Part shown: positions 1-64,000 of the stretch, one piece after another | How the letters are laid out: each line of letters starts with the position of its first letter | Position numbering within the stretch: the first letter of the stretch is position 1 | Assembly: GCA_965243395.1 (NCBI GenBank) | Contig: CBDEUS010000002.1 | Span: 1,088,001 to 1,152,000 of the forward strand | Origin: Gammaproteobacteria bacterium | Lineage (GTDB): Bacteria > Pseudomonadota > Gammaproteobacteria > UBA4575 | DNA: 64,000 nucleotides | Direction of reading: 5' to 3' | The notes under the pieces: generated by a model | The model's input: the letters and a program-made list of their open reading frames with translations, nothing else | What the model was told of the DNA's origin: nothing | Database searches by the model: none | Program-made: the position numbers and the translations under genes

Positions 1-63
1 CATAGCATTGAGCTGTAAATAGCGTATACACTCCTTATTTAATAATTTTGAACTCCATAACTT

Positions 64-813
64 GTGAGCACATCGTATAAAATTAATATCGTTTTGGTGG
101 AGCCATCGCATCCAGGCAATATCGGTGCTGCTGCACGTGCAGCAAAAACTATGTGCATTGAAAATTTGGTGTTGGTGAATCCAGCGGAATTTCCAAGTGG
201 GCAAGCAAGGGCTCGTGCCACAGGCGCTTTAGATGTGCTCGAGCGGGCTATTGTTTGTGAGACATTGAACGAAGCAATAGCAAATTGCACATTTGTGGTA
301 GGAGCAAGTGCGAGATCACGCGGTTTACAATGTCCGGATATCACTCCCGATGCCTTGGGCGAAAAAGTCTGGCTAGAAGTCGAACAAGGAAACGTTGCAA
401 TTGTGTTCGGGAGAGAAAGTAGCGGTTTATCTAATGAAGAATTAGATCAATGTCACTATCTAACAACGATTCCAGCAAATTGGGAATTCAGTTCATTGAA
501 TATTGCTTCTGCAGTTCAAGTCATTTGTTATGAGATTCATAAAGCGTATCTAAATAAAATGAGTAATAATTCTGTACTTGAGCCCACATCAGATACGGAT
601 AGATTGGCGACTACTAAAGAAGTGGAAAATTTGCTCGAACATATGCAACAAGTACTGTACGAAATTGAGTTTTTTGATCCCAAGCAACCCAAGTTATTAA
701 TGCGCCGCTTACGTCAACTCTATAGCCGTGCGCGTTTATCTCAGGTCGAGACCAATATCCTCAGAGGTATCCTGAGTGCAACACAAAAGTACCAACGCAA
801 TTCAAACAAATAA
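64..813 (+). CDS. trmJ: tRNA (cytidine/uridine-2'-O)-methyltransferase TrmJ (SPOUT family)
   Basis: IVLVEPSHPGNIGAAARA, FGRESSGLSNEEL and SSLNIA SPOUT motifs; directly upstream of iscR; GTG start. Confidence 0.93.
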   Translation: MSTSYKINIVLVEPSHPGNIGAAARAAKTMCIENLVLVNPAEFPSGQARARATGALDVLERAIVCETLNEAIANCTFVVGASARSRGLQCPDITPDALGEKVWLEVEQGNVAIVFGRESSGLSNEELDQCHYLTTIPANWEFSSLNIASAVQVICYEIHKAYLNKMSNNSVLEPTSDTDRLATTKEVENLLEHMQQVLYEIEFFDPKQPKLLMRRLRQLYSRARLSQVETNILRGILSATQKYQRNSNK

Positions 814-885
814 AACCTTAATTAATAAAGGGTTATTGACTCTCTTTCTTAAGAGATAGTGCCGTTAAAGGACCACCTATCTATA

Positions 886-910
886 ATACCTGAGTAATTT
901 GCTAGGTTAT
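886..910 (+). promoter_or_regulatory. IscR type 1 binding site upstream of iscR, next to an extended -10 (TGGCTATACT, 911-920)
   Basis: ATACCTGAGTAATTTGCTAGGTTAT matches ATASYYGACTRWWWYAGTCRRSTAT at 20/25; position fits autoregulation. Confidence 0.65.
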
Positions 911-963
911 TGGCTATACTCATAACCTAGTATTTAAGCTAACTCTGATTAAGGTGGAATAGC

Positions 964-1422
964 ATGAAACTGAGCACTAAAGGACGATATGCAGTAACTG
1001 CAATGTTTGATATTGCGCTACATCACCAAGCTGGTCCAGTGTCCTTATCAGATATAGCTGATCGACAAGGAATTTCATTGTCGTATTTAGAGCAACTGTT
1101 TACTCGATTACGCAAACAAGGTTTGGTTAAAAGTACTCGTGGTCCGGGTGGTGGTTACTCACTTGCAGTTGATTCTGAGCAAATTGCAATATCGGATGTG
1201 ATTGATGCAGTAAATGAAAATGTTGATGCAACACGATGCGGTGGTAAAGCCGATTGTCAAAATCATCAACGATGCTTAACACATGACTTATGGGAAAACT
1301 TGAGTGATGAGATTAGAAATTATCTTTCCAACATTAGTCTCGCACAGGCCGTGAGTGATTTAAATGTTCGTAAAGTAGCGAATCGGCAAGATCATCAAGT
1401 GTATCCCGTAGAATTCAATTAG
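964..1422 (+). CDS. iscR: Fe-S cluster assembly transcription factor IscR (Rrf2 family)
   Basis: [14 protein letters not shown] start, RGPGGGY, three Cys plus His (C..C..C.TH). Confidence 0.97.
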
Positions 1423-1462
1423 GTCGAGTTTAGTAAAGAGAATTATTAAAGGTAAAGTAAAA

Positions 1463-2686
1463 GTGAAAGAATTAAAAGTACCCATCTATTTAGATTACAG
1501 TGCTACCACACCAGTCGATGAGCGTGTGGCGCAAGCCATGATGGAGTGTTTAACTAAAGAAGGTAATTACGGTAACCCAGCATCGCGCAGTCATAGCTTT
1601 GGCTGGAATGCAGATAAAGCGGTAGAAGATGCACGCGCGAATGTTGCTGCATTGATCAACGCTAATCCTAAAGAAATTATTTGGACCAGCGGTGCTACTG
1701 AATCAAATAATTTAGCTATCAAAGGTGCTGCTCACTTTTATCAAAAAAATGGTAAACACCTTATAACCTGTAAAACGGAACATAAGGCAGTTTTAGATAC
1801 TTGTCGTCAACTTGAGCGCGAAGGATTTGAAGTTACTTATTTAGAGCCGCGTGATAATGGTTTAGTTGATTTAGAGGATTTAAAAGCTGCGATTCGTGAG
1901 GACACTGTCTTGATTTCAATTATGCATGTTAATAATGAAATCGGAGTGATCCAGGACATTAAAGGAATTGGTGAAATTACACGTGAACGTAAAATCATTT
2001 TTCATGTGGATGCTGCACAAAGCCCAGGTAAAGTACCCGTTGATGTAGAAGATATGAATGTAGACTTAATGAGTTTATCTGCGCATAAAGTATATGGCCC
2101 TAAAGGTATTGGCGCTTTATATGTGCGTAGAAAACCACGCGTACGTATTGAGGCACAAATACATGGTGGCGGCCATGAACGTGGAATGCGTTCTGGTACA
2201 TTACCGACACATCAAATTGTAGGTATGGGAGAAGCATTTCGTATCGCTAAAGAAGAAATGGCTGCTGACAACGAACGTATTTTGATGTTGCGCAACAGGT
2301 TGCTAAATGGTCTTAAAGACATTGAGGAAATTTATATCAATGGCGATTTAGAGCAACGTATACCGGGTAATTTAAATGTAAGTTTTAACTATGTTGAAGG
2401 TGAAAGCTTAATCATGGCACTAAAAGATATTGCGGTGTCATCAGGTTCAGCATGCACTAGTGCGTCACTTGAGCCTAGTTATGTGTTACGTGCTTTAGGT
2501 AGAGATGATGAGCTCGCACATAGTTCGATACGTTTTACAATCGGCCGCTTTACCACAGTTGAAGAAGTAGACTATGCAATTGAGTTGATTAGAAGCGCGG
2601 TTGTTAAATTGCGCGACCTTTCACCTTTGTGGGATATGTATAAAGAAGGCATCGATCTTAAATCGATCGAATGGGCCGCACATTAA
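1463..2686 (+). CDS. iscS: Cysteine desulfurase IscS
   Basis: [29 protein letters not shown]-terminal IEWAAH. Confidence 0.98.
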
Positions 2687-2719
2687 GAAATTATTATTTG
2701 GAAATAGGAGACGATAACC

Positions 2720-3124
2720 ATGGCATACAGTGACAAAGTATTAGATCACTACGAAAATCCACGCAACGTAGGGTCATTTGAGAAAGATGATCCAAGTGTT
2801 GGTACCGGTATGGTAGGTGCCCCTGCTTGTGGTGATGTAATGAAATTACAAATCAAAGTCGATAATGATGGTGTTATTGAAGACGCTAAATTTAAAACCT
2901 ATGGTTGTGGTTCGGCGATTGCTTCATCTAGCCTGCTTACCGAATGGGTAAAAGGCAAAACCCTAGAACAAGCGAGTGAAATTAAAAATACAGATATCGC
3001 AGAAGAGCTTGCGTTACCCCCTGTTAAAATTCACTGTTCAGTTTTAGCTGAAGACGCCATTAAAGCTGCAATTACAGACCTGAAATCAAAAGCAGAAGGC
3101 GAAGATCAAAAGAAAATTGCGTAA
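2720..3124 (+). CDS. iscU: Fe-S scaffold protein IscU
   Basis: [33 protein letters not shown]. Confidence 0.98.
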
Positions 3125-3135
3125 GAATTAAAGAC

Positions 3136-3459
3136 ATGTCTATTTCCCTAACAGATAATGCTGCAACGCATGTTAAAAGTTATCTTGAAAAAAGAGGTAA
3201 AGGTGTGGGTGTGCGTTTGGGTGTTAAAACTACTGGTTGTTCGGGTATGGCATATACAATCGAGTTTGCTGACCAAGTTGAGAATGAAGACCAGGTTTTT
3301 GAAGATAAGGGTGTAAAGGTTATCGTCGACCCTAAAAGCATGGTCTATCTAAGTGGCACTGAATTAGATTTTACGCGTGAAGGGTTAAATGAAGGTTTTA
3401 AATTTAGTAACCCAAATGAGAAGGATAGGTGTGGGTGTGGAGAAAGCTTCTCTGTCTAA
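3136..3459 (+). CDS. iscA: Fe-S carrier protein IscA
   Basis: GCSG and CGCGESF motifs; position in isc operon. Confidence 0.96.
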
Positions 3460-3585
3460 AAATATGTCTTTTTACACGATATTTCGTTACTACTTTTCTC
3501 TGCGTTGCTCATTTACGAGTTTGTAAACTCCGCTACTCGAGAAAAGCGCGCCTCATCTCGAGAAAAAATCCATTATTTTTAGATA
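3453..3585. repeat. ~130-bp palindromic intergenic element (MITE/RPE-like)
   Basis: Terminal inverted repeat TCTAAAAATA (3455-3464)/TATTTTTAGA (3574-3583); nested arms TTTTCTC/GAGAAAA and TTTAC/GTAAA; higher GC than flanks; single copy in window. Confidence 0.55.
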
Positions 3586-3607
3586 TCTCTTTTAAGTTAA
3601 TAAGATA

Positions 3608-4150
3608 ATGAATATTGATTTAACTCGAAATTATTTCGAGCTGTTTGGCTTTGCGGAGAGTTATGCAATTGACCAAGAACAGTTAGCTGAGAAATATCGC
3701 ATTTATCAAGCTGAGTTACATCCCGATCGTTTTGCAAATGCGAGTGAGCAAGAAAGACGAATATCGGTGCAAACCACCGCATTCGTAAATGAAGCATATG
3801 CAACACTTAAGAGTGACTTAAAACGCGCACATTATTTATTACGTCTAAGTAACATCGATTTTAATGCCGATACTGAAACATCGAGTGATGCGGAATTTTT
3901 AATGCAGACTATGGAATTACATGAGCAAGTAGAGAAGGCAAGTCAAGCAGAGCAGCCATTGCAGTCCCTGCAAGATTTGTCATTACAACTAAAACAAAAT
4001 CAACAAGATCTAATTAATCAATTTGAGACGCAATTTAATGCAGACGATCTAATTAATGCAAAAGATACAGCTCTTAAATTGCAATTTTATGAGCGTTTAA
4101 CCAATCAAGTACGTAAGCAGCAAGAGAAACTAGAAGACGAATTATTATAA
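3608..4150 (+). CDS. hscB: Fe-S co-chaperone HscB
   Basis: NYFELF start, J-domain HPD motif, [10 protein letters not shown]. Confidence 0.95.
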
Positions 4151-4160
4151 GAATGTACTA

Positions 4161-6032
4161 ATGGCTTTATTGCAAATTTCAGAACCCGGCCAGTCAACCC
4201 CTCCACATGAACATAAGCTTGCGGCTGGTATAGATTTGGGTACAACCAATTCCTTGGTGGCTACCGTACGCAGTGGTGTTGCCGATACATTGGCGGATAA
4301 AAATGGGGAGCATATTTTACCTTCCGTAGTACATTTTGCCGAAAAAGATGAAATTTTGGTTGGTACTCAAGCTTTAGCTTATGCAACGACAGACCCACTG
4401 AATACATTAGCTTCAGTTAAACGCATTATGGGTCGATCAGTAAATGATTTAGCGACCCTTGAAGGCTATTTGCCTTATAAATTCATCGATAATGAAAGTC
4501 ATGTTCCTCGTATTGAAACGGCTGCAGGAGCCTTAACAGCGGTTGAGGTTTCTGCCGAAATTCTCAAATCTTTGCGAGAACGTGCCGAAGCGAGCCTGGG
4601 CGGTGAGCTAATAGGCGTGGTTATTACCGTACCTGCCTACTTTGACGATGCCCAGCGCCAAGCCACTAAAGATGCAGCTACTTTAGCTGGTATAAATGTC
4701 TTTCGTTTGCTAAATGAGCCGACAGCCGCAGCAGTAGCGTATGGATTAGATCAACAAGCGGAAGGAATCACTGCAATTTATGATTTAGGCGGCGGTACAT
4801 TTGATATTTCTATATTAAGACTGACTAAAGGTGTATTCGAAGTATTGTCTACGGGTGGTGATACTGCCTTGGGCGGAGATGATTTTGATCGAGAAATTGC
4901 CAGTTGGATACTCAATCAAGCAAGGCTTAAAGCTACAAATGATCACCAAATGATGCGACGTATTATGAAAGAAGCACGTCGTGCTAAAGAAGCGTTAACT
5001 GCTGCTGAATCTGTTGAGATTAATGTGAAGCTGGATGGCGACAGGCATTTTGAAACTACACTCGACCGTCATCAGTTTGAGCAATTAATAGAAGCGCATA
5101 TAAATAAGACGATTACGTGGTGTCGTAAAACAATTCGTGATGCAGGAGTTGAAGTAAGCGAAGTACAAAATATTGTCATGGTAGGTGGATCAACACGCAC
5201 ACCTTATGTACGTGAAAAAGTTGCAGAATTTTTTGGCAAACAACCACTAACGAATATTGATCCAGATAAAGTAGTAGCAATAGGTGCAGCACTGCAAGCG
5301 GATAAGTTGGCAGGTAATAATCCTGAAGAAGAAATGTTGTTACTGGATGTTTTGCCATTGTCTTTAGGTATTGAAACCATGGGTGAGTTGGTTGAGAAAA
5401 TCGTTGACCGTAATACTGTAATTCCCGTGACGAGAGCGCAAAAATTCACAACTTTTAAAGACGGGCAAACTGCAATGCGCATACATGTATTGCAAGGTGA
5501 GCGCGAAAAAGTAGCGGATTGTCGATCCTTAGCAACATTTGATTTAACAGGTATACCGGCTATGGTTGCAGGTGCGGCACACATCTTGGTGACATTTCAG
5601 GTTGATGCGGATGGATTATTAAGTGTCAGTGCCGAAGAGCAAAATAGTGGTGTTCGTGCCAGTGTAGAAGTAAAACCATCCTATGGTCTTAGTGATAGCG
5701 AAATTGAAACAATGCTGAAAGCTTCTTTTGAGTATGCAGAAGAAGATGTGCAGACAAGGGCGCTTATAGAGCAGCAAGTGGAAGCAGATCGAGTGCTTGA
5801 AGCGTTGCGTTCTGCATTAGCAAAAGATGGATCTCTATTAACAAAAAAGGAGGCCGCTAAAATAGAACAAGCAAAAAGTATTTTATTAAGTGCCCGCCAA
5901 GGTGGAGATGGAGAAATAATTAAGCAAGCAATTAAGAATCTGGAAAATGAAAGCGAAGAATTTATTGCTCGACGTATGAACCGTAGCGTGCAACAAGTAA
6001 TGAAAGGTCACAAAGTAGAAGAGTTTGAGTAA
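4161..6032 (+). CDS. hscA: Fe-S chaperone HscA (Hsp70 family)
   Basis: [27 protein letters not shown]; isc context. Confidence 0.97.
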
Positions 6033-6098
6033 CAAGTTTTTAATTAAAGCGTCTAACATTAGGATCAAACGTTAGGCCCATACATTAGGAAATAAACC

Positions 6099-6437
6099 GT
6101 GCCAAAAATTACATTTAAACCTCATGAAGAAATTTGCCCAGAAGGTAAAGTGATTGAGGTTGAACCTGGAGTTAGCATATGCGATGCAGCTTTGAGTAAT
6201 GATATCGAAATCGAACATGCTTGCGAGAAATCTTGTGCTTGTACGACATGCCATGTGTATGTTCGTGAAGGGCTGGATTCTTTGCCAGAAGCAGAAGAAA
6301 ATGAGGAAGATTATCTGGACAAAGCTTGGGGATTAGAGCCTGATTCACGCTTGAGCTGCCAAGCTATTGTGGGTTCAGAAGATCTGGTGATCGAGATTCC
6401 GAAATATACTATTAATATGGTTTCCGAAAATCACTAA
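6099..6437 (+). CDS. fdx: ISC system [2Fe-2S] ferredoxin
   Basis: EHACEKSCACTTCH and SRLSCQ; GTG start. Confidence 0.97.
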   Translation: MPKITFKPHEEICPEGKVIEVEPGVSICDAALSNDIEIEHACEKSCACTTCHVYVREGLDSLPEAEENEEDYLDKAWGLEPDSRLSCQAIVGSEDLVIEIPKYTINMVSENH

Positions 6438-6466
6438 TAACATCATTCAAAATTTGAGGTATATAA

Positions 6467-6667
6467 ATGCAACTAAAATGGACTGATTCATTAGAAATTG
6501 CCATTGCTTTGGATGAAGCGCATCCTGAGGTAGACCCACAATATGTGAGATTCACTGATTTACATGCTTGGATATGTGCTTTGGAGGAGTTCGAGGATGA
6601 CCCCGAATCATCCAATGAAAAAATCCTCGAAGCGATACAAATGGCCTGGCTTGATGAGCGTGATTAG
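6467..6667 (+). CDS. iscX: Fe-S assembly protein IscX
   Basis: [24 protein letters not shown]. Confidence 0.96.
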
Positions 6668-6857
6668 AGGGCTAGATATTATCCTCAGATAGTCGGCATT
6701 TTTGTCGTTCTTTGCGATCCCGCAAAACATTGCTTCCTGCTGCTCGCTGGGAGTAGAATTCACTGAAAAATCAAGGAAAGTTACGGATAATCAATCTGTA
6801 ATAATTACTAATTAGATTTCATATTAAATATAATATTAACTTAGGAACACAAATTTT

Positions 6858-7316
6858 ATGGCAATGGAACGCACTTTATCCATCATCAAACCTGATGCGG
6901 TATTGAAAAATGTAGTAGGAGATATTCAATCGAGAATAGAAAGTGCAGGGCTTTCTATTATTGCGGTAAAAATGACTCGCTTGAGTAAAAAACAAGCTAG
7001 CTCATTTTACGAAATACATAAGGGAAAAGAATTTTACGAATATCTAATTAAGTTTATGACTTGTGGCCCAGTAATTGTACAAGTGCTTGAAGGTGAAAAT
7101 GCTATTAAGAATTATCGCAAAGTAATGGGTACAACCATGTTTGGAACTGCAGAAAAGGGAACCATTAGAGAAAAGTACGCAACTTCAAATGCACATAACG
7201 CAGTGCATGGGTCAGATTCTCCTGAAAACGCAATGCGTGAAATCGGATTCTTTTTTCCTGAAAGACAAATTTATCCAAAAGAAAATTATAAATTAACTGT
7301 AGATCCGAAAGCATGA
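6858..7316 (+). CDS. ndk: Nucleoside diphosphate kinase
   Basis: [12 protein letters not shown] and NAVHGSDS catalytic His motif. Confidence 0.95.
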
Positions 7317-8464
7317 GTAATATTCAGCAGAAATTAATAAACAAAAACTTGATGGGTATGCCACATCAAGATCTTGAAGAATTTTTTTCTGTTATTGATG
7401 AAAAATCATTTCGTGCCACGCAACTAATGAAGTGGACACATCAGCAGGGTATTACGGATTACAAACAAATGACTAATCTCAGTAAATCATTAAGAGATTG
7501 GTTGGGTGAAAATGCCATTATGCAAATGCCTGAAATGGTCAATGAAGAAATTTCTATTGATGGCACGCGCAAATGGTTACTACGAGTAGATGATAAAAAT
7601 GCTGTAGAAACTGTATATATACCTGAAGATGATCGAGCTACTTTATGCGTTTCTTCACAGGCTGGATGCGTATTGGACTGTACGTTTTGTGCGACGGCCA
7701 GACAGGGGTATGCTGGGAATCTCACTTCAGCACAGATTATTTCCCAACTGTGGTTCGCAGAACATCACTTACGCAAACAGCTAAATAAGCCACGTGTCAT
7801 TAGTAATGTTGTGTTTATGGGGATGGGTGAGCCGCTTGCTAATTTTGATAATGTTATCAAAGCCATTCGCATTATGATGGACGATAATGCATACGGTTTA
7901 GGAAAACGAAAAGTAACCGTTAGTACATCAGGTATAGTTCCTAAGATAGATAAATTACGTGAAGTGATAGATGTAAGCCTAGCGGTATCATTGCATGCAC
8001 CGAATGATGAAATCCGCAATCAGCTTGTTCCATTGAACCGGCATTATCCCATTAACGAGTTGATTGCCGCATGTCATCGTTTTCTGGCTGATAAAAATCG
8101 CAAGCATAGTATAACTTTCGAGTATGTCATGCTTGATCAAGTGAATGATCAGCCTGAGCACGCCAAACAATTAGTAAAGGTGATCCAAGGTTTGTCATCT
8201 AAAGTCAATTTAATTCCGTTTAATACCTTTCCAAATTCAGGTTACAAGTGCTCGGCGGATGAGATGATTGAAAATTTCAGAGAAATATTACAAGCATCGG
8301 GTATTACAACAATTACACGACGACCACGTGGTACAGATATAGCAGCAGCGTGTGGGCAATTGGCGGGAAGTATTAAAGATCAGGTCAAACGCAAGCGTCA
8401 TTATGAAAAGCTCTACGAAGCGGATTTATTGAAGCAAAAAGTTGAGGTTCAATGCGTGTCATGA
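7313..8464 (+). CDS. rlmN: 23S rRNA/tRNA m2A radical SAM methyltransferase RlmN
   Basis: [20 protein letters not shown]. Confidence 0.96.
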
Positions 8465-9237
8465 TGCAAAAGTTATTTTTAATCATCTTTTATTCTTGCA
8501 TCTTGTCTGCTTGTGCGTCTACTTCACAAAATGATGGACCTTTAGGGCAAAATCAGAAAGCAGCAGCAATCAACGTTCAATTAGGTGTGAACTATATACG
8601 CCAAGGAGAATTAAAACTTGCCGATGAAAAATTGCGTCGCGCTATTCGACAAGATCCTAATTCATCAACTGCACATTGGGTATTTGCACTATTACAGGAA
8701 AGGCTAGGTGAAGATGATGTTGCAGAAAAGCATTTTCGCAAAGCTATTTCCATCAACCCCAAAGATTCAAAAGCGCATAACAATTACGGCACTTTTTTGT
8801 GTAACCAAAATCGTGTACGCGAAGCAGAAAAAGAATTTTTACACGCTGTAGAAAATCCTTTATATGCTGAAGCTTCTTCAGCATATGCGAATGCTGGCTT
8901 ATGTGTACTTAAACTTCCTGACAAGATCAAAGCTGAAGAATACTTTCAAAAGGCATTAGAGCTAAATGCTTCACAACGAACAGCTTTATATCAAATGGCA
9001 TTACTAACATTTGAGCGCGAGGAATATACACAAACTTCTTATTATCTTCAGCGTTATGAAGATGTTGCTAAACATAATTCTAAATCGCTATGGGTAGCTT
9101 TCCAAACTGAAACGAGTTTGGGTAATCCAGGTAAAGCTGAAGATTATGCACACCAGCTAAAAAGGTCATTCCCCGCTTCGCAAGAGGCGAGACTGTTAGC
9201 TGAAACTTATTGGAATGCACAAACGAAGAATCAATAA
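8452..9237 (+). CDS. pilW: Type IV pilus biogenesis/stability TPR lipoprotein PilW (PilF)
   Basis: Lipobox LSAC, TPR repeats, NNYGTFLC; rlmN-rodZ synteny. Confidence 0.88.
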   Translation: MRVMMQKLFLIIFYSCILSACASTSQNDGPLGQNQKAAAINVQLGVNYIRQGELKLADEKLRRAIRQDPNSSTAHWVFALLQERLGEDDVAEKHFRKAISINPKDSKAHNNYGTFLCNQNRVREAEKEFLHAVENPLYAEASSAYANAGLCVLKLPDKIKAEEYFQKALELNASQRTALYQMALLTFEREEYTQTSYYLQRYEDVAKHNSKSLWVAFQTETSLGNPGKAEDYAHQLKRSFPASQEARLLAETYWNAQTKNQ

Positions 9238-9238
9238 T

Positions 9239-10153
9239 ATGACACAAGATTCAGTGCAAAAAACAAATGATAAAAGTGTAGTTATTGGCGCTTTATTAGT
9301 GAGTGCGCGCAATGAAGTTGCATTGAGTCAAATCGATGTTGCAGAACAAATAAATTTACCTTTGCGTACTATTCAGGCACTGGAAACTGATGATTTTGAT
9401 AATCTTCCTGAGAATACTTATATATGTGGTTACTTGCGAAACTATGCACGAGTTGTGGGAATAAATCCTGATTTACTAGTCAATACATTTAAAGAGCAAA
9501 ATTATCAAGAACCTGAAATTATTACTCCTACTCGTTCCAAACAAAGTTATGATCCAGCCATACTTTGGAGTACTGCGGCAGTATTTACAATTCTTGTTGG
9601 TTTGGTGATTACTTGGTGGTTTGAATCAGCCCAAAACAATGCTCCTGAAGTCGAACTGGCAAGTGTTGAAGAATCAGTAGTAAATGAATCATCTGAAAAC
9701 ATTCAAAATGAAAAGGCTTCTGTAGCAGAGACTAATGTTGACATGCATGAGCCTAATGCTGTAGCTGAGTCTCCGTCTCCAGGACTTGAAGACCAAGATC
9801 AAATAGCGAGTAATCCCGCTGACATAATCACTACAGACCAGCAACAGGCTATGGAAGATGAGTTACGTAATCCTAATTTAGTCTCTCTCAATGATGGAGC
9901 TCAAATGCTTACAGTCACTTATGTGGAGAAAAGTTGGACTGAAATTAGGGATGCGGATGCAAATACTTTAATGCAAGGTTTGATTGAGCCCGGAGTCGTG
10001 AGAAACTTAAGCGGTAAGCCGCCATTTGAAGTTTTTCTTGGTAACTCCCCAGGTGTGGTAATTGAAGTTAACGGGCATTATTTTGATCATTCACAATATA
10101 ATAGAAGCAATCGCACTGCACGATTCCAGGTTTCGGGTAGCTCACTCAACTAA
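9239..10153 (+). CDS. rodZ: Cytoskeleton protein RodZ
   Basis: N-terminal HTH with GYLRNYAR, one TM helix, C-terminal SWTEIRD/GN domain; start placed at ATG 9239 after the pilW stop (track start 9215). Confidence 0.88.
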   Translation: MTQDSVQKTNDKSVVIGALLVSARNEVALSQIDVAEQINLPLRTIQALETDDFDNLPENTYICGYLRNYARVVGINPDLLVNTFKEQNYQEPEIITPTRSKQSYDPAILWSTAAVFTILVGLVITWWFESAQNNAPEVELASVEESVVNESSENIQNEKASVAETNVDMHEPNAVAESPSPGLEDQDQIASNPADIITTDQQQAMEDELRNPNLVSLNDGAQMLTVTYVEKSWTEIRDADANTLMQGLIEPGVVRNLSGKPPFEVFLGNSPGVVIEVNGHYFDHSQYNRSNRTARFQVSGSSLN

Positions 10154-10177
10154 ATTTCCAACTCAGAGCATTCTTTA

Positions 10178-11461
10178 ATGTCTAAACGAATACAATCTAT
10201 TCGTGGCATGCACGATGTTTTGCCGCCAGACAGCACCTTATTACGTGCAATTGAAAATGCTACTCAGGGCATATTACGACAGTATGGTTATCATGAAATT
10301 CGTATGCCCTTGCTTGAACAAACTGAATTATTCAAACGTTCTTTAGGTGAAGTCACAGATATTGTAGAAAAAGAAATGTACACCTTTGATGATCGTAACG
10401 GTGACAGTTTAACGTTACGGCCTGAAGGAACTGCAAGCTGTGTGCGCGCAGGAATTCAACATGGTTTCCTGTATGGCCAGCCACAAAGACTCTGGTATTG
10501 CGGACCTTTTTTTCGACATGAGCGTCCCCAAAAAGGACGTTATCGTCAGTTTCATCAGCTTGGTGTAGAAACCTTTGGCTATGTAGGTCCGGATATAGAT
10601 GCCGAATTAATAATATTAAGTGCTCAAATGTGGAAGAAAATTAATCTACCTTTGCAACCTAAATTACAAATAAATAGTTTAGGGTCGTCGCAAGCACGAA
10701 AAAATTATCGCGAAAAATTGATTAATTACTTACAGCAATATAAAGATAAACTAGATAAGGAAGCTCAACACCGTTTACAAACGAATCCTATGCGTATTTT
10801 GGATAGCAAAAATCCTGATATGCAAGAAATCATTCAAAATGCGCCTAGTTTGTTAGAGCATTTAGATGCTGAATCTGCAGACCATTTTTTACAACTTCAA
10901 AAAATATTAGATGAAGCTGAAATTGAATATGAAATTAATCCGCGCTTAGTACGAGGTTTAGATTATTACAGTAAAACAGTTTTCGAATGGATTGCAGATG
11001 GTTTGGGTGCGCAAGCTACCATATGTGCAGGTGGTAGATATGATGGTTTAGTTGAACAGCTTGGTGGAAAATCATGCCCGGCTGCAGGTTTTGCCATGGG
11101 TCTTGAGAGATTAGCTTCTTTGTTAGAAGGGACTGCTGCTCAAGCCCAGCTGGCCGACGCTTCAACTGATGTTTACATGGTACTCATGGGCGAAGAAGCA
11201 GAAATGACGGGATTGAAATTAGCTGAACAACTGCGTATTCAAGTCCCCACCTCTTCTGTGGTAACAAATTGTGGTGGAGGTAGTATAAAATCCCAGATGA
11301 AGCGAGCCGATAAATCACAAGCGAAGCTGGCTTTTATTTTGGGTGAAGATGAATTAAAAAATGACCTAATCACAGTCAAGTATCTACGTGAAAAACGTGA
11401 TCAAGACTCAATTGCACAAACCGAAGCAGTATCTTTTTTAGAAAATTATCTTAATAAATAG
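10178..11461 (+). CDS. hisS: Histidine--tRNA ligase
   Basis: LRPEGTA, FRHERPQKGRYRQF, RGLDYY, GGRYD. Confidence 0.98.
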   Translation: MSKRIQSIRGMHDVLPPDSTLLRAIENATQGILRQYGYHEIRMPLLEQTELFKRSLGEVTDIVEKEMYTFDDRNGDSLTLRPEGTASCVRAGIQHGFLYGQPQRLWYCGPFFRHERPQKGRYRQFHQLGVETFGYVGPDIDAELIILSAQMWKKINLPLQPKLQINSLGSSQARKNYREKLINYLQQYKDKLDKEAQHRLQTNPMRILDSKNPDMQEIIQNAPSLLEHLDAESADHFLQLQKILDEAEIEYEINPRLVRGLDYYSKTVFEWIADGLGAQATICAGGRYDGLVEQLGGKSCPAAGFAMGLERLASLLEGTAAQAQLADASTDVYMVLMGEEAEMTGLKLAEQLRIQVPTSSVVTNCGGGSIKSQMKRADKSQAKLAFILGEDELKNDLITVKYLREKRDQDSIAQTEAVSFLENYLNK

Positions 11462-11471
11462 GCGAGGGAGT

Positions 11472-12119
11472 ATGGCCGAATACGAAACTGAAGAACAACA
11501 AGTCGAAGCCATAAAAGAATGGTGGAAACAAAATGGCATAGCAGTAATTAGCGGAGCTGTGCTGGGAATTGCAGCTTTGGTAGGTTGGCGTGGCTGGAGT
11601 TGGTATCAAGAAAAACAAGCCACAGAAGCATCTGATATTTTTACAGTAATGCAAGAAGCAATAAATAAAAACGATACTGCGGCATTACAAGTACAAGCTA
11701 AAAGTTTGCGTGATAATTATGCTTCGACGCCTTATGCATCTCTTGCGGTTTTACATGAAGCAAAAATACAAAATGAAAATGGTGATCACGCTGCTGCTGA
11801 AGAAAGTTTGCGATGGGTGTTGAATAACAGCAAGCAAGATTCAGTGCAAGACATTGCACGCTTACGATTAGCGCGCTTATTGTTAGCAAATGATAAAGTG
11901 GATGAAGCGCAAAGCATGGTTAATGTTGAAATGTCTGATGCCTATGCATCATTACTCAATGAAATTCGTGGAGATATTTTTGTTGCTAAGGGTGAACTTG
12001 AACAGGCAAGAAAAGCTTATGATCAAGCGATGCTCACAGCGGGCGGTAGCGGTGTAGAATTCTTAGAATTAAAACGTAATGATTTAGGTAGTTCGTTTGG
12101 AACTCAAAATGATACTTAA
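11472..12119 (+). CDS. yfgM: YfgM family TPR membrane-anchored chaperone
   Basis: YETEEQQVEAIKEWW, TM helix, ARLRLAR, GDI; hisS-bamB synteny. Confidence 0.9.
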   Translation: MAEYETEEQQVEAIKEWWKQNGIAVISGAVLGIAALVGWRGWSWYQEKQATEASDIFTVMQEAINKNDTAALQVQAKSLRDNYASTPYASLAVLHEAKIQNENGDHAAAEESLRWVLNNSKQDSVQDIARLRLARLLLANDKVDEAQSMVNVEMSDAYASLLNEIRGDIFVAKGELEQARKAYDQAMLTAGGSGVEFLELKRNDLGSSFGTQNDT

Positions 12120-13296
12120 CAACAGTATCAAATTTTTCTTTATTTTATTATTTGCAAGCTGTCTACAGCTTGCAGGGTGTAGTGTGCTAAAAAAACCGAA
12201 AGAATGGTTTGAGAAAGAAGAAAATCCAAGAGAGCCCACAAAACTTACCAAAATCGAAGCTGAAAAGATTCAAGTACAACAGGTATGGCGCAATTCGGTC
12301 GGAAGTTTAGAAGATTCCTATAATAAAATTCGTCCTTATATTACTGACGCACATATTTATCTATGTGATGCAGAAGGTCATGTAGAAGCATGGCAACGTG
12401 AGGATGGTAAACGTTTATGGTCTGTAAACCTTAAAGAAAATATTTCTGGCGGTGTAAATGGTGGTGAAGGAATTATTGCTATTGGAACTGAAAATGGAGA
12501 GGTTATTGCGCTGAGTGCTGATGATGGTGCGGAAAGCTGGCGCGCAAAAGTGCCAAGTGAAGTCATGTCTTTTTCTGAAGCTAAATATGGTGTTATCGCA
12601 GTACGAACTAACGATAGTAAAGTGCATGGGCTAGATTTGATTTCTGGAAATATTAATTGGAGTGCAGGTAGAGGTGCGCCTCCTTTGACATTGCGTGGTG
12701 CAAGTCAGCCAATAGTAATTGGTGATGTAGTTTTGGTAGGTTTTGATGATGGAAAATTGTCAGCTATTAATATTCGTGATGGGGAATTGCTGTGGGAAGT
12801 ATCGGTTTCAACGCCTAAAGGTCGTTCAGAGCTGGAGCGCATGTCTGATGTGGATGGAGAGTTAGCTTATCTTGATGGAATTGTATTCGCAGCAAGTTTT
12901 AATGGACGTGTTGTGGCGATAGATCTTGATACGGGTAAAACATTATGGAGTAAAGATCTCTCATCTTATGCTGGTTTAAGCGCGGATCGGGATCGCGTGT
13001 ATGTAACTGATGCGGATGATAGTATCTGGGGATTAGATATTTCCTCTGGAGCCACTTTGTGGCGCCAGGACAAACTTTTGTATAGAGAGCTGACCGCTCC
13101 GCAAGTAATGGGAAATTACATCGTCGTAGGAGATTACAAAGGCTATTTGCACTGGCTTTCAAAAGAAGAGGGCAAAATTATCGGACGTGATAATGTTGCA
13201 GGTGAAGCCATTGAGGTTGCGCCTATCATTATAAATGATCGTGCATATGTATTAGCAAATAATGGATCTCTTTCAGTATTGCAATATCGCAAATAA
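12097..13296 (+). CDS. bamB: Outer membrane assembly lipoprotein BamB
   Basis: Lipobox LAGC, PQQ-like propeller repeats, SELERMSDVD; start uncertain. Confidence 0.93.
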   Translation: MELKMILNNSIKFFFILLFASCLQLAGCSVLKKPKEWFEKEENPREPTKLTKIEAEKIQVQQVWRNSVGSLEDSYNKIRPYITDAHIYLCDAEGHVEAWQREDGKRLWSVNLKENISGGVNGGEGIIAIGTENGEVIALSADDGAESWRAKVPSEVMSFSEAKYGVIAVRTNDSKVHGLDLISGNINWSAGRGAPPLTLRGASQPIVIGDVVLVGFDDGKLSAINIRDGELLWEVSVSTPKGRSELERMSDVDGELAYLDGIVFAASFNGRVVAIDLDTGKTLWSKDLSSYAGLSADRDRVYVTDADDSIWGLDISSGATLWRQDKLLYRELTAPQVMGNYIVVGDYKGYLHWLSKEEGKIIGRDNVAGEAIEVAPIIINDRAYVLANNGSLSVLQYRK

Positions 13297-13345
13297 TTGC
13301 TAATTTTTCTTTTTCAAATATTGATTTACCAACGAGTGTATAGAT

Positions 13346-14755
13346 ATGAAACCTGTCATTGCACTGGTCGGTCGACCAAATGTTGGTAAGTCAACATTAT
13401 TTAATTATCTAACCAAGTCTAATACTGCATTAGTCGCAGATCAGCCAGGATTGACACGTGATCGCATTTACGGCGTCACTCGGCGTTTTGATGACCGCTA
13501 TATTGTGATTGACACAGGAGGGATAGCTCCTCCAGATGATTCCATAGACCAAAACAAAATAAATATTTCGATCAGTAACCAAGCGTGGTTAGCCATAGAG
13601 GAAGCCGATTTAGTTTGTTTTTTGGTAGACGGTATTGAGGGCCTAGTGCCTCAGGACCAAGAAGTATTTTCTAAATTAAGAAATGCTAATAAAAAAACGA
13701 TCATCTTAGTGAACAAAGCAGATGCAGGTATGCAGAGTTTACTTTCCAGTGACTTTTATTCTCTGGGTGCAGAGCATGTCTATGAAATCTCCGCAAAGTC
13801 TGGCAAAGGGGTTAGAAGTTTATTTGATGAATTAGATGAGCAATTCCCAGTCATAGAAGAAACTGAAGAAGAATCTGAAAAAGTAAAAGTCATTAAAGTG
13901 GCATTGGTTGGGCGTCCAAATGTTGGCAAATCAACTTTGGCGAATGCGCTTATCGGTGAAGAACGTTTTGTAACCTCCAACATTCCAGGAACAACCCGGG
14001 ACAGCATTTCGGCACGGATCGAAAAATTTGGTACTCAATTTGAGCTTATCGATACAGCCGGAGTACGCAGGCGCAGCAAAGTCCTAAATATGGTTGAAAA
14101 ATTCAGCGTGGTAAAAACGATACAAGCTATTGAAAATGCTCATGTAGTGATCCTTATGTTAGATGGCACGCAAGAATTTGCAGAACAAGATGCACGGTTG
14201 GCAGGCATGGTATTAGAAAGTGGTCGTGCAGTAGTTGTTGCAATTAATAAAATGGATGCTAGTTCAATTGAAGATCGTAAACAGATGCAAAAAGGCTTTG
14301 ATTTAAAATTACGTTTTCTTGAATATGCAGAAAAGTTATTCATCTCTGCCAAAAATAAAGAAGGAATTACAAAATTATTACGTGCGGCAGTGCGAGCCTA
14401 TAAATCTTCAAATATAGAAATTACAACCGCAGAAATTAACCGTATGTTGGAAAATGCCTTGGAAAGTTTTCAGCCGCCATTAGTGCGTGGACGGAGAATT
14501 AGACTTAAATATGCAGCTCAAGTAGGGAAAAATCCTCCCACAATTGCAATTCATGGCAATCAAATTGGAAGAATTCCTGGTTCTTATAAGCGTTATTTAG
14601 AAAACTATTTTCGTAAAACACTTAAGTTAGTCGGAACACCCATCTTATTAGTATTCAAACAACCCGATAATCCCTATGCAGGTAAACGCAATAAATTAAC
14701 GCCGAGACAACAACGTTCTAGAAAGAAAATGCTTAAGAAAGTGAAACGCAAATGA
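13346..14755 (+). CDS. der: Ribosome biogenesis GTPase Der (EngA)
   Basis: Two GRPNVGKST P-loops, DTGG/DTAG, NKxD. Confidence 0.98.
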   Translation: MKPVIALVGRPNVGKSTLFNYLTKSNTALVADQPGLTRDRIYGVTRRFDDRYIVIDTGGIAPPDDSIDQNKINISISNQAWLAIEEADLVCFLVDGIEGLVPQDQEVFSKLRNANKKTIILVNKADAGMQSLLSSDFYSLGAEHVYEISAKSGKGVRSLFDELDEQFPVIEETEEESEKVKVIKVALVGRPNVGKSTLANALIGEERFVTSNIPGTTRDSISARIEKFGTQFELIDTAGVRRRSKVLNMVEKFSVVKTIQAIENAHVVILMLDGTQEFAEQDARLAGMVLESGRAVVVAINKMDASSIEDRKQMQKGFDLKLRFLEYAEKLFISAKNKEGITKLLRAAVRAYKSSNIEITTAEINRMLENALESFQPPLVRGRRIRLKYAAQVGKNPPTIAIHGNQIGRIPGSYKRYLENYFRKTLKLVGTPILLVFKQPDNPYAGKRNKLTPRQQRSRKKMLKKVKRK

Positions 14756-14781
14756 TGCTAACGCTTAGAAAATAATTAGAT

Positions 14782-15159
14782 ATGTCTGAATATCAAGAAA
14801 TCGTATTTGAAAAACTAATAGTTTCACTGTTAATTTTATTTGTAATCGCGATTCTATATTTTATTTTTAATAAAAATCATTCAATAATTAATCGTTTTAT
14901 TACTACACTGCATTCAGTAATTGCTATTACAGGTGCAATGTATGCAATTGTGGTTTGTAAACTTACTGGACCAAATTCTTTTGAACCACACACAGTTATT
15001 TTTTCCAATATATTAGCGATTTCTGCAATATTTGGATTCGTTGCAATTTTTTTATTTAAAGGGAATAAATCAATTCACCTTTTGTTATTCCCATTTCTGG
15101 TTTGTTTGGCTTATGTTTGGCATGTGGGTGGTATGGCGATTACCCACACATTGCTGTAA
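14782..15159 (+). CDS. Hypothetical membrane protein (about 4 TM helices)
   Basis: 125-aa ORF with four hydrophobic stretches; fills gap after der. Confidence 0.6.
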   Translation: MSEYQEIVFEKLIVSLLILFVIAILYFIFNKNHSIINRFITTLHSVIAITGAMYAIVVCKLTGPNSFEPHTVIFSNILAISAIFGFVAIFLFKGNKSIHLLLFPFLVCLAYVWHVGGMAITHTLL

Positions 15160-15162
15160 GTG

Positions 15163-15867
15163 TTATAGACCGAACTTAGGCAAAATAATTTGCAAATACA
15201 AATCTGCAATTTTTTGATGCCCGTCATTATTTGGATGAAAACCATCCTTTTTGCTCACTAACATATCTCCAGGTGCAGCTTTGTAGAAATCTACAATAGG
15301 CACGTTGTATGCATTGGCCTGACGGGTAATGGCAGCATTAAATGCGGCGACTCTTTCTACTGTTACATCATTGTCAGGGTCTTCCCTAAAGCGTTTAATT
15401 TGAGTGAGCTCAGGTAAATTCATAATTACAATAAAAGCGAAGCTTTTATTGCGTATGCGTCTTAACATACTTTCTAAATATTCTTCAAATTCATTCACAT
15501 CATTTCCACCAATTAAGTCATTGGCACCCGTCCAAATCGTGATTAAATCAATGTCCTTATCACGTTTAAGTGCTGTTTTTGCAGATTTTTTAATGGCGGG
15601 GATGTCTGCGGTGGGAATGCCCAGGTTGAGTAAACTGACTCTTCTACCTCGATCTTCTAAACCGTCTTTTATTCGGTACACATAACCTCTTGTGATAGGG
15701 TTAGCACCTATTCCAAATGCATCACTTGCTCCTAAGGCAACATAATGTACAGGTGGAAGATTGTTTGCAGGACCTTCTTTTAAGTCATCATCATTTGATG
15801 AGGTTGCACAACTGCTTATTATGAAAATAACAAACAGACAAATAAATAAACGGATCATTTTTTTCAT
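15163..15867 (-). CDS. SGNH/GDSL hydrolase lipoprotein
   Basis: Lipobox-like ISSC; YVALGAS, GAND and DGFHPN blocks. Confidence 0.88.
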   Translation of the reverse strand: MKKMIRLFICLFVIFIISSCATSSNDDDLKEGPANNLPPVHYVALGASDAFGIGANPITRGYVYRIKDGLEDRGRRVSLLNLGIPTADIPAIKKSAKTALKRDKDIDLITIWTGANDLIGGNDVNEFEEYLESMLRRIRNKSFAFIVIMNLPELTQIKRFREDPDNDVTVERVAAFNAAITRQANAYNVPIVDFYKAAPGDMLVSKKDGFHPNNDGHQKIADLYLQIILPKFGL

Positions 15868-15943
15868 ATATAGCTGCCAACTGTTTTGGCAGTATTATAT
15901 AAAAAATGTGTATTTTGACGTAATCTTTTTGTAATGTTTTGGT

Positions 15944-16324
15944 TTATGCCTTGGATAACATTGATTTAGCATTGTGCATACGCTTATAAAGCGGCGCGCA
16001 TTCAGGAAGTATAGTATCAGTGAATTCTTGTTTGGATAAGTTGTTATCAGCTGCGTATTTTTTGACAAGTTTGATATACATATCGCAAATTGCGATTTCA
16101 TTTTCATAGTTTTTTTCTTTTCTAGATAACACTGCCACCTGCTCGAAGTATTTTGGGGCAGGCATGATTCCTGTGTCTACTGATTTCTGTATCTCTTCTC
16201 TACAGAACTCTACAACAGTATTTATATCTGTTGTATCTGCATCTAAATTTTTAGTGTTAGTATGTATATCTTTAAGAGGAATAACTTTTCTAATAATTGT
16301 ATTTAACCTGTTCTTCGCCATCAT
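15944..16324 (-). CDS. Hypothetical helical protein
   Basis: AAGGAAG RBS before MMAKNRLN; TPR-like segment YFEQVAVLSRKEKNYENEIAICD; track start 16420 probably too long. Confidence 0.6.
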   Translation of the reverse strand: MMAKNRLNTIIRKVIPLKDIHTNTKNLDADTTDINTVVEFCREEIQKSVDTGIMPAPKYFEQVAVLSRKEKNYENEIAICDMYIKLVKKYAADNNLSKQEFTDTILPECAPLYKRMHNAKSMLSKA

Positions 16325-16529
16325 GTCTTCCTTGTATGATGTCTCTATATTCATATAAAAAAGCTCAGTCGGACGTTCAGTCCCGATAAACGGACAATAA
16401 AATAATACGAAGTTCCACATACATCAATGTATTAAAACTACTGTTGTATTAATTAAGAAAAGAGAATTTTCTCAATAAAATTAACTATAAAATAGTAAAT
16501 AACAGAGTAAACAACCAAAATTGAATGAG

Positions 16530-16727
16530 TTAGTTGAGTTTGTTTACCAGCCGATAGGCTCCTATCAATATACCAATACCTACATATAGGCCTAAGAGCG
16601 AAATAAACAATAATAAGCCTAGCTCGAAAGGTATGAAGCGGGATTTAACAGCATAAAATAGTCCAAACACAAGACCGACGAATAGCCATACCGCTGCGAG
16701 CACATAAATTAGTTTTTTCTTATTCAA
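16530..16727 (-). CDS. Small hypothetical membrane protein (2 TM)
   Basis: 65 aa, basic N-terminus and two hydrophobic helices; TTG start. Confidence 0.55.
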   Translation of the reverse strand: MNKKKLIYVLAAVWLFVGLVFGLFYAVKSRFIPFELGLLLFISLLGLYVGIGILIGAYRLVNKLN

Positions 16728-16855
16728 AGTATGTTCTTTATTTTGAACCTTTTAACTAAAGACTTCATTTTACGAGATGAACCCAAACTTATGTGTAGAA
16801 TGGCACGTTTCAAAATCAAGTATTTGTAATACTTGTATTATGCCTTACTGATTAA

Positions 16856-18940
16856 TCAAGAAATAGCCTGAATCTTACGGTTTAAATAGTTTAACTCTGC
16901 TTTAAGTACATCTAGATTTTGTTTAGAGCACTTTTGGCTCGGATCATAGAGTAATGAATTAATCATATCGATTACAGGTGAATATTCAGCTTTAGAAAGG
17001 TTAATTTGTTTGCTGACATGCTCGATAAACTTTGCCGGGGTTTCTTCAAAATTGCGTTTGAATCCTTTTTTACAGAGTTTAGAGGCAAATTCTAGATAAA
17101 GCTTGATTACTGGATGTTGATGTTTAGCTCTATTAGTAAAAATAAGAGGAATAATCACTATTACAACGCTTAGCAATGCCCCAAGTAATAAGACAAATGC
17201 GATTTTGATTGTTGTTATATTTCCGAATAGTTTTTGAAGAAAGTCGGTTTGAAGCTCAGAATTGTAGCCAATAATAAATAAATTCCATCTATGTTCAATC
17301 GATTCTAAAAAAAACATTATTTTTTGCATACCTGGAACACCATTGAGCCGAGCATTTGTAAATGCAGATAGTGAACCTAAATCATTTTCTGATAATGCCG
17401 CACTTAAGCTTTCGTGAATTCTAGATGGCGCAACAGCAGCAGTAGGGTCAATGCGTTGCCAACCCTGGTTTGCGATCCAATATTCTACCCATGCATGTGC
17501 CAGGTATTGCCGAACTACAACATGGCCTGTAATAGGATTGATTTCTCCACCTTGATATCCGCCTACCATACGTGCGGGTATACCTACAGAGCGAAGCATA
17601 TATACCATTGCACCTGCGTAGTGAGTACAGAAACCTTGTCGGGTATTAAACCAAAATTGATCAATACTATTTTCACGCTCAAGTTGTGGCGGTTCTAATG
17701 TGTAGTGATAAGCTTCGTCTCGAATGTGTTTAAGTAAATTATCTATAAACGATTCATGGTCAGATGATTCTGCATATAAATTTTGAGCAAACTCAATAAT
17801 TTTTGGATTATCATTTTTATCAAATTGTGTAGTTTGAATTCGAATAAACTCAGGTAACCAAGTGTTTAATGTTGCATTTGGATATGAATCTACATCGTAT
17901 TGTAAGATGGAGTGTACAGGATGTTTGTTGATGAGCTTATAGTCCCATGTTAATCCCATAGATTGAGTTATGGGTATGGCAAGATCAATGCCTATAAGAT
18001 GTTGACTATTTGTTGGTTCAAACAAAATAGAATAAGAAAATTTAGAATTGCTATCACCCAGTTCATTTGGTATGAACCAAGCTTTATTTTTATTATTCGC
18101 CCAACTAATTTTGGGTATATTATTAAACTTGGGTGGGATAGTGGCTTCAGACCATTTGCCTTTATAAAAGTCTGTGTACACTCTACCTCGCCAATATAAT
18201 TTGCTTGTAGAAGGCGGCTCTTCTTTAAAAATTGCACGAAAGGCAATTTCATCTGAACGAGCAAGTTTCGTAATATCACCAGGGGTCATTTCAGATCCTA
18301 AGCCAGTGCGCGCTTGTTGACTTGGGCTTGAGATTGCCCAGATTGGTCCGATACGTGGAAAAAGAATAAATAGCACAACCATAAGGGGAATTGCTTGCGC
18401 TAATAATTTACTTGCAACTTTTAAAGACTCATAAGGTTTTACATGAGTATGAAGTTGATTCATACCTACCATAGATGCAGTCACAAGAATCAAAACGCAG
18501 AGCTCATAGGCAACTATTAACATACTATTATTGAAAATAAATTCTATTGCTATGACAAAGTAAGCAATAAAGATAACAACATATGCGTCACGTTGAGTCT
18601 TCATTTCCAGCAATTTGAGTGCAAATGCCATAATTAGTAATGCAGCCCAAGTTTCCAGGTTTTGTTGAATACCTTCAGTTATGATGATTCCTGCCGTACT
18701 TATTAATACTAAAACGGCTTTTTGCCAAAAAGATAAAAAGCTTTTACGGCCTAAGAAAATCATCCAGCGCCAGATCACACAAAATAAACCTGCAGCAATA
18801 ATCCAGAATGAAACTTGTTTTGCATGTGGGATAATTACCATTACAAATGTTGCAAGCAACATGATTAAGCTATTGCGCGGAATTTGTGTAACCACGCCAT
18901 GCTGCCATTTGCTTTCTTGTCGACTTCTAAATATCTTCAT
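16856..18940 (-). CDS. DUF3488 + transglutaminase-like membrane protein (TgpA-like)
   Basis: N-terminal TM helices, LYWRG, GFCTHYA, AHAWVE, IDPT (Cys-His-Asp triad). Confidence 0.9.
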   Translation of the reverse strand: MKIFRSRQESKWQHGVVTQIPRNSLIMLLATFVMVIIPHAKQVSFWIIAAGLFCVIWRWMIFLGRKSFLSFWQKAVLVLISTAGIIITEGIQQNLETWAALLIMAFALKLLEMKTQRDAYVVIFIAYFVIAIEFIFNNSMLIVAYELCVLILVTASMVGMNQLHTHVKPYESLKVASKLLAQAIPLMVVLFILFPRIGPIWAISSPSQQARTGLGSEMTPGDITKLARSDEIAFRAIFKEEPPSTSKLYWRGRVYTDFYKGKWSEATIPPKFNNIPKISWANNKNKAWFIPNELGDSNSKFSYSILFEPTNSQHLIGIDLAIPITQSMGLTWDYKLINKHPVHSILQYDVDSYPNATLNTWLPEFIRIQTTQFDKNDNPKIIEFAQNLYAESSDHESFIDNLLKHIRDEAYHYTLEPPQLERENSIDQFWFNTRQGFCTHYAGAMVYMLRSVGIPARMVGGYQGGEINPITGHVVVRQYLAHAWVEYWIANQGWQRIDPTAAVAPSRIHESLSAALSENDLGSLSAFTNARLNGVPGMQKIMFFLESIEHRWNLFIIGYNSELQTDFLQKLFGNITTIKIAFVLLLGALLSVVIVIIPLIFTNRAKHQHPVIKLYLEFASKLCKKGFKRNFEETPAKFIEHVSKQINLSKAEYSPVIDMINSLLYDPSQKCSKQNLDVLKAELNYLNRKIQAIS

Positions 18941-19925
18941 GAGGGAAACCGAAAAGTGCGAGTTCTTTTAGTATTTGATCTAAATGTGTTTTGCCTGTGT
19001 TTGGCGGGATTTCAACGTCTGGCAGTCTTAATCCATATTCTTTATTGTTTTTATATGCATTTAATGCCATGCCGGTTAATCGGCTTAAGCGTAGTTCTGT
19101 TTCTCCTTCCAGCTGAGACCAATCCAGTATTAAGCGGGAATCAACGTAGGCTGAAAATTGTTTGACTAGCAAGTTATCTTGACGAGCATAGCTGCGCCAA
19201 AGAATATGCCGAGGGGAATCTCCTGGATGATAGTTACGCATATCATGAAAATCGTCACTCCCACTTCGATGGCTTAAATGCCCCTCATCATTATTACTGA
19301 TATTCTCAAACTGAAATTCGCAAAAAATAGGTTTAGGATAGACAATAGCTTGAGCATTTAGGTCAATCCAAGTCCAGGCACGTAGTAAACCTAGTGGGTA
19401 ATAAGTTTCTACTAGAAGTCGTTTTGGTTTAAACCAACCTCGTTGTTTACTTTTAGTGAAACAATGTACGGTAGTAGAAGCATTATCATATAACTCTACC
19501 CACTGCTTTACATGATTTGGCCAACCAACTTGTATTCCTTCTCGATTTGAGTTTTCAGGACGCGTGACCTTAATTACAAATTCTATATCTTCATCAACAA
19601 AACCTGTTCCTGTTTTTTGTAACTCAAACGTAATTCCTGCTAAATTCTTATATGTATAAAAAATAGTAATAAAAAAAACACTTCCCAACCAGAAAGCTAG
19701 CCCAAATATCAGCGAATTTTCATAATTTATTGCCGCTAAGAGTAAGGCTAATAATAATACTGAAAATACAAACCCAATTTGTGTTGGAAAAATAAATATC
19801 GACTTTTGACTAAGTGTGATTTTTTGTTGAGGAGGAATACGTTGATTGAGCCAATTCTTAAATTGGTTTTTTAAGGACCGTTTCGGCCAAATTGAGTCGC
19901 TAGTAGAACGGCTAAGCGAGGACAT
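18927..19925 (-). CDS. DUF58 domain protein
   Basis: YPLGL, DFHDMRNYHPGDSPRHILWR; lies between MoxR and transglutaminase genes. Confidence 0.88.
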   Translation of the reverse strand: MSSLSRSTSDSIWPKRSLKNQFKNWLNQRIPPQQKITLSQKSIFIFPTQIGFVFSVLLLALLLAAINYENSLIFGLAFWLGSVFFITIFYTYKNLAGITFELQKTGTGFVDEDIEFVIKVTRPENSNREGIQVGWPNHVKQWVELYDNASTTVHCFTKSKQRGWFKPKRLLVETYYPLGLLRAWTWIDLNAQAIVYPKPIFCEFQFENISNNDEGHLSHRSGSDDFHDMRNYHPGDSPRHILWRSYARQDNLLVKQFSAYVDSRLILDWSQLEGETELRLSRLTGMALNAYKNNKEYGLRLPDVEIPPNTGKTHLDQILKELALFGFPHEDI

Positions 19926-20880
19926 CTACACCAGTAAGTAGTTTTTGTGCTAAGGAAATAGCTCCATGCCCACTAAAGTCAGCACTACCTCTTAAACGAT
20001 GTTCTACTACACTGGGTAGTACATTTTGAACATCTTCAGGAATTACATGATCCCGTTGATGGATGAGTGCCCATGCTTTTGCAGCACGTAATAGTGACAA
20101 TGCGCCACGAGGTGAAAGTCCAATCGCAAACTCATTTTGCTTGCGTGTGTAGTCTACTAAGCGTTGTACATAATCAAGCAATGTGTCTGCTATTTTTACT
20201 TGCTCCACTTCATTTTGAATTGCAATTAATTTTTCTGCACTTATCACAGCATTAAGTTTTCCTAATTGCTTGCGTCGATCGCCATCGAGTAATAGTTGAC
20301 GTTCTGCTTCTTTATTAGGATAACCAAGTTCTATTCGCATCAAAAACCGATCTATCTGTGATTCTGGCAATGGGTATGTGCCAGTTTGGGTGGCAGGGTT
20401 TTGTGTAGCAATTACAAAGAAGGGTTGCGGAAGTTGATGAGATTCACCTTCTATGGTGACTGTTTGCTCTTCCATAACTTCTAATAATGCGCTTTGACTT
20501 TTTGGAGTTGCGCGGTTTATTTCGTCTGCAAGTAATACTTGTGAAAATACTGGTCCCGGCATGAAGCGAAATTCAGAGGTGTTTTTGTCAAATATGGAAA
20601 CTCCAATTACATCACTAGGCAGTAGGTCACTGGTGAATTGAATGCGATTGTATTCAAGGCCCAAAATTTGTGCGAGCGTCTGGGATAGTAGGGTTTTCCC
20701 CATGCCTGGTAAATCTTCAATGAGTAAATGTCCTCTTGCAAATAAACATGTTAGCGCTAATCGAATTTGATCATCTTTCCCAAGCAGGACTTTTGAAACT
20801 GCCTCAATAATGGCATCAATTGTGTCTGCTTGAGAAATGTTAACTTGAGAGAATTTTCTAGCGTTAGATTCGGTAGCCAT
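19912..20880 (-). CDS. MoxR family AAA+ ATPase
   Basis: EDLPGMGKT, RIQFTSDLLPSD, DEINRA, ATQNP. Confidence 0.93.
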   Translation of the reverse strand: MATESNARKFSQVNISQADTIDAIIEAVSKVLLGKDDQIRLALTCLFARGHLLIEDLPGMGKTLLSQTLAQILGLEYNRIQFTSDLLPSDVIGVSIFDKNTSEFRFMPGPVFSQVLLADEINRATPKSQSALLEVMEEQTVTIEGESHQLPQPFFVIATQNPATQTGTYPLPESQIDRFLMRIELGYPNKEAERQLLLDGDRRKQLGKLNAVISAEKLIAIQNEVEQVKIADTLLDYVQRLVDYTRKQNEFAIGLSPRGALSLLRAAKAWALIHQRDHVIPEDVQNVLPSVVEHRLRGSADFSGHGAISLAQKLLTGVDVLA

Positions 20881-21066
20881 GTGTATTCATTCCTTTGTGA
20901 ATAACCATAACTGTAAATAGCTGCTAGGCCTAGGTCATTGGTCAGTCATATGTGTTCAAAAAAGGGGAATACATGTACATATATGATTATATAGGCCTAA
21001 TTCATGGTAATTCCAGCCAGCAGTTTCATAACTTTATTGATCAGACAAACAGAACAGTTCTCGTAT

Positions 21067-21954
21067 TCAGGGAATTTTCGCTTCTAAGTCTTCAACATTG
21101 ACTTTTGGATGTGCCTGCTTAAATTTTTGTAACTGGCGCGCAGCTTCCGCATAGTCTTTGCGTGCGATCAGTTTTTCGATCATTAACAGCCAGTCTTCAA
21201 CAGGTATAGGGGTGAATTCTTGTTTCGTGCTTTCCGTTGTATCTCTGTTTCTTTGAATCTCTGCACCGGAAATAACATCTGAGGTAGTATCAATATATTC
21301 CTCTGAATGAATTTGTTCACCTTCAACAGACTTTTGTTGCCTGATATCTTCAGTGGCTGGGCTAGATCGATTATCACTATCGAATTCTTCGATACTTGTA
21401 GCACCAGAAGGTTTAGATTTTTCCAGTGGCTGTTCTGATCTCAAAGGCTCACGAGAAAATTCTAGGCTTGTATCGGATTTTCTTTTTGCTTCTTGTTTTT
21501 TTGGTCCCTGTTTTTGATTTAGGGTACGTTCTTCCATCTGCGCATCCCCCAACGCATCCGGCTCTGATTCTTTAATATCTTTGTTATATGTTGATATGTC
21601 CTCGGATTTGGTTTCTTCTAATTTGTTTAACGGATTTGTTTGAGTTTTATCCGGTCTGCTTGTTGTTGATTCAGCTGGAGCAGAAATTTCAGGAATAGGG
21701 GGTAATTCTAATTGTTCAGGGCTTTGGTCGAGTTGCACTAATAAACCAAATACTACAACTACGCTCGCGGCCAATGATAAAGGAACTTTCCAGTCACCTG
21801 CAAAGTGACTGCTGCCCGAGTGTTTTTCTGCGTTCTTGGCATAGTTAATAATTTCATAGTTTAGCTTAGCTGGGGCAGTTTCTTTGGCACCTGCTTTGTA
21901 AAGCTCTGCTAAAACTTGATCATCTTGACTCTGATTGTTTTGTGTATCAGTCAT
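21067..21954 (-). CDS. Putative membrane-bound anti-sigma factor (SbrR-like)
   Basis: Directly downstream of ECF sigma; W..PLSLAASVV TM segment, acidic linker, C-terminal WL..I..L...A...L..F...HP helix. Confidence 0.7.
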   Translation of the reverse strand: MTDTQNNQSQDDQVLAELYKAGAKETAPAKLNYEIINYAKNAEKHSGSSHFAGDWKVPLSLAASVVVVFGLLVQLDQSPEQLELPPIPEISAPAESTTSRPDKTQTNPLNKLEETKSEDISTYNKDIKESEPDALGDAQMEERTLNQKQGPKKQEAKRKSDTSLEFSREPLRSEQPLEKSKPSGATSIEEFDSDNRSSPATEDIRQQKSVEGEQIHSEEYIDTTSDVISGAEIQRNRDTTESTKQEFTPIPVEDWLLMIEKLIARKDYAEAARQLQKFKQAHPKVNVEDLEAKIP

Positions 21955-21970
21955 AAATTAAATTTCTTGT

Positions 21971-22588
21971 TTACTTCAGTAGAGCTGCTTTAAGTTTATT
22001 TTTCGCATATCGTAAGCGGCTTTTAGCTGTTTCCATTTTTACTTGAGTAATCTCGGCAATTTCTTGCACAGACATTTCCTGTTCAAAATACAATATTGCT
22101 GTTTCTTTTTGATCTGCAGGCAATTCTTCTAAAGCCTGCAAAAATAGCTTGCTTTTTTGTTTTAAGGTGAATTCATCTTCAGGTAAAGCGATGGGTGTTG
22201 AGTCATATGAAAAATCTTCGGGCATATCAGACTCTTCAAACTCGATTGTTTGGGAAGGCTTTGCTTTACGGTAATAATCTACTAATGTGTTATGTGCAAT
22301 AGTAAACAAATATGTTTTAAATTTTGCCTTAGGTTTATAACGGCCAGCACTTTTAATCACCTTTATCCACACCTCCTGATAAAGCTCTTCAGATTGTGGT
22401 TTATCACTACAGTGTTTAACAAAATATCGATAAAGTACATCTTTGTACCTGTTGTACAAGTCTTCGAAAGCAGCTTGCTCACCACTTTTATATTTGAGCA
22501 TTAAGCTTTCGTCACTAATAGTGTCAATACGATAGTTACGTGCTCTATTCATGGCTGGCAGCCTAGCGGTGCTAACCATTAAGTGCAA
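21971..22588 (-). CDS. ECF RNA polymerase sigma-70 factor (SbrI-like)
   Basis: SDESLM, AFEDLY, EELYQEVW, FKTYLFTIAHN, TAKSRLRYA; start may be a later ATG. Confidence 0.92.
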   Translation of the reverse strand: MHLMVSTARLPAMNRARNYRIDTISDESLMLKYKSGEQAAFEDLYNRYKDVLYRYFVKHCSDKPQSEELYQEVWIKVIKSAGRYKPKAKFKTYLFTIAHNTLVDYYRKAKPSQTIEFEESDMPEDFSYDSTPIALPEDEFTLKQKSKLFLQALEELPADQKETAILYFEQEMSVQEIAEITQVKMETAKSRLRYAKNKLKAALLK

Positions 22589-22619
22589 TAGGGCTGCACA
22601 ATAGTGCTATCTAAGTATA

Positions 22620-22647
22620 TAAACGAATAAATACGAGCAAGGGGTTA
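22620..22647 (-). promoter_or_regulatory. Putative ECF-dependent autoregulatory promoter (TAACCC-N16-CGTTTA)
   Basis: Minus strand TAACCC (22647-22642), 16 nt, CGTTTA (22625-22620), just upstream of the sigma gene; fits ECF AAC/CGT architecture. Confidence 0.6.
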
Positions 22648-22705
22648 AATACCCTATACATTAATATTGGTATCGTTGATTCGACAAGCTTGTTAGGATT
22701 CTGCC

Positions 22706-23872
22706 ATGGCTAAAGCTAAGGTTTCTAAGCGACTACAGGATGTGAATGCCTTTCACGTAATGAGTCTTATGGCAGAGGCTAAAAAGTTGGATAGTCAAGG
22801 ACACAAAGTTATTCATATGGAAATGGGCGAACCGGATTTCTCTACACCTCAACCCATTATCGATGCAGGTATTCGTGCGTTGCAATCAGGCATCACACAT
22901 TACACGCCTACATTGGGATTGCCCGCATTGCGAGATGCAATTGCTGATTTTTATTTTAAAGAATATCAAGTCTCTGTAGATGCAGAGCAGATTATTATTA
23001 CACCGGGATCTGCCACAGCGCTGCAACTAGTGTTGAATCTGATGGTTAGTAGTGGAAAAAGTGTTGCTATCACAGACCCTGCTTATCCGAGCACTCATAA
23101 TCTGGTGCGTTTGTTGGGAGGCCAGGTATTGCAGATTCCAGTACATGAAGATTCTTCTTGGCAGCTTACTTCTGACATACTCGAAGAAAATTGGAACGAA
23201 TCTATTAATGCAGTTTTATTAGCGAGCCCTTCAAATCCTACCGGAACGATTCTTGAGAATTCTGAATTACAAAAAATAGCTGATTACTGCGTTTCTAAAA
23301 ACACATTCTTATTAGTTGATGAAATTTATCATGGTTTGGTTTATTCGAATGCTCCCAGAACGGCAGTAGGATTGAATGAAAATACTTTTGTAATAAATAG
23401 TTTCTCAAAATTTTATGGCATGACGGGCTGGCGTGTTGGCTGGATTGTTTCGCCAAAACATTATTTAGAGGATTTAAATAAACTCGCGCAACATACATTT
23501 TTGGCAGCCCCTACTCCTGGGCAGTATGCGGCTTTAGCGGCATTTGAAGATGTTACACAAAAAATACTTATTGAAAGAAGAGATAAATTTAAGGCACGTC
23601 GTGATTATTTATACGATGCATTAGAAAATATCGGGTTTAAAATGCGTGTTAAGCCACAAGGTGCATTTTATATGTATGCAGATAGTTCGGCTTTCAGTGA
23701 TAATAGTTTTGAGTTTGCTAGCCAAGCTTTGCAGGATAAACATGTAGCATTTACACCAGGAATTGATTTTGGAATATCTGGGGCAAATCAGCATGTGCGT
23801 TTTGCATATACAACCAGCATTGAAAATTTAAAGATAGGTATACAACGCCTAAGCGAGTACAGAGAAATTTAA
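22706..23872 (+). CDS. PLP-dependent aminotransferase, class I/II
   Basis: GEPDF, SPSNPTG, DEIY, SFSKFYGMTGWRVGW. Confidence 0.92.
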   Translation: MAKAKVSKRLQDVNAFHVMSLMAEAKKLDSQGHKVIHMEMGEPDFSTPQPIIDAGIRALQSGITHYTPTLGLPALRDAIADFYFKEYQVSVDAEQIIITPGSATALQLVLNLMVSSGKSVAITDPAYPSTHNLVRLLGGQVLQIPVHEDSSWQLTSDILEENWNESINAVLLASPSNPTGTILENSELQKIADYCVSKNTFLLVDEIYHGLVYSNAPRTAVGLNENTFVINSFSKFYGMTGWRVGWIVSPKHYLEDLNKLAQHTFLAAPTPGQYAALAAFEDVTQKILIERRDKFKARRDYLYDALENIGFKMRVKPQGAFYMYADSSAFSDNSFEFASQALQDKHVAFTPGIDFGISGANQHVRFAYTTSIENLKIGIQRLSEYREI

Positions 23873-23881
23873 TTTCGGAAA

Positions 23882-24460
23882 ATGGGAAGCTTTATGAATT
23901 ATGTAATACGTTATTTGTTGTTTTTAATCATTATTTCGCTTTGCGTGTCTTGTTTAAATGCTAATAAAGATACTGATGAGACTGCAGATGAACAAATATT
24001 TATTAATGAGCCAATGAATAATGCACGTATGCATGATCTTTTATTGCGCATTGATCCAGATCTTCAAGGGCAGTTAGGGTCTTGGTTATTAAAGTATGAA
24101 TCATTACAGGTACAAGTAATTACAGATGAAAATGCAGACCGCATGCGTGTCATCGTACCCATAGACAAAATTGAAAATGTAGATCGAGAAGAGTTTATTC
24201 GCTTAATGCAGGCAAATTTTGATTCTGTTTTAGATGCACGCTATAGCGTGGCGAATGGTGTGTTATGGAGTGCTTTTATACATCCACTTTCAATTTTATC
24301 GGATGAAGAATTTATTTCAGGGCTTGCACAGGCCATAACGGCAGCGGCTACATATGGATCTACTTATAGTTCGGGTGCTTTGATTTTTAGAGGCGGTGAT
24401 AGTGATGAGCAACAGCGAGACTACTATGAAAGTATCATAGAAAAGGGGTTGAAGATTTAA
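23882..24460 (+). CDS. Conserved hypothetical exported protein (YbjN/chaperone-like fold, possible lipoprotein)
   Basis: Hydrophobic N-terminus with Cys; ADRMR, LMQANFDSVLDARY, WSAFIHPL. Confidence 0.65.
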   Translation: MGSFMNYVIRYLLFLIIISLCVSCLNANKDTDETADEQIFINEPMNNARMHDLLLRIDPDLQGQLGSWLLKYESLQVQVITDENADRMRVIVPIDKIENVDREEFIRLMQANFDSVLDARYSVANGVLWSAFIHPLSILSDEEFISGLAQAITAAATYGSTYSSGALIFRGGDSDEQQRDYYESIIEKGLKI

Positions 24461-24474
24461 AGCTTATTTATTAC

Positions 24475-24684
24475 TTATGTTGCAAGTGATGAATTGTGAT
24501 ATAACGAAGAGGCTTTTTTGCAAATGTTTTTGCGTATTTCCTCTTGGTACTGATCTTCAAAACGCGGCATTTGTGACGCTGCAGACATGAGATACCACAA
24601 TCCATTGCGTTGCTTCATGAAATAAGAAACAAGCTTGTTTGCTTCTCGTTTTGCTCTTGCGAGCATGAGTTCATCTTGCATCAT
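24475..24684 (-). CDS. Small hypothetical protein
   Basis: 69 aa; strong AAGGAG RBS just upstream of ATG. Confidence 0.55.
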   Translation of the reverse strand: MMQDELMLARAKREANKLVSYFMKQRNGLWYLMSAASQMPRFEDQYQEEIRKNICKKASSLYHNSSLAT

Positions 24685-24855
24685 TCGTCTCCTTGTTTGA
24701 ACTGAATGATTACGACATCATTGTGCACATATAAATGAGTATATGTGTTGACGCCTTAGATTAATGGTGCTGAATAGCTTAATCAAAGGCATCAGAACTA
24801 GCTAAGTAGTTGTTATTAGTTAGAGGATAAATATCAAGATTAGTTCAGCCTGAAA

Positions 24856-25617
24856 TCATTCAGAATGAAGCAAATTTGTTGAACTTGTTGATTTTAAATT
24901 TTTAGACCAAAGTGATGTAGCTGCTGCAACGCCAACAGGCATCGCAAAAAAATTAAGAATAGGTGTGATGGTCATAAACATTAATGCAGCACCCATGCCT
25001 ATACATTTAAATCGATTTTGTTTTATCAAAATTAATTGATCTTTAAATTTTATATCGTGATTACCCATGGGATAGTCTAAATATTCTATTGCTAACATCC
25101 AGGCGCCAAATAAAAACCATAAGAAAGGCGCAATTAGGTTTACACCAGGAATGATGGACAAGATAAGTAACGGGATTGCGCGGCTGACAATATATAAAAC
25201 TTTTCGTAGTTCATTGCCGAGCCCCAAGCTTGCTGCTTTTATCAGATCTAAATAATTACTATTACCAGTAGATTTTCTATTTTCTGTAGGTAAAAGGTGA
25301 TGTTCGATTTTTTCAGATAACACGCTATTAAAAGGTGCGCCTAAAAGGTTAGCCACTAATGTAAAGGCAAAAAACATCACGACTAAGCTGGCTAATATAA
25401 CAAGAGGCCATATAATAAATTCAAGCCAAGCAAGCCAAGTGGGTAATATTTGTTCGATATAAGCGTCTAGTTTTGTAAATCCGAACCAAAATGCACTCGA
25501 AAATAAAATTAAATTTATAAGTGCTGGAATAACTACATAACGCTTAACGCCTGGCTTTTTGATTAAACGAAAGCCGTTTAATACATGAGAAACTCCGTAT
25601 AGTGCATCTTTTAACAT
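24856..25617 (-). CDS. cysZ: Sulfate transporter CysZ (EI24 family)
   Basis: APFN..LSEKIE, EYLDYPM.NH, P.GVAAAT; near zipA-ligA. Confidence 0.88.
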   Translation of the reverse strand: MLKDALYGVSHVLNGFRLIKKPGVKRYVVIPALINLILFSSAFWFGFTKLDAYIEQILPTWLAWLEFIIWPLVILASLVVMFFAFTLVANLLGAPFNSVLSEKIEHHLLPTENRKSTGNSNYLDLIKAASLGLGNELRKVLYIVSRAIPLLILSIIPGVNLIAPFLWFLFGAWMLAIEYLDYPMGNHDIKFKDQLILIKQNRFKCIGMGAALMFMTITPILNFFAMPVGVAAATSLWSKNLKSTSSTNLLHSE

Positions 25618-25656
25618 CTAAAAGATCTTTATAATTCGTCTGTTTGTTATATAAAC

Positions 25657-26055
25657 TTAAAGTGAATTGGGAAGTTCGACAGGTGTTTTGGGTTGCCACC
25701 CTTGTTTGCGGTGTTCGACCGTAACATAAGTATAGATACCACCTCGTATATTAAAGTCTCCTGTGATTCGCATAAATCGGGGCTTTAGCAATGTCGCAAT
25801 ATCGCTTAGAATTTCATTAGTTATTGCTTCATGAAATGCTCCTTTGTCTCTAAATGACGTCATATACAATTTGAGAGCCTTAAGCTCTACACATAGTTCG
25901 TCAGGAACATATTCAATTAAGAACTTGGCAAAGTCAGGTTGGCCTGTAAGTGGGCATAAGCAAGTGAATTCAGGAATACGAATGCGGATAGTATAGTCAG
26001 TTTCGATTTGTGGGTTTTCGAAAGTATCTAAATGTTGTGTATGAAAATTCGTCAT
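25657..26055 (-). CDS. queF: NADPH-dependent preQ0 reductase QueF (short, type I)
   Basis: [16 protein letters not shown], QueF motif [15 protein letters not shown]. Confidence 0.95.
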
Positions 26056-26114
26056 CGGAGTTTCTATTTTGTTTTTAATATGGCTATTTTAGCGAATAAC
26101 GAGTGAATAAATAG

Positions 26115-29100
26115 ATGCTGCTTAGTTCAATCAAAATGGCCGGATTCAAATCTTTTGTAGATCCAATTACCTTGGATTTTCCAACTTCTATGGTGGGTAT
26201 TGTAGGCCCGAATGGTTGTGGTAAATCGAATATCATCGACGCCGTACGCTGGGTGATGGGTGAAAGCTCTAAGCATATACGCGGCGATACCATGGAAGAT
26301 GTGATTTTTAATGGTTCCTCAACCCGTAAACCAGTCGGTCAGGCTTCAATTGAATTAGTGTTTGATAATAGTGAAGGTAAATTGGGCGGGGAATATTCTT
26401 CTTATAACGAGATTTCCGTGCGTAGGCAAGTGACTCGTGACGGGCAATCTAAATATTTTCTAAACGGTACAAAGTGTCGCCGTAAAGATATTGTTGGTCT
26501 TTTCTTGGGAACAGGTTTAGGTCCTCGCAGCTACGCAATAATTGAGCAGGGAATGATCTCACGTTTAATTGATGCGAAACCGGATGAGTTGCGTGTCTAT
26601 TTAGAAGAAGCAGCTGGAATTTCTAAGTATAAAGAGCGCCGACGTGAAACCGAAAATCGAATTCGTCATACGCGAGAAAATTTAGATCGTTTAAATGATG
26701 TAATTGAAGAAATCACCAAACGTATAGAACATCTACAAAGACAAGCCCGAGCTGCAGAACGATATAAAGGGCTTAAAGCTGAAGAGCGACAAGCAAAAAC
26801 CGAATTGTTAGCTTTGCGTTGGCAGGCGCATCAAGATGAAGTGCTAGAGCGAAAACACACAATGGAGCATAAAGAAACAGAAATTGAAAAAGTAATTTCT
26901 GAAATTCGTGGCATTGAGGCAGAAATTGAAAAACTACGTCAGCAACACGCAGATGAAACAGAAGAGTTTAATCAAGTTCAGGGAGATTATTATAAGTTAG
27001 GCGGGGAAATTTCTCGAATAGAACAATCTATTCAACATGTGAAAGAGTTAAATAGTCGTTATGACGAAGAGCTTGCGCAAGTACAAGAAGCTTGGGCAAA
27101 ATCCGAGAAAAGTTTGATTGAAGAGCAAGCCAAAGCAGCAGATTTGGAAAATAAAATTGCAGCGATCGAGCCACAATTAACAGCTGCTCGTGAGGAATTA
27201 AGTTCCAATACTGAAAAGTTAGGTAAAGCCGAATCAAAAATGGCTGAATGGCAAGACGCATGGGAAGCATTGAGCGAAAAAATTGCCGAACCTGCACAAA
27301 TTGCTGAGATCGAAGCTTCTCGTGTTGATTATTTGGAAAATCATCTCGAGCAATTAACAGAGCGTAAAGATAAGCTCTTAGAAGACTTACATCAGTTCAG
27401 TAAGCACAAGTCGTCTAAAGAATCAGAAGATTTTGTATCTCGTGTGAATGAAACCAATATTGCATTGCAAGCCATTTCTCCAAAAATAGCTGAGTTGACT
27501 AAAAAGATCAGTGCGGGGCGCGATTCAAGTCAAACGTTAGGTATGCAACTTGAAAAGTCACGTGACAGATTACAAACAATGCAAACTGAACTCTCCTCGC
27601 TACAAGCTTTACAACGTGTGGTCTTGGGTGAGGAAGGTAAAGACGTTAGTAAATGGTTAGATCAGCATGGTTTAACGAAAGCACCACGTTTGATGGACCA
27701 GATAAAAACTGAGCCTGGTTGGGAAGCGGCAGTGGAAGCCGTATTGGGAGATTACTTGGAAGCAGTTTGTGTAAAAGACATCAAGCAAGTAGCGGCTTCA
27801 ATGAAAGATATTCGAACAGGTCGCGTGATGATGCTTAATCAAAACACTGATGTTAAACAACATTCTCGAGACGCACTCGCGAGTAAAGTAAAAACCCCTG
27901 TAGATTTATCAGAAAAACTAGGGAATGTATTTGTTGCCAATAACGTTCAAGATGCGCTGAAAAAGAGCGCTTCACTCGAGACGGGAGAATCTGTAATTAC
28001 CAAAGATGGTGTTTGGATAGGCCCAGATTGGTTGCGCGTCTCAAGAATAGCAGCTAACAAAGGTAATGTGTTGCAGCGTAAAAATGAAATTCGCTCACTA
28101 GAAAAACAAGTGCATACATTACAAAGTGAAATTAATGCGATGGTAGAAAATCTGGAAGCATGTCAAAGTGAGTTGTATGAGAATGAAAAAGAACGTGATC
28201 AAGTTCAAGCAAGCTTAACCAATGCACAAAAGGTACATGCACAGGCTGAAGCTGAAATGTCGGGTTGGGAAAGTGAAAAAGAGCATATTACACGCCAAGA
28301 AGAGCAGGTGCGTGATTACCTGGAAGATGTAAATCGTCAAATTAAACAGTCAGAAGAAGAATTAGAAGATTCAAGAAACTCTAAACAAGAAGCAGATGAT
28401 GTACTAGAAACATTAAATGTAGATCGTGAAAAATTGTTAGAACAACGTGACAATACTGTTTTCCATTTAGACGGCGCTAGAAGCGAGGAAGTTGAGCGTC
28501 GAGAGTCAACCCATCGACTAGCATTAAATTTAGAATCTTATCGCAGCTCCTTAAAAGCTGCTCACGCGTCGTTAGAACGTATGAAAGAGCAAGGTGAGCA
28601 ACTTAAGCATCGTGAGCAAGCATTGCGTGAATCAATTGAAGATGGCAACACACCGCTCACAGAGCTTAATGCAAATCTTAAGAACTATGTGGATAAGCGC
28701 GTTAAGATTGAACACAACCTTGCAGATGCGAGAGCTACTGCACAACAAACAGAAGAATTGGTGCGTAGCAAGCAAGAATATAATGTAGAAACACAACGTA
28801 GTCTTGAAGAACATAGAAACGCATTAAATCAGTTGCAACTCGCATGGCAAGAAGCAAATGTTCGAAGTAAAACCGTGCAAGAACAATTACAAGAATATGA
28901 TGTTTTACCTGAGTCAGTATTAGAAAAACTTGATGAAGACGCTAGTTTAGAAAAATGGGAAGACAAAACGCAGTCATTAGAAAGAAAAATTAATCGACTA
29001 GGTCCTATTAACCTTGCCGCAATTGGCGAGTTTGAAGAGCATAATGAACGTAAAGAATATCTAGATAAACAGCATGAAGATTTAATGAATGCTCTAGAAA

Positions 29101-29615
29101 CACTTGAAGATGCAATTCGGAAAATTGATAAAGAAACTAAAGATCGTTTTAAAGATATTTTTGAAAATGTGAATAGTCATCTACAAGCTATGTTCCCACG
29201 CTTATTTGGTGGCGGGAAAGCGTTTCTTGAGATGACTGGAGATGATCTTCTTACCACTGGAATAGCGATTATGGCTCGCCCGCCAGGCAAAAGATTATCC
29301 TCGATTCAGTTGATGTCAGGCGGTGAGAAAGCGCTTACAGCTGTGGCACTGGTATTTTCATTATTTGAACTTAACCCCGCACCATTTTGTCTACTCGACG
29401 AGGTTGATGCGCCATTGGATGATGCCAATGTGACGCGTTTTTGTGATTTATTAAAAGATATGAGTGACCGAGTGCAGTTCATATACATCACGCATAACAA
29501 AAATACTATGGAATATGCTAGTCAACTACTAGGTATTACAATGCATGAGCCTGGTGTTTCAAGAATTGTATCTGTAGATGTAGATGCTGCTGCTGAAATG
29601 GCTGCTGTTTCTTAA
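26115..29615 (+). CDS. smc: Chromosome segregation protein SMC
   Basis: GFKSF, GPNGCGKSN, long coiled coils with hinge, MSGGEK, LDEVDAPLD. Confidence 0.98.
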   Translation: MLLSSIKMAGFKSFVDPITLDFPTSMVGIVGPNGCGKSNIIDAVRWVMGESSKHIRGDTMEDVIFNGSSTRKPVGQASIELVFDNSEGKLGGEYSSYNEISVRRQVTRDGQSKYFLNGTKCRRKDIVGLFLGTGLGPRSYAIIEQGMISRLIDAKPDELRVYLEEAAGISKYKERRRETENRIRHTRENLDRLNDVIEEITKRIEHLQRQARAAERYKGLKAEERQAKTELLALRWQAHQDEVLERKHTMEHKETEIEKVISEIRGIEAEIEKLRQQHADETEEFNQVQGDYYKLGGEISRIEQSIQHVKELNSRYDEELAQVQEAWAKSEKSLIEEQAKAADLENKIAAIEPQLTAAREELSSNTEKLGKAESKMAEWQDAWEALSEKIAEPAQIAEIEASRVDYLENHLEQLTERKDKLLEDLHQFSKHKSSKESEDFVSRVNETNIALQAISPKIAELTKKISAGRDSSQTLGMQLEKSRDRLQTMQTELSSLQALQRVVLGEEGKDVSKWLDQHGLTKAPRLMDQIKTEPGWEAAVEAVLGDYLEAVCVKDIKQVAASMKDIRTGRVMMLNQNTDVKQHSRDALASKVKTPVDLSEKLGNVFVANNVQDALKKSASLETGESVITKDGVWIGPDWLRVSRIAANKGNVLQRKNEIRSLEKQVHTLQSEINAMVENLEACQSELYENEKERDQVQASLTNAQKVHAQAEAEMSGWESEKEHITRQEEQVRDYLEDVNRQIKQSEEELEDSRNSKQEADDVLETLNVDREKLLEQRDNTVFHLDGARSEEVERRESTHRLALNLESYRSSLKAAHASLERMKEQGEQLKHREQALRESIEDGNTPLTELNANLKNYVDKRVKIEHNLADARATAQQTEELVRSKQEYNVETQRSLEEHRNALNQLQLAWQEANVRSKTVQEQLQEYDVLPESVLEKLDEDASLEKWEDKTQSLERKINRLGPINLAAIGEFEEHNERKEYLDKQHEDLMNALETLEDAIRKIDKETKDRFKDIFENVNSHLQAMFPRLFGGGKAFLEMTGDDLLTTGIAIMARPPGKRLSSIQLMSGGEKALTAVALVFSLFELNPAPFCLLDEVDAPLDDANVTRFCDLLKDMSDRVQFIYITHNKNTMEYASQLLGITMHEPGVSRIVSVDVDAAAEMAAVS

Positions 29616-29693
29616 CTTCAATCTCAGATTACTAATCTGTGTCTGCAAAATTTTCTCAATTTAACTTAGTTTGCCAGTACGAATTCGTATAGC

Positions 29694-30470
29694 ATGGAAT
29701 TAGAACTTCGTATTGCATTATTACTCATCGGTATAGCGATGATTGCTGCGTTGTATTTTTTTGGTAAATCCAAGCGTGCAGTTCAAAAGCGAGAAGATGA
29801 TGAGTTTGATTTTTCTTCAGGTGATTTTCCTGATCCTCTAGAAATAGACCAGCCACTTGAATTGGATGATGATCTAGTAAACGAAAACGATCCAATAAAT
29901 GACATCAGTGATGGTTTGAGTAATTTGGTTCGTGAAGAAATTACGGAATCATCACATGTAAGGTCAGCTAAAAATAAAGCTGCGTTTAAACACCAACCTA
30001 GCTTATTAGATGAGGATCCAGAACCACCCAAACTTGAGGAAAAGCTTGTAGTGTTACATGTAATGGCACGTCGACCACAAAAATTCTCAGGCGATGGAAT
30101 TGAAAGCTTGAGTAGAGAACTTGATCTTGAGCTTGATGAAATGCAAATTTTTAATAAATACGTTGAAAGGTTTAGTGGCAAGAAAACACTTTATCATATG
30201 CTAAATATTGTTAAGCCTGGGACTTTCAATAAACAATCTATGCGAGAGTTTGAAACACCAGGGCTGAGCTTTGTTTTAAATTTACCCGGGCCAGAAGAGG
30301 GCTTGCGAGCTTTTAATATTATGCTTGAGGATGCTCGAAAATTTGCAGAGCGTTTGAATGGAGATTTACTGGACGAATCACGAAATCGTTTAAATCCACA
30401 AATGACTGCGCACATTCAAGAAGATATACAGCTTTTTAGTTTGAAAAATCCCCGCACAGCTCAAGCTTGA
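29694..30470 (+). CDS. zipA: Cell division protein ZipA
   Basis: N-terminal TM, acidic linker, C-terminal KPGTF...TPG FtsZ-binding domain; smc-zipA-ligA order. Confidence 0.85.
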   Translation: MELELRIALLLIGIAMIAALYFFGKSKRAVQKREDDEFDFSSGDFPDPLEIDQPLELDDDLVNENDPINDISDGLSNLVREEITESSHVRSAKNKAAFKHQPSLLDEDPEPPKLEEKLVVLHVMARRPQKFSGDGIESLSRELDLELDEMQIFNKYVERFSGKKTLYHMLNIVKPGTFNKQSMREFETPGLSFVLNLPGPEEGLRAFNIMLEDARKFAERLNGDLLDESRNRLNPQMTAHIQEDIQLFSLKNPRTAQA

Positions 30471-30504
30471 AATAGCTCTAAAAAATTTTATCTTTGTTGC
30501 ATAA

Positions 30505-32529
<2,025 letters not shown>

Positions 32530-32619
32530 ACTCATTGACATTAATCTGTTCCTATAAGATAGTTCATTAATGTTATGGTTTGATATTTTCGTAGTTGTCA
32601 CTATTGAGGCTGTACAGAT

Positions 32620-32991
32620 TTGAAAACTGAACGCCGAGCTGTCGCGCGTTACCGTGCAAAAATTCCTGTGCGGATTGAAATAGATGATTACCGATTTGAT
32701 GCCACAACCACGGAAATATCCCTGCAAGGATTACGAATCTTATGCTCTGGCCCTGTGGCTAATTCCGTATTTAATCAATATATACAAGTAACACCTGGTG
32801 AAAATATCACTGCGAATATTAATATTAATATTTCAAATGCAGTAGATTTAGCAGATACACTGAATTGTCAGACTAGAGTGATAACGGTTAATCGCGTGTC
32901 TCAAGATAGTTATATCGTTGGCTTTAAGATTATAGAGTTTTTAGATGATGATTTTGACCGCTGGCATGATCATATTGCTACTAAACACTAG
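32620..32991 (+). CDS. PilZ domain protein
   Basis: RxxxR (RAVAR) and EISLQG (variant of D/NxSxxG); TTG start. Confidence 0.75.
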   Translation: MKTERRAVARYRAKIPVRIEIDDYRFDATTTEISLQGLRILCSGPVANSVFNQYIQVTPGENITANININISNAVDLADTLNCQTRVITVNRVSQDSYIVGFKIIEFLDDDFDRWHDHIATKH

Positions 32992-33115
32992 TCAAGATTT
33001 TTTATAATTTAATAAGCATTAATCCATGCTACTTGATAATACTTTGCTAAAATGAAAGAGTATTTTGTATTGGATTGAATCCCAGAGTTTACATCTAAAT
33101 TTTACAACCTTTAAA

Positions 33116-33877
33116 TTGTCTAATATTCACTCAACTGCTGTTGTATCTCCAAAAGCGGAAATAGATACCGATGTAAAAATTGGACCATATAGCGTTGTTA
33201 AAGAAAACGTAGTCATTGGTGCAGGAACCGAAATAGGGCCTCATTGCGTAATTCATTCCTATGTAAAGTTTGGTAAAGATAATCAATTGCATGCTCAGGC
33301 TGTTATTGGCGGAATTCCTCAAGATTTAGCTTTTAGTGGTGAAGAAACATGGGTAGAGATCGGTGATGAAAATATTATTCGAGAAAATTGTACGATTCAT
33401 CGCTCTACCAATCCTAATAAACCAACAACTTTAGGCTCTAAATGTTATTTAATGAGCTACTCACATGTTGCGCATGATTGCCAACTTGGAAATGAAGTAA
33501 TTCTCACGGCTTATGTGGGACTTAGCGGACATATAGAAATTGGTGACAAAGCCAATTTGGGCGGACATGTTGGTACACATCAGTTTATTCGTATTGGCAG
33601 GATGTCCATGATTGCTGGGTATACCCCTGTCCGCAAAGATGTTTTGCCATTTTGTCTGTTGGGAGGAGATCCAGTACGGCATATGCGTTTAAATACAATT
33701 GGCTTGCGACGCTCCGGAATTAAGGGCGAGCAATATAAAAAGCTCGAACAAACATTTCGAAATTTGCGAGATGGAGAAGCTATAGAAGACCAGCATGGAA
33801 CTCCTGAAATTGATTATCTTCGAGAATGGATGTTAGCGCCATCTAAACGAGGAATTTATGGGTTTTTAAAAAACTGA
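33116..33877 (+). CDS. lpxA: UDP-N-acetylglucosamine acyltransferase LpxA (stand-alone copy)
   Basis: IHSTAVV hexapeptide repeats, PQDL, HVAHDC, LNTIGLRR; start placed at TTG 33116 (track 33065). Confidence 0.88.
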   Translation: MSNIHSTAVVSPKAEIDTDVKIGPYSVVKENVVIGAGTEIGPHCVIHSYVKFGKDNQLHAQAVIGGIPQDLAFSGEETWVEIGDENIIRENCTIHRSTNPNKPTTLGSKCYLMSYSHVAHDCQLGNEVILTAYVGLSGHIEIGDKANLGGHVGTHQFIRIGRMSMIAGYTPVRKDVLPFCLLGGDPVRHMRLNTIGLRRSGIKGEQYKKLEQTFRNLRDGEAIEDQHGTPEIDYLREWMLAPSKRGIYGFLKN

Positions 33878-33901
33878 AAATATTCTGTTAATTTTCTTTA
33901 A

Positions 33902-34417
33902 ATGTCTAAACTTATTAAACTGATTTTTGAAATTTGTCTGTTGCGCAAGGGCCCAGAGGATTTACCTGCAACACGCTCAGTGTTGCTTAACTTACTCATG
34001 GTAAGTTTAGTAGTTTCTATTTTTTTAGGCTTGATGATTTATGATACGAATGTTGCTTTGGTTTCCAGTATTGCAGGATTATTATTTTCATATATTTTTA
34101 CAAAAATATTATTAATCAATATGCCTGAACGATTTATACAAACGTTTAGTGCGATGTTAGGCACTGTCACTTTAATTAATTTACTTTCTTTGCCGGTTTT
34201 TGCTCCTTTATCGAATAAAGAGTTAAATGAAAGTATAGAAGTCTTGCTGAGCGTAGTCAGTTTTGGATTTTTAATTTGGATAATTGTGGTGTACGGATTC
34301 ATATTCAGCCGAGCACTTTCTGTAGCTCTAAATTACGGGATAGCGATAAGCGTTGGTTATACTTTTTTAAGTATCATCATTTTGCAATTGATTATGACAG
34401 GGAAAACACCCGCTTAA
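33902..34417 (+). CDS. Hypothetical membrane protein
   Basis: ICLLRKGPEDLP N-terminus, five hydrophobic segments; TAATG-coupled to mpl. Confidence 0.75.
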   Translation: MSKLIKLIFEICLLRKGPEDLPATRSVLLNLLMVSLVVSIFLGLMIYDTNVALVSSIAGLLFSYIFTKILLINMPERFIQTFSAMLGTVTLINLLSLPVFAPLSNKELNESIEVLLSVVSFGFLIWIIVVYGFIFSRALSVALNYGIAISVGYTFLSIIILQLIMTGKTPA

Positions 34418-35799
34418 TGCATATTCATATTCTTGGAATTTGCGGAACTTTTATGGGTAGTTTAGCTATTATCGCTAAACAATTAGGTCATACTGTTTCT
34501 GGTTCAGATGTGAATGTTTATCCCCCGATGAGCACTCAACTTGAGATGGCTGGGATAGAATTAATGAGTGGCTATTCAGTCGATCACCTGTTTCCCATGC
34601 CAGATCAGATTATTGTAGGCAATGTTATGTCCCGTGGTAATGAGGTTGCCGAGTACTTGTTAAATAACCATATAGCCTACACATCGGGCCCTGCCTGGTT
34701 GCATGATCAGGTCTTACAAGAACGCTGGGTGCTTGCTGTGGCAGGTACACATGGCAAAACTACGACAAGTAGTATGCTTGCCTGGATTATGGAGTCTGCT
34801 GGTTTAAAGCCAGGGTTTTTGATTGGTGGAGTGCCTGAAAACTTTGAGTACTCTTCCCGATTGGGCGATTCTAAGTACTTTGTAATAGAAGCAGATGAAT
34901 ACGATACTGCTTTTTTTGATAAGCGGTCAAAATTCATACATTACTGTCCCCATACTTTATTGATAAATAACTTAGAATTTGACCATGCAGATATTTTTGA
35001 TGATCTCGACGCTATAAAGCGTCAATTCCATCATCTGCTTCGTATTTTGCCCAGTGATGGAAAGCTCATCATTAATCATGATGATCTAAATATTAAAGAT
35101 GTGATAGATATGGGATGTTGGACACCAATTGAATCGTTTTCTACAACTAATTCTTCTGCAACATGGTTTGCAGATGATATAGATCTTCAAAACTCTCACT
35201 TTACGTTGCAACAAAATAACAAACCACGAGGCTTAGGGGCGTTAAAACTTTTAGGTCGCCACAATATTACTAACGCGATCGCTGCGATTGCGGCAGCACA
35301 GCATGCGGGTGTTTATGTTGAGGATGCATTGCAGGCACTCACAACATTCTCTGGTGTGAAACGGCGTTTAGAGCACATAGGTACATTTAACAATATTAGT
35401 ATCTATGATGATTTTGCTCATCATCCAACAGAAATTGCAGCAACGATTTCTGCATTTAAAGATCAATGTACAGAGGGGCGCATCATTACAATTTTTGAGC
35501 CACGCTCAAATTCAATGCGGCTTGGAATTCATGTAGAGCATTTGGCAAATGCCTTTAATGATGCAGATAAGGTATTTATTTTTGAACCCAGTGATTTACA
35601 GTGGTCTATGCAAGAAGTTGCTCATAATATTAAACCAGATACAAAAGTATTTACTGGCGTAGATGATGTTGTTTTAGATTTACTAAATGAAGTTAAACCA
35701 GGAGACAATATACTAATACTTAGTAATGGAAGTTTTGATAACTTATCTGCAAAATTGGTGTTGCAAATGTCAAGCCGTGAGTCAGGTGCTATACATTAA
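34417..35799 (+). CDS. mpl: Murein peptide ligase Mpl
   Basis: MHIHILGICGTFMG start at ATG 34417, GTHGKTTT, EADEYDTAFFDKRSKF, DDFAHHP. Confidence 0.96.
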   Translation: MHIHILGICGTFMGSLAIIAKQLGHTVSGSDVNVYPPMSTQLEMAGIELMSGYSVDHLFPMPDQIIVGNVMSRGNEVAEYLLNNHIAYTSGPAWLHDQVLQERWVLAVAGTHGKTTTSSMLAWIMESAGLKPGFLIGGVPENFEYSSRLGDSKYFVIEADEYDTAFFDKRSKFIHYCPHTLLINNLEFDHADIFDDLDAIKRQFHHLLRILPSDGKLIINHDDLNIKDVIDMGCWTPIESFSTTNSSATWFADDIDLQNSHFTLQQNNKPRGLGALKLLGRHNITNAIAAIAAAQHAGVYVEDALQALTTFSGVKRRLEHIGTFNNISIYDDFAHHPTEIAATISAFKDQCTEGRIITIFEPRSNSMRLGIHVEHLANAFNDADKVFIFEPSDLQWSMQEVAHNIKPDTKVFTGVDDVVLDLLNEVKPGDNILILSNGSFDNLSAKLVLQMSSRESGAIH

Positions 35800-35814
35800 A
35801 ATGTTTTTAATACC

Positions 35815-37122
35815 ATGACTAACAAAAGAAAACGCCGTAATTTATCTTCTGGGGATCGAATTGGTAAATACCAGCTTGATAGAATCATACATCAAGGGAA
35901 ATATCGTACAATATATAAGGCGTTCGATCCTTTTTTGGAACGCGATGTGGCAATTAAAATTAGCCAGTTTCCAGATGATCCTCATGGTGAAGAAAATTCT
36001 CAACAATTACGAAATTCATTTTTTTTAGAAACGCGTGCTGTAGGACAATTACAACACCCAAATATTGTCGCAGTCTATGATGCGGGAGTAGGTGACCGTC
36101 AAACATTCATTGTGATGGAGTATATAGAAGCGAAGAGCTTGGCTTCTATAATGAATGCTAAAGAAGAAATCCCAATTTCAAAAGCGATTGATATTGCTTT
36201 TAAGTGTTGCAAAGCACTTGAATATGCGCATAGTAAAAATGTTGTACACCGCGATATTAAACCCGCAAATATACTCATCACAACGGATGGTAATGTAAAA
36301 ATTGTAGACTTTGGTGTTGCTAAGGTGCGTGATGAAATAGATACATTCTCGAGCGGGTTATTTGGTTCTCCTTTATATATGTCCCCGGAGCAAATTGAAG
36401 AGCAGGAGGTAGGACCCAGCACGGATTTGTATGCGCTAGGTGTGGTCTTATATGAAATGTTAACAGGTGATAGATTATATGAGGCTGATAATGTGCATAC
36501 GTTAATGTATAAAATTTTACATGAAAAACCTGAAACACTCGCTAGTCGAGGAGTGGAGCATGCAAGTAAAATACAACCTGTTATTGACCAAGCCCTAGAA
36601 AAATCTCAAGATCAACGTTATCCAGCTGCTGCAGATTTTGCCGCAGCAATAAGCAGTGTTGATATAGCCTTACGTTATGAAGAATCAGAAATCATCAAGC
36701 AAGTTAATGCTGAGCAAGCAGGCATGCTTGGTTTTTTTAAAGATTTTAATCATAAACAATTATCGGAATTTGTTGACTTAGTAACCTGGTTGCGAATTTC
36801 GCAAGATGAGACCATTATTTCTGCTGGTGAAATAGACCAAACTTTTTATGTAATCGTGGGTGGTAGAGCAATAGTTTATAAATTAAATGAGCCGGTGAAA
36901 ACATTAAACGAGGGCGATTGTTTTGGTGAGGTTGGACTATTGCGTAATGAAAATAGTAGTACAAGTATCATTGCAAATAGTGACATGTTGTTAATGAAGC
37001 TTACAACCTCCGATTTAGATAAAATGTCTTCAACATTACAAGCACAGTTTTATAAAGCTGTAGCACATTCTATGGTTAAGCGCTTAGCTGAAGACAAATT
37101 AACGGCGGATAAAGCTGCTTAA
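35815..37122 (+). CDS. Hanks-type Ser/Thr kinase with C-terminal cyclic nucleotide-binding domain
   Basis: VAIK, HRDIKPAN, DFG, YMSPEQ; C-terminal GDCFGE cNMP-type domain. Confidence 0.88.
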   Translation: MTNKRKRRNLSSGDRIGKYQLDRIIHQGKYRTIYKAFDPFLERDVAIKISQFPDDPHGEENSQQLRNSFFLETRAVGQLQHPNIVAVYDAGVGDRQTFIVMEYIEAKSLASIMNAKEEIPISKAIDIAFKCCKALEYAHSKNVVHRDIKPANILITTDGNVKIVDFGVAKVRDEIDTFSSGLFGSPLYMSPEQIEEQEVGPSTDLYALGVVLYEMLTGDRLYEADNVHTLMYKILHEKPETLASRGVEHASKIQPVIDQALEKSQDQRYPAAADFAAAISSVDIALRYEESEIIKQVNAEQAGMLGFFKDFNHKQLSEFVDLVTWLRISQDETIISAGEIDQTFYVIVGGRAIVYKLNEPVKTLNEGDCFGEVGLLRNENSSTSIIANSDMLLMKLTTSDLDKMSSTLQAQFYKAVAHSMVKRLAEDKLTADKAA

Positions 37123-37204
37123 TCAAGGTAAAATTCTGGTAATCCGAGTTTTTCCAACTCGCCCCTATAAAACTTATTTTTTAAGTAGGAAAAGAATTTA
37201 GCTC

Positions 37205-37798
37205 TTGTCTTCTAATTTGCAAACATTGCCATTGTTTCCTCTCAATACCGTTATTTTTCCCGGTGGAGCATTGCCATTACGAATTTTTGAGCCACGCTAT
37301 TTAGATATGGTTAAAGAATGTATGCGCAATAATCATGGCTTTGGTATTGCATTAATTAAAAATGGCAATGAATCAGGGTCGGTAGCTGATGTGTACAAAA
37401 CAGGAACAGAATGCCGAATAGACGATTGGGAAACTTTACCGGATGGTTTATTGGGTATTACTGCATATGGTGAAAATAGAATACATATTGAGAACACTCA
37501 TGTTCAAACTGACCAATTGTTGATGGGAGAAGTCGCGTGTATAGAAGAAGACTCTGATACAGAGCTCCCGGAAGAATTTGAAGAGATGCGTATTTTGCTA
37601 CAGAACATAATTACCCAAATTGGGAAGCCATATATAAATTTACCTGCTCATTATGATAAGGCAGGGTGGGTGAGCGCTCGTCTTACAGAGCTGTTACCTC
37701 TACAATCTGCAACTAAGCAAAGACTCTTAGAAATTAATGATCACATTGTGCGTTTATATCATCTAAAAGAGGCTATGCAGGAATTTAAATTTTTATAA
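37205..37798 (+). CDS. LON peptidase substrate-binding domain protein
   Basis: LPLFPLNTVIFPG, LRIFEPRYLDMV; TTG start. Confidence 0.88.
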   Translation: MSSNLQTLPLFPLNTVIFPGGALPLRIFEPRYLDMVKECMRNNHGFGIALIKNGNESGSVADVYKTGTECRIDDWETLPDGLLGITAYGENRIHIENTHVQTDQLLMGEVACIEEDSDTELPEEFEEMRILLQNIITQIGKPYINLPAHYDKAGWVSARLTELLPLQSATKQRLLEINDHIVRLYHLKEAMQEFKFL

Positions 37799-37812
37799 CG
37801 AAGGAGAGTAAT

Positions 37813-38196
37813 GTGGCAACGATTGCCCTAACAAAGGACAACTTTAACGAAACTGTTGAAAACAATGATATTGTAATTATCGATTTTTGGGCTTCATGGT
37901 GTGGCCCTTGTAAGTCTTTTGCGCCAACTTTTGAAACCGCATCAGAAAATCATGAGGATGTTGTATTTGCCAAAGTTAATACAGAAGAAGAGCAGGAGCT
38001 CGCCCAAGCTTGTAATATTCGCTCAATACCAACATTGATGATTTTTCGAGAGCAAATTTTATTGTATTCACAAGCAGGCGCATTACCACCTGCGCAATTA
38101 GAAGATATCATTGACAAAACTAAAGCTTTAGACATGGACCAAGTGCGAGCAGATATTCAAAAGCAAAGCGATGAGCAAGGTTCAAAAAAAGCCTGA
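37813..38196 (+). CDS. Thioredoxin
   Basis: DFWASWCGPC, IRSIPT; AAGGAG RBS, GTG start. Confidence 0.95.
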   Translation: MATIALTKDNFNETVENNDIVIIDFWASWCGPCKSFAPTFETASENHEDVVFAKVNTEEEQELAQACNIRSIPTLMIFREQILLYSQAGALPPAQLEDIIDKTKALDMDQVRADIQKQSDEQGSKKA

Positions 38197-38211
38197 AATT
38201 TAAAGAGCTAA

Positions 38212-40044
38212 ATGACCGAAGATAGTATCGATAAAGTATCTGACGTAAGCCCAGACGCGGTTCCTGAACGCTACACTGTGCGCCATGTATTAAATATGGC
38301 GCTCGCTCATAAAAAAGAACTTTTCTCGGCACATATCATTGCCATTGTAGCGGTGCTAGCTAGCATTCCCATTCCTTTGTTAATACCTTTGTTGATTGAC
38401 GAAGTTTTATTAGACAAGCCTGGAAAAGTGGTGGAAACGATTGGAAGGTATTTCCCCGAGTCATTGCATAGTCCTTTTCTTTATATCATTGCACTTACTG
38501 TAGTATGCATTGTGTTGCGTTTAGTCTATTTGTTGCTAAATGTTTGGCAAACAAAAAAGTTTGTAGGTATTGCAAAAGACATTATTTACCGTATTCGCCG
38601 TCAGCTACTCAATAGACTCAAGTCAGTGGCAATGTCTGAGTATGAAACTTTAGGCGGTGGCGCAGTCTCATCAAAATTTGTTACAGATTTAAATACAGTA
38701 GACCAGTTTGCCGGAGAGACAGTAAGTAAGTTTTTAGTTGCTGCTTTAACTATCGTAGGAGTGGCAGGAGTGTTGATCTGGCTGCACTGGCAGCTTGCGC
38801 TTTTTATTTTGTTTGTAAATCCTTTGGTGATTTACATTACCATGTTAATAGGTAAAAAAGTAAAAGAACTAAAGAAGAAAGAAAATAAATCTTTTGAAAA
38901 ATTCCAGCAATCACTCACTGAAACCTTAGATGGCATCCAGCAGATTCGTGCAAGTAATCGAGAAACATATTATTTAGATCGTGTAAAGGAGGATGCAGAA
39001 CAAGTAAAACAACATTCAACCGCATTTTCTTGGAAAAGTGATGCAGCTAACCGTTTGTCGTTCTCGGTATTTTTAATTGGCTTTGATATTTTCCGAGCAG
39101 TAAGTATGGCGATGGTACTGCTAACGGATCTCAGTATAGGTGAAATGATCGCAGTGTTTGGCTATTTGTGGTTCATGATGGGGCCAGTGCAAGAGGTGCT
39201 TGGTATTCAATATTCTTTTTATGGGGCCAAAGCAGCGCTTGGTCGTATTAATGAATTACTCTATTTACCGAGTGAGCCAAAATATCCGCATATTGAAAAC
39301 CCTTTTGTAGATAAACATGCTGTCAGCGTACAAGTTCAAGATATCAAGTTTGCCTATGGTGATGGTCCCTATGTACTTGATGGTGTAAATCTTTCAATAC
39401 AAGCTGGAGAAAAAGTAGCCCTTGTGGGTGCAAGTGGTGGTGGAAAGTCGACCTTAGTACAAGTTTTATTGGGATTATACCCGCCGCTATTTGGTGAAAT
39501 TATGTTTGATAACGTTTCTGTTTCTCGCATTGGTATGGAAGTTGTACGTGAGCATGTTGCCTGTGTATTGCAACATCCTGCTTTATTTAATGACACAGTG
39601 CGTATGAATTTAACATTGGGTCGTGAGGTGCCTGATGCTGCCTTGTGGCGTGTACTTGAAGTTGCCCAGATTAAAGAAGTTGTGGAGGCTATGCCGAGGG
39701 GATTAGATAGTTTAATAGGTGTCGATGGAATTCGTTTGTCAGGTGGGCAGCGTCAACGTATTGCAATAGCAAGAATGGCGCTAACCAATCCTCAAGTCGT
39801 AATTTTAGACGAAGCAACTTCGGCACTTGATGCAGAGACCGAAGCAAAATTGCATATTGCTTTAGCGGATTATCTGAAAGGACGTACAATGATTATTGTT
39901 GCACACAGACTTAGCGCGGTAAAACAGGCCGATACCGTGTATGTGTTTGAAGATGGAAAAGTAACTGAACAAGGAGGTCATGATGAGTTGCTTATTGCAA
40001 ATGGATTGTATGCAAAGTTATATGGCCAACATCAAACTGCATAA
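38212..40044 (+). CDS. ABC exporter, fused permease/ATPase
   Basis: TM domain followed by GASGGGKST, LSGGQRQR, LDEATSALD. Confidence 0.93.
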   Translation: MTEDSIDKVSDVSPDAVPERYTVRHVLNMALAHKKELFSAHIIAIVAVLASIPIPLLIPLLIDEVLLDKPGKVVETIGRYFPESLHSPFLYIIALTVVCIVLRLVYLLLNVWQTKKFVGIAKDIIYRIRRQLLNRLKSVAMSEYETLGGGAVSSKFVTDLNTVDQFAGETVSKFLVAALTIVGVAGVLIWLHWQLALFILFVNPLVIYITMLIGKKVKELKKKENKSFEKFQQSLTETLDGIQQIRASNRETYYLDRVKEDAEQVKQHSTAFSWKSDAANRLSFSVFLIGFDIFRAVSMAMVLLTDLSIGEMIAVFGYLWFMMGPVQEVLGIQYSFYGAKAALGRINELLYLPSEPKYPHIENPFVDKHAVSVQVQDIKFAYGDGPYVLDGVNLSIQAGEKVALVGASGGGKSTLVQVLLGLYPPLFGEIMFDNVSVSRIGMEVVREHVACVLQHPALFNDTVRMNLTLGREVPDAALWRVLEVAQIKEVVEAMPRGLDSLIGVDGIRLSGGQRQRIAIARMALTNPQVVILDEATSALDAETEAKLHIALADYLKGRTMIIVAHRLSAVKQADTVYVFEDGKVTEQGGHDELLIANGLYAKLYGQHQTA

Positions 40045-40909
40045 ATGTATATTAATTTTAGTATGTGGGTTGTTTAGTACATCTGCATGTGCGCAGTCAT
40101 CGTATTCATATAATCATTTAGGTAATAGTGGCAAGGAGTTTACTCCTGCTTCTGAAATGTCTAGCAAGGACTGGGATGATCCGCACGAGTTAGAGCGTGT
40201 ATGGCAGGCTAGTTTTGTTCGGATTCCTGATCAAGATGGAAAATTTATTCAAACGAGTATTGCAGAAATTGATTCCATATCGCTGAAGAATAACAAAAAG
40301 TATCCAACCGTAATATATTTACATGGCTGTTCAGGATTCTGGGCAGGAACCATCAGACGAATTAATTTTTTAGCGCAGAATGGTTTTGCAGTAATCGCTC
40401 CACCTAGTTTTGCACGTGAAAAATATCCTCGTTCTTGTAGCGTGTATGAACTTGCAGGAGGATTGTATCGAGATACCATTCGGATGAGACAAAATGATGC
40501 TGAGAATGCAATCGGAAAGGCAAAAAATCTGGATTGGGTAGACGATAATAATATTTTCTTAATGGGGCTAAGTGAAGGCGGTATTACTACTGCAACATTT
40601 CATTCAAAAAATGAAAAACATTCTGTAAAAGCTCGCGTAGTGGAGGGTTGGACTTGTACATCGACATGGGATGAATATCGAGGTGTTCGTGCACCAAAAG
40701 ATGAACCTGTGTTAACTTTGGTAGGCTCTAAAGATCCGTGGTTTCAAAATCCTTATACCAATGGTGAGTGCACTGGCTTTCTTGATAAACGAAACGGTAG
40801 TAAATCAGTTGTATTTAAGAAAGGAGATTTAAGCTATAAACATGAGTTACTCGAAGATCAGAGTGTACAGAAAATTGTAAAAGAATTTTTACAGAAATAT
40901 ATTAACTAG
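40022..40909 (+). CDS. Secreted alpha/beta hydrolase (dienelactone hydrolase-like)
   Basis: Signal peptide, YLHGCSG, GLSEGG nucleophile elbow, DPW, terminal HE; start uncertain (track 39980). Confidence 0.78.
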   Translation: MANIKLHKCILILVCGLFSTSACAQSSYSYNHLGNSGKEFTPASEMSSKDWDDPHELERVWQASFVRIPDQDGKFIQTSIAEIDSISLKNNKKYPTVIYLHGCSGFWAGTIRRINFLAQNGFAVIAPPSFAREKYPRSCSVYELAGGLYRDTIRMRQNDAENAIGKAKNLDWVDDNNIFLMGLSEGGITTATFHSKNEKHSVKARVVEGWTCTSTWDEYRGVRAPKDEPVLTLVGSKDPWFQNPYTNGECTGFLDKRNGSKSVVFKKGDLSYKHELLEDQSVQKIVKEFLQKYIN

Positions 40910-40920
40910 ACTTATCCTAT

Positions 40921-41295
40921 ATGCAGCCAAGCGTTGTGAAATTTAATTCATCGCAAGAGTATTTTTTCGATGAAGGTTGTTTTATAACAGAACTTTCAAA
41001 CTCCAGTGAAGATCCAGGCTTGTCGATTGCGAGAGTGCGTGTAGAACCGGGGGTCACTACAAAACTACACCGTCTTACAAAAACAATTGAACGTTATGTG
41101 ATAGTAGAGGGGGAAGGAATTATAGTGCTTGGAGAAGAAGCACCAAAAAAAGTCAGTGCTAATGATGTTGTGATTATTCCAGCTGATTGCTCTCAACAGA
41201 TTACTAATACGGGTGACGGTGATTTGATATTCCTAGCTTTATGCTCACCAAGATTCACTATAGATTGCTATAAAGATCTTACGGGTCTTGCTTAA
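40921..41295 (+). CDS. Cupin domain protein
   Basis: [22 protein letters not shown] cupin motifs. Confidence 0.85.
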
Positions 41296-42572
41296 ATTTT
41301 TGCAAAGGCCTTATCAGCCATTTCAATGGTTTTTTCAATATCTTCTTCTGTGTGAGCTGCAGACATAAATCCAGCTTCATAAGAAGAGGGCGCAAAATAT
41401 ACGCCTTGGTCTAACATGCTATGGAAAAAAGTATTGAAGTGATCACCATTGCATGATGTGACTTGGGAAAAATTTGTAATTTTATCTTCTTCACTAAAGA
41501 ATAAACCAAACATTCCACTTACATAATTTGCAGTTAGAGGAATATTATTTTTTTTAGCTGCCTCTAACATACCATCAACTAAAAGTTTTGTTTTGCGGTG
41601 TAATTGATCGTGAAAACCACGTTCGGAGAGTAATTTGAGAGTAGTAAGCCCTGCAGTCATCGCAATGGGATTGCCGGAAAGAGTTCCAGCTTGATACACA
41701 GGTCCAACAGGTGCAAGTGAATCCATAATTGCTCGTTCTCCACCAATTGCTCCTACCGGCATTCCGCCGCCTAAAATTTTCCCTAGTGTTGTGAGATCTG
41801 GAACAACTTTATAAAGTTGTTGTGCGCCACCCTTGGCAACACGAAAACCTGTCATCACTTCATCAAAAATTAAAATCGATTTATATTCGGAACAAATTTT
41901 ACGTAAACCTTGCAAGAATCCTTTAATAGGGGGTACACAATTCATATTGCCTGCAATGGGCTCGACAATTACACAAGCAATTTCTTCGCCCACTTCTTCA
42001 AAGACTTGTTCAACTTCTTCTAAGTTGTTGTATGTTAGTGTAAGAGTATTTTCGGCAAGTTCAGGCGGTACGCCTGGAGAGCTGGGTACACCAAGAGTAA
42101 GTGCACCAGAGCCGGCTTTTACTAATAATGCATCACCATGCCCATGATAACAGCCTTCGAACTTTATAATTTTATTGCGACCCGTATGCCCCCGTGCGAG
42201 ACGAATTGCGCTCATAGTGGCTTCAGTACCTGAACTTGTCATGCGCACTAACTCAATAGACTCAATTAAATCACATACCATTTTAGCCATTTCGGTTTCG
42301 ATTTCCGTGGGCGTACCAAAACTCAAACCGTGCTGAGCTGCATGTTGAACGGCTTCAATTACTTCAGGATGAGCGTGACCCAACACCATGGGTCCCCAGG
42401 AGCCTACATAATCGATATATTCTTTATCGTGTATGTCATAAATATGTGCACCGGATGCACGTTTGATAAAAATGGGTGCACCGCCAACTGCTTTGAAAGC
42501 GCGCACAGGTGAATTAACTCCACCAGGAATAAATTTTTGAGCCTCTTCGAATGCTTGTTCAGAAGTAGTCAT
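41292..42572 (-). CDS. hemL: Glutamate-1-semialdehyde 2,1-aminomutase
   Basis: [34 protein letters not shown]. Confidence 0.98.
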
Positions 42573-42596
42573 ATCATCAATAATTTGTTTGTGTGA

Positions 42597-43238
42597 TTAA
42601 AATAACGATAAATATTCTTGCACAGCTTGTGGAGTAGATGAAGCGTTAAAAATTCCACTAATAACAGCAATCATGTCTGCACCGGCATTGAGTACTGTAG
42701 CAGCATTTTTGGGAGTAATCCCGCCTATGGCGCAAATGGGTATGGTGAATTCACTTTTAGCTTGTTTGATGAGGGATGTATCTGCTTTAGGTGCTTGAGG
42801 TTTAATTGCTGAATGAAAAAAACTACCAAATGCTATGTAATTAGCTGAAGCTTGAACAGCGGGTTGAACATTGTTGATATCTGCATAGCATGAAGCACCA
42901 ATTATTTTATCTTTACCTAATATATTTCTCGCCATCTCAATTGAAATATCATCTTTTCCAAGATGTACGCCATCAGCATTTATTGATTTTGCGAGATCTA
43001 CATCATCATTAATTACTAATAAACTTTGATGGGTATTTGTCAATTTGTGTAATTGCTTAGCGATTGCAGCTTTATCAATAGGTGGATTAATTTTATCGCG
43101 GTATTGAATGATCTTTACACCTGTAGATAAGACTTCTTGAGCTTTAGTAATAATATTTTTTTTGCCAATGCATTCTGCATCGGCAATCACATATAGGCCT
43201 TGAAGTTTTTGCATGCAAGAAATAATTATTTTAACCAA
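42597..43238 (-). CDS. thiE: Thiamine-phosphate synthase-like protein
   Basis: QYRDK, INDD, GVHLG, AIGGI. Confidence 0.88.
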   Translation of the reverse strand: MVKIIISCMQKLQGLYVIADAECIGKKNIITKAQEVLSTGVKIIQYRDKINPPIDKAAIAKQLHKLTNTHQSLLVINDDVDLAKSINADGVHLGKDDISIEMARNILGKDKIIGASCYADINNVQPAVQASANYIAFGSFFHSAIKPQAPKADTSLIKQAKSEFTIPICAIGGITPKNAATVLNAGADMIAVISGIFNASSTPQAVQEYLSLF

Positions 43239-44017
43239 TGAAATCGATTAGGAATCTTTTGGCCCATCCCAAGCTGGTATGCGGCTTGCAAACATTTCCA
43301 TGTGTATTCTTGTGCTTGATGAGTAGCGGAAACAACATCTTGGCCACGAGCTATATTTGCCGCAATAGCAGAGGCCAGCGTACAGCCGGAACCATGATAC
43401 TGATCAGGTAAGCGAGGCCAGGTATGTGAATCTAGCTTTCTATTATTTCCATAAAGCACATTGCAAACTTTATCGGTTTTTTCATGGCTTCCTGTAACTA
43501 ATACGTAATGTGCACCACGTTCTAAAAGTGCCATAGCACATGCATTTAATGAGTCCCCTTCAGGCGCTAAACTTCTTGCCTCTTCACTATTTGGAGTGAC
43601 GATAGTTGCTAGAGGGACTAGCAAAGTGTTGATAGCATCGACTACATCCTCATTTGCCAAGACTTTGCCGCCTCCAGCAACAATAATAGGATCCAGAACA
43701 ACAGGAATGTTTTCATAATCGGTAAGCAATGTATGAATTGCCATAGCAGTGGTGTCGCTGATAACTAAACCAATCTTTATCGCTGCAACATTCATGTCTT
43801 CTAGAACCACACGTGCTTGTTGAATGATAAAATGCTCATTTATTTGAGCCGTTTCAACGACATTGGTAGTATCTTGCGCTGTCACTGAGCTAATTATTGG
43901 TACTGTATGGCACCCAAGACTCGCAATTGTTTCAATATCTGCTTGTATACCGGCTCCACCTGTTGGATCAGCTCCTGAAATTGTCATTACTACGGGTGGA
44001 TTTATAGATGAGTTCAT
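43226..44017 (-). CDS. thiD: Hydroxymethylpyrimidine/phosphomethylpyrimidine kinase
   Basis: GADPTGGAGIQAD, TPN, HGSGCTLA. Confidence 0.88.
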   Translation of the reverse strand: MNSSINPPVVMTISGADPTGGAGIQADIETIASLGCHTVPIISSVTAQDTTNVVETAQINEHFIIQQARVVLEDMNVAAIKIGLVISDTTAMAIHTLLTDYENIPVVLDPIIVAGGGKVLANEDVVDAINTLLVPLATIVTPNSEEARSLAPEGDSLNACAMALLERGAHYVLVTGSHEKTDKVCNVLYGNNRKLDSHTWPRLPDQYHGSGCTLASAIAANIARGQDVVSATHQAQEYTWKCLQAAYQLGMGQKIPNRFHWLK

Positions 44018-44046
44018 AAATCAATAAATGCAAGGAAGAAACATTT

Positions 44047-44217
44047 ATGCAGTATAAAACATATATGTGTGTCATATGTGGTTGGATCTACGATGAAGCT
44101 AAAGGTGCGCCTGAAGAAGGAATTGAACCAGGAACGCGTTGGGAAGAGATTCCATTTAACTGGAAATGTCCTGAATGTGGAGCGATGAAGGACGATTTTC
44201 AAATGGTAGAGGTATAA
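44047..44217 (+). CDS. Rubredoxin (56 aa, not in the ORF track)
   Basis: [56 protein letters not shown]; two CxxCG motifs; AAGGAAG RBS. Confidence 0.96.
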
Positions 44218-44235
44218 ATCCCTATCGTTAAAAAC

Positions 44236-44793
44236 TTAATTTTCCAATTGACTATGCAGATAGGCGATTTTAGCAGAGTGCTCAAGAGAGCAAGTCCATT
44301 TATATGCAAGATTAATTGTTTCGGCACACGCATACACGCCGTGACCACGCACAACTGTAATGCAATACTTACTTAACGTCTTTGCAACAATCTGTGGAGA
44401 TTTATCTGAGTAATCTTCAAAATCGATAGTGTGTACAGGTACAGTTGGGAAGTATAATTTTCCTTCAAAATCTTTAGGAATAAAGTCTTCGCCGGACATG
44501 GTTAAGGCAATCGTATGTGGGCCATGACTATGAAATACTGCATTCGCTTTTGCATTTTGCTGGTAAATTGCCACATGCAATTTTGCATCAAATGAGGCGT
44601 GTTCATTACAACTACCATCTATTGAGCATGCAATTAAGTCGTCGGCCTGAAGTGTATCTGCACAAGCACCTGTAGGGGTCACCCAGATTGTGTCTGCTTC
44701 TCGTGCTGAAGCATTACCACTATGTGAGTCGTTATATCCGTATTTTCGAAGCCAGCGATAATGTTGCACTAACTCTTGTTTTAATACCATCAT
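44236..44793 (-). CDS. Class II aldolase/adducin family protein
   Basis: SGNAS, TPTG, H.AIY, HSH, RGHG metal-binding motifs. Confidence 0.85.
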   Translation of the reverse strand: MMVLKQELVQHYRWLRKYGYNDSHSGNASAREADTIWVTPTGACADTLQADDLIACSIDGSCNEHASFDAKLHVAIYQQNAKANAVFHSHGPHTIALTMSGEDFIPKDFEGKLYFPTVPVHTIDFEDYSDKSPQIVAKTLSKYCITVVRGHGVYACAETINLAYKWTCSLEHSAKIAYLHSQLEN

Positions 44794-44884
44794 TTATAAA
44801 AATACTTTAATTTATTGGGTAACTTCAGATAGGCTTACTGCCCGATTCATAACAAAAATTTTAATTGAATAAAGGATTGAGACA

Positions 44885-45817
44885 ATGTCTGCAATTATTT
44901 GCGGTTCCTTAGCATTTGACACCATTATGGTATTCCCTGATCGATTCAAGGAGCATATCTTGCCAGAGAAGGTGCATATACTAAATGTATCATTTATGGT
45001 GCCTCAAATGCGTCGTGAATTTGGAGGATGTTCAGGAAATATTGCTTATAACTTAAATCTACTAGGCGGTGATGGCTATCCTATGGGAACTGTAGGACAA
45101 GACTTTGATCCCTATGCAACATGGATGACGAAATGCGGGATAGATCAAAAATATATCAAACAGATCAACGACACCTACACTGCACAAGCGTTTATTACTA
45201 CTGATTTAGACGACAATCAGATAACTGCGTTTCACCCGGGTGCAATGAACCATGCACACGAAACTAGTATTCCTGCAAATGATGGAATTTCACTTGCATT
45301 AATATCACCAGATGGAAAAGACGGCATGATTCAGCATGCTCAACAGTGTGTGGATGCAGGAATTCCTTTTATGTTTGATCCTGGGCAAGGGATGCCAATG
45401 TTTAATGGAGAAGAACTATTACGTTTTGTTGAACAAGCAACCTATGTATGTGTAAACGACTATGAATCTCAATTGTTGCAAGAGCGTACAGGGTTAACAA
45501 TTAACCAAATCGCAGAAAAAGTTGAAGCCGCAATTGTTACACGGGGAAGCAAAGGATCAGTCATTCACACAAATGGCAACTCTATTGAGATTCCTGCGGT
45601 TAAAGCCAATTCGGTACAAGATCCCACTGGGTGCGGCGATGCTTATCGTGGCGGATTAATTTATGGATTAATGAATAATTTAGATTGGGAAGTAACAGGA
45701 CGTATTGCTGCTTTAGTCGGTGCTATAAAAGTTGCACATAATGGTACTCAAAACCATATGTTCACGATAAATGAATTTAAAGACTTATATAAAAAAGAAT
45801 TTGGACAAACCTTTTAG
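44885..45817 (+). CDS. PfkB family kinase (bacterial adenosine kinase-like)
   Basis: ICGSLAFDTIM, FGG..GNIAY, DPGQ, DPTGCGDAYR. Confidence 0.88.
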   Translation: MSAIICGSLAFDTIMVFPDRFKEHILPEKVHILNVSFMVPQMRREFGGCSGNIAYNLNLLGGDGYPMGTVGQDFDPYATWMTKCGIDQKYIKQINDTYTAQAFITTDLDDNQITAFHPGAMNHAHETSIPANDGISLALISPDGKDGMIQHAQQCVDAGIPFMFDPGQGMPMFNGEELLRFVEQATYVCVNDYESQLLQERTGLTINQIAEKVEAAIVTRGSKGSVIHTNGNSIEIPAVKANSVQDPTGCGDAYRGGLIYGLMNNLDWEVTGRIAALVGAIKVAHNGTQNHMFTINEFKDLYKKEFGQTF

Positions 45818-45821
45818 ATAT

Positions 45822-46475
45822 TTATTTTAATTTTAGCTGTTGCCAATTACATTTTTCAGCGTGTTCGCTTAGCTTTTCGTCTGCATCTACTGCAATTGGA
45901 TGAGTCACAAGTTCTAGCAGTGGTATATCATTGCGTGAATCTGTGTAGAAATAACTTCCTTCTAGAGAGTGGCTAGAATCCTGCAGCCATTCTTTCAAAC
46001 GTATAACTTTCCCATGTCCAAAACTTGGTGTACCTAGCACTTCACCTGTAAAACAACCATTTTTCATTTCAGGTTCAGTGGCAATCAAATCATGAATATC
46101 AAAAATGTCTTTTGTAGGCTCAGTAATAAAACGATTAGTTGCTGTAATGATAACAAGATGATCACCTGCATCACGGTGCTTGTTTATCAAATCTATAGCT
46201 TTAGGTTTGATGATGGGTTTGATTCTTTGTTCAATATATTCGTCACGCCATTGGCAAAGTTCTTCAAAAGAATTTTTTGCAAGAGGTTGTAAAGCAAATT
46301 TTAAAAATTCGAATACATCTAATGTTCCAGCTAAATATTCTTGATAGAAACGTTCATTTTCGCTTTCATAAAATTGCGCATCTACTTTCCCTTTTGCAAC
46401 AAGATGAGCACCCCATTCGTAATCACTGTCACCAGCTATAAGTGTTTCATCCAGATCGAACAGTGCTAAAGCCAT
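45822..46475 (-). CDS. HAD-IB hydrolase (possible histidinol-phosphate phosphatase)
   Basis: FDLDETL, ITAT, K, YTDS.ND; divergent from rppH as recalled for Pseudomonas PA0335/PA0336. Confidence 0.82.
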   Translation of the reverse strand: MALALFDLDETLIAGDSDYEWGAHLVAKGKVDAQFYESENERFYQEYLAGTLDVFEFLKFALQPLAKNSFEELCQWRDEYIEQRIKPIIKPKAIDLINKHRDAGDHLVIITATNRFITEPTKDIFDIHDLIATEPEMKNGCFTGEVLGTPSFGHGKVIRLKEWLQDSSHSLEGSYFYTDSRNDIPLLELVTHPIAVDADEKLSEHAEKCNWQQLKLK

Positions 46476-46623
46476 AATGATTGTAGTTTTTTAGTTTAAA
46501 TATTGTTCACACAGGGAGGAATAAGTGGTTGTATTGTATATGAATAGGTTAGTTATTCTAGATCTAGTCTAAATTGCTCCACGTTAGGCCCTATGCAACA
46601 ATAGTGTGCAGGGAGGGTGAGCT

Positions 46624-47115
46624 ATGGAATGTAATCAACATGTAATTGATGCTTCAGGTTATCGAGAAAATGTTGGGATTATTGTATGTAATGAGTTTCA
46701 GAATGTAGTTTGGTGTAAACGAAGTGGTCAAGATGCATGGCAATTTCCACAGGGTGGGGTGCAGCAAGATGAATCAATCGAACAAGCACTGTTCCGTGAA
46801 CTAAGAGAGGAAACAGGACTAGAAGATCGTCATGTTGAAATTCTTGCTCGCACAAAAGATTGGTTGCATTATCGACTTCCAGAACATCTTGTACGTAAAA
46901 ATAGCTTGCCAAAGTGTATTGGTCAAAAACAACGGTGGTTTTTACTTAAATTAAAAACTGATGAAAGTAAAATTAATTTAAGGTCCTCAATAAATCCGGA
47001 ATTTGATAATTGGCGCTGGGTAGAATATTGGCACCCCCTTGAAGAGGTGATTTTCTTTAAAAGAAATGTCTATGAGCGCGCTTTAAAAGAATTTGAGCCT
47101 CTCTTGTTCCACTAA
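46624..47115 (+). CDS. rppH: RNA pyrophosphohydrolase RppH (Nudix)
   Basis: GYRENVG, WQFPQGG, RELREETGL, GQKQRW. Confidence 0.95.
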   Translation: MECNQHVIDASGYRENVGIIVCNEFQNVVWCKRSGQDAWQFPQGGVQQDESIEQALFRELREETGLEDRHVEILARTKDWLHYRLPEHLVRKNSLPKCIGQKQRWFLLKLKTDESKINLRSSINPEFDNWRWVEYWHPLEEVIFFKRNVYERALKEFEPLLFH

Positions 47116-47119
47116 AAAT

Positions 47120-47599
47120 TTAAGAACTTTCTACTTTCATCATTGATTGTAGATAATTTTCCATGCCCACACGATCAATTCGCTCAAACTGAGTTTCAAT
47201 CCAATCGATATGTTCTTCCTCGTTTTCAAGTATTTCTTCGAATAGTTCTCTAGAAATGTAGTCGGATACTTCTTCACAATATGCAATAGCTTCTTTTAAA
47301 TCTGGTACAGCAATTTGCTCCATTTTTAAATCACACTCCAACATTTCTTTTGGGTTTTCACCGATAAAAATCTTTCCAATATCTTGTAAGTTCGGAAGAC
47401 CTTCTAAAAACAAAATTCTTTCGATGAGCATATCTGCATGTTTCATCTCATCGATTGATTCGTGATATTCGTAATCATTGAGTTTTTCTAAGCCCCAATT
47501 TTTATACATGCGTGCATGTAAAAAGTACTGATTGATTGCAGATAGCTCGTTTTTTAATACTTTGTTAAGAAATTCGATTACTTTTTTGTCGCCTTGCAT
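47120..47599 (-). CDS. bfr: Bacterioferritin
   Basis: [22 protein letters not shown] (heme-ligand Met), EEEHIDW. Confidence 0.97.
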
Positions 47600-47628
47600 C
47601 CTTAGCTCCTAATAAAATGTAGAGATAA

Positions 47629-47657
47629 AGCGTATGGTGGTGGAATTTGTTTGTCAA
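47629..47657 (-). promoter_or_regulatory. Sigma70 promoter for bfr (TTGACA-N17-TACGCT)
   Basis: Perfect -35 at 47657-47652, 17-nt spacer, -10 at 47634-47629; AGGAG RBS downstream. Confidence 0.65.
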
Positions 47658-47700
47658 AAGAATTTAAATGTTTGTATAAAATATAAATTCAAATGCAGAA

Positions 47701-47719
47701 TATAATGATAATGATTTGC
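47701..47719. promoter_or_regulatory. Fur box upstream of the bfr promoter
   Basis: TATAATGATAATGATTTGC, 15/19 to GATAATGATAATCATTATC. Confidence 0.65.
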
Positions 47720-47889
47720 ATCGCCTTTTAGATTTATAAAAAGACCTCTCTATAGTTAAAACATCGAGACGTAATTTTATAATATTTGATCACTATGATT
47801 TGAGATCATTAATAATGATCAATAAATTATTTGAGATGTGAGATTCGAATAATTTTTGAGCTTGGATTAAGCTCAATCAAGATTACTGT

Positions 47890-48093
47890 TTAGGCGTTAC
47901 ACGCAACAGGTATCAGTAAGTCAGGACTAGAAGCTTTATGTTCTTTGATGCATTTTTTCACGCAACTACCGCACTTGCCACATTGATTGGTAACCCCGAG
48001 GTTTTCACGTAACTGCCTGACTGTCTCAGAACCACGTTCAATTTCATCACGCAGTTGTGTTTCAGTGACTTGATTGCAAATACAAATATACAT
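47890..48093 (-). CDS. bfd: Bacterioferritin-associated ferredoxin
   Basis: MYICIC and CGKC [2Fe-2S] ligands; upstream of bfr. Confidence 0.95.
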   Translation of the reverse strand: MYICICNQVTETQLRDEIERGSETVRQLRENLGVTNQCGKCGSCVKKCIKEHKASSPDLLIPVACNA

Positions 48094-48103
48094 AATAGGT
48101 CTA

Positions 48104-48133
48104 ATTGTAAACGCAAATGAGAATGATTGTCAA
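48104..48133 (-). promoter_or_regulatory. Fur-repressed promoter of bfd
   Basis: TTGACA-N18-TACAAT on minus strand, overlapped by GCAAATGAGAATGATTGTC (48113-48131, 14/19 to Fur consensus). Confidence 0.75.
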
Positions 48134-48170
48134 TAACGTTTATAAACCATTCTATAATCGTAGTTTATGG

Positions 48171-48887
48171 TTATTTGCGGACGGACCAGAGCCAAATTCC
48201 TGTAAGGGAAAGAATCAATAGCAGAATAGCTGCCGCATCAATGACATATATGCCGTATTTTCCAAAAACCCTGCCACTGTGTGCATCTAATAAAAATCTC
48301 TCAAGGCTGATTTGCCGACTCATGTCATGGGTTTCTATGACTTGACGCAAGGCGGGCAGGGTAATGCTTGGAGCAACCCATTGAGGGTGTGGGCCGTTAT
48401 ATTCTTGCCAGTCAAATAGGTCTTTTGTACTTTCCCAGTACTTCGTGCCACCCCTTACCACTGTTGTACCCTTTGTAGAAATTGAAATACCTAACGGTGA
48501 TTCTTTTAAGCCATCTAATTTTGTAACTTGATCAATTAGATTTCCTTGAAAATCAGTCACGATTAAGGAACCAGATACTGCAATAATGATTTGATCGTTA
48601 TTTGTTACGGCACCAAATAACTTTTCCACATTACCAGTAATCGGTTTACCTGAGAGATAAAGGTGTTCTCCGGCGTGAGATACAGTTTGGTTGTTAAGTT
48701 GGTAGGTGATAATCGGATTAGGTTTGATACCGTAGTAACTCAACAACCATGTATTGGTTAGAAATTTAGATGGTAGGCCGAGGCCATCACTGTGTTGTAT
48801 AAAAATACCGGTAATGACTAAGAAAATAATAAAAGCTGAAGCAAGCAGTCCGATTCTGCGGTGCCATTTGTGAAGTTTTGCTGCCAT
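48171..48887 (-). CDS. PepSY-associated TM helix membrane protein (putative heme b ferric reductase)
   Basis: KWHRRIG...ITG..IQH N-terminal helix; LLDAHSGR.FG plus C-terminal TM. Confidence 0.8.
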   Translation of the reverse strand: MAAKLHKWHRRIGLLASAFIIFLVITGIFIQHSDGLGLPSKFLTNTWLLSYYGIKPNPIITYQLNNQTVSHAGEHLYLSGKPITGNVEKLFGAVTNNDQIIIAVSGSLIVTDFQGNLIDQVTKLDGLKESPLGISISTKGTTVVRGGTKYWESTKDLFDWQEYNGPHPQWVAPSITLPALRQVIETHDMSRQISLERFLLDAHSGRVFGKYGIYVIDAAAILLLILSLTGIWLWSVRK

Positions 48888-48914
48888 GCCATGATGTGTA
48901 TTTTTTGCAAAATT

Positions 48915-49445
48915 TTAGCATGAATCTTTTGTTACATGATCGTGTAACAATAGTGCCATTCTTGAAATATTTGTCACAGCATCGACAGACATGGTAGCTC
49001 CAGTAATATTATCGATTCTTCTATCTAGTTTATTTTTTTTACCTAACTTTGCATTGACAAATTGCTCGCCAAAATAATCGTGTTTTACTTCCCATCCGCG
49101 ACTTTCACGAAATATTAAAACTTTTACTTTTTCCAAGCCTTGTCCGTTTACGATGAAGCCCGTTGTGATGTAACGCTCTTTGCCGATTTCCTCTAATATC
49201 CATGCCGTTCGACATTCATTTTGCCAGTAGGGCACACGTATTTTTTTGTAGCGATGACCCAGAATTTTTTTAACTTCTTTGCCGAGATCGCCAGACAAAG
49301 TAATACGCTCAGGATCAGGTGTGGTTCCAAATGCAGTCGTCAGAAAGTCTTCAGGCGTTTGATAAACCCTGTCTTTTGCATTTACTAAAGAAATGAAACA
49401 CGTAAAAATAAAAATTAATAGAATCTTCTTCATAAAAATACTCAA
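48915..49445 (-). CDS. Exported FMN-binding domain protein
   Basis: Signal peptide, EEIGK...IT, FRESRGWEV, flavinylation motif DNITGATMS. Confidence 0.85.
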   Translation of the reverse strand: MSIFMKKILLIFIFTCFISLVNAKDRVYQTPEDFLTTAFGTTPDPERITLSGDLGKEVKKILGHRYKKIRVPYWQNECRTAWILEEIGKERYITTGFIVNGQGLEKVKVLIFRESRGWEVKHDYFGEQFVNAKLGKKNKLDRRIDNITGATMSVDAVTNISRMALLLHDHVTKDSC

Positions 49446-49478
49446 ACTTAATTCTTATATTTGTATAACTGACTCACT

Positions 49479-49513
49479 AAAAAGCCCATATCGGGTTAAT
49501 TCAATATGGGCTT
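49479..49513 (-). terminator. Intrinsic terminator between porin and FMN-binding genes
   Basis: Minus strand AAGCCCATAT-loop-ATATGGGCTTTTT. Confidence 0.7.
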
Positions 49514-49537
49514 ACAGATTTATAATACTGGATTACT

Positions 49538-50800
49538 TTAGAACATATAACCAATGCCTAAATCAAAGCCATCTAAATCGCGTCCTGCGGCCTCACCAGC
49601 CGGGTCGTGTTCACGATCACGCCAATTAGCTTTAACTACTACACTTTCGTGTGGCCACCAGTTAACACCTGCTTCAATCTCATGATATTGGTCTTGTTCA
49701 CGTGCGCCTTCTACATCTAAGAACCGTGCGTAAATTCCGACATATTCATTTAATTTGAAGCTCGGTTCAATGTACCAGCCAAATTGATCATCAAGTTCTT
49801 CTGCAGTGTCTTCAATGTCGCCACTGAAATCCCATTGAGCATACAAAGCACGTAGGCCAAATGGTCCACGGTTATATATTGCATGAGTAGTGAGTAGCGT
49901 GCCGTCGTCGATGAAGTCATCTTCTGCAGCCGTATCATCATCTTGAGTGGGATCAAACTGATGTTGTGCAGAAGCCGCTAATTCAAGACCTTGTATACCT
50001 GTGTATTTAAGTCTTCCCGTTATAGCGCCGTCACTAAAACGCTGATTGGATAATTTACCTCGAGCGCTTCGAACACGGCCACTAAAACCAGAAAAGTTTA
50101 AACCTGAGGTATACGCAAGATCGGCACTCAATCCATTATCGAACGTCATTGTTCCTCCTATTCCACCTTCCCACCAGGTTGCTGGAATAATAATACTTTC
50201 AACTCCATTGCGCTCAACACCATAAAATGTAGGAGGTTCATGCGTTTCATTTAATATACCTACCGGCTGAAGGAAAACACCTCCACGCACCTGAGCGTTT
50301 TCATTTACATCATATTCTATGAAAGCTTGTTCTATTTCGACTTCACCATCGAGAGGTTCGCCATCAGCTTCTACACCACCATGTTCAATTTCAAACTCAG
50401 ATACGAACCGTAGGTCATCAGTAAATTCTTTACCTATAAATAAAACGAAACGATGTAGATCGATTTCTTCTAAATCTCGGTCACTATCGTCCGCATCATA
50501 GTTGTTGTAATGAACTTCACCGTATCCTCCAAGTGAAATACCTTCAAAGACATCGAGCGGACTGTCTTCCACCACTTCCGCGGTAGCTGTGGCAATTTCT
50601 GTAGCTTCTTCCGCTTTTTCTTCAGCGCGGGTGGCTTTTTCAATTGCTTCTTTTTGTTGAGACATTAAGTACTCAACTGCTTTTTTTAGATTTTCATATT
50701 CTTCTCGGTCAACTGTAATTTTTTCTGCATTTGCAGGTGCAATCAAAACAGTAATAGCCAGAAGTAATACAAACTTGATTAGGATTTTTTGAACAATCAT
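49538..50800 (-). CDS. Outer membrane porin with N-terminal coiled coil, very acidic
   Basis: Signal peptide, coiled coil, GGYGEVHY, DLHRFVL, ETHEPPTFYGVER, terminal GIGYMF beta-signal. Confidence 0.82.
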   Translation of the reverse strand: MIVQKILIKFVLLLAITVLIAPANAEKITVDREEYENLKKAVEYLMSQQKEAIEKATRAEEKAEEATEIATATAEVVEDSPLDVFEGISLGGYGEVHYNNYDADDSDRDLEEIDLHRFVLFIGKEFTDDLRFVSEFEIEHGGVEADGEPLDGEVEIEQAFIEYDVNENAQVRGGVFLQPVGILNETHEPPTFYGVERNGVESIIIPATWWEGGIGGTMTFDNGLSADLAYTSGLNFSGFSGRVRSARGKLSNQRFSDGAITGRLKYTGIQGLELAASAQHQFDPTQDDDTAAEDDFIDDGTLLTTHAIYNRGPFGLRALYAQWDFSGDIEDTAEELDDQFGWYIEPSFKLNEYVGIYARFLDVEGAREQDQYHEIEAGVNWWPHESVVVKANWRDREHDPAGEAAGRDLDGFDLGIGYMF

Positions 50801-50882
50801 TTATTTCTCCCTTAAATAGCTGATCGATGGCATGGCTATAATTTTTGCTAGCCTGAGGTTATTTGCGAATGTTTTTATTAAT

Positions 50883-50907
50883 ACTAATGAGAATGATTCG
50901 CATTTGT
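50883..50907. promoter_or_regulatory. Fur box upstream of porin operon
   Basis: ACTAATGAGAATGATTCGCATTTGT: two overlapping 19-mers (13/19 and 12/19), about 85 bp upstream of the porin ATG. Confidence 0.7.
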
Positions 50908-51012
50908 ATATCTATTTAAGGATAGTTCTCCAAAGGATTGTTGTTATGTGGTTTTTAGTACTTTTAAGCGGATTTGAAGCTATAACATTAGAATTTCGTT
51001 ACAGTTCACGCT

Positions 51013-51729
51013 ATGAAATTCAAACAAATCCTTATAAATAGTGTGCTTTCTTTAGCGTTATTTTGTTCGAGTTTTTATCTTGCTTGGTTGATAAGCGTTC
51101 AGAATAATTTTTTATATTCAACTTGGTATGAAGTTTTAGATATCCAAAAGACAATTGAACGTTATGGGCCACAAAACAAGTTCAGAGATGGTTTTGAAAA
51201 GCTTGATAAGGCAGAGCATGTTCAATTATTTAATGGAATTGTGAAAGCAATTCAAAATAACGGTAACGGCCTTGAGAAACTCGAATATACAAAGACTAAT
51301 AGCAAGGAAAAGTTATTAACTAATGCTGAAGTTATACATTTGCAAGATGTTGCGAATTTAATAACAAAAATCAAGTATTCAGCACTAGCCGGGTTTATCA
51401 CAGTTGCTGTCTTATTGGGCGTTATGTTTTTAACTAATGTCGCAATCAGTACATTAAGAGCCCATCTGTTGGGTGGTGTTGGGGTAATTATTTTATTAAC
51501 TGTTTTGATATTTATTGTTGGACCAACTAACGTATTTTATTGGGGGCATGAACTAATTTTTCCTGATAATCATCAATGGTTTTTTTATTATGAAGAATCG
51601 TTAATGAGTACCATGATGAAAGCACCAGTACTTTTTGGTCCTATTGCACTTCAACTTTTATTTTTGACAATGCTTTTGTGGATAATGTTTTTAGTGCTTA
51701 TTAGAAAAATGACAAATTCAATTGCGTAG
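51013..51729 (+). CDS. DUF1461 / Lit (lipoprotein intramolecular transacylase)-like membrane protein
   Basis: Four TM segments, EVIHLQDV and GHELIF His motifs, HQWFF. Confidence 0.75.
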   Translation: MKFKQILINSVLSLALFCSSFYLAWLISVQNNFLYSTWYEVLDIQKTIERYGPQNKFRDGFEKLDKAEHVQLFNGIVKAIQNNGNGLEKLEYTKTNSKEKLLTNAEVIHLQDVANLITKIKYSALAGFITVAVLLGVMFLTNVAISTLRAHLLGGVGVIILLTVLIFIVGPTNVFYWGHELIFPDNHQWFFYYEESLMSTMMKAPVLFGPIALQLLFLTMLLWIMFLVLIRKMTNSIA

Positions 51730-51732
51730 TAA

Positions 51733-52152
51733 TTATTTTGTGCAGTTATCGGGGTTATTACAAATACCATAAATAATCAAGGCATGATCCGTAATTCTAA
51801 ACCCTTCTTTTTTAGCAATTTTATTTTGCTTATCTTCAATTTCATCATCAACGAACTCAACAATTTTTCCACATTTCACGCATACTATGTGATCGTGATG
51901 ATGTCCTCTTTCGAGCTCAAATACAGCTTGCCCTGATTCAAAATGATGTCGATTCACAAGTGATGCAGACTCGAATTGAGTGAGAACACGGTAAATTGTC
52001 GCCAAGCCTATCTCATCACCGGAATCCAGAAGGATTTTGTAGATATCTTCTGCACTTAAGTGGCGTTCGCTAGAATTTTCTAAGATTTCTAGAATTTTCA
52101 TTCTAGGCAAAGTGACTTTTAGTCCGGCGCGTTTTAGATCTTGGTTCTCCAT
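51733..52152 (-). CDS. fur: Ferric uptake regulator Fur
   Basis: LKRAGLKVTLPR, HLSAED, GLATIYR, HHHDH, CVKC; ATG at 52152. Confidence 0.97.
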   Translation of the reverse strand: MENQDLKRAGLKVTLPRMKILEILENSSERHLSAEDIYKILLDSGDEIGLATIYRVLTQFESASLVNRHHFESGQAVFELERGHHHDHIVCVKCGKIVEFVDDEIEDKQNKIAKKEGFRITDHALIIYGICNNPDNCTK

Positions 52153-52361
52153 CTGCAAAATTCTATCTTATTTGGAGAACACTTGCCTGGCTGATTAAAG
52201 CTAGCGGAGGAGGGCTTTAATGTGGCTTGGTAGTGTGGAGTTGCAAGGAACAAACAGTGCTACTCATGAAGCGAACCTAGCTATTAGCTGTTTTATAACA
52301 AATATCTGCATATATCATGTTATAAAAAGAGATTGTTATGGCTTGGATCGCGAACCTTTTG

Positions 52362-52544
52362 TTATTTTGTTAATAATAATTTGTTATTACTTGTAATTTG
52401 TAAAATATATTTATCACCTTGATGATTTAAGGTTACTCTTTTCTTTCCTTGAAAGATTTTTTCAACATTAATGATATCAAGTGCATCATTAGGCGAAATT
52501 TTTTGTAATTTAATTGTTTTATTTGCAGGAGTAGAGATATTCAT
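52362..52544 (-). CDS. hemP: Hemin uptake protein HemP/HmuP
   Basis: 60 aa ending HQGDKYILQITSNNKLLLTK (KLxLTK signature). Confidence 0.88.
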   Translation of the reverse strand: MNISTPANKTIKLQKISPNDALDIINVEKIFQGKKRVTLNHQGDKYILQITSNNKLLLTK

Positions 52545-52555
52545 AGCCGATTAAA

Positions 52556-52831
52556 TTAGTGGCAAACATGCACAGGTTTTATTACTTGGGTACCTAAATA
52601 TTCTATATATATACAGAATTTACCGGTGTGATCATTCAGTACACCTATTTGTACCTGACCCGAGTTAATTGCATGCAGCATAGTAAGTTCTGATTCACAA
52701 AATGAGCGAGCGACAATATCAATGTCTTGAATAAGAGTAGATTTTATCTTTTCAAACTCGGGAGGGTTAAAGTCCACGAGGTTTCGATTTATAAGTTGAT
52801 CGGGTTTTACAGTGCAATGAACTGATGCCAT
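52556..52831 (-). CDS. Hypothetical protein with His/Cys-rich termini, upstream of hemP
   Basis: 91 aa; AAGGA RBS; 11 bp from hemP; downstream of Fur box. Confidence 0.6.
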   Translation of the reverse strand: MASVHCTVKPDQLINRNLVDFNPPEFEKIKSTLIQDIDIVARSFCESELTMLHAINSGQVQIGVLNDHTGKFCIYIEYLGTQVIKPVHVCH

Positions 52832-52843
52832 TAGTTATCCTTG

Positions 52844-52908
52844 TTGAGATTTACCATATTGCAAATATTAATACGAATGATTATCATTTGCAATATGGTA
52901 AATCTCAA
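52844..52908. promoter_or_regulatory. Perfect 23-bp inverted repeat around a Fur box, forming mirror-image promoters on both strands
   Basis: TTGAGATTTACCATATTGCAAAT (52844-52866) and exact reverse complement (52886-52908); plus TTGCAA-N17-TATCAT, minus TTGCAA-N17-TAATAT; core AATGATTATCATT. Confidence 0.75.
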
Positions 52909-52917
52909 AATCATCCT

Positions 52918-53289
52918 TTGTTTAGCTTAAATGCTTGGTTTGAGCGCTCTAGACCTTACTTAGAGCTGCGTAATAACTACACAAATAAAGTGGTTTTAAA
53001 ACTTAATGGTGAAAGGCTACATGAAGTCTTACAAGATATTGGTTATGACTATGAGGATCTTTTACGAAATGGCGCTTCATCAGAGTTGATTAAAGCTCTG
53101 TTATTGGCATCAATTAAGGATTCTCCAATTAAACTTGATTCAAAAAGCGAAATTCTGAAAAAAGTCACGCCTTTTCCCAAAATAAAAAAAGCCCAACATG
53201 CTTATTTTAAAAGCAGTAAATTCGAAAAAAATGACAAAGTGATATATCTAGACCGTATTTTATTGAACTCAAAAGCTAGAAAGGCTTAA
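52918..53289 (+). CDS. Hypothetical protein (start uncertain)
   Basis: Protein-like from FSLNAWFERSRPYLELR onward; track start 52825 overlaps the divergent gene and promoter, so TTG 52918 is preferred. Confidence 0.5.
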   Translation: MFSLNAWFERSRPYLELRNNYTNKVVLKLNGERLHEVLQDIGYDYEDLLRNGASSELIKALLLASIKDSPIKLDSKSEILKKVTPFPKIKKAQHAYFKSSKFEKNDKVIYLDRILLNSKARKA

Positions 53290-53695
53290 CGACAACAAGA
53301 ATTACAATTGCGAATAGTGCTATTACGGGCGCTTCGTTAAACCAGCGATACCATACATGAGACTTAGTATTTTTATCGCTCGCAAAAGTTTTAACAATTC
53401 TTCCGCACCACAAGTGATAAATAATCAATAAAACAATAAAAAACAATTTGACATACATCCAACCAAAAGATGCGTAGATGTCCCAATTTGGGACCAATAA
53501 AATTGCACCTAACACAATTGTTAATGCCATGCTTGGAGTAGTAAAACGATAAAGCTTACGTTCCATGATTTTAAAACGCTCATTACATGCTGGATTGTCA
53601 TTCATTGCATGGTGAACAAATAATCTTGGTAAATAAAATAAACCTGCAAACCAGGTGATTACAAAAATAATATGTAACGCTTTTATCCAAAGCAT
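53276..53695 (-). CDS. hemJ: Protoporphyrinogen oxidase HemJ
   Basis: WIKALHII..WFAGLFYLPRLFV, MERKL, RWFNEAP, KPF. Confidence 0.93.
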   Translation of the reverse strand: MLWIKALHIIFVITWFAGLFYLPRLFVHHAMNDNPACNERFKIMERKLYRFTTPSMALTIVLGAILLVPNWDIYASFGWMYVKLFFIVLLIIYHLWCGRIVKTFASDKNTKSHVWYRWFNEAPVIALFAIVILVVVKPF

Positions 53696-53709
53696 ATTTT
53701 TATCCGTTT

Positions 53710-55455
53710 TTAAATGTCATATGAACTTTTAAATTTCTCTTTTGTTAAAACGCCATAGACGCGAATTGTATCAGGGCCTATGGAGCTGCTGATACAAATT
53801 GCTTCAACGCCTTCTTCAATAAATTGCTCACGCGCAGAATCAGCTGTTGCACGCAAGTCTACGCAGCTTACTTGTAAGCGTTTTGCGGGAATTTTCATTA
53901 AATCTATTTGATCTTTTTCTTCTTCATCTTCGATGTAGTTACACAAATCTGATGAGGGAAGGATGGCAATAGGTTTTTCATCTTCAATCACGATCCATTC
54001 TTTGTTTTGCTCGACTAATTCTTTTGCTTGTTCATAAGAAACGATATTACTGCTGCGGAGAATATTTCGGTTCATTACGTTAGCAACCCCAACACGACGT
54101 AATGCTTGCACCATGGGTTCATGACGATAATCCAAACCTTTTAATTGCATGAGCATTCTATAAATAGAACGTTGTCCAAAAAGCTGGCTGGCAGTAAGTT
54201 GTGCAGTCACTATTGCCAACATCCCAGGTAAAATAATATTTGGATTGCTAGTAAGTTCAAACACAGCAGTCAATGCTGCAAGCGGTGCTTGAAGTGTTGC
54301 ACCCATCATGGCTGCCATGCCAATTAATGCATACATACCTGGTGATGATGAGAGGTCGGGAAAAATGGGTTGTGCAATGATCCCCATTATTCCACCCAAA
54401 CTGGCGCCAATAACAAAGGTAGGACCGATCAGACCAGCAGGTAATCCCAAACCGACACTACATGCAGTTGCGATTAGTTTTGCTGCGAATATGATTAATA
54501 AGAGGTTTAAACCAATGTTGTTTACTAATGAGTTATTTACGGTGTCATAACCGATTCCCATTATTTGTGGCGCAAAATAAGCAAGTAAGCCTGTTATGGT
54601 TCCAGCAAGGGTAAATTTAATCCAGATGGATAAGTTTTTACTGGCTATTGAAGCGAGCTTGGTAATGTAAATAAAAATAACCGCTGCGATACCCGTTACT
54701 ACACCAAGAAAAACTACATAGGGTAGTTCCAATAAGTTTGTCAGTTGAAAATTAGGAACTGAAAAAACGACTTCGGCGCCAAATATAGCCCGAGTCACTG
54801 CCGTAGCACTGACCGCAGACAGAATAACCGGTAAAAAACTCGCCAGTGTGTATTCCATCATAACCACTTCAAGTGCGAAGATCACACCTGCTAATGGTGT
54901 ATTAAATGAGGCTCCGATAGCTGCTGCTGTTCCACAGGCTACAAGTGTCCGAATTGTATTATTTGGTAATCCGAGTTTTTGACCAATTATGCTGCTGGTA
55001 GCCGATCCTAAATGAATTGCAGGGCCTTCACGTCCTAAAGACTGGCCTGAAATGATTGCAATAGCCGCCCCAACATACTGCATTATTAAACCACGAATTG
55101 TTAAATAACCTTGATGGTAAGAAAGCCGTTCCATAACATGTGAAACGCCAACGCTTAGGTCTTTTTTAGCAAATAATTTAAATATTGCTGCAATTACTAT
55201 TGCACCAGCAATGGGAAGAAGAATGCGATAGTTAGCGCGTAATCCTTCATAGTTTTCCGGATCTCCATAAGGTAAAAAAGCGGTTTGTACTGATTCAATT
55301 AAAAGCCTGAATGACACGATAACGAAGCCTGTCATAAGGCCGGCCAAAATACCCAGCACAGCAAGTTGTATTAACGCATCTGGTCTTGATGTTCGTAAGC
55401 GTAAATTTTCTAATGCCTGTCGAATCTTGAGGCGAATAATTGATTCTTTTGCCAT
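53710..55455 (-). CDS. ClC chloride channel/antiporter family protein
   Basis: GREGP, FNTPLAGVIFALEV, many TM helices, C-terminal CBS-like region. Confidence 0.9.
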   Translation of the reverse strand: MAKESIIRLKIRQALENLRLRTSRPDALIQLAVLGILAGLMTGFVIVSFRLLIESVQTAFLPYGDPENYEGLRANYRILLPIAGAIVIAAIFKLFAKKDLSVGVSHVMERLSYHQGYLTIRGLIMQYVGAAIAIISGQSLGREGPAIHLGSATSSIIGQKLGLPNNTIRTLVACGTAAAIGASFNTPLAGVIFALEVVMMEYTLASFLPVILSAVSATAVTRAIFGAEVVFSVPNFQLTNLLELPYVVFLGVVTGIAAVIFIYITKLASIASKNLSIWIKFTLAGTITGLLAYFAPQIMGIGYDTVNNSLVNNIGLNLLLIIFAAKLIATACSVGLGLPAGLIGPTFVIGASLGGIMGIIAQPIFPDLSSSPGMYALIGMAAMMGATLQAPLAALTAVFELTSNPNIILPGMLAIVTAQLTASQLFGQRSIYRMLMQLKGLDYRHEPMVQALRRVGVANVMNRNILRSSNIVSYEQAKELVEQNKEWIVIEDEKPIAILPSSDLCNYIEDEEEKDQIDLMKIPAKRLQVSCVDLRATADSAREQFIEEGVEAICISSSIGPDTIRVYGVLTKEKFKSSYDI

Positions 55456-55632
55456 GCGCTAGATTATGCCATAAGAACAATAATTATCTGTTCTCGATCA
55501 GCACGTATAATCTTAAGTGTTTTGCTTTTGATGAAACTTATTAGCTTGTATGATGCACCAAGATTTTTGTCAGACTCCATACTTATATGAGTTAGTCTGA
55601 ATTGAAATTTTTATTAATAGGAAGCTGTATTC

Positions 55633-56664
55633 ATGATCTCAGTCGGAATTGTAGGTGGTACGGGATATACCGGTATTGAGCTGTTGCGCATATTGGTCTC
55701 ACATCCTATGGTTGAGATTAAAGTGGTCACATCACGAAGTGAGGCAGGGAATAAAGTTTCCAGCGTATACCCGAGCTTACTTGCTAATCTTGATGTAGCT
55801 TTCACTGCACCTGATGCGGCTCTTTTGAAAGAGTGTGATTGTGTATTTTTTGCTGCGCCAAATGGAACAGCAATGCAAATGGTGCCTGAACTTTTGGATA
55901 ATGGAGTGAAAGTTATTGACCTGGCGGCTGATTTTAGAATCAAAGATTCAGCAACGTGGGAACAATGGTATAAACAACCGCATGCATGTCCGGACTTGTT
56001 AAACAATGCAGTTTACGGTTTGCCTGAACTACATCGAAATGAAATTAAAAAAGCAACACTGGTCGCAAACCCTGGATGTTATCCAACAGCAGTTATTTTA
56101 GGTTTCTTACCTTTGATTGAATCGGGAATTTCTAAAAATACAAAGTTAATTGCAGACGCAAAATCGGGTGTAAGTGGTGCAGGGCGTGGCGCAAATGTGC
56201 CAACACTTTTCAGCGAAGCGGGTGAAAATTTTAAAGCTTACAACGTCAATGCACATCGACATTGGCCTGAGATTAAACAAGTTTTAGAAAGTGTAAGTAA
56301 TGACGAAGTTAATTTTGTGTTTACTCCTCATTTAACACCTATGGTAAGAGGAATATTTGCCACACTATATTCTGTAGGCATTGATTCTTCTGCAGATTTA
56401 ATTGATTTATATAAGAAAAGATATGCTGATGAAGCATTTGTGCAAGTATTAGAAGAGGGTGTGCTACCTGAAACCAAGCATGTTCGTGCATCTAATCAGT
56501 GCATATTATCTATATCTAAACCCTATAGTGGCGATACTGCTGTAGTGTTATCAGTAATTGACAATCTTGTAAAAGGTGCGGCAGGTCAGGCCGTTCAAAA
56601 TATGAATTTAATGTTTGGAATAGAAGAGACAACAGGATTAATGCAGGCGGGGCTATTTCCTTAA
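55633..56664 (+). CDS. argC: N-acetyl-gamma-glutamyl-phosphate reductase
   Basis: [34 protein letters not shown]. Confidence 0.97.
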
Positions 56665-57383
56665 TGATTAAGCGCACTCGACAAAACGGTTCTTATCTAG
56701 TTTCATTTGGAATTACAGCGGCGTTTTTTATACTTTCTTTATATTTTGCATATTGGATAGGTGAGAATGGATTAAGAATTCCTTTTTTGTCATCTCATAG
56801 CTTGCCAGAGTTTGCAGATAGTGATGAAAAAATTAAATTTTTAGAAAAAAAGGTTCGAGAACTTGAAGGTGAGCTGGCTTATGTGAAACGTTCAACTAAA
56901 GTTGAACTTGCAGCGGTTGAAGAAGTAAATAAAGCAATAAAAGAAAAAGACCTAGAACTTTTAGAGTTAAAACAAGAACTGCATTTTTATAATACGCTTT
57001 ATACTGCAAATACTGATAATACACTTATTCATATTAAAGCATTTGATTTGCAAAAAGATCCTGTAACTGGGCGATATGTATACGAGCTTGTGTTAACTGG
57101 TGTTGCCAAAAAGCGTGAAGGTAAAGTGTCAGGTGTGATTGGTTTAAGTGTAGATGGAGAAGAACAAGATATACTCAAACGTTTAGTTTTTGAAGATGCT
57201 AGTGAAGTAACAGAGACTTCGCTGACATTTTCTTTTAAATATTTTCAAAAAATTTCGGGAAGTTTTTCTTTACCAGAAGAATTTAAGCCATCAACAGTAC
57301 ACATAGAAGTTCGTCGTGATAAAAGCAAAAAAGAACCCATTGCTGTGAGTTATAACTGGGACGAAGTTTTTACAAATAGTTAA
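56664..57383 (+). CDS. DUF6776-like coiled-coil membrane-anchored protein
   Basis: TM, coiled coil, ELHFY, FSFKYFQ; argC-bactofilin context. Confidence 0.75.
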   Translation: MIKRTRQNGSYLVSFGITAAFFILSLYFAYWIGENGLRIPFLSSHSLPEFADSDEKIKFLEKKVRELEGELAYVKRSTKVELAAVEEVNKAIKEKDLELLELKQELHFYNTLYTANTDNTLIHIKAFDLQKDPVTGRYVYELVLTGVAKKREGKVSGVIGLSVDGEEQDILKRLVFEDASEVTETSLTFSFKYFQKISGSFSLPEEFKPSTVHIEVRRDKSKKEPIAVSYNWDEVFTNS

Positions 57384-57394
57384 AGCAGGTAGTT

Positions 57395-57760
57395 ATGGCA
57401 TTTAAGAAAAAAGTTAAAACCATGCGAGTTGATACACTGGTAGGTAAACATTCAAAAATTATGGGTGATATTTTATTTACCGGTGGAGTACATATTGAAG
57501 GTGAGGTAGAAGGAAATCTCATGGCGGAAGAATCCGATAAAGGATTTGTAGTAGTGAGCGAGTCTGGGCTAGTAAAAGGAGAAATCCGTGGTCCAACAAT
57601 CATCGTCTATGGAACTGTAAGTGGTGATGTATATGCGACCGGCACCATAGAACTTGCCTCAGGTGCAAAAATTAACGGTAGTGTTTATTACAATTTACTA
57701 GAAATGGCTAACGGGGCTGAAGTAAATGGAAATCTTGTACATCAGCAAAGCAATACGTGA
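57395..57760 (+). CDS. Bactofilin (polymer-forming cytoskeletal protein)
   Basis: TLVG...IMGDI, IEGEVEG, V.GEI, GA.VNG beta-helix repeats. Confidence 0.9.
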   Translation: MAFKKKVKTMRVDTLVGKHSKIMGDILFTGGVHIEGEVEGNLMAEESDKGFVVVSESGLVKGEIRGPTIIVYGTVSGDVYATGTIELASGAKINGSVYYNLLEMANGAEVNGNLVHQQSNT

Positions 57761-57800
57761 TCAGTGGTTGTAAAATCAGGTTTTGAACTATTCCTAAGGA

Positions 57801-57825
57801 ATAGTTGACTAATTTACTAAGGTAA
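57801..57825 (+). promoter_or_regulatory. IscR type 1 site overlapping the erpA promoter
   Basis: ATAGTTGACTAATTTACTAAGGTAA, 22/25 to consensus; TTGACT-N18-TAGTAT promoter. Confidence 0.8.
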
Positions 57826-57869
57826 TGTTAGTATATTAGCAAGTTCTAAAATAACATTTGGAGAATCAT

Positions 57870-58247
57870 ATGGCTGCAGCCAATAATGCGGAAGCAACAA
57901 CACCCTCTGCACCCCCATCATCTTTAATATTTACTGATGCGGCTGCAAACAAGGTGAAGCAGCTCATTGAAGATGAAAAAAACGACAATCTTAAGTTACG
58001 CGTGTTTGTAAGTGGTGGAGGTTGTTCAGGTTTTCAATATGGGTTCACCTTTGATGAAAATTTACAAGATGGCGATACTTCAGTCGAAAATGCTGGGGTT
58101 ACGTTATTAGTTGACCCAATGAGCTTTCAGTATTTAATGGGTGCAGAAATCGATTACACAGAAGGTTTGGAAGGAGCGCAATTTGTAATTCGCAATCCAA
58201 ATGCACAGACGACTTGTGGCTGTGGTTCTTCTTTCTCACCTGGTTAA
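57870..58247 (+). CDS. erpA: Fe-S insertion protein ErpA
   Basis: [26 protein letters not shown]; GGAG RBS before ATG 57870. Confidence 0.95.
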
Positions 58248-58270
58248 TGATCCAATTGGTTTAATTATTT

Positions 58271-58299
58271 AAAAAGCGCTCGCATGAGCGCTTTTTTTT
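58271..58299 (+). terminator. Intrinsic terminator after erpA
   Basis: AAAAAGCGCTC-GCAT-GAGCGCTTTTTTTT. Confidence 0.9.
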
Positions 58300-58374
58300 G
58301 TCCTTTTGAAAATACCGCAGCCTAGGATATTGATTTAAAATATAAGCAATCACCCTGCTTTAGGAAATTAAGTT

Positions 58375-59424
58375 ATGCAAATCAGTGTTTCAGAAATCTT
58401 AAATGAATTTTCGCAATGGAATTTATTCTTAAAGTACGATGGGCCAGATAAGCAAATTACGGGAATGCCTGACATAAAAGAATCTGGTGAAGGTGATTTG
58501 GTATTTGTTGAAAGCGAAGAATATGTTCCATTTGTGCAAAAGCAAAAGCCTTCAGCTGTAGTTACTAATGAAAATCTTGCAGATCAATTTAGCGGGCTAT
58601 CCAATACTGCGATTCTGGTAAGTCCAAATGCAAAATTAGCGCAAGCACTGTTGAGACAAAAATATATGGATCGTGATTTGCGTGATAATGGTTGGCCGCA
58701 AATTCATGATTCGGCGGTAATACATGATTCAGCAATACTGCAATCAAATGTAACAATTGGGCCTAATGCTGTTATTTCAAAAAATGCCAGCATTGGTGAA
58801 AACAGCATAGTAATGGCAAATGCTGTCATTGAAGAAAATGTAACGATTGGTGCTGATTGTGTAATTTATCCAAATGCAGTAATTTCGTATGAATGCGTAA
58901 TAGGGGATCGATGCATTATTATGTCGGGTACAGTAATTGGTGCGGAGGGGTTTGGCTTTGCACAAGATCAGAATCAAAAAAGTTATCGAGTGCCACAACT
59001 TGGCAATGTAATTATCGGAAACGATGTAGTGATTGGTGCAAATTGCACGATTGACCGTGCGACATTCAACAGCACAAAGATTGGTAATGGATGTAAGTTT
59101 GATAATTTAATTCATATTGCTCACAACGTAGAGGTTGGTGAGGATGCGCTCATGGCTGCGCAATGCGGTGTCGCGGGTTCCACAAAGATTGGTAAGCGCG
59201 TGCGTTTTGGCGGCCAAACTGGAACCTATGATCATGTTGTGATTGGCGACGATACAATTTTTGTCCATCGTTCAGCCATAATACAGGACGTTGAAGAGCC
59301 AGGAATCTATGCTGGTTTACCTCCAATTCCATTGCGTCAATGGTCTAAATCCACGGCAGTTTTTAAACAGCTTGAAAGTTTGAAAAAAACAGTTGATTCG
59401 CTATCAAAAAATAAAACTAAATGA
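58375..59424 (+). CDS. lpxD: UDP-3-O-acylglucosamine N-acyltransferase LpxD (stand-alone copy)
   Basis: Hexapeptide repeats, GAEGFGF, PQLG.V, TIDRA, DNLIHIAHNV. Confidence 0.9.
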   Translation: MQISVSEILNEFSQWNLFLKYDGPDKQITGMPDIKESGEGDLVFVESEEYVPFVQKQKPSAVVTNENLADQFSGLSNTAILVSPNAKLAQALLRQKYMDRDLRDNGWPQIHDSAVIHDSAILQSNVTIGPNAVISKNASIGENSIVMANAVIEENVTIGADCVIYPNAVISYECVIGDRCIIMSGTVIGAEGFGFAQDQNQKSYRVPQLGNVIIGNDVVIGANCTIDRATFNSTKIGNGCKFDNLIHIAHNVEVGEDALMAAQCGVAGSTKIGKRVRFGGQTGTYDHVVIGDDTIFVHRSAIIQDVEEPGIYAGLPPIPLRQWSKSTAVFKQLESLKKTVDSLSKNKTK

Positions 59425-59822
59425 CTACATTGTTTGAAAAGTTTGATAGTCAATATCAAGTTCAACAATTAGTAGAAGAATTTTATGATGTAATGGATCG
59501 CGACAAAAAAGCAAAAGAATTACGCAGTTTACATCCGGAAAACCTTTTTTTTACAAAAAAAATTCTCTATCGATTTATTGTGCATTGGTCAGGTGGACCA
59601 GAAATATTCAATTCCGAGTACACAAATTCAACCTGGTTAGAATTGCGTCATCGAAACGTTGAATTAAATGAGTTACATCGTAAACAGTGGTTGTATTGCA
59701 TGGAGACAGCAATGCGAAATTTAGACTTTAGTGCTGGATTGATTGAAGAAGTGTTAGCAAGATTTTCAAGCTTAATAAATTCGATGTTAGCCATTCGGTC
59801 AGATTTAAAAAGCAGCAATTGA
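59421..59822 (+). CDS. Group II truncated haemoglobin (divergent)
   Basis: LVEEFYDVM (TyrB10), SLHP, WSGGP, LRH (proximal His), QWLYCM; ATGA overlap with lpxD. Confidence 0.78.
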   Translation: MTTLFEKFDSQYQVQQLVEEFYDVMDRDKKAKELRSLHPENLFFTKKILYRFIVHWSGGPEIFNSEYTNSTWLELRHRNVELNELHRKQWLYCMETAMRNLDFSAGLIEEVLARFSSLINSMLAIRSDLKSSN

Positions 59823-60251
59823 TCTCGATTTATTATTAATATTTTTCAGTGAGTTACATAATCATTTAAACATAGATAAATTGTTTTATTTTTAAACAAA
59901 TAACCACCCGCCCTACCTATACATTTTATATATAACTTATTTTTATTGTGCTTAGAATAGATGTCGACTACAAATAATGATTATTTATATTACATTAATT
60001 AATTCATAAACTTAGCTTGCAAATCCATAAAAGTTTAATTAGTATCCCTACTTAGATAAAAAAATAGAAAATTTACAAAGATCCTGTCTAATTTTCTTTC
60101 GGTGTGTTTCAGCACGAGACTTCCTGAATAGTTACTTCTAATTTGAAGTAATTCATCTCGCCAAAAATCAAAAATCTTTTTTAAACATATGCTTTGCAAA
60201 GCAGAGATGTTTTGCCCGCATCAAAATCTAGAAGATAAAGAGGAGTCTTAG

Positions 60252-62123
60252 ATGAGTGAAGATAACTTAGGAACTTCTACAGAAGAACAACCCATCGTTA
60301 GTGATGTTCAGGAAGATTTGCCTGCATCTCAAAGTAGAAGAAGTTTTATAACAGGCGTAGGGGCTGCGCCAATTGCACTTGGTGCTGCAACTTTACCTTT
60401 TGCAAGTACTGCAGATGCGAGTCGCAGGAGTGGAAATAGATCAGACAGAGGTGATGCGCTCACGCCATTTAATTTACGACGTAGAGCATCAAAATCATTA
60501 AGCATTCGCTTGCGTTCTGCATTAAGACAGTACAGACGAACTAGAAGAAGACTTAACAGACGCAGGAATAATGTTGGCCGCCCATTTCATGTTAATAATG
60601 GTGATGAGAGAAATTTAGAAGGTTTTATTGGTAATTTCCACAAAGGGTTAAAACAAAATGATCTAGGTGAAGTCGATCGAGGTGCATATCTAAAACTTCT
60701 TCGCGCGCTTCGAAGTGGTAAGTTTGATGATCTAGCACAAGTACCACTTGGTTGTCCTGATCCTTCATTACAACGTCGTCTTGTAAACCCATTAGCGGGT
60801 CTTGCATTTCAAGGCTTAGGGCCCGATTCACATGCACAGAGAATCCCACCTGCTCCTCGTTTTAGTAGCCAGGAAGCAGCATCTGAGATGGTAGAAGTTT
60901 ATTGGGGTGCGCTTTTACGTGACGTGCCATTTGACCAATACGAAAGTAACGAAACTGCTTTAGCGGCTGTAGAGGAGCTTAATTCTTTGCCTGGAACAGG
61001 TAACATGATGGACGTCAAAGATAAAGTAACACCACAAAATCTTTTCCGTTCTGGTCTGCCAGGTTCTGAAAAGGGACCATTTGCGTCTCAATTTTTCCTT
61101 CGTGATGTGCCGTACGGTACTCAAGGCTTCTCACAAAGAAGTGCAACCCGTATCGCAGGCCGAGATTTCATGACATCTTATGATGAGTGGTTAGACATCC
61201 AGCGTGGTTGTGCACAAGGCCCAGGTCTTGAATTATTTGAAGACCAGCCTCGTTACTACTACAACGGCAGAGTAGCAGGATCATTTGTACAAGTTGATGC
61301 ATTAGCACAAGCCTATTTCAACGCATGTATCATTGCGCTTACTCCACCTGAAACTATTGGCCAGTTTGGTATGAATGCCGGATTTGGTGGAATTGGTGCA
61401 CCGTTTGATCCAAACAATCCTTATTTTGGTGCCGCAGTTGGCGGTGGCGTGGGAGATTCATCTGGCTTCACAGGTGCGGCAAGAATTTCTGAAGGTCTGG
61501 CGACTTTTGGTCCGCCACAGATTCTTACTATTCTCTGGGCTGTGTCAGGTACGGCTGCGCAAAATCAGTGGTTCCAAAAATGGAATGTACATCGTCGACT
61601 TCGTCCTGAAGTGATGGGTGGTCGAGTTCATAACACGCTCACCGGCAGAGCAAATTACCCAATTGATGATAGTTTGCTAAGTTCAAAAGCCGTAGAAGAA
61701 ACTCGTAGACGTTTTGGAACTTTCTTGTTGCCGATGGCTTTCCCTGAAGGCTCTCCTACACACCCATCATATGGCGCAGGTCACGCTACAGTTGCTGGTG
61801 CATGTGTCACCATACTCAAGGCAGTGTTTGACGAGGATGCAGTGATTGAAAATCCTGTTCAACCTACTGCAGATGGTTTCGATTTAGAGCCTTATACGGG
61901 TCCTGATGAATTAACTGTTGGTGGTGAACTCAACAAGCTTGCTGGTAATGTTGGATGTGCACGTAACTTTGGATGTGTTCACTGGCGCTCTGATAATGCA
62001 GCTTCCTATCGTTTAGGTGAGGAGTATGCAGTTCAGTTCTTGCGTGATCTCTCAGAGACAGCATTAGAACCATTTAACGGTTATACATTCACCAGCTTTG
62101 ATGGTGAGAAAATAACGGTATAA
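60252..62123 (+). CDS. Vanadium-dependent haloperoxidase with Tat signal peptide
   Basis: SRRSFI twin-arginine motif and ADA cleavage site; QKWNVHRRLRPE, EGSPTHPSYGAGHA, GELNKLA, RNFGCVHWRSD. Confidence 0.9.
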   Translation: MSEDNLGTSTEEQPIVSDVQEDLPASQSRRSFITGVGAAPIALGAATLPFASTADASRRSGNRSDRGDALTPFNLRRRASKSLSIRLRSALRQYRRTRRRLNRRRNNVGRPFHVNNGDERNLEGFIGNFHKGLKQNDLGEVDRGAYLKLLRALRSGKFDDLAQVPLGCPDPSLQRRLVNPLAGLAFQGLGPDSHAQRIPPAPRFSSQEAASEMVEVYWGALLRDVPFDQYESNETALAAVEELNSLPGTGNMMDVKDKVTPQNLFRSGLPGSEKGPFASQFFLRDVPYGTQGFSQRSATRIAGRDFMTSYDEWLDIQRGCAQGPGLELFEDQPRYYYNGRVAGSFVQVDALAQAYFNACIIALTPPETIGQFGMNAGFGGIGAPFDPNNPYFGAAVGGGVGDSSGFTGAARISEGLATFGPPQILTILWAVSGTAAQNQWFQKWNVHRRLRPEVMGGRVHNTLTGRANYPIDDSLLSSKAVEETRRRFGTFLLPMAFPEGSPTHPSYGAGHATVAGACVTILKAVFDEDAVIENPVQPTADGFDLEPYTGPDELTVGGELNKLAGNVGCARNFGCVHWRSDNAASYRLGEEYAVQFLRDLSETALEPFNGYTFTSFDGEKITV

Positions 62124-62145
62124 AATATAGACATACCAAACTGTT

Positions 62146-62176
62146 AAAAAAGGGCAGCCGAATGGTTGCCCTTTTT
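62146..62176. terminator. Intrinsic (bidirectional-type) terminator after the haloperoxidase
   Basis: AAAAAAGGGCAGCC-GAAT-GGTTGCCCTTTTT. Confidence 0.88.
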
Positions 62177-62197
62177 GTATCAACCATGTTTTTTTTC

Positions 62198-63598
62198 ATG
62201 TCTATTATCAAGTCTACTATTAATAACGCTATATCAATGGTTGCACTAATCGCACTGTTGCTATCTGTTAATACGCTGACTTTTGCGGATGAAAATAAGA
62301 ACATAAATGAGGAGCGAGTCTCTGCTGACCGGGCCTCAGCCAATGCGGTAATTTCATCTAATGGCCGTTATGTCGCTTTTCATTCAGCTGCGAGCAATTT
62401 CGTACCCAATGACAATAACAATCAACAAGATATATTTGTTTATGATCGAGAAAAGCAGACCATAGAACGCGTTTCTGTTGCAACGGATGGCACCGAAGCA
62501 AATAACTATTCACAATTTGCAAGTATTTCTGGTGATGGCCGTTATGTTACCTTCATGTCCTTGGCCAATAATCTTGTTGAAGAAAAGGATGAAAACTATC
62601 AAGTAGATGTTTTTTTACACGATCGTCAAACAAAAACAACGAAACTGGTTTCTAAGTCTCTAGAAGGGAATGCAGGTAATACAAAATCATTAAATCCAGT
62701 TATTTCAAAAAATGGTGGGCACATTGTATTTGAATCATTTGCACATGACTTAATTGAAAATGATGATAACGAAAATGCAGATGTCTTCGTTTATACAATT
62801 GAAAATGAAGCTATTGAACTTGCATCGATTACTTCAGATGACAAACAAGCCAATCACGGTTCGAGTACACCTTCAATTTCAGCAGATGGTAGATTTGTTG
62901 TTTACCATTCTGCAGCACGAAACTTAGTGCCAGAAGATAATAAGCGAAGTGATGACAGTGAGTGGAATTTTTCGGATGTTTTTTTGCGTGATCGCGAACT
63001 AAATAAAACTGAACTTATCTCTGTCAATCTAGAATCTAAGCCCGGCAACCATCCATCATTTCATGCATCAATCTCAGGTGATGGGCGCTATGTGGCCTTT
63101 ACTTCTATGGCAACTGATTTAGTGGAAAACTATCCTCAAACGTCTATTTATGTTGGGGGTAAAGGGCGAGTAGCACGACGTGTTGATATATTTGTTCGAG
63201 ATCGAGAAACCAATAAGACCCGACTTGTCTCAGCAACTTCAGATGGCACTGCGGGCAACCATCAGTCACAAGCACCAAAAATTTCTACAGATGGTCGTTA
63301 TGTATCATTTCAATCTGCCGCATCTAATTTAGTTGAAAATGCAATGCCTGGCGTAACAATTAATATTTATCGAAAAGATTTGTTAGAAAACAAAATGGAT
63401 GTGGTAACTAAATTTGATGGGCCAAAAGAAGCCAATGTTATGGCTGCACATTCTGCTGTCTCCAGTGATGGAACAATGGTTGTATTTGATACGAACTATG
63501 GTCATAGAGGAGCACAGTTGGCAAGAGAATCTGATGTTTATTTATGGAACGCAGAGACGGGCAAGCTCGAATTGATTTCTTTTGCACGTATTCCCTAA
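62198..63598 (+). CDS. Secreted TolB-like/PD40 beta-propeller protein
   Basis: About seven repeats of IS.DGRYV.F.S.A.NLV...DVF..DR; signal peptide ending TFA; track start 62162 lies inside the terminator. Confidence 0.85.
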   Translation: MSIIKSTINNAISMVALIALLLSVNTLTFADENKNINEERVSADRASANAVISSNGRYVAFHSAASNFVPNDNNNQQDIFVYDREKQTIERVSVATDGTEANNYSQFASISGDGRYVTFMSLANNLVEEKDENYQVDVFLHDRQTKTTKLVSKSLEGNAGNTKSLNPVISKNGGHIVFESFAHDLIENDDNENADVFVYTIENEAIELASITSDDKQANHGSSTPSISADGRFVVYHSAARNLVPEDNKRSDDSEWNFSDVFLRDRELNKTELISVNLESKPGNHPSFHASISGDGRYVAFTSMATDLVENYPQTSIYVGGKGRVARRVDIFVRDRETNKTRLVSATSDGTAGNHQSQAPKISTDGRYVSFQSAASNLVENAMPGVTINIYRKDLLENKMDVVTKFDGPKEANVMAAHSAVSSDGTMVVFDTNYGHRGAQLARESDVYLWNAETGKLELISFARIP

Positions 63599-63620
63599 AT
63601 GTTATTTTGAAATCAAGATT

Positions 63621-64000
63621 TCAAAGTTTAGTAAATCGCTCACCTAATACAACTGGTTTATCTGCGCCTGTGACGCTTGGTATATTGCCAGGTTCATTAT
63701 TTAAATGTTGTTTGGCTAACCAGGCAAAAGCCATGGCTTCCATCCATTTTGATGGCACTTCATAGTCACTCGTTTTTTGTATAGATATACCTTCAAGTTC
63801 CTTCTGTAGCTGCTCGACAAGATATTTATTATCACTTCCCCCACCACACAATAAAACTTTTTTAGTTTTTGGACACCATGCTTCTATACTTTCTGCAAGG
63901 GTATGAACAGTTAGCGCTAACAATGTTGCTTGAACATCTTCTGGAGCAAGAGAGGTGTTATATTCATCTAAATACTGCTGTACCCACTCCTTATTAAAAT
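63621..64000 (-). CDS. anmK: Anhydro-N-acetylmuramic acid kinase (3' part; runs off the window)
   Basis: DVQATL, LCGGG..N, EAMAFAWLA, PSVTGA. Confidence 0.9.
   Translation of the reverse strand, partial: FNKEWVQQYLDEYNTSLAPEDVQATLLALTVHTLAESIEAWCPKTKKVLLCGGGSDNKYLVEQLQKELEGISIQKTSDYEVPSKWMEAMAFAWLAKQHLNNEPGNIPSVTGADKPVVLGERFTKL

Follow-up and report, generated by a model that had tools for sequence, protein, structure and literature searches.

The three genes analysed here, which encode an acidic outer-membrane porin, an exported FMN_bind protein and a PepSY_TM membrane protein, probably (about 0.6 in our estimate) form a Fur-repressed envelope module that readies iron for import by reducing it in the periplasm. 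Judged from its sequences, the triad is a variant within the group of PepSY-like flavinylated systems that reduce iron. We infer that iron is the substrate, that it is reduced from the ferric state, and in which direction the electrons flow. The cluster lies in a window of 64,000 nucleotides (the whole stretch of DNA that was analysed), to which the following positions refer. The gammaproteobacterial genome measures 2.58 Mb and is 100%-complete.

51733..52158, minus strand: fur (ferric uptake regulator; NF006999, 209.9 bits), with the porin operator about 0.9 kb downstream
50883..50907, minus strand: predicted Fur-type operator in front of the porin gene, made up of two 19-mers that overlap, with the core AATGCGAATCATTCTCATT at 50886-50904
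49538..50800, minus strand: acidic 16-strand outer-membrane porin, 420 aa (Pfam Porin_O_P, AF2, Foldseek)
49477..49512, minus strand: terminator-like hairpin with T run, candidate attenuator between the porin and FMN_bind genes (stem-loop 49483-49512)
48915..49445, minus strand: exported FMN_bind protein, 176 aa from TTG (PF04205), with the flavinylation motif DNITGATMS
48171..48887, minus strand: PepSY_TM membrane protein, 238 aa, predicted half-size FoxB type (PF03929; TM1, three-bladed propeller fragment, TM2)
48113..48137, minus strand: Fur-like site that overlaps the -35 element in the promoter of bfd (17.9 bits)
47890..48093, minus strand: bfd (bacterioferritin-associated ferredoxin; PF04324, 1.1e-9)
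47701..47719, minus strand: Fur-like site upstream of bfr (17.5 bits)
47120..47599, minus strand: bfr (bacterioferritin; TIGR00754, 256.6 bits)

All elements named in the first-pass annotation (Fur box, porin, terminator, FMN_bind, PepSY_TM, bfd and bfr) were confirmed, on the minus strand. The bfd promoter is sigma-70-like (TTGACA-18-TACAAT, 11/12), and the Fur-like sites of bfd and bfr each carry four mismatches to the E. coli 19-mer. With a Fur-like site each, these two genes may be transcribed apart from the triad.

PepSY-like flavinylation-associated systems have been proposed to reduce and assimilate iron, with Fur repression for some of them (Meheust et al., 2021, eLife, PMC8238504). 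They were defined by a PF03929/PF16357 gene located no more than five genes from an exported FMN_bind, ApbE, DUF2271 or DUF3570 gene (Meheust et al., 2021). The triad falls under this definition with a PF03929/PF16357 protein encoded beside an exported PF04205 protein, and it shares with these systems the clustering of a PepSY-like membrane protein with an exported ApbE substrate (PMC8238504). A typical cluster combines ApbE, DUF2271 and a secreted DUF4198 protein, to which a TonB-type gene or VIT1 is added in some cases (PMC8238504); ApbE, DUF2271 and DUF4198 had no match among the 11 ORFs scanned around the triad. In contrast to the systems described there, the triad has an FMN_bind substrate, an acidic porin leading the operon and an ApbE encoded elsewhere, none being present in the cluster. 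The word 'porin' is absent from the main text of that study, whose cluster table (Supplementary file 1) may list the triad.

Conservation and predicted iron control of the triad

According to tblastn, the PepSY_TM gene is located downstream in 77 of 80 loci, with a median gap of 1.5 nt between the FMN_bind and PepSY_TM genes, and the porin gene upstream in 76 of the 80. The order porin, FMN_bind, PepSY_TM on one strand is fixed in all 71 loci in which the three ORFs are complete, and the linkage with the porin persists among relatives down to 36% porin identity. Two of the four loci that lack the porin are contig ends; in the others the pair stands without a porin despite available flank (L068) or has feoB in its place (L036). 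These two exceptions would fit a general porin that merely neighbours an unrelated two-gene redox pair, as would the hairpin that separates the FMN_bind gene from the porin gene (-15.9 kcal/mol with its T run), if it acts as a full terminator. We give this explanation hardly any credit, since the linkage and the gene order are kept as described, the Fur-type site precedes the porin and not the redox pair, and the hairpin is missing from half of the loci. In 38 of 75 loci a similar hairpin with T run comes after the porin gene; the one found here is missed by a simple terminator scan on account of its long loop. The earlier proposal that the porin is made in excess fits this attenuator-like element 3' of the porin gene. 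Upon iron scarcity the operon would be derepressed, and the porin gene would be transcribed most strongly because the hairpin attenuates read-through into the FMN_bind and PepSY_TM genes.

Control by iron, as postulated in the first-pass annotation, is supported by a predicted Fur-type site upstream of the porin that is conserved and enriched in related loci. The core AATGCGAATCATTCTCATT is an imperfect 9-1-9 inverted repeat, and the operator spans the nucleotides 83-107 before the ATG of the porin gene, with overlapping 19-mers at 50883-50901 and 50889-50907 that together contain the core. The site was not recovered in scans allowing up to three or four mismatches because it differs from the E. 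coli Fur 19-mer at six positions. With a matrix built solely from the porin-upstream sites of other genomes, the two 19-mers score 19.1 and 17.4 bits and rank 3 and 6 among 89 genome-wide sites of at least 12 bits; this matrix also gives high scores within unrelated coding regions, and its best site in the genome precedes a truncated TPP-enzyme ORF. Among related loci, a Fur-type site with up to six mismatches was present in 41 of 69 porin-upstream regions, compared with 91 of 1380 control windows. Motifs of eight letters derived de novo, for example ATGAGAAT, occurred in 30 of the 69 regions and in 38 of 3879 background windows. The intergenic region of the operator is common to the porin gene and a divergent Lit-like gene. 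From these sites we propose that the triad is Fur-repressed.

The neighbourhood also includes bfr, found within 6 kb of the triad in 23 of 80 loci, and an imelysin-like gene divergently oriented upstream in 6 of 80. The 30 commonest neighbour clusters include no recurring copper or manganese genes, and no recurrent multihaem cytochrome or NADH dehydrogenase was found among the triad neighbours. Many carriers belong, according to their record titles, to sulfur- or iron-oxidising lineages (Thiotrichales, Thiohalobacter, Thiogranum, Gallionella, Zetaproteobacteria). One carrier that can be cultured is Thiohalobacter thiocyanaticus (locus L051).

A Fur-controlled operon led by the gene of an iron-uptake porin has a precedent in feoPABC of Acidithiobacillus ferrooxidans, where Fur binds and represses the promoter (Quatrini et al., 2007, PMC1874648). 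FeoP belongs to the OprB family and is followed directly by FeoABC, without redox proteins (PMC1874648), whereas the triad opens with a Porin_O_P-type porin, a flavoprotein and a cytochrome-like protein are encoded behind it, and FeoB is adjacent in only 4 of 80 loci. The manganese channel MnoP of the Bradyrhizobium japonicum outer membrane (PMC6011978), as described, is likewise a precedent for a metal-regulated outer-membrane channel serving one divalent metal; it differs in its metal and its regulator, and has no redox partners.

The acidic porin

The porin matches Pfam Porin_O_P with 35.6 bits (cut-off 20.9; E 8.5e-9). Its signal peptide ends in ANA and its C-terminal residue is Phe, as in all 67 relatives. 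An AF2 model (pLDDT 83) has 16 strands, preceded by a helical extension that takes up about 60 aa at the N terminus and whose helix (residues 32-61) is predicted with modest confidence. Foldseek matched the model to OmpC, OmpK36, OmpF and OprP at E values of about 1e-13, and to 2o4v at E 2.1e-12. The mature protein contains 85 D/E and 30 K/R residues, and the barrel alone 68 and 22, a net charge of -46 within a family range of -48 to -7 (median -28). These results agree with the earlier assignment to a porin of the non-TonB kind: a strongly acidic 16-strand barrel. Glu and His residues are invariant at E95, E135, E137, E139, E157, H187 and E188, and invariant Glu/His occupy positions of lumen parity. 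Invariant basic residues are also present (R117, R131, R197, R244, R247 and K390), and therefore net charge alone does not give selectivity. The phosphate porins OprP and OprO share the Porin_O_P family and the 16-strand barrel (TM-score 0.60 to 2o4v). OprP has an arginine ladder for anions, according to the title of PDB entry 2o4v, whereas the triad barrel is acidic, carries invariant Glu and His and has the helical extension, with some invariant Arg remaining. The triad porin may be selective for cations or for iron. We suggest a TonB-independent, trimer-type channel whose invariant Glu and His would line the lumen wall and the constriction loop, and through which inorganic or weakly complexed iron would enter.

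The flavoprotein might reduce another substrate: a ferric-siderophore or ferric-citrate complex that is small enough to pass the pore, Cu(II), Mn(III/IV), a quinone or a peroxide, with iron regulation reflecting an indirect need. Bordetella CrpH, a PepSY_TM protein, is tied to copper and haem-copper oxidases (PMC13038864), and characterised PepSY_TM members reduce ferrisiderophores and not free iron (PMC13038864; 10.1101/2021.01.28.428567). Nevertheless, we judge this rather unlikely given the conserved Fur-type sites, the neighbours (bfr/bfd, FeoB, FutABC and imelysin-like genes) and the lack of recurrent copper or manganese genes noted above. In addition, most siderophores are large for a 16-strand porin narrowed by a constriction loop.

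The porin and the flavoprotein could also serve respiration or extracellular electron transfer by passing electrons out to Fe(III) or flavin shuttles outside the cell, in analogy to porin-cytochrome conduits and to flavinylated PplA in Gram-positives. Flavinylated extracytosolic proteins carry out extracellular electron transfer in other bacteria (PMC8238504), and the porin gene always leads the triad. This seems very improbable to us, since a 16-strand barrel with an internal constriction loop is too narrow for a protein inside, the neighbours have no recurrent multihaem cytochrome or NADH dehydrogenase, and the Fur-type site together with the linkage to bfr and importers suggests assimilation.

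The membrane protein and its flavoprotein partner

The third gene product matches PF03929 (39.2 bits) and PF16357 (26.7 bits), with no match to the PepSY domain PF03413. Its profile matches FoxB (7abw) at TM1 and TM4 only (E 1e-5), and in this alignment H9 and H203 are paired with the His residues in LHRYVGL and IHGGR, two FoxB motifs. His is kept at position 9 in 72, at position 32 in 65 and at position 203 in all of 73 relatives. The protein shares with the reductases FoxB, FpvG, FhuB, FsrB and HiuB the motifs H-R-x-x-G, where a helix begins, and H-[SG]-G-R, ahead of the following helix, with His at both membrane faces (7ABW). An AF2 model (pLDDT 93.9) shows two long terminal helices (2-31 and 212-237). 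Between them, residues 55-175 align with beta-propeller blades in VIA-align (Z about 10, rmsd 2.3-2.9 A over 102-112 residues), and Foldseek gave weak matches to NHL and Kelch proteins. Clustered at 50% identity, the family has 1229 representatives that match with E <= 1e-30; the best 150 of them measure 236-364 aa with one match each, and no longer form was found. Sequence profile and model together indicate that the membrane protein is half of a FoxB-type unit in which a three-bladed propeller fragment replaces the PepSY domains. Known PepSY_TM reductases are reported to have at least four TM segments, PepSY domains and TonB-dependent transporters as neighbours (Josts et al., 10.1101/2021.01.28.428567; Hachmi et al., 2026, PMC13038864). 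In contrast, the triad protein has two TM helices and a propeller fragment, with a separate flavoprotein partner and a porin, and no four-TM chain. Haem binding and dimerisation would give a FoxB-like arrangement: two copies would form a four-helix bundle with two b-haems, His9 of both copies would ligate the haem at the cytoplasmic face and His203 (perhaps with His32) that at the periplasmic face, and two three-bladed fragments would join into a six-bladed periplasmic propeller.

The FMN_bind protein scores 24.7 bits for PF04205, barely above the cut-off of 22, and has an N-terminal signal sequence; ATG at 49433 is a more likely start than TTG at 49445. Within its motif D-N-I-T-G-A-T-M-S, the residues [ST]148-G149-A150-T151 are kept in 74 of 74 relatives, and Thr151 is the predicted FMN attachment site. 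The first-pass annotation had placed ApbE in trans and suggested locating it. Two ApbE genes were indeed found in the genome, both away from the cluster, and one of them, an orphan at G000:C1:1060647-1061471, has a signal peptide. Neither NQR nor RNF was found in the genome, and the triad member is its sole PF04205 match; thus no FMN_bind substrate apart from this one is apparent for the orphan ApbE. An orthologue of it (59% identity) directly follows the PepSY_TM gene in two loci (L008 and L009). The module is common in the class: in a class sample of 250 Gammaproteobacteria genomes drawn evenly (239 genera), the FMN_bind subfamily occurs in 48 genomes and 45 genera; ApbE is present in all 48 of these carriers and in 115 of 202 non-carriers. 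The FMN_bind protein is a candidate for flavinylation, in which Thr151 would receive FMN from the exported orphan ApbE.

Docking of the flavoprotein on the membrane protein gave an ipSAE of 0.63 (runs 0.63, 0.66 and 0.59), compared with 0.00 for the best of three controls. Of 157 solved complexes 116 attain the mark used for docking, as do 2 of 215 mismatched pairs, counts that are a rough guide because our own alignments and two haems were included in the model. The runs share at least 86% of contacts, with a partner pLDDT of at least 85. The score covers the flavoprotein; the homodimer and the six-bladed propeller lie outside the scored part. The interface comprises residues 145, 147-149 and 152 of the FMN_bind protein and residues 192, 197, 201, 206-207 and 209 of the membrane protein, which flank His203. 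Thus, the flavin site is predicted to sit beside the periplasmic His motif. The flavoprotein would dock on the membrane-protein dimer so that its flavin comes close to the haem at the periplasmic face, and electrons would pass from the membrane via haem b and FMN to Fe(III).

Possible import of the iron and biological meaning

The assumption that an Fe(II) importer acts in trans is not supported in this genome. The search for feoB and ftr1 suggested earlier was carried out and found neither, and Nramp, ZIP and ZnuA-type genes likewise had no match in this complete genome. Therefore, a scheme in which iron is reduced and then imported as Fe(II) has no known last step here. The genome encodes a FutA/FbpA-type ABC importer (G000:C1:159489-163347) whose substrate-binding protein (SBP) matches Synechocystis FutA1 (2pt1) at E 4.5e-102. 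In 6 of 80 loci a FutA-type SBP, permease and ATPase lie directly 3' of the triad on the same strand, and these SBPs are 55-61% identical to the one of this genome. In the class sample, FutA-type SBPs (17/48 carriers, 91/202 non-carriers) and FeoB (25/48, 88/202) are not enriched, and 12 of the 48 carriers showed neither. The gene neighbourhood points to a FutA/FbpA-type ABC importer in place of an Fe(II) importer. Released iron would thus be handed to the importer available in each genome, here most likely the FutA/FbpA-type ABC system and elsewhere perhaps FeoB.

The missing match to any Fe(II) importer family, the FutA/FbpA class of the adjacent or trans importer and the many carriers from sulfur- or iron-oxidising lineages would also suit a reverse or buffering role, in which Fe(II) is oxidised, Fe(II)/Fe(III) is poised for loading of a FutA/FbpA-type protein, or the periplasm is shielded from Fe(II) damage. 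We consider this unlikely. With its low midpoint potential, FMN accepts electrons from Fe(II) poorly at neutral pH, Fur-repressed genes typically serve acquisition, and the FeoB genes adjacent to the triad fit Fe(II) production. Furthermore, all characterised relatives run reductively (PMC8238504; PMC13038864).

The proposed reductive iron uptake by the triad has a parallel in the cyanobacterial uptake of inorganic iron, which shares TonB-independent porins, reduction before transport and a FutA-class binding protein. The cyanobacterial iron-uptake porins have SLH/OprB domains and the proposed reductase is a respiratory oxidase; no flavinylated or PepSY_TM protein is known to take part there, in contrast to the triad. 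FutA of Prochlorococcus binds both Fe(II) and Fe(III), according to the title of the study (Bolton et al., 2024, PMC10962944).

It is tempting to speculate further that the triad is a self-contained, TonB-independent iron front end spanning the envelope, in which a metal-selective porin, a homodimeric half-FoxB cytochrome and a flavinylated ferric reductase are combined with interchangeable importers; taken as a whole, this is a tentative proposal that we hold to be possible but doubtful. In such a front end, the Glu/His ladder of the porin might mirror the arginine ladder of OprP and its helical stalk might reach through the periplasm to the reductase. The homodimer might hold two haems and unite its three-bladed halves in a six-bladed propeller, with the flavinylated subunit as terminal ferric reductase. 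FutABC here and FeoB elsewhere might be the importers.

Uptake of inorganic iron across two membranes, without or beside siderophores, is poorly understood outside cyanobacteria, and reductive uptake of this kind has so far been argued mainly for cyanobacteria and eukaryotes. The triad would offer a testable route, from a dedicated porin via a flavin/haem reductase to an ABC or Feo importer. As a relative of the phosphate porins, the porin is a candidate for metal selectivity, and the membrane protein is a candidate both for the smallest known FoxB-type transmembrane electron conduit and for a natural propeller built of half-size chains. If the front-end proposal is true, reductive iron uptake would exist in about one in five gammaproteobacterial families, many of them uncultured oxidisers of sulfur and iron, and symbionts.

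Organization and conservation of the locus

The genes and elements described in the first-pass annotation, a Fur box, a beta-barrel, an internal terminator, a protein with a flavinylation motif, a PepSY transmembrane protein, bfd and bfr, are all present in the window. The genome (G000) is 2.58 Mb in two contigs (C1 and C2), with a G+C content of about 38%, and is rated 100% complete; the window corresponds to G000:C2:1088001-1152000.

Features of the locus in window coordinates
52158..51733, minus strand: fur
51013..51729, plus strand: Lit-like (TIGR01906) membrane-protein gene, divergent from the porin promoter region
50883-50907, minus strand: Fur-type operator upstream of the porin gene
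50800..49538, minus strand: porin gene (420 aa)
49477-49512, minus strand: hairpin and T run between the porin and FMN_bind genes
49445..48915, minus strand: exported FMN_bind protein (176 aa), likely start at the ATG at 49433
48887..48171, minus strand: PepSY_TM protein (238 aa)
48093..47890, minus strand: bfd
47599..47120, minus strand: bfr

Eighty loci were drawn by alignment of FMN_bind relatives (A1), on contigs from one genome per species. Nearly all come from uncultured Gammaproteobacteria, according to record titles including Thiotrichales, Thiohalobacter, Thiogranum, Ectothiorhodospiraceae and sponge-associated lineages; one Gallionella and one Zetaproteobacteria record are also among them. 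A culturable carrier is Thiohalobacter thiocyanaticus Hrh1 (L051). In tblastn searches with the window proteins, the porin gene was detected upstream of the FMN_bind gene in 76 of the 80 loci and the PepSY_TM gene downstream in 77. The four porin misses comprise two loci at a contig edge (L063, L064), one with feoB instead (L036) and one with none (L068). Two PepSY_TM misses also lie at a contig edge (L013, L024), and the third carries at this position an unrelated ORF of 187 aa that matches no Pfam family (L027, 6474-7037). Wherever three complete ORFs were available (71 loci), their order was porin, FMN_bind, PepSY_TM on one strand. In two loci (L044, 4643-5921; L056, 4057-5218) the porin gene is broken into two ORFs, through either a frameshift or an assembly error. 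The FMN_bind and PepSY_TM genes, separated by a median of 1.5 nt, are tightly coupled. The porin and FMN_bind genes are a median of 78 nt apart, and a hairpin of -8 kcal/mol or lower with a T run lies in this gap in 38/75 loci, including the window, where a simple terminator scan had overlooked it. The hairpin corresponds to the internal terminator noted earlier and would fit the accompanying idea that the porin is made in excess.

Other neighbors are less constant. The bfr gene was found inside the 6-kb flank in 23/80 loci. The Lit-like gene shares the intergenic region carrying the Fur-type site with the porin gene, and a homolog lies near the triad or bfd-bfr in 8/80 loci. An imelysin-like (Peptidase_M75) gene, of a family connected with iron uptake in other systems, is divergently oriented upstream of the porin in six loci (L006, L011, L013, L017, L024, L046). 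The remaining frequent neighbors (HAD, NUDIX, HemJ, CLC, PtsP) are mostly housekeeping genes, present in the window too, and reflect conserved synteny, not function.

The triad is real and widespread, whereas all biochemical steps discussed below are inferred. The original observation is confirmed, and its interpretation as a system for iron reduction without TonB is partly supported. We found no published description of the triad, the nearest literature being general papers on flavinylation and PepSY_TM proteins, and a literature search returned no paper joining "PepSY", "porin" and "FMN-binding". The triad falls under the operational definition of PepSY-like flavinylated systems (Meheust et al.) without having their usual composition: a porin is never mentioned in the main text of that paper, and PF07396 (Porin_O_P) had no match in three small supplementary files.

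Fur-type sites in the window and genome

The Escherichia coli Fur consensus had no match in the window with up to three mismatches, and the sites become visible only at four to six mismatches or by matrix. The porin site differs from the E. coli 19-mer at six positions, and those of bfd and bfr each differ at four. A site with at most six mismatches was detected in 41 of 69 porin-upstream regions (200 nt each, from 68 related loci and the window) versus 91 of 1380 random 200-nt windows from the same loci. In a consensus-free count of 8-mers, ATGAGAAT/ATTCTCAT were most enriched, with 30/69 upstream regions versus 38/3879 background windows, and together with the further enriched AATGCAAA and GAATCATT they tile into GCAAATGAGAATCATTCTCATTTGC. 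When a matrix derived solely from sites of other genomes was scanned over the whole genome, the porin site ranked third (19.1 bits) among 89 sites of at least 12 bits, although the matrix is not clean, since the best site overall and several other high-scoring ones outside the window precede truncated ORFs located within ordinary genes. The window contains five of the six top-ranked matrix sites (52873, 50883, 48113, 47701 and 50889). The three checks argue against a chance occurrence, and the proposed Fur box upstream of the porin gene is retained as a predicted site that is enriched across related loci.

The second-best site of the genome (19.8 bits) is located at 52867-52891, between a 91-aa ORF with hemP (52831..52362, minus strand) and a PA4570-family gene (52825..53289, plus strand). 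The window is therefore a small iron island centered on fur. A separate Fur-like site (47701-47719, 17.5 bits) lies about 100 nt upstream of bfr and is distinct from the bfd site. Outside the window, Fur-type sites precede ribD of riboflavin synthesis (16.1 bits, G000:C1:912709-912727) and an ExbB-type gene, also picked by the matrix (16.6 bits, G000:C2:379667-379685). A flavin supply under iron control would be in keeping with a flavin-based reductase.

A putative path for electrons across the membrane

Pfam assigns the porin to the Porin_O_P family. Its AF2 model (pLDDT 83) has 16 strands, and Foldseek matched it to general trimeric porins and OprP (E about 1e-13 to 1e-12). With 68 Asp/Glu and 22 Lys/Arg, the barrel has a net charge of -46, in line with the strongly acidic beta-barrel described initially; values for 67 family members lie between -48 and -7 (median -28). 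Invariant or nearly invariant residues alternate with hydrophobic ones in strands 1-4 (Y93, E95, H97, N99; D114, H116; E135, E137, E139; E155, E157), and the invariant N184, H187, E188, E196 and R197 sit in a long loop (residues 177-210) that follows strand 5. Invariant arginines are kept as well. All 67 members end in Phe, and ahead of the barrel all carry a stretch of 53-105 residues rich in Glu, Gln, Lys, Arg and Ala; helix 32-61 of the window porin is modeled with modest confidence only. Because of the acidic barrel and the invariant Glu and His positions, it is reasonable to infer selectivity for cations or metals. The feoPABC operon of A. ferrooxidans is a tested precedent for a Fur-controlled porin heading an iron-uptake operon.

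The FMN_bind protein starts with a typical signal sequence ending in VNA and is the sole PF04205 match in the genome, in which neither NqrB nor RnfD was found. The motif D-x-I-[ST]-G-A-T-[LM]-S-V is kept among its relatives, with the predicted FMN-bearing Thr (Thr151) in 74/74. A profile of the subfamily had no match among PDB sequences at E <= 1, and no fused or longer forms were found between 309 and 2000 aa, which is weak evidence.

ApbE had been expected to act in trans, and this expectation is supported. Two ApbE genes are located elsewhere in the genome, one of them an orphan with a clear signal peptide. The other lies outside the window in a set with a thioredoxin-like protein, DUF3570 and an 80-aa ORF (G000:C2:475677-478887; L102, 5678-8888), which matches the DUF3570 flavinylation clusters of Meheust et al., and shows no signal peptide when read from its first start codon. 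In two loci (L008, L009) a convergent ApbE gene directly follows the PepSY_TM gene, with 59% identity to the orphan copy versus 27% to the DUF3570-linked one. The DUF3570-linked copy was set aside as candidate flavinylator of the FMN_bind protein, both because the ApbE of L008 and L009 is much closer to the orphan copy and because the linked copy shows no signal peptide as translated. In 250 genomes sampled evenly over the class Gammaproteobacteria, the FMN_bind subfamily was present in 48 and ApbE in 163; all 48 carriers had ApbE versus 115/202 non-carriers (including G039, flagged unpublished), the carriers spanning 45 genera and related genomes not being independent. Among the matches listed for these genomes, an ApbE gene was never near the FMN_bind gene. 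Therefore, ApbE in trans is the rule for the subfamily, with exceptions such as L008 and L009.

The profile of the PepSY_TM protein aligns with TM1 (residues 5-35) and TM4 (337-375) of FoxB (7abw) and, less strongly, with its TM2 and TM3, so the protein is the counterpart of a single FoxB repeat out of two. By analogy, the triad may be likened to FoxB-type reductases, although two of their features, four TM helices and PepSY domains, are missing. As described in the FoxB preprint, the bundle surrounds two b-haems held by conserved His and is capped by two PepSY domains; according to Hachmi et al. (PMC13038864), all PepSY_TM proteins that they modeled have at least four TM segments. The AF2 model (pLDDT 93.9) has two TM helices, between which twelve strands form three four-stranded sheets. 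Foldseek returned nothing for this model at E <= 0.001; with VIA-align, residues 55-175 could be superposed on the blades of propellers (Z about 10), among them 6r5z, a nine-bladed propeller of three three-bladed fragments. H9 (72/73 relatives), H32 (65/73) and H203 (73/73) are conserved. The family comprises 1229 representatives at E <= 1e-30, and the best 150 of the 1229 are 236-364 aa long with one full-length match each, which suggests a large and uniformly half-size family. No longer forms were found between 418 and 2000 aa, again weak evidence. Such a protein would naturally be read as a homodimer that holds two haems and forms a six-bladed propeller.

The mature flavoprotein was docked as the scored partner to two copies of the membrane protein with two haems. 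It reached an ipSAE of 0.63 (runs 0.63, 0.66 and 0.59) versus 0.00 for the best of three controls. The mark was reached by 116/157 solved complexes and 2/215 mismatched pairs, counts that apply here only roughly because custom alignments and ligands were supplied. Contact agreement between runs was at least 86% and partner pLDDT at least 85. The docked flavoprotein contacts both copies, its motif residues 145, 147-149 and 152 touching residues 192, 197, 201, 206-207 and 209 of the membrane protein, around His203. Thus, the model supports, without showing, a path from haem to flavin.

Three consecutive genes outside the window (G000:C1:890647-892698; L103, 4648-6699) form a possible second iron-redox set; they encode a PepSY_TM-like protein of 185 aa, a DUF4405 protein of 130 aa and a CDF cation-efflux transporter. 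The DUF4405 family was reported as a novel cytochrome (PMC11334425).

Candidate iron importers

The first-pass annotation had also placed an Fe(II) importer, FeoB or Ftr1, in trans. This part was not supported, as neither family was found in the genome: FeoB_N matches are ordinary GTPases, the sole Gate-domain ORF (412 aa) is without a GTPase domain, and FTR1, Nramp, ZIP and ZnuA-type families had no match. Four TonB-dependent receptors were detected, as well as a single SBP_bac_6 protein accompanied by a fused double permease and an ATPase. This binding protein is closely related to Synechocystis FutA1 (2pt1, E 4.5e-102) and other FutA/FbpA proteins. A Fur-like site (13.0 bits) lies 32 nt upstream of its longest ORF. 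FutA1 and FutA2 reportedly prefer ferrous iron. According to the title of one report, a FutA protein binds both Fe(II) and Fe(III) (PMC10962944).

An ortholog of the binding protein (55-61% identity) directly follows the PepSY_TM gene on the same strand in six of the 80 loci (L022, L048, L055, L065, L071, L081), with the permease next in five and the ATPase in four; the arrangement was also seen in one sampled genome (G161). FeoB adjoins the triad in four loci (L021, L035, L036, L043). In the genome sample, with G141 (flagged unpublished) counted as a non-carrier, FeoB was present in 25/48 carriers versus 88/202 non-carriers and was rejected as an obligatory partner. The FutA-type protein was likewise rejected by co-occurrence (17/48 versus 91/202). 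One or the other was present in 36/48 carriers, and 12/48 had neither. In the present genome, the FutA-type protein is the best importer candidate, and FutABC is most likely the importer served. We read the triad as a front end working with different importers.

Follow-up and report, generated by a model that had tools for sequence, protein, structure and literature searches.

Between a minus-strand gene for a 91-aa protein, followed by hemP and fur, and a plus-strand PA4570-like gene, the window (the whole stretch of DNA analysed, 64,000 nt) carries a compact pair of predicted divergent promoters enclosed in a perfect 23-bp inverted repeat. The question raised by this locus is where so much symmetry comes from and what, if anything, it does for the promoters and for the predicted Fur box between them.

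The inverted repeat and its neighbouring genes

The two 23-nt arms (52844-52866 and 52886-52908) were confirmed from the sequence to be exact reverse complements of each other around a 19-nt core (52867-52885), as a preliminary description of the window had stated. The parts of the repeat and the flanking genes are as follows.

52844 to 52866, no strand: left arm; its outer 15 nt give, as reverse complement, the first ~14 nt of the predicted leftward mRNA
52867 to 52885, no strand: core or spacer of 19 bp, holding most of the predicted Fur box
52886 to 52908, no strand: right arm; its outer part gives the first ~14 nt of the predicted rightward mRNA
52838 to 52842, minus strand: Shine-Dalgarno sequence AAGGA of A91, set off from the left arm by 1 nt, with the same arrangement in the nearest genome (G012)
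52556 to 52831, minus strand: A91, conserved 91-aa protein, first gene of the leftward operon, with C45, C73 and H91 invariant
52362 to 52544, minus strand: hemP, hemin uptake protein family (PF10636, E 6.6e-12), 11 nt downstream of A91
51733 to 52158, minus strand: fur, ferric uptake regulator (PF01475, E 4.1e-47), downstream of hemP with a highly conserved 203-nt spacer between the two
52918 to 53289, plus strand: gene B, 123 aa with a PA4570-like N-terminus; start probably TTG at 52918, without a Shine-Dalgarno sequence

Allowing two mismatches, the repeat grew inward to 29 nt at 93%. A search of the genome (2.58 Mb, 38% G+C) for perfect inverted repeats, with loops limited to 40 nt, placed this one second in length; the longest close inverted repeat, and most of the others, were G+C-rich terminator-like hairpins. 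The longest arms in three block-shuffled genomes were 13, 13 and 16, and the 23-bp repeat is far above chance expectation. The element is single-copy in the genome. As single-stranded DNA its 65 nt folded with -22.9 kcal/mol, against -4.3 ± 1.6 kcal/mol for shuffled sequences (z -12); the core is AT-rich, and so is the stem. An assembly artefact, a concern of the preliminary description, is ruled out, since the same architecture recurs in the independent genome G012 and in contigs of other studies.

Transcription termination and RNA structure were also considered. Terminator-like sites were absent from 52300-53400, the AT-rich stem lacks a T tract, and an intrinsic (bidirectional) terminator was rejected on the missing G+C-rich stem and T run. 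Against Rfam, the hairpin gave two sub-threshold matches to plant or animal microRNA precursors (25 and 21 bits, with gathering thresholds of 95 and 70), which are generic hairpin matches. An RNA hairpin is unlikely because neither of the two predicted transcripts includes both arms.

The start of A91 is conserved at full length, and homologues were found in 30 of the family's 56 genomes. A91 itself matched nothing in Pfam or NCBIfam. In fold searches with its model, the best Foldseek rows were lambda Cro chains (E 0.2-1.4, best 0.22; TM 0.3-0.4), VIA-align reached a Z of 3.7 at best, to unrelated folds, and Atlas gave no usable match. A second 91-aa ORF, near another hit of the Fur matrix described below, was unrelated to A91. 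Folded as RNA, the spacer between fur and hemP was not notable (z -1.5).

Residues 2-63 of B matched NF050178 with E 3.5e-9, and B resembles the PA4570 family and does not qualify as a member (36.8 bits against a curated cut-off of 100). According to bioRxiv 10.64898/2026.09.03.749296, the pa4570 locus of Pseudomonas aeruginosa has a Fur box upstream and is strongly repressed by iron. Gene B is likewise a small protein gene with a predicted Fur box upstream and matches the family model over its N-terminal part; it differs from PA4570 in length (~123 aa against a 69-position model) and in its lower score. Homologues of B begin MFSLNAW or MLSLNAW at the position of 52918, where distant relatives have GGAG plus ATG. 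In the clade with long arms, the right arm covers the GGAG site of the relatives, and B starts there with TTG or GTG. The arm over the Shine-Dalgarno position of B looks more like a tolerated cost of a mutational process than like a design, although a designed feature is also conceivable.

A 154-aa ORF that runs through the repeat from ATG 52825 is probably an over-extension of B. That this frame is the real coding sequence, with coding constraints shaping the symmetry, is barely credible. The frame is open from 52825 in the window genome (G000), in G012 and in the P0017 contig, and gene callers chose it; however, homology to relatives starts only at residue 30-33, other homologues start at the position of 52918 (distant ones with GGAG plus ATG), the frame is closed 15 codons upstream in locus L033, and a coding sequence would be an implausible place for a Fur box with two promoters.

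Two predicted promoters and one predicted Fur box

The preliminary description had named two TTGCAA -35 hexamers, with TATCAT and TAATAT as -10 hexamers at 17-nt spacing, and these hexamers were present as stated. The predicted elements are as follows.

52859 to 52887, plus strand: predicted rightward promoter; -35 TTGCAA (52859-52864), 17-nt spacer, -10 TATCAT (52882-52887); 9/12
52865 to 52893, minus strand: predicted leftward promoter; -35 TTGCAA (52893-52888), 17-nt spacer, -10 TAATAT (52870-52865); 8/12
52869 to 52889, no strand: predicted Fur box from a lineage-specific 21-nt matrix; 24.1 bits on the plus strand and 23.2 bits on the minus strand

The promoter scan listed pairs from 9/12 upwards, and the leftward pair (8/12), being below this threshold, was read from the sequence directly. 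Transcription would start near 52894-52895 in the rightward direction and near 52858-52857 in the leftward direction. The elements follow one another as rightward -35, leftward -10, 11 nt, rightward -10 and leftward -35, in all 35 bp, with the predicted Fur box across the middle. TTGCAA is self-complementary, and the 23 bp between its two copies contain both -10 elements as well as the Fur box. The inner 8 nt of the left arm are TTGCAAAT, and the core contains 4 of the 6 letters of each predicted -10 element together with the 11 nt separating both. A gap of 11 bp thus separates the two predicted -10 hexamers, and ~37 bp lie between the predicted starts, which are on opposite strands; given established footprint sizes, the footprints of two polymerases would overlap completely. 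The best-scoring minus-strand promoter, TTGAGA-17-GATAAT (10/12), has its -35 in the fast-changing outer arm, where G012 has CTGTGA, and was treated as fortuitous. An exact TTGCAA-N23-TTGCAA occurred only twice in the genome, the other copy without a Fur-like centre, and the cassette design is not reused elsewhere in this genome.

Among relatives, the double TTGCAA with copies 29 bp apart (start to start) was kept at 12/12 letters in 7 loci and at 10/12 or more in 14. Each TTGCAA directly adjoins a TAnnnT hexamer lying 17 nt from the opposite TTGCAA, and the TAnnnT hexamer at 17-nt spacing on the leftward side was kept in all relatives. Over 18 aligned loci, alignment columns C50, A51 and A52 of the right hexamer were invariant and T47 was kept in at least 90%. 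The left hexamer was of the TTG type (TTGCAA, TTGTAA or TTGTTA) in 11 of the 11 loci in which gene B was found. It was degenerate (ATACGA, ATATAA, ATGCTA) in the four cassette loci of genus g3 without B found within the locus, in all four of which the right hexamer was still TTGCAA. The decay of the left hexamer where B was not found serves as a natural control and supports its assignment to the promoter of B.

As described in PMC12825309 (Warman, Grainger and colleagues), bidirectional promoters share one symmetric -10 element, with starts mostly 18 bp apart and distances of 10 or 23 bp also common. Like those promoters, the cassette is a pseudo-symmetric sequence that would take RNA polymerase either way, one binding excluding the other; unlike them, it has two separate -10 elements and predicted starts ~37 bp apart. 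By the definition in that paper, the cassette is a pair of overlapping divergent promoters and not a bidirectional promoter.

Matches to the Escherichia coli Fur consensus that had been reported earlier were reproduced (13/19 at 52867 on the plus strand; 14/19 at 52873 on the reverse strand, with 13 on the plus strand). Scores of 13-14/19 are weak and common by chance in an AT-rich genome: the genome contained 1750 matches scoring 13/19 and 316 scoring 14/19, and a single shuffle still gave 1350 and 222. On their own the consensus scores are not above chance, and the Fur call rests on the lineage-specific matrix and on context. The matrix was built from 29 relatives, with the window genome, G012 and L033 left out, and ranked 52869-52889 as the third-best locus genome-wide (maxima of three shuffles 18.4, 18.8 and 23.0), a test that is partly circular since the matrix was derived from orthologous sites. 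Its top genome hit lies upstream of a porin gene within the window, and further top hits adjoin a ferritin gene, an iron-type solute-binding protein gene and a di-haem peroxidase-like gene. Fur-like boxes (12-17/19) occurred upstream of A91 homologues in 30 of 30 other loci examined. The predicted box covers both predicted -10 hexamers and lies in the same operon region as fur and hemP.

The predicted leftward promoter would read into A91-hemP(-fur) and the predicted rightward one into the PA4570-like gene. A single Fur operator spanning both would repress both when iron is plentiful, and RNA polymerase would occupy only one direction at a time. The earlier idea of one Fur site with two mutually exclusive promoters is supported by comparison, the cassette and the Fur box being kept across relatives. 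In the Fur-controlled E. coli fepB-entC region (PMC5020551), which covers ~374 bp, each direction has a Fur box of its own and the two boxes do not overlap. The present locus is similar in having divergent iron-starvation genes with Fur repression, here predicted, from one shared intergenic region; it is dissimilar in that one box and both promoters fit into 35 bp, with a long perfect inverted repeat around them.

Arms and cores among relatives

Close relatives came from coral, sponge and marine metagenome runs, and the organism itself, going by record and run labels, is uncultured, marine and coral-associated.

Long arms were confined to the closest lineages. Perfect arm runs were longest in G012, whose A91 is 91% identical (25 bp), followed by the window genome (23 bp), L033 (15 bp), G014 (12 bp), G007 (10 bp) and G001 and G009 (8 bp each), with shorter runs in the others; in 30 of 30 other loci scanned the perfect run was 15 bp or less. 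Because the arms of relatives range from 5 to 25 bp, long arms are evidently not a family requirement.

Between G012 and the window, 4 of the 23 arm positions differed, all of them compensated on the other arm (0 uncompensated), and the arms of G012 are perfect and two pairs longer than those of the window. The P0017 protein, which reads through the repeat, shows the G000 state at one pair of residues (Y with K) and the G012 state at another (V with H), and judged from the codons would imply a third mix of compensated arm states. In the X5 contig (151 nt, from a coral metagenome), the right arm had seven changes (at 52894, 52899, 52902 and 52904-52907), and 9 of the last 10 letters of its left loose end before 52854 were the reverse complement of the changed right-arm letters; its arms are ~22 bp long with a different outer sequence, a length that is partly inferred, position 52858 not being displayed. 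The X6 metagenome contig had 16-bp arms with yet another outer sequence. Arm symmetry, which the preliminary description had proposed to look for in relatives, is therefore maintained with compensated changes in the closest lineages, and elsewhere the arms are short.

Over 25 arm pairs in 18 loci, the covariation score was 0.301, against 0.179 ± 0.021 for shuffles (reached in 0 of 500) and 0.13-0.18 when the partner was shifted along. Immediately outside the hexamers the two arms pair in 15 of the 18 loci, with six pair types. Divergence of the outer arm between G000 and G012 was 4/15, against 59/161 at four-fold sites of five flanking genes (Fisher p 0.58), a comparison of low power with only 4 of 15 positions changed. 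Symmetry thus appears to be kept while the outer-arm sequence drifts at a roughly neutral rate. The outer arms, as the start of the two predicted 5' leaders, seem unconstrained as far as the ribosome-binding site of A91.

Long arms might be selected if a cruciform, or hairpins in unwound DNA, altered promoter geometry or Fur access, for example in supercoiling-sensitive control. The low folding energy of the single-stranded 65 nt, the AT-rich core and the perfect Watson-Crick arms kept via compensated changes in G000, G012 and X5 speak for such a structure. A long spacer, here of 19 nt, raises the energetic cost of cruciform extrusion, however; relatives with the same genes have arms of only 5 to 12 bp, and the roughly neutral rate of the outer arms is unexpected if double mutants had to cross disfavoured intermediates. 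This kind of selection, and with it the cruciform-forming switch suggested in the preliminary description, is judged unlikely.

Two explanations that depend on the arm sequence itself fit poorly because that sequence differs between close lineages. In one, the shared ~14-nt mRNA start is selected, either as the target of an RNA or protein regulator or as a leaderless mini-ORF (ATG 52895 on the plus strand, 52857 on the minus strand). Both predicted transcripts begin identically by symmetry, G000, G012, L033 and X5 all retain ATGG where transcription is predicted to start, the plus-strand frame of 11 codons is open in the same four (read by eye), and in G000 and G012 the minus-strand frame ends in a stop that overlaps the start of A91. 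Yet 4 to 7 of the outer 15 letters differ between close lineages, and a trans-acting partner would need to co-change every time; the minus-strand frame has 2 codons in L033, X6 and more distant relatives lack the ATG, and an open frame of 11 codons is unremarkable. A selected leader is accordingly held to be quite improbable. In the other, each arm is one half-site of a pair bound, alongside Fur, by a second dimeric regulator, which might be A91 or B. Inverted repeats are typical operators, and lambda Cro chains headed the fold matches of A91; those matches were not significant (E above 0.1, TM 0.3-0.4, best VIA-align Z 3.7), the arm centres are 42 bp apart, and arm sequences are very different between lineages whose A91 proteins are 73-91% identical. 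A second regulator is given very little credence.

The core was found in two orientations. With the hexamers taken as fixed register and five loci (G001, G013, G014, G046 and G019) compared with the other 13, the central 23 bp (52865-52887) were inverted in these 5 of the 18 aligned loci; all cross-class pairs matched better as reverse complement and all within-class pairs at least as well directly, the groups having been named after the data were seen. G013 and G012, for instance, agreed at 11/23 letters directly and at 20/23 inverted, a gain of nine letters. A91 keeps its place on the left in the inverted loci, and in G001, G013 and G014 gene B was located to the right, so that the inversion is relative to the genes. 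In G001 and G014, which are inverted with the right hexamer intact, TATCAT goes to the A91 promoter and the weaker hexamer to B.

With 21 rows, the A91 tree required two changes of orientation, and a single origin (G001, G013 and G014 together) was rejected (p-AU 0.018). This tree replaced a first one of 31 rows with long-branch joins, L053-L062 and L063 having been dropped. The same grouping was rejected on a ClC plus ArgC genus tree (p-AU 0.010), and both orientations occurred within one tight clade. At least two flips have evidently occurred, a count that might change on account of G007, G008, G009 and G011, whose A91 loci are not beside hemJ-ClC and for which gene and species history may differ. 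The readable long-arm cores (G000, G012 and L033, with P0017 by inference) shared one orientation.

A micro-invertible core that swaps the -10 elements had been among the earlier ideas. On an evolutionary scale this idea holds, with 5 of 18 loci inverted; as a product of recombinase looping it does not, 19 bp being too short for such looping. The invertible promoter switches fimS and hin are recombinase-driven, hundreds of bp long and dependent on a dedicated recombinase. Like them, the present core is a segment flanked by inverted repeats whose orientation would decide which gene gets a promoter element; unlike them, it is only 19-23 bp. The seven ORFs between 49538 and 53695 scanned against Pfam and NCBIfam (porin-like, Lit, fur, hemP, A91, B and UPF0093/HemJ-like) included no recombinase family; a channel-like ORF follows at 53710-55455. 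The locus thus has neither a segment of loop length nor, in these seven ORFs, a nearby recombinase, as a site-specific invertible switch would.

An active switch without a recombinase was also weighed, in which the core inverts within the population into either -10 arrangement and the long arms raise the rate of inversion. Both orientations occur among relatives, with at least two flips, a flip exchanges TATCAT with the weaker -10 between the two genes, and PMC8604942 documents yeast spacers that template switching has flipped reversibly. Against this, the readable long-arm lineages all have one orientation, and the scanned ORFs offer no recombinase. An active switch is considered very unlikely.

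Template switching as the candidate source of the symmetry

The reading preferred here, with slightly more confidence than doubt, is that one Fur site gates two overlapping promoters and that the long arms and the flips of the core are products of template-switch mutation. The perfect 23-bp arms would be unnecessary for promoter function and most likely arose, and persist, through template switching in the course of replication. An 8-bp inverted repeat (TTGCAAAT / ATTTGCAA), conserved through selection on the two -35 hexamers, would be the seed and switch point at which a nascent strand can copy one arm from the other. Such copying would lengthen the arms, keep them identical and now and then invert the spacer. 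Flips would move the stronger -10 (TATCAT) from one gene to the other, and they may be tolerated because the cassette works in either orientation.

The extra symmetry is read in this way because arm expansion, homogenisation and recurrent spacer inversion are all present. The marks of template switching found at the locus were paired multi-nucleotide arm differences (G000 against G012, with X5 and X6 also symmetric) and spacer inversion between lineages. A mutational origin of the symmetry had not been among the ideas of the preliminary description; it fits the data best. What was observed is the anatomy, its conservation, the compensated arm changes and the inverted cores; the points of transcription start and the binding of Fur are proposed from sequence, and template switching from the pattern of changes. 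Selection for symmetry would be compatible, too, with three or four close lineages keeping long, perfect arms while the sequence turns over heavily.

Comparable events have been described in yeast. In PMC8604942, template switching homogenises repeat arms and inverts spacers, and the inversion recurs and reverses; PMC13100816 reports a 7-bp repeat that became a perfect 25-bp repeat at a promoter (ERT1) by template switching, and PMC8794818 also concerns the evolution of short inverted repeats by this process. The present locus resembles these cases in the growth of a seed into perfect arms, in the paired changes and in the recurrent spacer inversion. It differs in being bacterial and in that the 19-bp spacer bears a predicted regulator site and both predicted -10 elements, so that inversion would swap promoter strength between two genes. 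A literature search for spacer inversion at inverted repeats in bacterial promoters returned yeast papers only.

On the preferred reading, the cassette would offer a compact, orientation-independent design that fits one predicted Fur box, a pair of palindromic -35 hexamers and both -10 elements into 35 bp. A recombinase-free reversible promoter, in which template switching between the long arms inverts the 19-23-bp core at a measurable rate, has only a slim chance of being correct; if it is, the fur operon and the PA4570-like gene would trade the strong and the weak -10 at each inversion, so that the sharing of iron-starvation output would vary heritably but reversibly, and the rate of inversion would be what keeps the arms long. 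On the preferred reading the locus would also caution that compensated changes and perfect symmetry are not proof of a selected structure. If template switching is the source of the arms and flips, this would be a clear natural bacterial case of the process reshaping a promoter at a short functional palindrome. It would build perfect arms of 23-25 bp, keep them identical under approximately neutral drift and overwrite a neighbouring ribosome-binding site, and the core with the operator and the -10 elements would have been flipped repeatedly between two genes.

Predicted Fur targets in the window

Matches to the Fur matrix (a 21-nt lineage-specific position weight matrix built from 29 relatives) were also located near the following genes:

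50885-50905: top Fur-matrix match of the genome (29.5 bits), upstream of the porin-like gene
49538-50800 (-): porin-like gene, with FMN_bind and PepSY_TM genes downstream
47120-47599: ferritin gene, flanked by Fur-matrix matches at 47703 and 48115

From the matches at the porin-like and ferritin genes, the window contains a cluster of predicted Fur targets.

Gene starts and the hemP-fur spacer

Judged by alignment to homologues, both starts look wrong in the stored gene calls at 52556-52831 (A91, the gene of a 91-aa protein that opens the leftward operon) and 52825-53289 (B, the rightward PA4570-like gene). The A91 product was 73 aa on record (P0003), and the 91-aa homologues aligned from M1; the B product was 154 aa on record (P0015), and homologue starts fell at the position of the TTG at 52918.

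Downstream of A91, the hemP-fur spacer (52159-52361; 203 nt) differed from the closest relative, G012, at only 13/203 positions, a lower proportion than at four-fold sites between the two genomes (59/161; Fisher p = 6e-13). The G+C content of the spacer was above that of the flanking DNA, its fold z-score was only -1.5, and an Rfam search of 52159-52361 returned no match. The spacer may carry the promoter or the leader of fur, or else a so far undescribed RNA.

The cassette and its neighbourhood among relatives

The cassette comprises two TTGCAA -35 hexamers around two -10 elements and a Fur box, flanked by the arms of the inverted repeat. With the G023 cassette (L039, locus positions 1783-1851), 15/25 arm positions were complementary and the perfect run was short; this may be the remnant, in another genus, of an arm that was once long. 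Two further long perfect inverted repeats, not terminator-like, occurred outside the window in the source genome, at C2:846641-846681 and C1:1121435-1121474 (arms of 19 bp, all AT, and of 17 bp with a 6-nt loop).

An additional gene lay between the cassette and B in G014 (L005:1950-2170) and G013 (L006:1948-2570); judged by its N-terminus (MAKLLHIE..SPR), it may encode an FMN-dependent azoreductase. The ClC channel gene of G014 (C8:88665-90405; L082, L084) was matched as two adjoining pieces (residues 4-190 and 186-581), pointing to either a frameshift or a misassembly.

With the queries used, A91 was absent from the matches in six same-genus genomes (G002-G006 and G010), and the ClC-argC neighbourhood was present in all six. 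In G011, A91 and ClC were widely separated on one contig; in G007, G008 and G009 the two genes occupied separate contigs. The A91 cassette therefore seems to change place or drop out among the relatives.
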